Below, piece after piece: positions 1 to 28,134 of a stretch of 28,134 nucleotides of DNA (position 1 is its first letter; each line of letters begins with the position of its first letter). Position numbers and translations under genes: made by a program. This DNA is from an uncultured Thermoplasmata archaeon (GTDB lineage Archaea; Thermoplasmatota; B47-G6). Under the pieces are notes generated by a model. It was given only the letters and a program-made list of their open reading frames with translations. It ran no database searches and was not told where the DNA came from. The stretch spans positions 1-28,134 of the forward strand of contig CBEVQP010000001.1 of NCBI GenBank assembly GCA_965552035.1. The letters run 5' to 3'.

Positions 1-366
1 TATCTTAAGGTCGCAATGATAGGAGTTATTATGCTCGTGATGTTGCCAGCAGTCCTTTATATTTCTACAATGATTCCTCAGATATATGATATAAGCATTG
101 GGCTTGCGTTGTTAATCTCCCTCACATTAGCCTTTTGTTATATCTTAATATCGTCTTCGAATAAATGGTTTGTAAAGTGGCTCGTTGAAGGAGTTATAGT
201 GATGGCCTTATCGTCAGCTCTTGGAATCTTTATTACCGCGGAAATACACCCTATTGGAGGAGTTATTGCATCTTTTATGCTTTCGTCTATGTTAGTAGTG
301 TTTATTTTTAAGATAATATCGTTTAATGAGTTGCTAAGCCTTTTTAGAGGACTTATTCAAAAATAG
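1..366 (+). CDS. 3' end of a polytopic membrane protein, possibly an oligosaccharide flippase / polysaccharide biosynthesis protein (5'-partial)
   Basis: Frame is open from base 1 (YLKVAM...) to TAG at 364-366; several hydrophobic helices and an amphipathic C-terminus (IISFNELLSLFRGLIQK) like Wzx/MurJ-type ends. Product is a guess. Confidence 0.5.
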   Translation, partial: YLKVAMIGVIMLVMLPAVLYISTMIPQIYDISIGLALLISLTLAFCYILISSSNKWFVKWLVEGVIVMALSSALGIFITAEIHPIGGVIASFMLSSMLVVFIFKIISFNELLSLFRGLIQK

Positions 367-383
367 AGTGAAAAGAAAAGGCC

Positions 384-941
384 TCAGAATTGTTTGAATA
401 AATCTTTTGACGCACCACAAACTGGACATTTTTCTGGAGGAGCGGGCCCTACGTGTGTGTGCCCACAAAGGGGACAGATCCAAATATATCCGTCAATTTC
501 CCAATCCTTTTTAGCTTCTACACTCTTTTTAGCCTCTTCATAAAGCTTTGCGTGAATTTTCTCAGCCTCGTATGCCCACTTAAAGCTTCTTTCAGCATCG
601 CTTTCTCCTTGGGCCTTTGCTATTTCAATGTAAACAGGGTACATTTCCTCTACTTCAAAGTTCTCGCCCATAATTGAAAGTTCGAGGTTTTTAAGAGTAT
701 CTCCAGGACCAAACGTGGCACCCGCCACGACTTTTAGATCTGTCTTTAGATCTTTGAGGATTTTATAATGATTGCTTGCATGGACATATTCTGCGTATGC
801 TATTGCTCTAAAGAGTCTAGCTACATTTGGATATCCTTCCTTCTCAGCTATTTCTGCAAAGACAAGGTATCGCATATGGGCCATAGATTCTCCGCCAAAA
901 GCAGAGACTAAGGCATCTTGGGTCATAGGTTTGGGAGACAT
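384..941 (-). CDS. rbr: Rubrerythrin
   Basis: Diiron motifs GESMAHMRY, EYVH, GENFE...MY, AEKIH plus a C-terminal rubredoxin-like CPLCG...CPVCG domain. Confidence 0.95.
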   Translation of the reverse strand: MSPKPMTQDALVSAFGGESMAHMRYLVFAEIAEKEGYPNVARLFRAIAYAEYVHASNHYKILKDLKTDLKVVAGATFGPGDTLKNLELSIMGENFEVEEMYPVYIEIAKAQGESDAERSFKWAYEAEKIHAKLYEEAKKSVEAKKDWEIDGYIWICPLCGHTHVGPAPPEKCPVCGASKDLFKQF

Positions 942-969
942 AGGAACACCCCCATATACTTCTTGGGAA

Positions 970-981
970 AATAATATTATT
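970..981 (-). promoter_or_regulatory. AT-rich palindrome AATAATATTATT at the TATA-box position upstream of rbr
   Basis: Perfect 12-bp palindrome about 30-40 nt upstream of the rbr start; AT-richness lowers significance. Confidence 0.35.
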
Positions 982-1010
982 AAGGTTAGTAGACGAATTT
1001 GTTTAGCAAT

Positions 1011-3236
1011 TTATCGCTCCAATACAACAAACTCGTATTCGCCCAATTCTTCTATCGTAATTATCGACTTGCCCTCTTTTACTGTTATAGGAACTTCTTT
1101 ATTTCCTCTGAGAGGAAGATATGCCGACTTAACATCTCCCCTTACTATAATTTTCACGTTTCTTACTGGTATAACCTCTCTTGGAGGATGTACGCTCTCT
1201 GTAGTGCTATATGGTGGCAAAGGCTGTTTTACTCTGCCGACGCCGGCAGCAAGTATGCGCTGATTGTATGTGTGGTTTAGGAGGTGTACGATGAGTTTGT
1301 TATTCTTCTGATAAGCCTCAAAAGCTACGCTCTCTGGAGCATCGACAGTCACGTCAGGCTCTCCGCCTAGATAAATAGCAGAATTCTTTATTATCGTCTT
1401 GTACTCTGGCAAACCAGTTCTCCAATATAGGCGACCTAATTGTCCGGAGAAGTATAAGGCACGGCCATTATGGTATGTATTCTCGATAAGCCCTGGAATT
1501 GATGTCTGGCTTACCATAGGTGGTGGAGATCTGCCGAGAGTATACTCGTAGCCCCAGAGCCCTCCAGCTACGGCAACGTTAGCAAGGACATTGCCCTCGA
1601 TAGGTCTAAGGATTAAATGCCATCCCAGTACGGGTGAAACGCGTTCATGAACGAACTCATAGCTCATGTCTCCCATTAATATTAAGTTCTCTGTTAGTCC
1701 GGAGAAAATAGGATGTTCGATGTTGTTTATTATTAAATAACTCCAGTTTTGCCTTAGAACTCCTACTAACTCTCCTCCTATAACCTCTTTTATCCCTATT
1801 TCGTACCTTCTTATACCATCCTCGAATCTTGTGGATGTAGAATATGTTGCGAGAATCTTTCCGCCGTTTTCAACAAACCTTTTGATGTTTTCAATTGCTT
1901 TGTCGGACATACACGCAGTATTTGCAAGAATAACAAGGCGATACTGATCTAATACTTTACCATTCTCTAAATCCCTATCGGAAATGAACTCTACGGGAAT
2001 ATGGGAATGTATAAGGGCATAGTAGAAACCGCGAACCTCGTCGACATAATGATTCGGATGCTCTCTTCCATAGAAATCTCTTGTGTTATTGGAAGCTACA
2101 ATTGCGGCAAACTTTATACTCTCAGAGCCCTCCATGTATGGAGATATAGTTTCGTGCTCCTCAAAGACCTCTCGAACGGCATCTAGTCTAGCGGGGTTTT
2201 GGAAATAACCAGAGGAGAATACTAATATCCATGGAATTCCATTCGCGATAATAGCTTCTCTCAATCCTTGCTTTATTGCAAGCTTTGTTGTTGGGGATAC
2301 TGTTCTGTACATGTGGAAATAGTTTCTTGATGCTGCTACTGGTTTATTGCCAAACATTGCTTTAGTAAGTTTAATCATTTCTGTAATAAATCCAGATGGC
2401 TGATGATCTGCTTCACTACATTCAGCAAAGACAACATCTACATAATCCCTGGCCATCTCTACGATTTTGTTTGTCCTTCCTGCCCATCCGCCGGGGTGGC
2501 TGTTATACATCAAAAGGACATTTTTGGACTTACTTCTAATTTTCTGAGAGATTTCCCGAATTCTATCTACTACTACCTTATATCTCCACTTCCAAAGTTC
2601 TCTCCATCTCACATCTGACCAATCAATCTCTCTAGGCATCTCATAACCGAACTCTTTTCTGAACCTCTCCTGACACCACTTACAATAACAAGCTTTCTCT
2701 ATGTCTGGTTGATATCTGAAACTATCTAAGAATACACCATCGACGTTTAGAGAAAGTACCTCCTCAACCTCTTTGTGCACATACTCCATAAAGGGAGAGT
2801 TGATACACATTAAGGGCCATTCTGGCTCGTAAAATCTTCTTTCAAAAGGTATGTGCTCCAGAACTATGGGGTCTCCATCCTTTGTGACTTGAGCCCACTC
2901 AGTCTTCTTTTGATATAAATATTTGTTAGCTGTGTGTCCTATCATTACTATTACGTTAATGCCACATTTTTTGCCCTCCTCTACGGCCTCTTTTATGAGA
3001 TCCCCTTTAACTTTGGGGTGTTTGGGCCCGACCTCACTATTCTCATAGTATGTTCTTCCCCAAGGATCTCTAGCAAAAATAACTAGCGTATTTGCTCTTA
3101 GGCTTTTAGCAAGTTGAATTAACAATTTTCCTGTAATGTTAGATGTGTATATTCCATATCTGTCTTCAATATTATACTGGAGCACTCTTAGCGGTTTTTC
3201 CCACCATTTTTGAGAACCCTTCATATTAATGCTCAC
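1011..3236 (-). CDS. Cytoplasmic glycoside hydrolase-like protein (GHL6-type TIM barrel + GH42-like trimerisation domain)
   Basis: 741 aa; N-terminal WWEKPLRVLQYN, DGVFLDSF and a CYCKWC motif, then a GH42M-like segment (LVILANTACMSD...FVENGGKILAT) and a C-terminal beta-sandwich; no signal peptide. Start could be the second Met (MKGSQ). Confidence 0.75.
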   Translation of the reverse strand: MSINMKGSQKWWEKPLRVLQYNIEDRYGIYTSNITGKLLIQLAKSLRANTLVIFARDPWGRTYYENSEVGPKHPKVKGDLIKEAVEEGKKCGINVIVMIGHTANKYLYQKKTEWAQVTKDGDPIVLEHIPFERRFYEPEWPLMCINSPFMEYVHKEVEEVLSLNVDGVFLDSFRYQPDIEKACYCKWCQERFRKEFGYEMPREIDWSDVRWRELWKWRYKVVVDRIREISQKIRSKSKNVLLMYNSHPGGWAGRTNKIVEMARDYVDVVFAECSEADHQPSGFITEMIKLTKAMFGNKPVAASRNYFHMYRTVSPTTKLAIKQGLREAIIANGIPWILVFSSGYFQNPARLDAVREVFEEHETISPYMEGSESIKFAAIVASNNTRDFYGREHPNHYVDEVRGFYYALIHSHIPVEFISDRDLENGKVLDQYRLVILANTACMSDKAIENIKRFVENGGKILATYSTSTRFEDGIRRYEIGIKEVIGGELVGVLRQNWSYLIINNIEHPIFSGLTENLILMGDMSYEFVHERVSPVLGWHLILRPIEGNVLANVAVAGGLWGYEYTLGRSPPPMVSQTSIPGLIENTYHNGRALYFSGQLGRLYWRTGLPEYKTIIKNSAIYLGGEPDVTVDAPESVAFEAYQKNNKLIVHLLNHTYNQRILAAGVGRVKQPLPPYSTTESVHPPREVIPVRNVKIIVRGDVKSAYLPLRGNKEVPITVKEGKSIITIEELGEYEFVVLER

Positions 3237-3312
3237 CGGAAATCACGATCTATAATTCTAAATCTCAATTACTAGAAATAAATATTATTTTGGGTTACAA
3301 AAGATGATTAAA

Positions 3313-3329
3313 TGTCACAATTTGTGGCA
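3313..3329. promoter_or_regulatory. TGM-like inverted repeat TGTCAC-N5-GTGGCA (candidate TrmB-family operator)
   Basis: Same spacing as the Thermococcales glycolytic motif TATCAC-N5-GTGATA; lies between two divergent carbohydrate genes. Confidence 0.4.
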
Positions 3330-3540
3330 GATATTGAAAATTGCGTTCAGAGAGGCCATGGTTTGCCCGTACACATGTTGTCCGAATAATAATCGAAAAC
3401 CTCTTCAAAGAACTAATGTGCGAAAAAGCGAAAACAGTCCTTAGTATTATCAGAGAAATTCTGATTTCATTGTTTCATTTTATAAAAATATATTAAACAC
3501 TCAAATAAAATTTAGATACAAACACTCAGAGGGTTTAGTC

Positions 3541-6015
3541 ATGAAAACACCAAGAATAGTCTTTGTTATCACCATATTAATGCTACTGAGCGTTATTTCG
3601 TCGTTTGTTTATGCCAGCAGCGAAGACACTGAGAGTTATGTAGCCATAGTGTTGTCAAAGCATGTTATCGACGAAGAACTATCCGAAATAGCCAATATTT
3701 TTGAGAGCAAGGGAGTACCAATTGGAATTGTAGTAAATAGGGTAGGGTCATATTCTAATTTTAATGATAATGTTGAGTTTCTAGCAGGATCCTATGGCAA
3801 TGCTATTTTGCCACTTTTATATGATATGGGCCTTAAAGGACATGTAGAAAGACATATTGAATTATCTATCAAAGAAATTAGAGGATTGGATCAGGATCCC
3901 AGCGGGTTTTATGCTCCGTTGTTATCGTATAACGACGGTGTGTTAGACGCCTTAGAAAAGTTAGGGTTAAAGTATGCTATAATCCCAGAGATAAAAGAAT
4001 TGCCCTCTGGGCACGTATATAGAGTAAAAGGTTTTAACATAACCTTAATTCCCGTGAGCAAAGATACTGAGAGCCTATTATATGATGTGGATCTAGATCG
4101 GCTTGAAAGAGTTCTTACCCAACAAATTCTTTTTGAAGTCTCAAATGGAGAAGTTTTGGTCATTAACATAAATCTAGATAAGTTTTTTGAGAAGTACGGT
4201 CAAAATGCATTTACTGCTTTAAACGAAGTTGCTGACGCAATAATAAACGTATCAAATTACGAACACGTGCATGTTACGAAACCATCCATAATTCTGGAAA
4301 ACGTATCTCCAAAAGAAATCACGCTCGGTACTTTTAGAGCATACGATCTTACTACGATTAATGTTACTGAAATACTTTCGGAAAGCGACGTTCCTACGAG
4401 GGATACATCATTTCCTGAGCTGATTGGAGAAGGAAGTCTATACGATTTTATAAAAACAAGAGATCAAAAGGTATTTTTTGATTTGCTTAAGACTTTAAAG
4501 GACGATCCTATAACAGAGGAAGTTTTGCTAGCGGAAGATTATCAACTCATAGAGACCATTCAGAATACATATCCCCAGATAAAGGATCTTCTTTTGAAAC
4601 ATTATCAGAAAATAAACAAGACGCCCCCAGGGATATTGAAATCCATGGCCAGATTTAGTGGGGAACCACCTGATTATGAAGTGCCCGAAGCACTAGGAGA
4701 TGCCCCTAACAATGTTGTTTTAGATGGCGATTTAAGCGAATGGAAGTCTTATTATCTCATAAAAATAAATGGTGGTGGAGCAGAGCTAATGATTTCTTAC
4801 GATCTGGAAAAGAATGTTTACATTGGTCTGAAGAACCTCTCAAATGCGACAATAATCTTGGGATATCCCCTACTTTCCTTTGCAAAATTATTAGAAATAC
4901 CATGGTTGTTTAACACTCCTTACGGAGTCGTTGATCCAAAGTTCCCGGGAATATACGAAATAGACATCTACAAGGATCATGCAGACTTTACAAGCGTGTA
5001 TATGCCGCAAATTTCATATGAACTCCCAGTATATTCTTCTGACGACTCCATAGAGCTAATGATTCCTAGTTATTTGCTCAGGGATATACTTCCTCCAGAA
5101 AACTTTGTAAGAAAAATACATGTTTATCTTGTTTCTGAGAACGTTAGGCTTGAAGCCCCATCTTACTTTAAACTTGCAAATATAACTATGCCACCGCTTC
5201 CACAGTACTTCATGGGAGATCCTGCCGGGGATAGCTTTGGTCCGGGAACGTATTTATCAGACATAAAGACATCGTCTTTGGACCTTATTTTATTCTCTAT
5301 TTATCCTACTATGGACTACGTGTTTTTCAACATAACATTTCTTGAACCATCAGAAGGAGACCTTATGCCTGTCGTGGACATTTACATAGACGTGTTGCGG
5401 AATTATGGTTCTAGAGAATCTTTGGAGGGCCCTAACGTAATATTTGCCTCTACATTTGATTGGGAGGTTTGTGTTAGAGCAGCACCAGATTCGAAGGCTG
5501 CTAAAACATTCTTATGGTCTTCTATGAACATTTTAGCTCGCGAAGACGTGTACGTGGAGGTAAAAGGATCCTCCTTGATAATCGTAGTTCCGTCAAAGTA
5601 CATTCCACAGAAATATGATTCAATGAAAATTGCAGTTTTGGTAGGGATCTATGATCCAAATAATGAAAGCTCATGGAAGGTAATTGAGCCCTCTTTGGGA
5701 GCTCCAGAGGATGCATACGCTGCTGGGTTACAGCCTAATGTAGTAGATCTCCTAGCTCCTACCATTAACGATCAAAAAAGCATGTTAGGAAGCTATGATG
5801 TTTCAGAGAAAACTAAGTCTAAGGTTTATGGATATCTAGTGACCTCATATCCTAAGATAACTCCAACGAATACCGCTACGTCAACTCCTACTCCTACAGA
5901 GACACCTGAAGGAGGAATAGGAATATTGGAGCCCACGCTTTTGGTAATAGTTGGGATTGTTTTAGTCGTAGGTTTTATCCTTGGATTGAGGAAAGTTAAG
6001 GGTGGGCAGAAATGA
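3541..6015 (+). CDS. Secreted, membrane-anchored amylopullulanase-like protein (degenerate GH57-like barrel + CBM9/DOMON-like + glucodextranase-C-like domain + Thr/Pro linker + TM anchor)
   Basis: Signal peptide MKTPRIVFVITILMLLSVISSFVYAS; GH57-like blocks VEFLAGSYGNAILPLL and GFYAPLLSYNDGVLDALEKLGLKYAII; LDGDLSEW; GDPAGDSFGPGTY; TPTNTATSTPTPTET linker; C-terminal hydrophobic helix followed by RKVK. Confidence 0.8.
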   Translation: MKTPRIVFVITILMLLSVISSFVYASSEDTESYVAIVLSKHVIDEELSEIANIFESKGVPIGIVVNRVGSYSNFNDNVEFLAGSYGNAILPLLYDMGLKGHVERHIELSIKEIRGLDQDPSGFYAPLLSYNDGVLDALEKLGLKYAIIPEIKELPSGHVYRVKGFNITLIPVSKDTESLLYDVDLDRLERVLTQQILFEVSNGEVLVININLDKFFEKYGQNAFTALNEVADAIINVSNYEHVHVTKPSIILENVSPKEITLGTFRAYDLTTINVTEILSESDVPTRDTSFPELIGEGSLYDFIKTRDQKVFFDLLKTLKDDPITEEVLLAEDYQLIETIQNTYPQIKDLLLKHYQKINKTPPGILKSMARFSGEPPDYEVPEALGDAPNNVVLDGDLSEWKSYYLIKINGGGAELMISYDLEKNVYIGLKNLSNATIILGYPLLSFAKLLEIPWLFNTPYGVVDPKFPGIYEIDIYKDHADFTSVYMPQISYELPVYSSDDSIELMIPSYLLRDILPPENFVRKIHVYLVSENVRLEAPSYFKLANITMPPLPQYFMGDPAGDSFGPGTYLSDIKTSSLDLILFSIYPTMDYVFFNITFLEPSEGDLMPVVDIYIDVLRNYGSRESLEGPNVIFASTFDWEVCVRAAPDSKAAKTFLWSSMNILAREDVYVEVKGSSLIIVVPSKYIPQKYDSMKIAVLVGIYDPNNESSWKVIEPSLGAPEDAYAAGLQPNVVDLLAPTINDQKSMLGSYDVSEKTKSKVYGYLVTSYPKITPTNTATSTPTPTETPEGGIGILEPTLLVIVGIVLVVGFILGLRKVKGGQK

Positions 6016-7319
6016 AGTTCGAAGAGTTCACGGAGAACTCTAGAAAGATGTATGAAGAAAGCCGAAAGTATATACCCGGAGGTGTGAGCTATTCAATAAG
6101 GGATTTTTATCCATACCCATTTTATGCAAAAAAGGCAAAAGGTGCGTATGTTTTGGATTTAGACGGAAATAAGTATATTGACCTGTGGATGGAGCATGGA
6201 GCCGCTGTTTTAGGCCATAACGACAAAAGAATTATTGAGGCTGTCAAGGAACAGCTTGAGGAGGGAGTTCATTTTGGCTGGGCAAATGAGTGGGAAGTCA
6301 AGTGGGCGAAGGCAGTTTTAGAATGGTTTTGTATGGATAAAGTAAGGCCTACAAATAGCGGAACAGAAGCGAACATGTATGCAATAAGACTTGCAAGGGC
6401 ATTTACGGGGAGGAAAAAGATCGTAAAGGTAGTAGGAGGCTGGCATGGAGGATATGACGCTTTAATGAAGGGAGTTCATTATCCACCAAATTCTAGGGAA
6501 AGCCTCGGACTCCTAGAGGAAATCTTAGAGTATACGCTGTTGATTCAATACAATAATCTTATGGATGCAAGAAAAATTATAAAGGAAGAAAAACCTGCTG
6601 CAGTGATTGTTGAGCCTGTTCTTGGAGCTGGAGGATGTATACCTGCAGAGAAAGAGTTCTTAGAAACCCTGCGTGAGTTATGTAATGAATACGGAGCATT
6701 ATTAATATTTGACGAGGTTATAACGGGCTTTAGATTCTTTAGAGGAGCGACAAACTATTATGGGATAAAGCCCGACATTATAACCTGTGGAAAGGCTGTG
6801 GGAGGTCAATATTTTCCCGGTGCTGGCGCTATATGCGGAACTGAAGAGGTCATGGAGTTTTTGGATCATAGGAAGAGAAAGAAATTTGGTGAAAGAGTAT
6901 TTCACGGCGGAACGTATGTAGGTAACGCGATCTCAATGCGTGCGGGTTATGAGTTAATCAAAATACTAAGAGACAATCATAAGGAGATTTATAGAAGACT
7001 AGAAGATCTTGGGAAGAAGCTTAAAGAAGGCCTTGAGGAGGTTTTTGTAAATCACAATATTAACGCTTTTACAACAGGCATAGGATCTATGGTTGGGTTA
7101 CACTTTACAAAAGTAAGACCTAAAAATTACGAGGCCTCTGAGGAGACAAAGGACGTACAGCTGACAAAAGAGCTCTTTAACCATATGCTATCGGCTAAGG
7201 TTGCCTATTTGACCCCAGAGAAGGCACACTTTTTCTTATCCTATGCCCATAGTGACGAGGATATAGAATACGTTATTTATAAAGCTGAAGAATTTGCCAA
7301 AATGAAAGGGAGAGATTGA
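6012..7319 (+). CDS. Class III PLP-dependent aminotransferase, glutamate-1-semialdehyde aminomutase-like
   Basis: NSGTEA, GGWHG, LIFDEVITGFR, GKAVGG (Schiff-base Lys), HGGTYVGN; ATGA overlap with upstream gene at 6012-6015. Confidence 0.85.
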   Translation: MKFEEFTENSRKMYEESRKYIPGGVSYSIRDFYPYPFYAKKAKGAYVLDLDGNKYIDLWMEHGAAVLGHNDKRIIEAVKEQLEEGVHFGWANEWEVKWAKAVLEWFCMDKVRPTNSGTEANMYAIRLARAFTGRKKIVKVVGGWHGGYDALMKGVHYPPNSRESLGLLEEILEYTLLIQYNNLMDARKIIKEEKPAAVIVEPVLGAGGCIPAEKEFLETLRELCNEYGALLIFDEVITGFRFFRGATNYYGIKPDIITCGKAVGGQYFPGAGAICGTEEVMEFLDHRKRKKFGERVFHGGTYVGNAISMRAGYELIKILRDNHKEIYRRLEDLGKKLKEGLEEVFVNHNINAFTTGIGSMVGLHFTKVRPKNYEASEETKDVQLTKELFNHMLSAKVAYLTPEKAHFFLSYAHSDEDIEYVIYKAEEFAKMKGRD

Positions 7320-7320
7320 A

Positions 7321-8037
7321 ATGTATGGCTGGAGGGCCCGGATTGGTTTGATTATACCATCATCAAACACAACTATGGAACCAGAATTTTGGAAAATGGC
7401 TCCCGAGGGAGTTTCTATTCATTCGGCTAGGATGCGGCTTATAGAAGTAACGCCAGAAGCACTTTCCGAAATGCATAAGGACTTAATGCACGCAGCACAA
7501 CTTCTTAGTGACACAAATGTCGACATAATAGTTTTCGGATGCACTTCAGGGAGTTTCTTGGAAGGATTGGGGTTTGATAAACAAATTTCTGATGAGATAA
7601 AAGGTAACGTAGGGATAGAGGCCATTACGACGTCTACTGCAGTTATAGATGCGTTAAAAGAATTGGAACTAAGAAAAATAGTTTTAGCAACGCCCTACAT
7701 TGAAGAAATAAATAAAAAAGAAGTAAAATTTTTGGAGGACAATGGAATTAAGGTGCTTAAGTACAAAGGCTTGGGTATATTGAAGAATACAGAAATAGGT
7801 GCTCAGACGCCCGATGTGGCGTATAGGCTTGCAAAAGAAGTTTATGTAAGCGAAGCGGATGGGGTATTTATTAGTTGTACGAATTTTAGGACAATAGAAA
7901 TTTTGGATGTACTAGAACAGGACTTGGGAGTTCCTGTAATTTCTAGCAATCAAGCTACGATGTGGAAAACGCTTAAAACCTTGGGCATTAGGGAGAAATA
8001 TGAAAGTTTTGGAACGTTGCTTAGAGATTTTCTTTAA
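7321..8037 (+). CDS. Asp/Glu racemase superfamily protein (maleate cis-trans isomerase / arylmalonate decarboxylase / EutA-like)
   Basis: RIGLIIPSSNTTMEPE, GCTSGS and SCTNFRT with both catalytic-position cysteines, PVISSNQA. Confidence 0.85.
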   Translation: MYGWRARIGLIIPSSNTTMEPEFWKMAPEGVSIHSARMRLIEVTPEALSEMHKDLMHAAQLLSDTNVDIIVFGCTSGSFLEGLGFDKQISDEIKGNVGIEAITTSTAVIDALKELELRKIVLATPYIEEINKKEVKFLEDNGIKVLKYKGLGILKNTEIGAQTPDVAYRLAKEVYVSEADGVFISCTNFRTIEILDVLEQDLGVPVISSNQATMWKTLKTLGIREKYESFGTLLRDFL

Positions 8038-8107
8038 AATGATTATTTTTTCTTTTAAAGGCGGAGATGGTAGAGAAACATTTAACTCTGTGGACTCCAT
8101 AATAGAA

Positions 8108-8180
8108 GTAGTATGATGACTACGCGTCCCTCCACTGAGGTTTACCCGGGCCGATGATGATCTCGGGCACCGCTGACTAT
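8108..8180 (+). ncRNA. Archaeal box C/D methylation-guide sRNA
   Basis: Box C ATGATGA 8113-8119, D' CTGA 8135-8138, C' ATGATGA 8154-8160, D CTGA 8173-8176; terminal stem GTAG (8108-8111)/CTAT (8177-8180) with a 3-nt bulge gives a canonical K-turn; BRE/TATA-like AGAAACATTTAAC about 25 nt upstream. Confidence 0.92.
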
Positions 8181-8225
8181 GTTCTGCTAATAACCTCTAT
8201 TGCGCCATAAAGAGGTGCGCATCTG

Positions 8226-8777
8226 GTGAGAAGACTTCAGATTGGTGTAGCCGGATCTTCTGATTTACATCCATTTGAAGACGCTGTACAAAAGGCGAGA
8301 ATCTTTGCAAAGACTTTGCTTAAATATAAAGACGAGATAGTGCTTCTTACTGGTGGACGCGAGGGTTTGATGAGAGTTGTTTCAGAAGAATTTTCAAGTG
8401 GTGGCGGAGTAGTTGTCGGTGTCCTCCCTTTTGAAGAAGAAGGAAATCCATACTCTACAATTCGTATTAAGAGCGGTACGAGCTCTATTATGAGAAGCGG
8501 GACATTAATTCACTCAAGCGACTGTGTAGTAATCTTAGGCGGTGGAGCTGGAACAATGATAGAAGCCCTTATGGCATATAACACAGGGAAGCCGCTGGTA
8601 ATTATTTCTGGAACAGGATATAGGAGCGATAAGATATCTTTGTTGTTGGAGGATGACTACTTTGACCATAGGCGCCTAGTTAAGGTCTTTGTAACGGATG
8701 ATCCAGAAAAAGCTGCTGAAAAGTCCCTAGAACTTGCAAGAAAGTATGTAAGGTCAATTACGTTGAGCACGGATTAG
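8226..8777 (+). CDS. LOG/SLOG family protein (TIGR00725-like Rossmann nucleotide-binding protein)
   Basis: IGVAGS, LLTGG..GLM, GGGVVVGVLP, GGGAGTMIEALMAYNTGKP; GTG start. Confidence 0.85.
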   Translation: MRRLQIGVAGSSDLHPFEDAVQKARIFAKTLLKYKDEIVLLTGGREGLMRVVSEEFSSGGGVVVGVLPFEEEGNPYSTIRIKSGTSSIMRSGTLIHSSDCVVILGGGAGTMIEALMAYNTGKPLVIISGTGYRSDKISLLLEDDYFDHRRLVKVFVTDDPEKAAEKSLELARKYVRSITLSTD

Positions 8778-8909
8778 CGCGGGGAGGAAGACAAGCACCT
8801 TTTGAATAGTTTTTAATATTTTTATCCTTTTATTATAGTAGTCCGGGGGACTATTGGCAAAGTAAGCATCGTTGCCATAGGCTACAATTCGGATTTCTGG
8901 TGGATTCTG

Positions 8910-9575
8910 ATGGAAGGTTATTATATAAAGCCAAATAAAAAGGCAAGCGGTGTGCTGTCTCTTTCAGTTTTAGCTGTAACTTTGACTCAAAAAGCTATAT
9001 TAGCATCTCTGGAAAAATCGGGAATAATCGTATATAGTGAAGATTATGTTTGGAAGTTTCTGGCCATAATTTGTTCTGCTGTTATTTTGTACTTCATCGT
9101 GGCAATTTTTCTAGATTTTAATAGCATTATCGATGGCATGAATTTTATGAAAAAACTTGCTGACTTGAGACTAGTCATAAATCTAATACTCATAATTCCG
9201 TCCTCTCAACGATACTTTGTAGTTACCTCAGGAGAAATGACATCAAACCTTACGGCATTTCTTGGAATTATATACGTGATCGTTGCAGTGTATGTTGTAG
9301 AACGCGTGTTTGTAAGCCCCGCAGTAATGGTGCTTACCAGAAAAATCCCATTTAAGACCATTGACGCCTCAAACGAACTTTATTTTGACGCAGTTTTTCT
9401 ATTCCTTTCGAAGTTTCAGAGCGCCTTTATTGCAGTAACGATATCTCTATTTGCGATAATTACCGTTCTCATGGTTCTACTGGGATATGGTTACGGAACA
9501 ATTAACACCTTTGCGGCGTTCGTTAACACGATGATCGATTACGTATACTTCGTTTTAGCATATCCGTTCTTGTGA
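8910..9575 (+). CDS. Hypothetical polytopic membrane protein
   Basis: 221-aa ORF with about 6 hydrophobic segments; no recognisable motif. Confidence 0.65.
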   Translation: MEGYYIKPNKKASGVLSLSVLAVTLTQKAILASLEKSGIIVYSEDYVWKFLAIICSAVILYFIVAIFLDFNSIIDGMNFMKKLADLRLVINLILIIPSSQRYFVVTSGEMTSNLTAFLGIIYVIVAVYVVERVFVSPAVMVLTRKIPFKTIDASNELYFDAVFLFLSKFQSAFIAVTISLFAIITVLMVLLGYGYGTINTFAAFVNTMIDYVYFVLAYPFL

Positions 9576-9583
9576 GTAAATAA

Positions 9584-9817
9584 ATGAAGGGTGTCATAGC
9601 GTTGGGGGAGCTTTACCTCAAAGTTAGAATAAACAGGATATTAAAAGAATATTTAGAAAACAACATCAACAAGGATCAATTACGGGAAGAGTTGAAAAAA
9701 TTGTTGGAAATAGCAAGAGAGATCGAGAATGAGGAGATTATTGCACTTGTTTTGAAATTGTTGAAGAAAATTGATGATGAAGGAAATCCTAGAGACCTAT
9801 TAATATCTAACTTATAG
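9584..9817 (+). CDS. Small hypothetical helical protein
   Basis: 77-aa Glu/Lys/Leu-rich ORF starting 8 nt after the previous stop; residue composition like host proteins. Confidence 0.6.
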   Translation: MKGVIALGELYLKVRINRILKEYLENNINKDQLREELKKLLEIAREIENEEIIALVLKLLKKIDDEGNPRDLLISNL

Positions 9818-9936
9818 TTAGCATCTCAAACTAATAATATAATTATTCAAAATATTTTAGCATGTTTGGATAAAAATCTTTTTAAGTATCTTAACTCAAT
9901 TATTTATTAATGAACCGAAGACCCAGAGGTGTGAAT

Positions 9937-10098
9937 ATGGCGAAGTGGAGATGTAAGATTTGTGCATACATATATGACGAAGATTTGGGAAATCCCGATC
10001 AAGGAATATCGCCCGGTACAAAATTTGAGGAACTTCCAGAGGACTATAAGTGTCCTATTTGTGGTGTTGGCAAAGATATGTTTGAAAAAATAGAATAA
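9937..10098 (+). CDS. rub: Rubredoxin
   Basis: [14 protein letters not shown]...[21 protein letters not shown]; start moved to ATG 9937 because GAGGTG RBS lies at 9926-9931. Confidence 0.95.
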
Positions 10099-10107
10099 GG
10101 TGATTTT

Positions 10108-10464
10108 ATGAAAAAATTAGGCGAAATTATATACGCTTCAGACGTCAAAGAAGGCCCGGCTGTGGGCAAAGTAGAAAGTCACGTTCCTAAGATTGAAATA
10201 AAGAAAGAAGGCGAATACTACGAAGTCACAGTCCATGTAGGACCTCATCCCAATACATCTGCGCACTCCATAAGATGGATTGAAGTCTACTTTTTTGAGG
10301 AGGGTAGAGAGTTTAATCCTGTATCTCTCGGGAGATTTGAATTTGAACCGGAGTTTGTAGAGCCCTATGTAGTTATTAAGGCAAAACTTAGAAAAGGAAC
10401 TATTTACGCTCTAGCATACTGCAATCTTCACGGTTTGTGGGAAAATAGAGTTAAAATCGAGTAA
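10108..10464 (+). CDS. Neelaredoxin-type superoxide reductase-like protein (class II SORL)
   Basis: Fe ligands ESHVP, HPNTSAHSIRWI, YCNLHGLW; directly downstream of rubredoxin. Confidence 0.9.
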   Translation: MKKLGEIIYASDVKEGPAVGKVESHVPKIEIKKEGEYYEVTVHVGPHPNTSAHSIRWIEVYFFEEGREFNPVSLGRFEFEPEFVEPYVVIKAKLRKGTIYALAYCNLHGLWENRVKIE

Positions 10465-10537
10465 GTTGCTTATGTTCTTCGAAACATGAGGGTGCCAGTT
10501 TAATTATCTTTTTCCTTATTTTATAAGGGGATGTACA

Positions 10538-11620
10538 ATGGATGACCCAGTTGAGCTTATGAAAAAGTTCTATATAGATGAATCGTTGGACATGGCACTT
10601 TATAGTTATCTTTCAAAGCTAGAGAGCGATCCTAGTCTAAAAGAGAATTTTAAGAAATTGTCCGAGATGGAAGCTAAACATGCAAAATTTTGGAGAGATC
10701 TAATAGAAAAATCCGGTGGAAAAGCTCCTACTGTAAAACCTAGCAGGTTGAGGTTAGCTCTAATAAAAATTATTAAAAAACTCCTGGGCACAGGCATGGT
10801 AGCATCTCTTTTAGAGATGGGGGAGAATAACGCTATAAAGAAGTATTTTGATTTCTATAAAAACTATAAGCTGACGGATGAGGAAAGGACCGAGCTTTCT
10901 AGAATAATCGTTGATGAAATTGAACATGAAAGACTTTTTTATGAAACAAAAAAGCGATTTAATGTAGGAAATGTTAGGGACTTCGTTTTGGGCATGAACG
11001 ACGGATTAGTAGAAATTCTTGGAGCGGTTACCGGACTTTCAGCAGTTTATGTTTATGCTCCCCGAATAGTAGGTGTAAGCGGTCTTATTGTTGGAATAGC
11101 CGGAGCCCTCTCAATGGGAATAGGAGCTTTTATATCCGTGAGGTCTCAGAGGCAAATAAACGAAAGTATAAAAGAAAGACTTGAGATACTCTTCACGGTA
11201 TCTCCAGAAAGAGCACGGAAGGAATTTATAGATAGGCTTATAGAGAGCGGGCTTCCTGAAGAAGCGGCTAATCAAATATCAAAAGAACTTAAGGAAGACG
11301 CGATAGTAGACTTTCTTATTGAAGAGGTTAGCGAAAACGAAGTTAGGGCCGCGTTTTATACTGGGATTGCGTATTTAATGGGAGTAGCATTTCCAGTACT
11401 CCCATACTTTCTTGCAAAGTCGTCTATTATAGCCTTACCTTTCTCAGTTCTTTTGGCAGCGACAGCTCTCGGTGTTGTGGGTTCTGTAATATCATTGATC
11501 TCTGGTATATCTGTAAGAAGAAAGGTCACAGAGATGGTTGCTACAGGAATTGGAGCAGCGTTTTTGAGTTACCTCTTCGGAAGACTGATGGAGGCAATAT
11601 TTCATATCTCGGCGCTGTGA
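10538..11620 (+). CDS. Ferritin-like (rubrerythrin-type) domain fused to a VIT1/CCC1 iron transporter domain (MbfA-like)
   Basis: N-terminal EMEAKH and DEIEHE helices; RDFVLGMNDGLVE, GALSMGIGAFISV and PVLPY are VIT1/CCC1 motifs. Confidence 0.9.
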   Translation: MDDPVELMKKFYIDESLDMALYSYLSKLESDPSLKENFKKLSEMEAKHAKFWRDLIEKSGGKAPTVKPSRLRLALIKIIKKLLGTGMVASLLEMGENNAIKKYFDFYKNYKLTDEERTELSRIIVDEIEHERLFYETKKRFNVGNVRDFVLGMNDGLVEILGAVTGLSAVYVYAPRIVGVSGLIVGIAGALSMGIGAFISVRSQRQINESIKERLEILFTVSPERARKEFIDRLIESGLPEEAANQISKELKEDAIVDFLIEEVSENEVRAAFYTGIAYLMGVAFPVLPYFLAKSSIIALPFSVLLAATALGVVGSVISLISGISVRRKVTEMVATGIGAAFLSYLFGRLMEAIFHISAL

Positions 11621-11655
11621 TATAGGATTTGAAAAGAAAGCATGCTTTATGCATG

Positions 11656-12120
11656 CTATTTTTCCCTTATTTTTCTAATTACACTCCTTGAAACCAAGAA
11701 GAGGAGAGTTCCTCCACCTTCTTTCATCTCTTCAATTTCTAGACAAGCTGCGCTTCCAGAACTCATATCTACCTTTCCACCGCCAATTAGTTTGGAAACG
11801 ACATCTTCGATACTTGGAGCATGTCCCACCAATATTTCTCCACCACTAAGCTCTAGTTTTCTTATTGATTCTATGGACATATTTTCTGGCGATAGCTCTT
11901 CCCTAACTTCTATGGGTATTTTCCACGCATCTGCAATAATTTCCGCTGTTTGAACAGCCCGTTTGTACGGGCTTGTGTATATTTTCTTTGGCGTTATCGG
12001 AAGGATCCTCGCAAGGGTTTCGAGATCCTTTCTACCCTCTTCCGTTAATTCCCTCTCTTTGTCGGGTTTTTCTTCAGTTTTGGGTTCTGCTTTTCCATGT
12101 CTTATAAATACGACAATCAT
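11656..12120 (-). CDS. sixA: Histidine phosphatase family protein, SixA-like
   Basis: RHGKA, TSPYKRAVQTA and VGHAP motifs. Confidence 0.8.
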   Translation of the reverse strand: MIVVFIRHGKAEPKTEEKPDKERELTEEGRKDLETLARILPITPKKIYTSPYKRAVQTAEIIADAWKIPIEVREELSPENMSIESIRKLELSGGEILVGHAPSIEDVVSKLIGGGKVDMSSGSAACLEIEEMKEGGGTLLFLVSRSVIRKIREK

Positions 12121-12232
12121 GCTTTATCACCATTAATTAAAATTATTTAAGGAGAATGAAAACGTTTATCTTACATGGCACTGCCAAGAAAGCCCCCTTT
12201 GACGCGAGAAAGGTATCAAGATAACCAAGACC

Positions 12233-13402
12233 TTGGTGAGAGGTATGGATATATGGGAGCTACCTACCCCTGCAGTTCTTGTAGACGTTAATAGACTTAT
12301 GAGAAATATTGAGAGAGCCTCTAAAGAAGCAAGGGAGAATGGAAAAGAAATTTGGCCTATGGTAAAGACGCACAAATCTAGTTATATAGCATCACTTCAA
12401 AAGAAATTTGGAGCAAAAGGATTTTTGTGTGGAACACTTGATGAGCTAGAGATATTGGCCAATAAAAATATTAGTAAAAGAATAATGTTGGCATATCCTG
12501 TGGCTGACAATCAAAATTTTGATCGGTTAGCAAGAATCATTGAAAAAGGGGTAGAAATAATTGTTAGACTTGATAACGTTGATAACGCGAGATTTTTAGA
12601 CGAAAATGCCAGAGAAAGAGGAATCGAAATAAATTATGTATTAAAAATTAATACTGGGCTGAATAGGCTTGGAGTGTCGCCTTCGAATGTCCTAAAATTC
12701 TTGAAAAAGGTTGAGAAATATAAGAGTTTGAATTTCATAGGAATATCTACTCATTCAGGGCACGTTTATGGAGTTGCTGGATCAAAGGAAGTTGAAAAGG
12801 TAGCAAAAGAAACCTCCCAGATAATGGGTCGCGTTGCTAGGGAACTAGAAAATAATGGTTACACCCTTGAAATTGTGGGCACAGGATCAACGCCAACTTT
12901 AAGATATGATCTGAGGGAGGAAATATACACGCACATATTTCCCGGGAACTATGTATTTTATGATAGGCTGCAGGTTTTTGTTTACGAATCTGCAACGTTA
13001 GAAGACTGTGCGTTGACAGTATTGGCAACGATTATTTCTATTCCGGAGCATTCAAACGGAAACATGGCAGTCATTAATGTGGGGAGTAAAATATTGGGCC
13101 TAGATAAGGGAGCGCACGGAAAGTCTGCAGTTGAGGGATATGGATACATTATTGAATATCCAGAGGCAGTAGTTTCGAGCTTATCAGAGGAAGTTGGCAA
13201 AGTTCTCTTTAATAGTAGTGATCGAGCAAAAGTAGGGGAAAAGATAAGAATAATACCCAACCATTCATGTGTCGTGTGTAATAATACGAGTTTTATAGTT
13301 TTACACGAAGACGAACGTGTACGTGGCGTAGTTCGTGTAGATATGAGAAATGGTGTCAGGAACATCTTTAAGGCTATACCTATGGTAGACTCTGAGATGT
13401 AG
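12233..13402 (+). CDS. Fold-type III PLP enzyme, DSD1 / D-threonine aldolase family (D-serine dehydratase-like)
   Basis: TPAVLVD, VKTHKS (PLP Lys), HSGH, GTGSTPT, PGNYVFYD, SEEVG, IPNHSC; GTG start. Confidence 0.85.
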   Translation: MVRGMDIWELPTPAVLVDVNRLMRNIERASKEARENGKEIWPMVKTHKSSYIASLQKKFGAKGFLCGTLDELEILANKNISKRIMLAYPVADNQNFDRLARIIEKGVEIIVRLDNVDNARFLDENARERGIEINYVLKINTGLNRLGVSPSNVLKFLKKVEKYKSLNFIGISTHSGHVYGVAGSKEVEKVAKETSQIMGRVARELENNGYTLEIVGTGSTPTLRYDLREEIYTHIFPGNYVFYDRLQVFVYESATLEDCALTVLATIISIPEHSNGNMAVINVGSKILGLDKGAHGKSAVEGYGYIIEYPEAVVSSLSEEVGKVLFNSSDRAKVGEKIRIIPNHSCVVCNNTSFIVLHEDERVRGVVRVDMRNGVRNIFKAIPMVDSEM

Positions 13403-13419
13403 GCGTCCAAAGATCTTCA

Positions 13420-13776
13420 GTATCGATAACATCTCCAAGCAACGACGCATATATAAAGTCCTCCTCCGTAACTGCTTTGTGGTCTGGAAGTGACAACTTC
13501 GGCATTGGTTACTATGGGATAGAGATTAACAATGGTTAATGGATATACAAGAGAACCGTGACATCGCATACGTTCACAGGACTTACAAACGGCCAACACA
13601 CAGTCACCGTAAGGGCATACAATAAGGCCGGAAACTATTCTGAGACATCCATAACGTTCACCATAGATACTACAGCGCCAACGCTATCGATATCGATAAC
13701 GCCTGCACCAAATGCAAATGGGTCGATAAACACGAGGACAATAACGCTTTCGTATAGCGCAACGGACGACGCTGGC
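13420..13776 (+). pseudogene. Fragment of an Ig-like repeat surface protein
   Basis: Frame 1 reads VSITSPSNDAYIKSSSVTALWSGSDNFGIGYYGIEINNG*WIYKRTVTSHTFTGLTNGQHTVTVRAYNKAGN...IDTTAPTLSISITP...SATDDAG; in-frame TAA at 13537-13539; no start codon or signal peptide; begins just after the upstream gene's stop. Confidence 0.8.
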
Positions 13777-13817
13777 TTCCCAAAGCTTAGATTGACTGGA
13801 CAAGTGATGGCAATGTA

Positions 13818-14054
13818 CTATACGCAAATATATACGTCCTTCTCAACACAGTTCTCTATATTCAAATCAATCCCACAAGCTTCGGCATGTGTTTTACCTT
13901 TTAAGCTCAAATGAGGTCTTAAGAAGTTATAGTAAACAAACCAACCATCTAACCATATCTTAGCTGTTTCTTCACTTTTCAAATGCCTTAGAGGTTTTAG
14001 CCTATCCTTTAAAGTTTCGTGCAATTTTTCAACAATATTGTTCGTTTCTCTTGC
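13818..14054 (-). pseudogene. C-terminal fragment of a DDE-type transposase/integrase (IS6-like/rve-type)
   Basis: ETNNIVEKLHETLKDR...YYNFLRPHLSLKGKTHAEACGI matches the typical NNxxERxHxTLK...YNxxRPHxSLxGKTPAE C-terminus; the N-terminal DDE part is absent. Confidence 0.75.
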
Positions 14055-14679
14055 TTTTATCCTTGCTTTTCTTGCTGCGTTCTCCACTATTTGCTGAATT
14101 GTTCTTTTGTTGTATTTTCTACCTCTTTGTGATATGAAAACTAAACCTTGCTTATTAACGCCATAAATTTCCAACATTTCTTTTAATTTCGAATGCAGGA
14201 ATACAACCTTTTTCTTTTCCCTTTAGCTGTTTTAACATGAATAATACCCCTATCAAAGTCTATGTCTTGACATTTCAGATTTCTAACTTCATCTAAGCGA
14301 AGATCAGCATAGTAAAGAAGCATCAAAACAAGTTTGTGCTTAATGTTTGTAGTTACTTTAATCATTCTGCATATTTCTTCTCTGCTTAATACCAAAGGTA
14401 GTTTCAAACTCTTCCTAGCCAATGGTAGCTTCTCATTAAACACGTTTTCGTAGAAGAATTTCAAAGCAAAATAAGCACCTCTCATGGCTGATCTGCTTTT
14501 ACTGGAGTAAGAAAGCAGGAATTCTCTGGGCGTTTTTCCAGATTTTAGAAACCTTCTCACAACTGAGATGTAAGCTTTGCCTGTTTGGTAAGAATACTTC
14601 CTTAGCTTTATTTCTTCTATAAGTTTGCCTATCAGTTCATATCGTTCTTGTGGGTAAGCTTTTTAATATCCAAGTCCAT
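14055..14679 (-). pseudogene. Broken tyrosine recombinase (N-terminal SAM-like domain + first half of catalytic domain)
   Basis: Reconstructed MDLDIKKL/QERYELIGKLIEEIKLRKYSYQTGKAYISVV...KLPLVLSREE...LLYYADLRLDEVRNL...DIDFDRGIIHVKTAKG/KVVFLHSKLKEML...GLVFISQRGRKYNKRTIQQIVENAARKARIK; frameshifts near 14650 and in the A-run near 14207-14220; truncated before HxLRH and the catalytic Tyr. Confidence 0.85.
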
Positions 14680-14700
14680 AGGAAATTGTATGAAATTCAG

Positions 14701-14711
14701 CTTTATAAAAG
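14701..14711. promoter_or_regulatory. TATA box CTTTATAAAAG, usable in both directions (recombinase promoter; possible cassette promoter)
   Basis: Palindromic TTTATAAA centred about 27 nt upstream of the recombinase ATG (14679), fitting a leaderless archaeal promoter. Confidence 0.5.
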
Positions 14712-14721
14712 CTCGCTTTAA

Positions 14722-14774
14722 CTCCCATTTGGGAGATTATACGAATAAAAAGTGCGTGAAATATGCGTTAAGTG
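14722..14774 (+). other. Candidate attI-like site ending in core site G|TTAAGTG
   Basis: GTTAAGT (14767-14773) fits GTTRRRY, lies between the divergent recombinase and the cassette gene, and is preceded by palindrome CTCCCA-TT-TGGGAG (14722-14735). Confidence 0.55.
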
Positions 14775-14777
14775 AAA

Positions 14778-14791
14778 TGCCCAAGCCCGCT
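14778..14791. repeat. Left arm of a 14-bp perfect inverted repeat TGCCCAAGCCCGCT
   Basis: Exact reverse complement AGCGGGCTTGGGCA at 15340-15353; the pair brackets the cassette ORF. Confidence 0.9.
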
Positions 14792-14816
14792 GAAATAAGA
14801 TTGAGGTGTGGAAATT

Positions 14817-15320
14817 ATGTATAAGAAAAATATTACTCACTTAATTGGTCATATAATTTATATTGGCCTATATGGCCTGTTAATAATATCCGCTATTATT
14901 CTCTACAATTCTGCTAATTTGGTAGAATTATTGTATATAGGATGGGTAACCTTGGTATTGGGAATTGTTTTTCTATTATGGTCGAGCCAATCACGAAAGA
15001 AAGGGCGAGTAGGAGAAGGCATTAACAAAGAGACCCTTGTTGAAAATGGCATGTATGCCTTTGTTCGTCATCCAGAATTCTTGGGACATATCTTGATCAT
15101 CTCTGCATTGATAATCATTTCACAACACTGGATTAACTTGGTTATTGGTGTAATCTTAATTATTTTATTATGTTTTGCCATGATAGAAGAAGAAAAACGA
15201 AACATAGAAAAGTTTGGTGATGCGTACAGAGATTATATGAAAAGAGTCCCAAGAATAAATTTATTAATTGGAATTATGAGGCAAATACGCAGTAAGAAAG
15301 AAAATAAAGAGAGAAGATAA
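14817..15320 (+). CDS. Isoprenylcysteine carboxylmethyltransferase (ICMT/PEMT)-family membrane protein (cassette gene)
   Basis: TM helices, LVENGMYAFVRHPEFLG, EEEKRNIEKFGDAYRDYMKRVPR; RBS GAGGTG at 14803-14808 favours ATG 14817. Confidence 0.85.
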   Translation: MYKKNITHLIGHIIYIGLYGLLIISAIILYNSANLVELLYIGWVTLVLGIVFLLWSSQSRKKGRVGEGINKETLVENGMYAFVRHPEFLGHILIISALIIISQHWINLVIGVILIILLCFAMIEEEKRNIEKFGDAYRDYMKRVPRINLLIGIMRQIRSKKENKERR

Positions 15321-15339
15321 AATGATTTGGAATTTAATA

Positions 15340-15353
15340 AGCGGGCTTGGGCA
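15340..15353. repeat. Right arm of the 14-bp perfect inverted repeat (AGCGGGCTTGGGCA)
   Basis: Reverse complement of 14778-14791. Confidence 0.9.
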
Positions 15354-15388
15354 CTTTGCGGCTTCGTACCTTGCCCCCATTGGGAGTC

Positions 15389-15469
15389 ACTTAACAGCGG
15401 ATAAACAGTTCTCCTTCGTCTTGCCAAAACCCACTTTGTGGGCTTCGTTTATCTACAATTTTGTTATGC
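15389..15469 (+). other. attC-like recombination site (81 bp)
   Basis: R'' ACTTAAC (RYYYAAC) 15389-15395; L'' GATAAAC 15400-15406; L' GTTTATC 15447-15453; inner hairpin CCCAC-TTT-GTGGG 15430-15442; R' GTTATGC 15463-15469 (one deviation from GTTRRRY). Confidence 0.75.
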
Positions 15470-15542
15470 CAACAATAAGTTAACAGAACCGCACAATGCA
15501 ATGTTTATATATGATGCAGACATAGCGTTGAAACAGAGAGTG

Positions 15543-15602
15543 GTGTCCCGAGAGGGCTGCGGGCGATGAGCGACCGCCTCCGATGAAGATGACAAGGGAC
15601 GC
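15543..15602 (+). ncRNA. Candidate small structured RNA or mobile-element remnant
   Basis: 40 of 60 bases are G/C in an AT-rich intergenic region; closing stem GTGTCCC/GGGACGC; inner GCGG/CCGC hairpin; two GATGA(G/A) motifs. Confidence 0.35.
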
Positions 15603-15736
15603 ATTGTTCCCTTTTCCACTGCTTATTATAAATATGAATAAAAGGATAATATACGAGGCTAAGATATATTCTCTTCAATCGCAGAAGTGAAGAAGGCTCT
15701 TCATGTTTATGCACAAGCTCTATACATGTTTGTAAG

Positions 15737-15789
15737 TTTCCTCTTTAAGGGGGAAATTTTAAATGAAGATTTCCCCCTGCAGGGGGAAA
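15737..15789. promoter_or_regulatory. Two tandem 20-bp palindromes (candidate operators) upstream of the ATPase promoter
   Basis: TTTCCTCTTTAAGGGGGAAA (15737-15756, 2 mismatched pairs) and perfect TTTCCCCCTGCAGGGGGAAA (15770-15789), 33 bp apart, abutting TATA-like CATTATAAAG (15790-15799). Confidence 0.65.
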
Positions 15790-15824
15790 CATTATAAAGT
15801 CTGATATTTATATGTATTAATACT

Positions 15825-17090
15825 ATGAACCTCGTTCGATATCTCATTGACAAAAAGGAAGACATAAAAGAGCTGTCTGTGAAAGAGAGACTTATAGCTG
15901 TATCACCAAACAGGAACTTTATAGTTTCGATTATCGGACCAAGAAGATCTGGTAAGACGTATTTTCTTTACTACTTTATAAAGAAGAACCGAATAAATGA
16001 CGAAGATTATGTTTTTGTGAACTTTGAGGAACACGTGCAATTCGGGGATCCTCTTAAAATACCCTTTGTACATCAGGAAATATACGGAAAACATCCTGAT
16101 TTTATATTCTTCGACGAAGTCCAAGCACTAGGTAATTGGGACAGGGTTATTTACAGCCTCTACGAGAAGAAAAGATATTATATATTCGTCACAGGATCAT
16201 CGTCTAAGCTCCTCTCTTACGAGATAGCAACACATCTGAGAGGAAGAACTATGCGAGTGAATGTGTATCCATTCTCAATGCGGGAGATACTCTCAATGCA
16301 TGGTCTCGGGGCAAAGAGACACTATTCTTCATACGAGGAGGCTAAGATAAAAAGTATCATAAACAAGCACATATACACGCAGTTCCCCGATGTAGTTCTT
16401 GGTAACATCCGCCCAAAGACTTTCTTTACGGACTATCTTGATCTCGTCATCTACAAGGATATCGTTGAGAGATACGGTATAAAGAACAGATACGTTCTTG
16501 AACTGTTTCTGAGAAGCGTAATATCATCGCATACAAAGGAGTTTTCTGTAAGCAAGCAGTACAACATCCTTAAGTCTCAAGGGATAAAGGTTGCAAAAAA
16601 GACGTTGTATAACTTTCAGAAGATATTGGAAGACATACAGCTAGCGTTCTTTCTAAGGAAGTACTCTCCAAGTCTGAAAAAAGCAGAAATAACGATCCCG
16701 AAGGTATATCTTGTGGATTCGGGTTTATACAACTTTATCATTGGTAAAGATTTTTCAAAAAGCCTAGAGAGCATAGTTTTCTTGGAGTTGATAAAGGGAG
16801 GGCTGAGACCCAACAGAGAGATCTTCTACTATAAAACGAAGTCGGGGAAGGAGGTTGATTTTGTAATAAGGGATAATGGAAAAACACACGTTATAGAAGT
16901 AACACATGAAGTGGACGAGGATCACATCAAAAAATCTGTAACAGCGTCTAATGAGTTGAAAGCAAACAGCGTAACTATAGTCACCTGGGACGATGAGGAT
17001 ACAATAAGGAGATCAGGAAAAGAGGTTAAAATAGTCCCGTTTTGGAAGTGGATTTTGAGATTTGCAAACAATATTTCAATGAGACATTAA
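15825..17090 (+). CDS. AAA+ ATPase with DUF4143-type C-terminal domain (AAA_14 family)
   Basis: Walker A GPRRSGKT, Walker B FFDEVQ, VTGSSSKLL...LRGR, PFSMRE, KVYLVDSG, ESIVFLEL, EVDFVI (PD-(D/E)xK-like C-terminus). Confidence 0.92.
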   Translation: MNLVRYLIDKKEDIKELSVKERLIAVSPNRNFIVSIIGPRRSGKTYFLYYFIKKNRINDEDYVFVNFEEHVQFGDPLKIPFVHQEIYGKHPDFIFFDEVQALGNWDRVIYSLYEKKRYYIFVTGSSSKLLSYEIATHLRGRTMRVNVYPFSMREILSMHGLGAKRHYSSYEEAKIKSIINKHIYTQFPDVVLGNIRPKTFFTDYLDLVIYKDIVERYGIKNRYVLELFLRSVISSHTKEFSVSKQYNILKSQGIKVAKKTLYNFQKILEDIQLAFFLRKYSPSLKKAEITIPKVYLVDSGLYNFIIGKDFSKSLESIVFLELIKGGLRPNREIFYYKTKSGKEVDFVIRDNGKTHVIEVTHEVDEDHIKKSVTASNELKANSVTIVTWDDEDTIRRSGKEVKIVPFWKWILRFANNISMRH

Positions 17091-17372
17091 CAACGATTTT
17101 CCATCCTGTCCTCTTCCGTGAATAGATTTACTTTGTGGTCGCCCGCGTCCTATATTTGGGTAATAACGGAAACTTACTCTATACACGAGTGATATAACCT
17201 CGGGGCGGGGGAGATAATGATAAAGCTCTTTCCGGATGAGGAAAGAAGATCTTTCCGGGGTTTCGGAAATAATAATTATTCTGCCTGTTCTTCCTTTGGT
17301 AAATAATATGAGTGCAAATCGTCTGCTTTTATTGGAGATTGTGAAAGGAATCATAATATAATGTGGAGGCAT
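17076..17372 (-). other. Uncertain ORF, possibly a remnant of a frameshifted membrane-anchored protein
   Basis: 98-aa ORF without motifs; a hydrophobic stretch (LILMMAGLMLLLSLFSFFL) lies just upstream in another frame. Confidence 0.2.
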
Positions 17373-17470
17373 AGAAAGGAAGAAGGTTCTTCAGAAAAAA
17401 GGAAAAGAGAGACAATAGAAGCATTAACCCAGCCATCATAAGGATCAGGCTAGGCCTCCACTACAGGGGC

Positions 17471-17989
17471 TTATAACACTTCCTCAATATTTGTTACTCT
17501 CCACCAGAAATCCTCGCTTGGTATGTGCAGCACACCATTGTTGAAGAACCTTTCCATTCTATATCTGGTGTACGTTACTGAATACGACAAGTGCCCTAGC
17601 TTGACGTACTCGCCTGCGTCTTTTTCTACCAAGACAATCACCCCAACCTCAAGCAGTGTTTCGTCTCCAATGTGCTTGTATGTTTCGCTAGTTATTGGTA
17701 TCACTATCGTAATGTTTCTTGGTATCTTATCACATTCCATAGTCTCATTTATTAGCACATATGCCCTCATTGGCCATCCCTGCTTCACTTTATCTATGTT
17801 GTAGATGACAACAGCATAATGTACTATCACTTTAGTATATGTCATATTGTCTAGCTTCTCTTGAAGTCTCTCCTGTGGTAACTCCGCTATTATTGTGAAC
17901 TTGGGTATGTTCTCTTCTTAATACAACACGTACGCTATGGCCCCGATGAGCAGACACATTATCAATACTATTACCAGCGTTCTCTTCAT
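17471..17989 (-). pseudogene. Membrane-anchored/secreted hypothetical protein interrupted by one in-frame stop
   Basis: ATG at 17989 gives MKRTLVIVLIMCLLIGAIAYVLY*EENIPKF..., in frame with ORF 17471-17845; TAA at 17918-17920. Confidence 0.7.
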
Positions 17990-18294
17990 TTCACGATCCA
18001 TACACACCGCCTCCTCAGAAGAACAATCGCTGTATAGTAATTTAAAAAGTTTTTCCTCCGAAAAATATTGACGTTAAAAAGCGCTGAATGACCATCAACT
18101 TTATAGATACTCTTCTACCCGTTCTGTGACGTCGATGGGAGTAATTATAAGCATTTTTGGCGGGTATCGAATATTTTTCTAATGCCAATCAAGTTTTAAA
18201 TCACTCCAACGAAGACTATCTTTTGGTTTGTTAACACTTCTGTGAAGCATGCGTATTGTTGCATATGATGTTATTCGCTTGCATGACCTTGTGG

Positions 18295-18374
18295 CTCATT
18301 AGACAAGTAAGCTAATGAGAAACACATTAAAATTGTAAAAAACATACATGCAAGATATTGACAGACTTAAGTCT
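18295..18374. promoter_or_regulatory. Palindromic sites upstream of the oxidoreductase operon
   Basis: CTCATTAG-N9-CTAATGAG (18295-18319) and perfect 12-bp AGACTTAAGTCT (18363-18374); RBS GGAGGT just before ATG 18417. Confidence 0.45.
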
Positions 18375-18416
18375 ATTGAAAGCATACATCAATGAGACCT
18401 TCAAGGAGGTTAGGGT

Positions 18417-19469
18417 ATGGAACCTATGAACTTTGCCTTTCACTGCAAATCAAAACCCGAGCCGTCGGGTAAAAAAGTGGCTATAATTGGCGCCGGTCCA
18501 GCAGGATTAGCAGCGGCAGGATATTTGGCATGTAAAGGTCATGAGATCGATGTTTATGAAAAATTACCAGAACCTGGTGGACTAATGATCTTTGGAATTC
18601 CTGAGGTGAGAATTCCTATCGAAAGAGTTCGCGCAGGGTGTAAGTTATTGGAAGAGAAGTTTGGCGTGAAATTTATCACTAGAACCAAGGTCGTTTACGG
18701 AGAAAGGCATGACGAGGGAGACGAGCTTTTAGAAAAGACAGTTAACCTAAAGGAGCTTATTGAAAAGTATGATGCTGTGTTAATCACTACAGGCACTTGG
18801 AGATCCAGGATTCCGAAGATAGAAGGTGCAGAACTCGATGGAGTATACGCAGCCCTAGATTATTTATATAGGCTAAAGGCCTCCAGGCTGGGATATCTTT
18901 CAAAGGAACACGCCCCTGAGGTAAAAGGAAGAATAGTTGCAGTAATAGGGGCAGGATACTCTGCAGTGGACGCCGTAATAGAATCCCTAGCAGTAGGAGC
19001 TAAGAAGGTATACCTTCTCTATAGAAGGACTATACAAGAGGCCCCGGCAGGGATTTACGAAATAAACGCGGTTAGGCAGAAGGGAGTAGAATGGATGGAG
19101 CTAGTCTCTCCAACAAAGATAATAGGGAAGGATAAGGTAGAGAAAATAGAGTTGATCAAAAACAAACTTGGAGAACCCGACGAATCTGGAAGAAGAAGGC
19201 CTATACCAATCGAGGGCTCTGAGTTTACCATTGACGTAGACGTTGTGATATTTGCAACAGGAGAGAAATCTACACCCCCGTTTTCAGAGGATTTGGGGAT
19301 AGCAGTAGACAAGTGGGGAGGAATAGTAGTAGACGAGAGGCATATGACTAGCGTCGAAGGCGTCTTTGCAGCGGGCGACGTTGTCACAGGCCCCTCAAAG
19401 GTTGGTCATGCTATTCTTAGCGGGCTTAATGCTGCTAGAGCATTAGACATTTGGCTAAAGTCGAGGTGA
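18417..19469 (+). CDS. FAD/NAD(P)-dependent oxidoreductase, GltD/SudA-like, lacking the N-terminal Fe-S domain
   Basis: KKVAIIGAGPAGL, GGLMIFGIP, VAVIGAGYSAVD, LYRR, TSVEGVFAAGDVVTGP; only a short N-terminal stub precedes the first Rossmann motif. Confidence 0.9.
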   Translation: MEPMNFAFHCKSKPEPSGKKVAIIGAGPAGLAAAGYLACKGHEIDVYEKLPEPGGLMIFGIPEVRIPIERVRAGCKLLEEKFGVKFITRTKVVYGERHDEGDELLEKTVNLKELIEKYDAVLITTGTWRSRIPKIEGAELDGVYAALDYLYRLKASRLGYLSKEHAPEVKGRIVAVIGAGYSAVDAVIESLAVGAKKVYLLYRRTIQEAPAGIYEINAVRQKGVEWMELVSPTKIIGKDKVEKIELIKNKLGEPDESGRRRPIPIEGSEFTIDVDVVIFATGEKSTPPFSEDLGIAVDKWGGIVVDERHMTSVEGVFAAGDVVTGPSKVGHAILSGLNAARALDIWLKSR

Positions 19470-19474
19470 GGATC

Positions 19475-19966
19475 ATGCAGACAGATAAATACAAAGTTAG
19501 GTATATGATAAGTCTTGAACTCTGTATCGGTTGTGAAACGTGTGAAAGTGTATGTGCCTTTATCCATGAGGGAAAACCAAACATACGTGTCTACAGGACA
19601 TCTCAGGGCGTTTACATACCCGTAAATTGTATGCACTGTATAAAGGCTCCATGTATAGAGGCATGTCCTGTTAACGCTATCTACAGGGACGAGGAAGACG
19701 CAGTAATTATAGATCCTAACAAGTGTATAGGATGTGGAATGTGCTCCATGGTTTGTCCTTATGGAGCTCCCAGATTTGACGAGTGGTTAAACGCATATAA
19801 CAAGTGTGATCTTTGCAAACCTCTAAGAGAACGGGGGCTTAATCCTGCTTGTACAGAGATGTGTCCATCCAACGCAATATTCTATGGAGACCCAGAAGAA
19901 ATAGCAAGGAAGATGGGAGCAAGGTTTGCAGAAAAAATGTTTCAGAGCAAAATTGCAGGTGAGTAA
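19475..19966 (+). CDS. 4x[4Fe-4S] electron-transfer protein (FdhB/HycB/CooF-like)
   Basis: CIGCETCESVC, CMHCIKAPCIEACP, CIGCGMCSMVCP, KCDLC...PACTEMCP; RBS GAGGTGA 19463-19469 favours ATG 19475. Confidence 0.9.
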   Translation: MQTDKYKVRYMISLELCIGCETCESVCAFIHEGKPNIRVYRTSQGVYIPVNCMHCIKAPCIEACPVNAIYRDEEDAVIIDPNKCIGCGMCSMVCPYGAPRFDEWLNAYNKCDLCKPLRERGLNPACTEMCPSNAIFYGDPEEIARKMGARFAEKMFQSKIAGE

Positions 19967-20010
19967 TCCTACTTTTTCTTTTAATTTTTAGGTTATAAAA
20001 TAAAATTAGA

Positions 20011-21570
20011 TTAGAAGAAGAAGCTCTCCACGAGTTTTCTAACTACCTCTATGTACGTGTTGTAGTCCATTGCCTGGGAAGCTGCTGGAGATATAAGCGC
20101 GTTGTATATCGTTGGGGCTAGGAGACCTACTGCGATTATGATCAAGGCAAGTATTAAACATACCCCACTCATTGTTCCCGTACTTATTTGCTTTATCTCC
20201 TTTTCTGGGCCCCAGACGATCTTGTAGAGCACTCTTATGTATGCTACGAGTGCTATGATGCTTGATACAACCATTACTACTGAAAGGCCGATGTTAAATT
20301 CCATGTACGCTGTGAATAGCAGCAGCTTACTATAGAACACGTTTAGCGGAGGTATGCCAACGAGACTAAATGTGGAAATCGCAAAGGCGAACGTGGCTAT
20401 AGGTACGTGTTTTCCTATTCCGCTTAGGTCATCTATCATACGAGAACCAGCGACCTGTATAAAGACCCCTGCGGCAAGGAACATGAGGGCCTTTGCTATT
20501 GCGTGATTCACAATGTGGAATAACGATGCTTCTACACCCAAAGAAGTTCCTAGGCCAATGGCAGAAGCTATGTATCCCATGTGGACTATTGTAGAATATG
20601 CTATAAGCCTCTTTATGTCCTTTTGAACGTTCATCATTATTGCTGCGAAGATTGTCGAAAAAGCTCCTAGGACAATTAGGATTGTACCAATAATGCTCAC
20701 TACCTTGGTGAGAGTAGGCTCTGTTATGCCTCCGTAAATGGTGATGAAGAATCTTAGCATAGAGTAAACTCCTACGTTCACTACGAGGCCACTGAGTATT
20801 GCCGAGATGGGTGTAGGAGCTGCTGGGTGTGCTTCTGGAAGCCAGAAGTGTGTTGGAAATATGGCTGCCTTAATCATGAATGCCCACGTTGCCAATACTA
20901 GGGCAACTCCAGAGACTAGGGCGATATTATTGCAGTATATCTCGCTAACTGGAAACGAGATCCCGTGGACTTTTGCAGCGAGATCTGCCATATTAAGCGT
21001 TCCAAGACCACCGTAGAGAACTATAACTGCGAGGAAGTATATGGTGGTGCCAACGGCTCCGATGAACGCATATTTAAGGCCTGCTACTACAGCATCTCCA
21101 CGGTCTCTATAGAACATTACAAGTCCATAGGCAGCTATGCTTGTTACCTCAATCATGACGAAGAGGTTGAACGCATCTCCAGTTAGGAGAACCCCTAGTA
21201 TGCCCGCTTCGAGGCCTAGATATAGAGTATAATACCATTCCAAGCCCTTCTCATGCTTGAGATATTCATAGCTATATATTGCGATGAGAAACATGAGAAA
21301 GCTAGTCGTTAGCGCTATAGTGGCGTTTAGTTTATCTACTTCATACAAGATTCCTATGGGCGCTACCCAACGCCCGAAGGTGTAGACTAAAGGCTCAGAG
21401 GAGTGATAAGCCTCCTTGAATACTAGTGCTGATAGAATTAGAGTGACGAGCGTGGCAATTAGTGAATATCCGAAGATGTATTCCCTCCTAGATCCTACAA
21501 TTTTAGCAAACAATGGTAAGGCGAAGGCAAACGCTATTGGTGTTAACACGGCCAAACCTATCGCGTTCAA
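20011..21570 (-). CDS. mrpD: Mrp/Mnh antiporter subunit D (proton-conducting, MbhH-like)
   Basis: GDAFNLFVMIE, KAAIFPTHFWLPEAHPAAPTPISAILSG, KRLIAYST, FHIVNHAIAKALMF, GIPPLNVFYSK; TTG start with GAGGTGA RBS. Confidence 0.9.
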   Translation of the reverse strand: MNAIGLAVLTPIAFAFALPLFAKIVGSRREYIFGYSLIATLVTLILSALVFKEAYHSSEPLVYTFGRWVAPIGILYEVDKLNATIALTTSFLMFLIAIYSYEYLKHEKGLEWYYTLYLGLEAGILGVLLTGDAFNLFVMIEVTSIAAYGLVMFYRDRGDAVVAGLKYAFIGAVGTTIYFLAVIVLYGGLGTLNMADLAAKVHGISFPVSEIYCNNIALVSGVALVLATWAFMIKAAIFPTHFWLPEAHPAAPTPISAILSGLVVNVGVYSMLRFFITIYGGITEPTLTKVVSIIGTILIVLGAFSTIFAAIMMNVQKDIKRLIAYSTIVHMGYIASAIGLGTSLGVEASLFHIVNHAIAKALMFLAAGVFIQVAGSRMIDDLSGIGKHVPIATFAFAISTFSLVGIPPLNVFYSKLLLFTAYMEFNIGLSVVMVVSSIIALVAYIRVLYKIVWGPEKEIKQISTGTMSGVCLILALIIIAVGLLAPTIYNALISPAASQAMDYNTYIEVVRKLVESFFF

Positions 21571-21581
21571 GGTAGATCACC

Positions 21582-22076
21582 TCATTCGAATATTTTCTTG
21601 GCAAATCTCTCAAACTCTTCAGATATGCGCTTCTTAGCTTCTTCGGGATCTTCCGTTACTACGTTGATCCAGTTAACGTAGATGTATTCGTCATCCATGT
21701 CGACAGTAACTGTGCCGGGCGTGTTTGTGATAGAATTTGCGACTAGGATCCTAGAATACTCGTTTTTCACCTTTATTGGAACCTTTACTATCCCTGGTCT
21801 TATATTTCCGGTTACAATCCTCTTTATCACGTCCCAGTGGGCTTTAAACTCAATAATAGTCATGTACTTTATGAAATAAATCACTGCCCAAAGCCATCTT
21901 ACAGGATTAAGCGCCTTACTATCTTTCTCTACAAGGAAGCTACCAAATAGAGCCCCACAAATAATTCCTATGATAATCCCCGTTACTATGTCGAATAATG
22001 TTGCAGATCCCGTAAACAGGATGTAAATGACGAACGTGAGAAGTGCTACGGGAATGAATCCCCTAAGAGCCCTCAT
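21582..22076 (-). CDS. mrpE: Mrp/Mnh antiporter subunit E (MbhA-like)
   Basis: IRPGIVKVP, ANSITNTPGTVTVD. Confidence 0.9.
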   Translation of the reverse strand: MRALRGFIPVALLTFVIYILFTGSATLFDIVTGIIIGIICGALFGSFLVEKDSKALNPVRWLWAVIYFIKYMTIIEFKAHWDVIKRIVTGNIRPGIVKVPIKVKNEYSRILVANSITNTPGTVTVDMDDEYIYVNWINVVTEDPEEAKKRISEEFERFAKKIFE

Positions 22077-22458
22077 TTTTGATCACCTTTGCGATCTTTC
22101 TCACATCCGTTGTTCCGTAGATCCTATAAATCTGGATGATTGCAAAGGCTATGAGGATGTTCACCGCCATTCCAATAACTACTGCAGTGATTACGAGCGC
22201 TTGAGGTAAGGGATCGACTGCCGTAGCCAAAAATTCTTTAAGACCCTCTTCGGTAAGCCTTGGTAGAACTGGCGGGGCTACAGGATATATAAGGCGATAT
22301 CCAACCATGATTGCGAGGAGGTTTGCAGAATCTGTGAGGATTGTTAGGGCTATGAGTTTCTTGATAAGACTTGGCCTCCTAGCTATTCCGTAGAGGCTTA
22401 TTACGGTAGCGCCAAGAATTGAAATAATTACTATCGACCATAGGAACTCTACGATCAT
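22063..22458 (-). CDS. mrpC: Mrp/Mnh antiporter subunit C (MbhG-like)
   Basis: LIKKLIAL, VDPLPQALVITAVVIG. Confidence 0.9.
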   Translation of the reverse strand: MIVEFLWSIVIISILGATVISLYGIARRPSLIKKLIALTILTDSANLLAIMVGYRLIYPVAPPVLPRLTEEGLKEFLATAVDPLPQALVITAVVIGMAVNILIAFAIIQIYRIYGTTDVRKIAKVIKNEGS

Positions 22459-23228
22459 TCTTTCTTCACCCCTAAGAGTTTTTTAAAGATCTTCTCTGGT
22501 GTGGCTAGTAGTAAGAACACCGCCGTGAAACCAGCGCCTACTGCGAAGTATTCGAAGATGTTATAGAGTATGAGCGAACCGCTTGTAAGCTGACCTCCAA
22601 TCCTTGCAGGGAATATTGGCTGGTTCTGCATTATGTAGGCGCCATATAGAAGGGGGAAAAGCGCTACTAATGCAATGCCTACGAGGCTTAAAGAACGGAC
22701 AACCATGGCTCTGTCTTTGGTAAATCCAAGATCTTCGAGAGCAAATTTAGAAAAGGCTACTATAACCAAAAGTGGTACAACTGCAAGGGCAGAGCCTCCC
22801 TGGAACCCTCCTCCCGGAGTAAGGTGACCGTGAAGGGCTATTGAGGCAGATACTGCTATAATCATAACTGATACGAGTTTTACTATGCCTTTGACTATGA
22901 AACTTAGTCCTGGACCGGAATCTTCAGAGTGTTTTTCACTTTCTATAGTATTCCCAAGCCTGAAGAGCGCCAGCGATGATATAATTGCAAGGAAGAACAC
23001 GCTTGTTTCGTATATGGTATCGAGGCCACGGTAATCCCAGAGGATTGAGGTGACGACTTCGGGACTCATTGCGGAGTAGTCTCCGAAGTAACTATTTTCT
23101 AGGAAGAATTTGCCTAGAGCTCTCACCTCTTCGGTTTCTGGAGCCATGTTTAGGGATGTAAGTACGAACGATAGGAGTATGACGAATAACACAATGATAC
23201 ATGCAGTTACTGCGTGAACTTTCTTCAT
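22455..23228 (-). CDS. mrpB: Mrp/Mnh antiporter subunit B (MbhE+MbhF-like fusion)
   Basis: VVTSILWDYRGLDTIYE and HGHLTPGGGFQGG. Confidence 0.88.
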   Translation of the reverse strand: MKKVHAVTACIIVLFVILLSFVLTSLNMAPETEEVRALGKFFLENSYFGDYSAMSPEVVTSILWDYRGLDTIYETSVFFLAIISSLALFRLGNTIESEKHSEDSGPGLSFIVKGIVKLVSVMIIAVSASIALHGHLTPGGGFQGGSALAVVPLLVIVAFSKFALEDLGFTKDRAMVVRSLSLVGIALVALFPLLYGAYIMQNQPIFPARIGGQLTSGSLILYNIFEYFAVGAGFTAVFLLLATPEKIFKKLLGVKKE

Positions 23229-23482
23229 GAGATCACCTCTCTCCTCTCAGTTTTGCTTATCACGAATATCAATAGTGCCGTGTAGATACCGACAGCTATG
23301 GCGATGTACGCTAGCAAAACGTCAGGAGCCATAAGTATATAGAAGGCAATTGCATAGGCCACTGCCTGTCCCGCGGAGTATATAACAGCCTTGAGGAGGT
23401 CCTCCTCAACTATTGCAAAGTATGCGAAGACCAATCCTAATACTGCCGAAATTGCTAAGACTATGAGGTGAAGGAATATCAT
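23225..23482 (-). CDS. DUF4040 / MbhD-like antiporter subunit
   Basis: DLLKAVIYS...LMAPDVLLAYIAIAVG; ATGA overlaps on both sides. Confidence 0.85.
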   Translation of the reverse strand: MIFLHLIVLAISAVLGLVFAYFAIVEEDLLKAVIYSAGQAVAYAIAFYILMAPDVLLAYIAIAVGIYTALLIFVISKTERREVIS

Positions 23483-23841
23483 TTTTCCATCCCCTCAAGG
23501 TGGTCACAAACCTTATCTTCCCATTTTACAGCTTTACTTTTGTGAGCAGCATATGCAAGGGCATGAGAAGCAGTAGGGGCGACAATGAGGATTATGATGG
23601 CTGTAACGAATGACGCGCCAGCGATGACGTATTTTATAGATCCTAAGAAGTCACTACCAATTGCTACTAACGCAACGCCGATTAGCGGCACTACGGCACC
23701 GCCTATAGCACCGACAGTTGCAGCATGAAGCCTAACGTAAAAGTTTGGAAATCTTAGGAGCCCAATAGCACCGAAAAGATCACATATTGCTCCTACAAAG
23801 ATTAATACTGCTCCGATGTAGAACAACACCGTGCCTATCAT
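23479..23841 (-). CDS. mrpG: Mrp/Mnh antiporter subunit G (MbhC-like)
   Basis: GLLRFPNFYVRLHAAT, APTASHALAYAA; start taken at ATG 23841 (ATGA overlap with mrpF stop) rather than 23901. Confidence 0.9.
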   Translation of the reverse strand: MIGTVLFYIGAVLIFVGAICDLFGAIGLLRFPNFYVRLHAATVGAIGGAVVPLIGVALVAIGSDFLGSIKYVIAGASFVTAIIILIVAPTASHALAYAAHKSKAVKWEDKVCDHLEGMEK

Positions 23842-24122
23842 GCTCCCACCTCCCTGCGAACGAAGTACTTCGCTAGGTAGAGGTCTAGTAGGAATGCCCA
23901 TAGAGCAAGTATTATTGCGCTGCTTGCTAAGAACGCACTCTTAAAGTATACTGCCAGCATTGCAATGAACGCCGCTAAGTCAAAGGACAAACAGTCTACA
24001 GCCAATACTGAGTCAAATATTGTTGGCCCTTTTATTAGCCTTATTGAGTAAATTATGAATGCTAACATGTAAATTGGGACTGATATTATTACTAATTTGA
24101 CAAATACACCCTCAAGGCTCAT
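23838..24122 (-). CDS. mrpF: Mrp/Mnh antiporter subunit F (MbhB-like)
   Basis: RLIKGPTIFDSVLAVD, LYLAKYF. Confidence 0.9.
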   Translation of the reverse strand: MSLEGVFVKLVIISVPIYMLAFIIYSIRLIKGPTIFDSVLAVDCLSFDLAAFIAMLAVYFKSAFLASSAIILALWAFLLDLYLAKYFVRREVGA

Positions 24123-24684
24123 TTTTTGGCTCCTCCTTAAATATTATCTTTGGGAGAAAGTGCCTCGTACCAAGCTCCTCTTTAAGAATGATTTCAAGTT
24201 TCCTCTTTTCCTCGTCTGGGAATGTCTCTCTGTGTTCACGTCTCTTTTGTTTTTGTGCTACGAGTTTTCTTAGGACTGCTACTGCGTATATAAGAGATTC
24301 TGGCTTTGGAGGACATCCTGGAACATATATCGTGAGAGGAGGGTCTATGCCATATTCCTCTTTGAGTATCTTGTAGAACTTTTTAACTCCACCCACAACG
24401 GAATACGTATCGTGCCAAATTCCGCCACCACATGCACAGGACCCTATTGCGATAGCAATTTTTGGCTCTGGCAGGGCCTTTATGGCCTCTACAACCTTGT
24501 GTACCATGGCCCTTGTAATGGGCCCCGTAAAGGCGATGGCATCAGCATGTCTAGGTGATGGGACTAGTTTTATTCCAAACCTCTCCACGTCGGGCCTAGG
24601 AGTGAATATGTCAAGCACTTCTATGTCGCAGCCATTACATGAACCACTATTAACATGAAATACCCATAGACTCTTCTCAAACAC
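24112..24684 (-). CDS. Group 4 [NiFe]-hydrogenase small subunit (HycG/NuoB-like)
   Basis: SGSCNGCDIE, SPRHAD...TGP, IGSCACGGG, YVPGCPPKPE; GTG start. Confidence 0.92.
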   Translation of the reverse strand: MFEKSLWVFHVNSGSCNGCDIEVLDIFTPRPDVERFGIKLVPSPRHADAIAFTGPITRAMVHKVVEAIKALPEPKIAIAIGSCACGGGIWHDTYSVVGGVKKFYKILKEEYGIDPPLTIYVPGCPPKPESLIYAVAVLRKLVAQKQKRREHRETFPDEEKRKLEIILKEELGTRHFLPKIIFKEEPKNEP

Positions 24685-24687
24685 ACT

Positions 24688-25200
24688 TCACACCTCGTAA
24701 ATCTGATATTTAACTCTGAACGTGAGTTCTGCTTTACAGTCTGGACATATCAACAACTCGTAAGTTTGAACATCCTCCATTTTTTCCCTTAGATATTGTA
24801 CATACTTATAGGGAACGAATGGCTTACCACAAATGAGACATCGTGCTAGTTCAAGCTCCACGACCTGATATAGGTCTTCTTCTGAAAGCGTTGCAAGCTC
24901 GAATTCTTTTGTGAGCTTTATGGCCCCTACGGGACATACCTCTTGACATCTTCCACAGAAGATACATCTTCCTATGAATACCTGCAGACGACGGAACCCC
25001 TTTTCCTTATCATCCTGGAACGTAATTGCATTTGGTGGACAAACTCTAGCACAGGCGACACAGCCTATACAATATTCTGGGTTTATTTCGGGTTTTCCTC
25101 TGAAGTCTTCAGGGAGCTCTATGGGCTCAAACGGATATTTCTCCGTGACCCTCTTTTTCGATATTGAGTCGATAAATATCCTAAGCCTGCCCATAATCAT
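24688..25200 (-). CDS. Hydrogenase Fe-S subunit (HycF/NuoI-like)
   Basis: CIGCVACARVCP, CIFCGRCQEVCP plus C-terminal CLICG...CPDC. Confidence 0.92.
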   Translation of the reverse strand: MIMGRLRIFIDSISKKRVTEKYPFEPIELPEDFRGKPEINPEYCIGCVACARVCPPNAITFQDDKEKGFRRLQVFIGRCIFCGRCQEVCPVGAIKLTKEFELATLSEEDLYQVVELELARCLICGKPFVPYKYVQYLREKMEDVQTYELLICPDCKAELTFRVKYQIYEV

Positions 25201-26855
25201 ACCCTCTTTGCTACCTTAACTCCATTTATCACTCTAATTCCGTTTTCTAAATGACCGCGGAACAATAATTTGCCAGTCCTGTCGTCGACAATTGTTACGT
25301 GATCTGTACATGAGAAACATGGATCTATGGATCCAATTATAATCGGTGCATCTGCTAGAGCCTCACCCTCTAACATGATAGGTACAGAGGGAAGGTTGTT
25401 GTATGAAGGTGCCCTGGGTCTCCACCTATAGAGCTTACTTCCGCGATGAATGATCACGAAGTGCACGTCCTCCCCACGGGGTGCTTCAGTAGCGCCAACG
25501 CCATGGAAGTACTCTGGCACATCGTATCTATCTACCATGAGGTCTCCTCTTGGAATTTGGTCCAGAACCTGCTCTACTAAGTAGAAACTCTCGTTTAGCT
25601 CGTCAACTCTAACAAGGAACCTTGAGAGAACGTCACACCCTTTGTAGACAGGAACCTTAAAGTCAAGATATTTGTACGCAGCATATGGATGATCCTTTCT
25701 CACGTCGGTATCAATATCCGAAGCCCTTGCAACAGGTCCGACGACTCCGATGGCTCTGGCCTTATCCTTTGGAAGAACTCCGACACCTTCCATTCTGTTA
25801 ATAAGCTCTTTCATGTGGGAGGCGTCCTCTAAAAACTTCATTGCATTCTTTCGAGCTTCCTTAAGTATTTTAAGTGCTTTATCCTTCTTTTCTTCGTTTA
25901 TATCCCACCTTACGCCGCCTACAAGGTTCATTCCGTATGTTTTTCTATTTCCAGTAAGTAACTCGGCAACATCCATCACATCCTCTCTAATCCTCCATGC
26001 GTGCATGAAACCTGTGTCGAATCCCAATAGGTGGAAGGCTACGCCAAGCCAGAGAAGGTGAGAGTGGATTCTCTCAATTTCTAGGAGCAATGTTCTTATG
26101 TATTCGGCTCTTTCTGGGATTTCTAGGCCTATCGCGTTCTCGACAGCAAGACAATAAGCTACCATGTGCGTATAGCCACAAATTCCACAAATTCTCTCAG
26201 CAACAAAAGGAACCTGATTTATCGTAAGCCTTCCTTCTGCAAGTTTTTCCAGTCCTCTATGTACGAAGAATCCCTTGTATTCTGCCCCAACGATTGTTTC
26301 ACCATCTACACGTATTTCGAAGTATTCAGGTTCGTGTAATGTCGGATGATAAGGTCCTACGGGAACTATCAATCGTTCGGGATCATCACTTAATCTTACG
26401 TCCTCTGGTTTTGCCTTTGGAGGCCTTTCGTTATATTTGAACTCCTTTCTCAGAGGGAACACACCATCTGGCCAATCGTCTGGGAGAATGAGCCTCTTAG
26501 GCTCAGGATGACCTCTGAACACGATGCCAACCATGTCATATGCCTCTCTCTCAGCCCAGTTAGCGCCTGGAATCTCCGGCGTAATAGATGGAACCCAAAC
26601 ATCGTTTTCTGGGGCGCTTACTTTTACGACAATATATTTTCCCTCTCCTTCATGGTTAAAGATATGGTACATTGAGAAAACTCCTGTTTTAGGCCTCTCA
26701 TCACATCCTACACCAGTAGCGTAATATGCGCCTAGTTCAAACAGTTTTTTGGCAATATCTTTAACCTTATCTCTAGGAAACTCTACGATGATCGTGCTTG
26801 GATCTTCTCTAATTATCTTTCCACCATTTTCGATTAAGACATCTTTTATACCCAT
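25197..26855 (-). CDS. Group 4 [NiFe]-hydrogenase large subunit, NuoC-NuoD fused (HycE/Mfh-like)
   Basis: N-terminal NuoC-like part (EREAYDMVG, PLRK), Ni-binding ERICGICG and DPCFSCTDH, followed by a C-terminal extension; ATG 26855 preferred (GGTGG RBS), GTG 26864 is the alternative. Confidence 0.93.
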   Translation of the reverse strand: MGIKDVLIENGGKIIREDPSTIIVEFPRDKVKDIAKKLFELGAYYATGVGCDERPKTGVFSMYHIFNHEGEGKYIVVKVSAPENDVWVPSITPEIPGANWAEREAYDMVGIVFRGHPEPKRLILPDDWPDGVFPLRKEFKYNERPPKAKPEDVRLSDDPERLIVPVGPYHPTLHEPEYFEIRVDGETIVGAEYKGFFVHRGLEKLAEGRLTINQVPFVAERICGICGYTHMVAYCLAVENAIGLEIPERAEYIRTLLLEIERIHSHLLWLGVAFHLLGFDTGFMHAWRIREDVMDVAELLTGNRKTYGMNLVGGVRWDINEEKKDKALKILKEARKNAMKFLEDASHMKELINRMEGVGVLPKDKARAIGVVGPVARASDIDTDVRKDHPYAAYKYLDFKVPVYKGCDVLSRFLVRVDELNESFYLVEQVLDQIPRGDLMVDRYDVPEYFHGVGATEAPRGEDVHFVIIHRGSKLYRWRPRAPSYNNLPSVPIMLEGEALADAPIIIGSIDPCFSCTDHVTIVDDRTGKLLFRGHLENGIRVINGVKVAKRV

Positions 26856-26857
26856 TG

Positions 26858-27748
26858 TTACCACCCTATGAAGGCAATAATCCAGCTTATCAGGCCTAGC
26901 AGCGAAACCTTCTTCAGAACCCTTACTGCTTGATCTATTCTCATTCTTCCCATATGGGCCTCTATCGTGGCGAGTATTATGGGGATCAAAATGATGCCTA
27001 CGATGTAGCCGATGGTCCTCATTATAAAGTCGGATGGAAGGATGAAGTTAAGGAATAGAGATGCTAATAGAATTCTTTTGAGATATATTGTGTATAATAC
27101 GAAGCCCAAATGTTTACCGCTATATTCTATGAACGGACCTTCAGCAATTTCTGGCTCAGCTTCTGGAATGTCAAAGGGAAGTCTAACACTTGCTACGTAC
27201 ATCGCAATTAAGTACAAGATAAGGACGAGTGTAGTAGACATCTTTAGTGGAAGTGGGAATAGGACATTAAGTTTTAGCGTTCCTGTAATTACCGCGAGGG
27301 TACCCACTACAAAGGCCATCAGAAATTCTTCTGTAATCATTAGGGAAACCTCTCTATTTCCGCCTACCTGAGCAAACGGGTTAGACGATGCAAATGCGCC
27401 AATGACGAATATTATTGATGAAAACGTTAGGAGATAGATCAAAACAATGAGATCTCCATAGAAGAATAATGCATCAGGGAATATTGTTGGGACGATGAGA
27501 TATGCAGTAAGTATTGCGAAAAATGCAAAAAACGGTGCACTAAGGAAGAGATACTTAACGCTTTCTTCTGGATACAAGCTCTCCCTTCTGAACAGCTTTA
27601 TGAGGTCGTACCAAGTCTGCATTATTGGCGGACCCTGTCTTCTCTGAACTCTTGCTTTTACCTTTCTTTCAATACCGTCAGCGAGAGGAGCATAGAATAG
27701 TGCAAAGATGATGTTTAGAATCACAAAGCCGATCATATAAGCGTTCAT
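26858..27748 (-). CDS. Hydrogenase membrane subunit (HycD/NuoH-like)
   Basis: ERKVKARVQRRQGPP, RLPFDIPEAEPEIAEGPFIEYSG, RMRIDQ; start at ATG 27748 (ATGA overlap). Confidence 0.92.
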   Translation of the reverse strand: MNAYMIGFVILNIIFALFYAPLADGIERKVKARVQRRQGPPIMQTWYDLIKLFRRESLYPEESVKYLFLSAPFFAFFAILTAYLIVPTIFPDALFFYGDLIVLIYLLTFSSIIFVIGAFASSNPFAQVGGNREVSLMITEEFLMAFVVGTLAVITGTLKLNVLFPLPLKMSTTLVLILYLIAMYVASVRLPFDIPEAEPEIAEGPFIEYSGKHLGFVLYTIYLKRILLASLFLNFILPSDFIMRTIGYIVGIILIPIILATIEAHMGRMRIDQAVRVLKKVSLLGLISWIIAFIGW

Positions 27749-28134
27749 AGGACAACACCCCACAGCATTAACATGACGCCCAGAAGGAGGAAGATGAGGG
27801 CTATTGACATCATGGCGCTGAGATCGTAGGATAAATCTTCGTAATCTAGGCTTTGCCTCTTCACTGCGTTTATGATTTTAGTAGCCAATTTGGAAAGCGC
27901 CTCTGTTACGAAGAACACCTCGGGGAATGCGTTTATGAAGTCTTTGTAGTATCCCCTTGCAGGAAGCCCTGAGGTAGATCTGGGATATCCACATGTCCAA
28001 ACACTGGTATGTCTCGTAGCTCTCACCAATACAGAGACTATAGGGGCTATCATAAAGATCATAATAAGGACTACAAATGGAACAAAGTTTCCTATGCCCG
28101 GTAAGACTACTCCGGGGAACACTTTAAGAGAAAC
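27745..28134 (-). CDS. C-terminal part of an antiporter-like hydrogenase membrane subunit (HyfB/HycC-like; 5'-partial)
   Basis: Frame open to the window end; hydrophobic helices and a WTCGY motif typical of HyfB-type C-termini; position in the operon. Confidence 0.7.
   Translation of the reverse strand, partial: VSLKVFPGVVLPGIGNFVPFVVLIMIFMIAPIVSVLVRATRHTSVWTCGYPRSTSGLPARGYYKDFINAFPEVFFVTEALSKLATKIINAVKRQSLDYEDLSYDLSAMMSIALIFLLLGVMLMLWGVVL

Follow-up and report, generated by a model that had tools for sequence, protein, structure and literature searches.

A proposed decayed integron-type platform with an insertion-less, IntI-related recombinase in an uncultured Thermoplasmata archaeon

A recombinase pseudogene beside a methyltransferase cassette

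We analyzed a stretch of 28,134 nucleotides (referred to here as the window) from the genome assembly of an uncultured Thermoplasmata archaeon (GCA_965552035.1, contig CBEVQP010000001.1, positions 1 to 28,134). The features of interest lie in its central part, as follows.

13821..14051, minus strand: C-terminal 77 aa of an rve-type (rve-superfamily) DDE transposase, an IS remnant (Pfam rve_3, 33 bits)
14052..14679, minus strand: tyrosine-recombinase pseudogene of an insertion-less IntI-like clade, 52-54% identical to intact homologues of 270-273 aa in genomes G030 and G020
14219..14220, minus strand: frameshift 2, with 1 nt deleted from an A-rich run directly past the KG hairpin (alignment to loci L049 and L031; three-frame translation)
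14652..14653, minus strand: frameshift 1, a 1-nt deletion near the N-terminus (alignment to L049; translation)
14702..14719, no strand assigned: TATA-like box, then TCGCTTT, conserved in clade loci between the recombinase start and the attI-like site
14757..14778, plus strand: attI-like site with a ATAGNNGTT-type motif; presumed crossover between G14767 and T14768
14768..15463, plus strand: gene cassette in its linear integrated form, 696 nt, bounded by TTAAGTG on the left and the G of R' on the right; R'' of the cassette, CACTTAAC, is complementary to its left end
14779..14791, plus strand: left arm of a 13-nt inverted repeat (partner 15340-15352; 94% over 17 nt)
14817..15320, plus strand: cassette ORF encoding a membrane methyltransferase of 167 aa (ICMT/PEMT/DUF1295 type; Pfam PEMT 37, DUF1295 33, ICMT 30 bits)
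15340..15352, plus strand: right arm of the inverted repeat (partner 14779-14791), inside the cassette
15388..15470, plus strand: attC-like site (R'' 15389-15395, L'' 15399-15406, L' 15447-15453, R' 15463-15469)
15463..15490, plus strand: conserved tail of 27-28 nt after the last R'; the block shared with other loci ends at 15490

An earlier note on this DNA, made from its letters alone, had described a minus-strand tyrosine recombinase gene with its ATG at 14679 and two frameshifts, and Pfam match and alignment confirm this. Read from that ATG, the fragment covers the N-terminal and core-binding region (Pfam Phage_integrase, 38 bits); its best NCBIfam matches are TIGR02249 (77 bits) and XerA_Arch (68 bits), both far under cut-off. 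Both 1-nt deletions were called against L049 and L031 as references. The N-terminal domain, Arg I and the KG hairpin are kept, and the gene stops at about 14052, ahead of HxxR, the second His/Trp and the catalytic Tyr, which are all absent; the earlier note had not stressed this stop. Because the catalytic C-terminus is missing, the recombinase cannot be active. Other decayed copies are 68-79% identical to this pseudogene.

In place of the lost C-terminus, the reading frame continues at about 14052 into 77 aa of a transposase remnant. This remnant scored 26.4 bits against DDE_Tnp_IS240 (cut-off 27), and in NCBIfam the IS3 and IS481 models scored above IS6, all of them far under cut-off. Its closest relatives in the phylum are ORFs of roughly 400 aa, and IS6/IS240 transposases measure about 230 aa; IS481, IS3 and IS6 are the candidate families. 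No intact copy was found in the genome of origin. When that genome was searched for the missing recombinase C-terminus, only a separate XerA-type gene on contig C54 and an unrelated C-terminal recombinase fragment on C35, itself carrying two TAG stops, turned up. The frameshifts, together with an IS insertion or deletion, have disabled the platform in this genome, and the copy in the window is dead.

The two core sites, GTTAAGTG (14767-14774) and its exact complement CACTTAAC (15388-15395), occur once each in the window, and between them lies a single ORF, both as the note had described. The encoded methyltransferase also matches NCBIfam isopcys_mtase (50 bits, under cut-off). The same cassette is found in other surroundings. 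For example, L037, an unrelated array, carries a stretch with 88% nucleotide identity to window positions 14766-15397, and the left border of the cassette homology falls at 14765-14767 in L037, L042/L045, L046 and L057. The cassette is present in at least 8 archaeal lineages, and other archaeal phyla keep the same left border. Methyltransferase proteins with 64-87% amino acid identity come from Thermofilaceae, Archaeoglobi, Thermoplasmatales, Baldrarchaeota, Bathyarchaeota, Methanophagales, Hadarchaeota and Methanosarcinales, and homologues also appear in records named as Thermotogae and Patescibacteria. On these sequence comparisons the ICMT-type cassette is mobile and has spread over many archaeal phyla, which makes it a clean example of one cassette shared among them. 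The 13-nt inverted repeat is kept in diverged form in L039 and L049.

The attC-like and attI-like sites

When folded alone, the attC-like site of the window performed no better than shuffled sequences (z +0.03 and -0.66). Its stems are short, so folding of a single sequence is uninformative and the structure is visible by comparison only. Against two covariance models of related sites, the window site scored 63.2 bits (model R1, E ~1e-11) and 52.7 bits (model R2), and its L stem shows compensatory changes relative to homologous sites, bearing out the note's reading of an attC-like site. Among 9 sites of this family, 82.8% of the cells pair, compared with 26-46% when the partners are slid, and 9 pairs show double changes; among 25 sites, 84.7% pair, compared with 25-45%, with a covariation score of 0.39 against at most 0.12. 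Both the R and the L stem covary in the two sets. The spacers are consistently asymmetric (1-2 nt on the 5' side, 3-6 nt on the 3' side), and the cores are canonical-looking AAC/GTT. A generic detector combining AAC...GTT with hairpin energy was discarded as unspecific, with equal matches in controls and on both strands, and covariance models were used instead. An Rfam scan of the whole window returned nothing relevant.

The window and the rest of its genome contain a single site of this family, fewer than the two or more attCs within 4 kb (and no intI) that define a CALIN. Beyond the last R', the 27-28-nt tail also follows an attC in L037-L041 and L049, and in diverged form in L056, with an identical right end. 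This tail may be the displaced right half of an ancestral attI or a border of the platform. We rejected it as an IS6-type terminal repeat (its reverse complement starts GGTTCTGTT), as it is not repeated in the genome and the relatives of the transposase remnant are not of IS6 size.

On the other side of the cassette, G|TTAAGTG lies at 14767, 88 nt upstream of the recombinase ATG. A ATAGNNGTT-type motif was present within 400 nt upstream of the gene in 18 of 21 clade loci and in 0 of 24 controls, where both this motif and the attC structure were defined after inspection of the same sequences and the compared genomes are mutually related. In most clade loci the attI-like crossover is about 70-90 nt from the recombinase start. 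Folding the attI region as a single sequence gave nothing better than shuffles. The upstream regions of clade loci also share an ATAAAA..TTCGCTTT element, and 14702-14719 probably serves as BRE/TATA for a recombinase transcript without a leader. Sister platforms have near-identical attI regions, followed by different sequence from G|TT onward. This homology break, together with a conserved attI beside the clade gene, argues that insertions occur at that gene's own site.

An insertion-less recombinase clade and its linkage to attC arrays

All intact homologues that we examined (260-280 aa) have full RHRY-type C-termini and a tyrosine recombinase (PF00589) fold, and none carries the roughly 40-aa IntI insertion (I2, or additional domain, near patch III). 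The segment from GKG to HxLRH spans 69-72 aa in more than 20 intact clade members, compared with 114 aa in IntI1; in the window, the 52 aa that follow the KG hairpin are spaced as in Xer. The TIGR02249 match of clade members falls into two stretches, with model positions ~175-235 skipped, whereas the positive controls, IntI1 and the IntI of genome G022, match in one stretch. Intact clade members scored 162-196 bits against this model (cut-off 265; controls 330 and 509) and 172-207 bits against the XerA model NF040815 (cut-off 220), falling below both. In a phylogenetic tree, the clade falls together with IntI1, an archaeal IntI and further insertion-less proteins; a split supported at 98/93 sets it apart from XerA-type proteins. 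The note had proposed a non-IntI, Xer-like family without the insertion. The missing insertion and the Xer-like spacing hold throughout the intact homologues examined; the phylogenetic affinity to Xer does not, and "IntI-related but insertion-less" is the better description of this clade.

The whole block of recombinase, attI, cassette and attC (14101-15490) recurs in L049 at 80-85% nucleotide identity, and a similarly decayed copy is present in a Bathyarchaeota MAG. Across 75 metagenome recombinase loci, every covariance-model match was in a clade locus, upstream of the gene and on the divergent strand (10 sites in 8 non-redundant loci). No attC of the family was found by covariance model in the control loci (~190 kb), whose recombinases are 25-39% identical. 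Wherever an attC of the family shares a contig with a clade recombinase, it lies upstream on the divergent strand; this geometry is seen in G030 (3 attCs), G058 (6), the closed genome G130 (2), G123, L028 and the window. The intact clade genes of G130 and G030 lie at L179:9889-10707 and L015:7927-8748, respectively. The intI-attI-cassette arrangement that the note saw at one locus is thus real and recurrent, with intact homologues enriched beside attC arrays in the orientation it predicted.

Among 151 genomes of the phylum, the recombinase clade is patchy (10 genomes) and adjoins variable DNA, and the attC family was detected in 7 of the 10 clade-bearing genomes, compared with 28 of the 141 others. 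Against a role of the clade enzyme, most attC-positive genomes (28 of 35) have no clade recombinase, although many of them are fragmented MAGs. Several clade loci come from 0.1-0.2 um groundwater filter fractions, and the hosts of attC/clade platforms include larger-genome archaea. In the G030 array, metagenome unitigs branch at the attC cores (R'), and its cassettes occur in other contexts in another study; since other organisms may carry similar sites, this contig-level variation at an R' in the G030 population is only suggestive. We saw no recombination product, no circle and no empty site.

Interpretation and relation to known systems

We propose, with a probability of about 0.6, that the window preserves a small integron-type platform in dead, remnant form, and that the insertion-less clade enzyme is the integrase in intact relatives. 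The parts of the platform would be the divergent integrase gene, the promoter region, the attI-like site, one ICMT-type cassette and the attC at 15388-15470. In intact relatives, the enzyme would most likely bind the conserved attI-like site beside its own gene, and would also bind the attC of an incoming circular cassette, folded into a hairpin that has an R stem, an L stem of 10-12 bp and a bulge of 3-6 nt on one side. Strand exchange at the GTT/AAC core would then stack cassettes on the strand pointing away from the gene. We infer that the clade enzyme, rather than a canonical IntI in trans, catalyzes cassette recombination, and that its substrate would be a folded single strand.

Alternatively, the cassettes may be moved in trans by a canonical, insertion-bearing IntI, with the insertion-less neighbor degenerate or functionally different; it might, for example, recombine double-stranded attI-type sites only, or move or stabilize the platform, without cassette capture. 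We regard this as unlikely, though it would agree with the view that the insertion is essential for integron function (PMC8138268; PMC9668308), with the recombination of archaeal attCs by bacterial IntI1 (PMC9668308) and with the many near homologues of the window gene that are pseudogenes. True IntIs do exist in the phylum, in 4 of the 151 genomes (G022, G051, G069 and G142), and G022 has 7-8 attCs of the family in addition to its IntI. However, a true IntI is found in only 1 of the 35 attC-positive genomes, the attC family is absent from 3 of the 4 IntI-bearing genomes, and the G022 contig that bears the IntI has no attC of the family. G030 (97% complete) and the closed genome G130 hold arrays beside the clade enzyme and have no true IntI, and the conserved attI at the clade gene, with its break at G|TT, also speaks against an enzyme acting from elsewhere.

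It is improbable that the recombinase instead serves a larger integrative element, or a genomic island, as its integrase and that the arrays are cargo, adjacent to it through co-transfer. Base composition fits such an origin, as the L049 block is an AT-rich insert in GC-rich host DNA and the G030 array an AT-rich island next to GC-rich core, and so does the lack of synteny between 13.4-18.4 kb of the window and same-genus genomes. Yet a search for a tRNA gene (in the window and L015-L017) and for direct att repeats found none; a generic island integrase would not be expected to show a constant spacing of ~70-90 nt, a constant orientation and a conserved site by the start codon, and sister platforms diverge exactly from G|TT. 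(The same-genus genomes, at ~70% nucleotide identity, are too diverged for dating the insertion by synteny.) We also considered an on/off switch, in which the methyltransferase gene is flipped between inverted repeats by the neighboring recombinase, since colinear 8-nt and 13-nt inverted repeats bracket an ORF beside a recombinase gene. This was rejected and is very improbable: the R'/R'' complementarity of a cassette accounts for the 8-nt repeat, the gene has one orientation relative to the sites in five near-identical contigs (L032-L036) and in all homologous loci, and the recombinase is dead. Least probable of all is a chance neighborhood of an ordinary decayed integrase and an ordinary gene with a fortuitous 8-mer complement. 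Such a complement 300-900 nt downstream is found for 1.3% of all positions and is weak evidence alone, about 0.8 13-mer inverted repeats within 1 kb are expected per window, and the fold energy of the attC-like site is not unusual; but the conserved L049 block and the recurrent geometry refute this reading.

The proposed integron-type platform shares much with known integrons, including archaeal integrons and CALINs (Ghaly et al. 2022, PMC9668308): a divergent integrase gene that has an attI beside it, with crossover at G|TT, promoterless-looking cassettes of one or a few genes stacked on one strand and common to several phyla, and a cassette end formed by an imperfect hairpin with ..AAC (R'') and GTT.. 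(R') cores and covarying R/L stems. It differs in that the clade integrase lacks the insertion and falls below the TIGR02249 cut-off, that the attC spacers are one-sided rather than a symmetric unpaired central spacer, and that the window has one cassette and a dead integrase. IntegronFinder-type criteria would class the arrays of insertion-less platforms as CALINs. Counting against the proposed role of the clade enzyme, the insertion is reported to be essential for attC recombination in IntI1 and VchIntIA (PMC8138268, PMC9668308; citing Messier & Roy and MacDonald et al.). Among simple tyrosine recombinases, Smyshlyaev et al. 2021 (PMC8138268) describe an "integron-like" subgroup, and a clade that lies with IntI in the tree yet has no insertion agrees with it. 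That paper calls the insertion essential for integron function and, in the portion drawn on here, makes no connection between insertion-less members and attC arrays.

Archaeal XerA (NF040815), the resolvase of chromosome dimers at dif sites, resembles the clade in size (~270-290 aa), domain layout and lack of the insertion, and XerA_Arch is the best or near-best NCBIfam match of the clade. XerA, however, is a housekeeping enzyme with one copy per genome, and the genome studied here has its own; the clade scores below the XerA cut-off, separates from XerA in the tree, is patchy and has a variable neighborhood. A plain Xer-type recombinase needs no IntI insertion to recombine a folded, single-stranded hairpin and a duplex site, as when XerCD integrates the folded single-stranded DNA of CTX-type phages (IMEX). 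The mechanism is the same as that suggested here for the insertion-less clade, but there the enzymes are the housekeeping Xer pair of the host, the target is the chromosomal dif site and a whole phage is integrated, and no dedicated enzyme lies beside a cassette array.

The copy in the window is a fossil, and what makes it valuable is that it leads to intact platforms (for example G130, G030 and G058). Tentatively, and at slightly less than even odds, we suggest that an IntI-related lineage without I2 may be the resident integrase of attC arrays in many archaea, with a second lineage in a "reverse" geometry. Integron biology assumes that the IntI-specific insertion enables an Xer-like enzyme to act on folded attC, and surveys therefore define integrons by that domain; in archaea they have found hundreds of attCs and only six IntIs (PMC9668308). 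If our reading is correct, many archaeal "CALINs" or "integrase-less" arrays would have an integrase after all. Either folded attC would be recombined without a domain held to be essential, or attC sites would be used in another form, and the essential role of the IntI insertion would have to be revisited. Insertion-less platforms could then be the pre-insertion, ancestral state of integrons, and would offer a natural setting in which to study the evolution of single-strand recombination out of Xer-type recombination.

Recombinase remnant and its surroundings

The window is an entire contig (C1) of an archaeal MAG of 1.25 Mb and 84% completeness, and a near-identical contig is present at NCBI (JAPDJS010000001.1, 99.9% identity). 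Between 13402 and 15825 lies a patch of mobile-element debris without counterpart in the same-genus genomes compared. The patch and its flanks are laid out as follows:

12233-13402: D-serine-dehydratase-like gene, left flank of the debris
13558 to ~13790: truncated Ig-like surface-protein fragment, within the patch
13821-14051, minus strand: final 77 residues of a transposase of the rve type, fused in frame with the recombinase gene
14679 (ATG) to ~14052, minus strand: tyrosine-recombinase gene, fused to the transposase remnant
14817-15320: ORF for an ICMT/PEMT/DUF1295-type membrane methyltransferase
15388-15470: attC-like site
15825-17090: AAA_14/DUF4143 ATPase gene, right flank of the debris

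An earlier note had reconstructed the recombinase protein correctly, and its caveat that this is a pseudogene with one cassette was borne out. Judged against two homologues, single bases are deleted at ~14652/3 and 14219/20, and the catalytic HxxR and Tyr region is gone; the window copy is a fossil with a single cassette. Its nearest relatives (loci L028-L031 and L049, 68-85% identical) are likewise all pseudogenes, disrupted by in-frame TAA/TAG stops, by internal deletions or by truncation, and one of them is identical across three separate samples. Elsewhere in the same genome, the C-terminal part of another tyrosine recombinase, interrupted by two in-frame TAG stops (G000:C35:10184-10501; L097 1458-1845), carries an IKGPLD tail resembling SPLD-tailed IntI-like proteins; it was rejected as the lost half of the window gene.

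The ATPase gene and the paired palindromes upstream of it (15736-15790) are 92% identical in nucleotides to contig G002:C185 of a same-genus genome, whereas other genes common to the two are ~70% identical, which suggests that the ATPase gene was recently exchanged or is mobile. A ~45-nt sequence at 17131-17175, which recurs at 85-91% identity near contig ends in G002 and in same-genus G001, may be the terminus of a repeat or insertion sequence missing from the assembly.

Methyltransferase cassette and attC-like site

The earlier note proposed that two complementary 8-mers delimit a gene cassette. Such complementarity is predicted for a cassette, in which half of its own R' arm is displaced to the left end, but it carries little weight alone, since 8-mer complements exist for 1.3% of positions. 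Homology in other contexts, ending at the same borders, identifies the segment as a mobile gene cassette: window 14766-15397 is 88% identical in nucleotides to L037-L041, in a quite different context, from GTTAAGTG to just beyond CACTTAAC, and homology to L042/L045, L046 and L057 starts at 14765-14767. In L037-L039 the methyltransferase stands in a co-oriented row (DinB_2, methyltransferase, 63-aa ORF, 229-aa ORF, Lactamase_B, MazE/PIN) whose first members are separated by hairpin sites. Relatives of the protein, 64-87% identical, were found in Thermofilaceae, Archaeoglobi, Thermoplasmatales, Baldrarchaeota, Bathyarchaeota, Methanophagales (three copies within one MAG), Hadarchaeota and Methanosarcinales, and also in records named as Thermotogae and Patescibacteria.

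The site at 15388-15470 folds no better than shuffled sequence. It is homologous to a site behind the same methyltransferase gene in L049, L039, L047 and L054, and the L stem of this family shows compensatory changes (for example, GGATAAAC/GTTTATC versus GGATATGT/ACATATCC). Tested on an R''/R' plus L''/L' structure drawn from the same sequences, nine sites had 82.8% of cells paired (26-46% with partners slid) and 9 double-change pairs versus 0-4; for 25 sites, in an alignment fitted to the model, the values were 84.7% (25-45%), with a covariation score of 0.39 versus at most 0.12. These "family attC" sites have canonical ..AAC and GTT.. cores and a one-sided spacer, with 1-2 nt following R'' and 3-6 nt preceding R'. 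The window site, which scores 63 and 53 bits with covariance models R1 and R2, is the sole family attC in its genome.

A conserved 27-nt tail follows the last R' (window 15463-15490; L039 6046-6072; L049 6633-6660; L056), and its right border is identical in three contexts. In L039 the cassette ahead of the tail is another one, of 63 aa, which looks as though it had entered between the methyltransferase attC and the tail. Immediately within the cassette ends is a perfect 13-nt inverted repeat (14779-14791 / 15340-15352), with diverged versions lacking clear compensation in other copies; it may lengthen the stem when the cassette is circular, or bring the two mRNA ends together by pairing.

Linkage of a recombinase clade to attC and attI-like sites

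Several independent lines of sequence comparison link these attC sites to a clade of intact recombinases (260-280 aa) related to the window's decayed copy. The block 14101-15490, from recombinase remnant through intergenic region, cassette and attC to 27-nt tail, recurs at 80-85% nucleotide identity in a Bathyarchaeota MAG (L049), where it forms an AT-rich insert and its recombinase is decayed too. Genome G030 encodes an intact homologue (273 aa, 52% identity) next to a divergent, AT-rich array with three family attCs; in G020, a short hairpin site with GTTATAA at its end, and beyond it a methyltransferase gene, come after the intact 270-aa homologue. When 75 metagenomic recombinase loci were searched with a covariance model, all matches (10 sites in 8 non-redundant loci) lay upstream, on the opposite strand, of recombinases at least 43% identical to that of G030, and none turned up in ~190 kb from loci whose recombinases are 25-39% identical. 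L028, nearest to the window gene, has the same upstream, divergent layout.

Of 21 clade loci, 18 have a conserved attI-like motif (…TAATAG-NN-GTTA…AAT), often as the 3' half of a short hairpin, in the 400 nt upstream of the gene; none of 24 controls does. In most clade loci, ~70-90 nt separate the G of its GTT from the start codon; in the window, the distance is 88 nt. In the G030 platform (L015), the 100 nt at 8831-8930, where its attI or first junction is expected, read as N in the sequence analysed. Sister platforms (L100/L101/L104/L108 and L016/L119/L120) have near-identical attI regions and part from each other at G|TT, which marks the insertion of different cassettes at a single point.

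Across 151 genomes sampled in the phylum, 35 carry family attC and 10 a clade recombinase; 7 of these 10 are attC-positive, versus 28 of the other 141, given here without a P value because related genomes are not independent. Whenever a single contig carries both, every attC lies upstream of the clade gene in divergent orientation: this holds for six sites in G058, two in closed G130, and those of G030, G123 and the window. The enrichment that the earlier note anticipated beside intact homologues is thus found, and the recurrent layout of divergent gene, attI-like motif and attC supports its integron-like reading. In the closed 1.4-Mb genome G130, a four-gene ~6-kb unit lies between two family attCs beside the intact clade recombinase (L179; G130:C1:611500-617700), so cassettes of this system can reach operon size.

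Enzyme type and cassette movement

The segment from the GKG hairpin to HxLRH measures 69-72 aa in more than 20 intact clade members, compared with 73 aa in the XerA of the window's own genome (on contig C54) and 114 aa in IntI1; the IntI-specific insertion is absent, as had been claimed from the window copy.

NCBIfam scores (cut-offs: XerA_Arch, 220 bits; integron integrase TIGR02249, 265 bits)
Intact clade members: XerA_Arch 172-207 bits; TIGR02249 162-196 bits; match in two stretches, insertion skipped
IntI1 (control): XerA_Arch 178 bits; TIGR02249 509 bits; match in one stretch
Archaeal IntI of G022 (control): XerA_Arch 172 bits; TIGR02249 330 bits; match in one stretch

In a maximum-likelihood tree, the clade forms a single group (support 96/87), and a 98/93 branch separates it, together with IntI1, the IntI of G022 and further insertion-less proteins, from XerA-type proteins and control recombinases; the tree supports this split without placing the root or ordering the branches within the IntI-like group. 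Segment length, scores and tree together indicate an IntI-related, insertion-less enzyme that is not XerA. The earlier label of a non-IntI family therefore does not stand, since the clade groups with IntI1. A passage in Smyshlyaev et al. (PMC8138268) describes the insertion as "not fully conserved" in an integron-like subgroup, and our literature search found no published tie between insertion-less integron-like proteins and attC arrays.

A second insertion-less IntI-like group (G128:C146, G134:C143, G145:C7, G129:C182 and G013:C271, the last being L017; open frames of 216-392 aa, 35-39% identical to the G030 recombinase) bears, in each case, a same-strand family attC 0.6-2 kb downstream. This "reverse integron" arrangement differs from that of the main clade, which is divergent.

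Canonical IntIs acting in trans are a less likely main route of cassette movement. They occur in 4 of the 151 genomes, and G022 has a true IntI together with family attC; this is, however, the only one of the 35 attC-positive genomes with a true IntI, and neither G030 (97% complete) nor closed G130 has one. None was found in the window's own 84%-complete MAG. In public contigs compared with the G030 array, unitigs stop or branch at an attC R' core, beyond which a sister sample continues differently, and an unrelated study contains two of the array's cassettes in other surroundings. This variation fits cassette turnover, although other organisms with related sites would explain it equally well. 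We regard the anatomy of the platform as much more secure than its mechanism; that the insertion-less clade enzyme itself moves the cassettes, a function inferred from sequence, has in our estimate a probability of about 60%.
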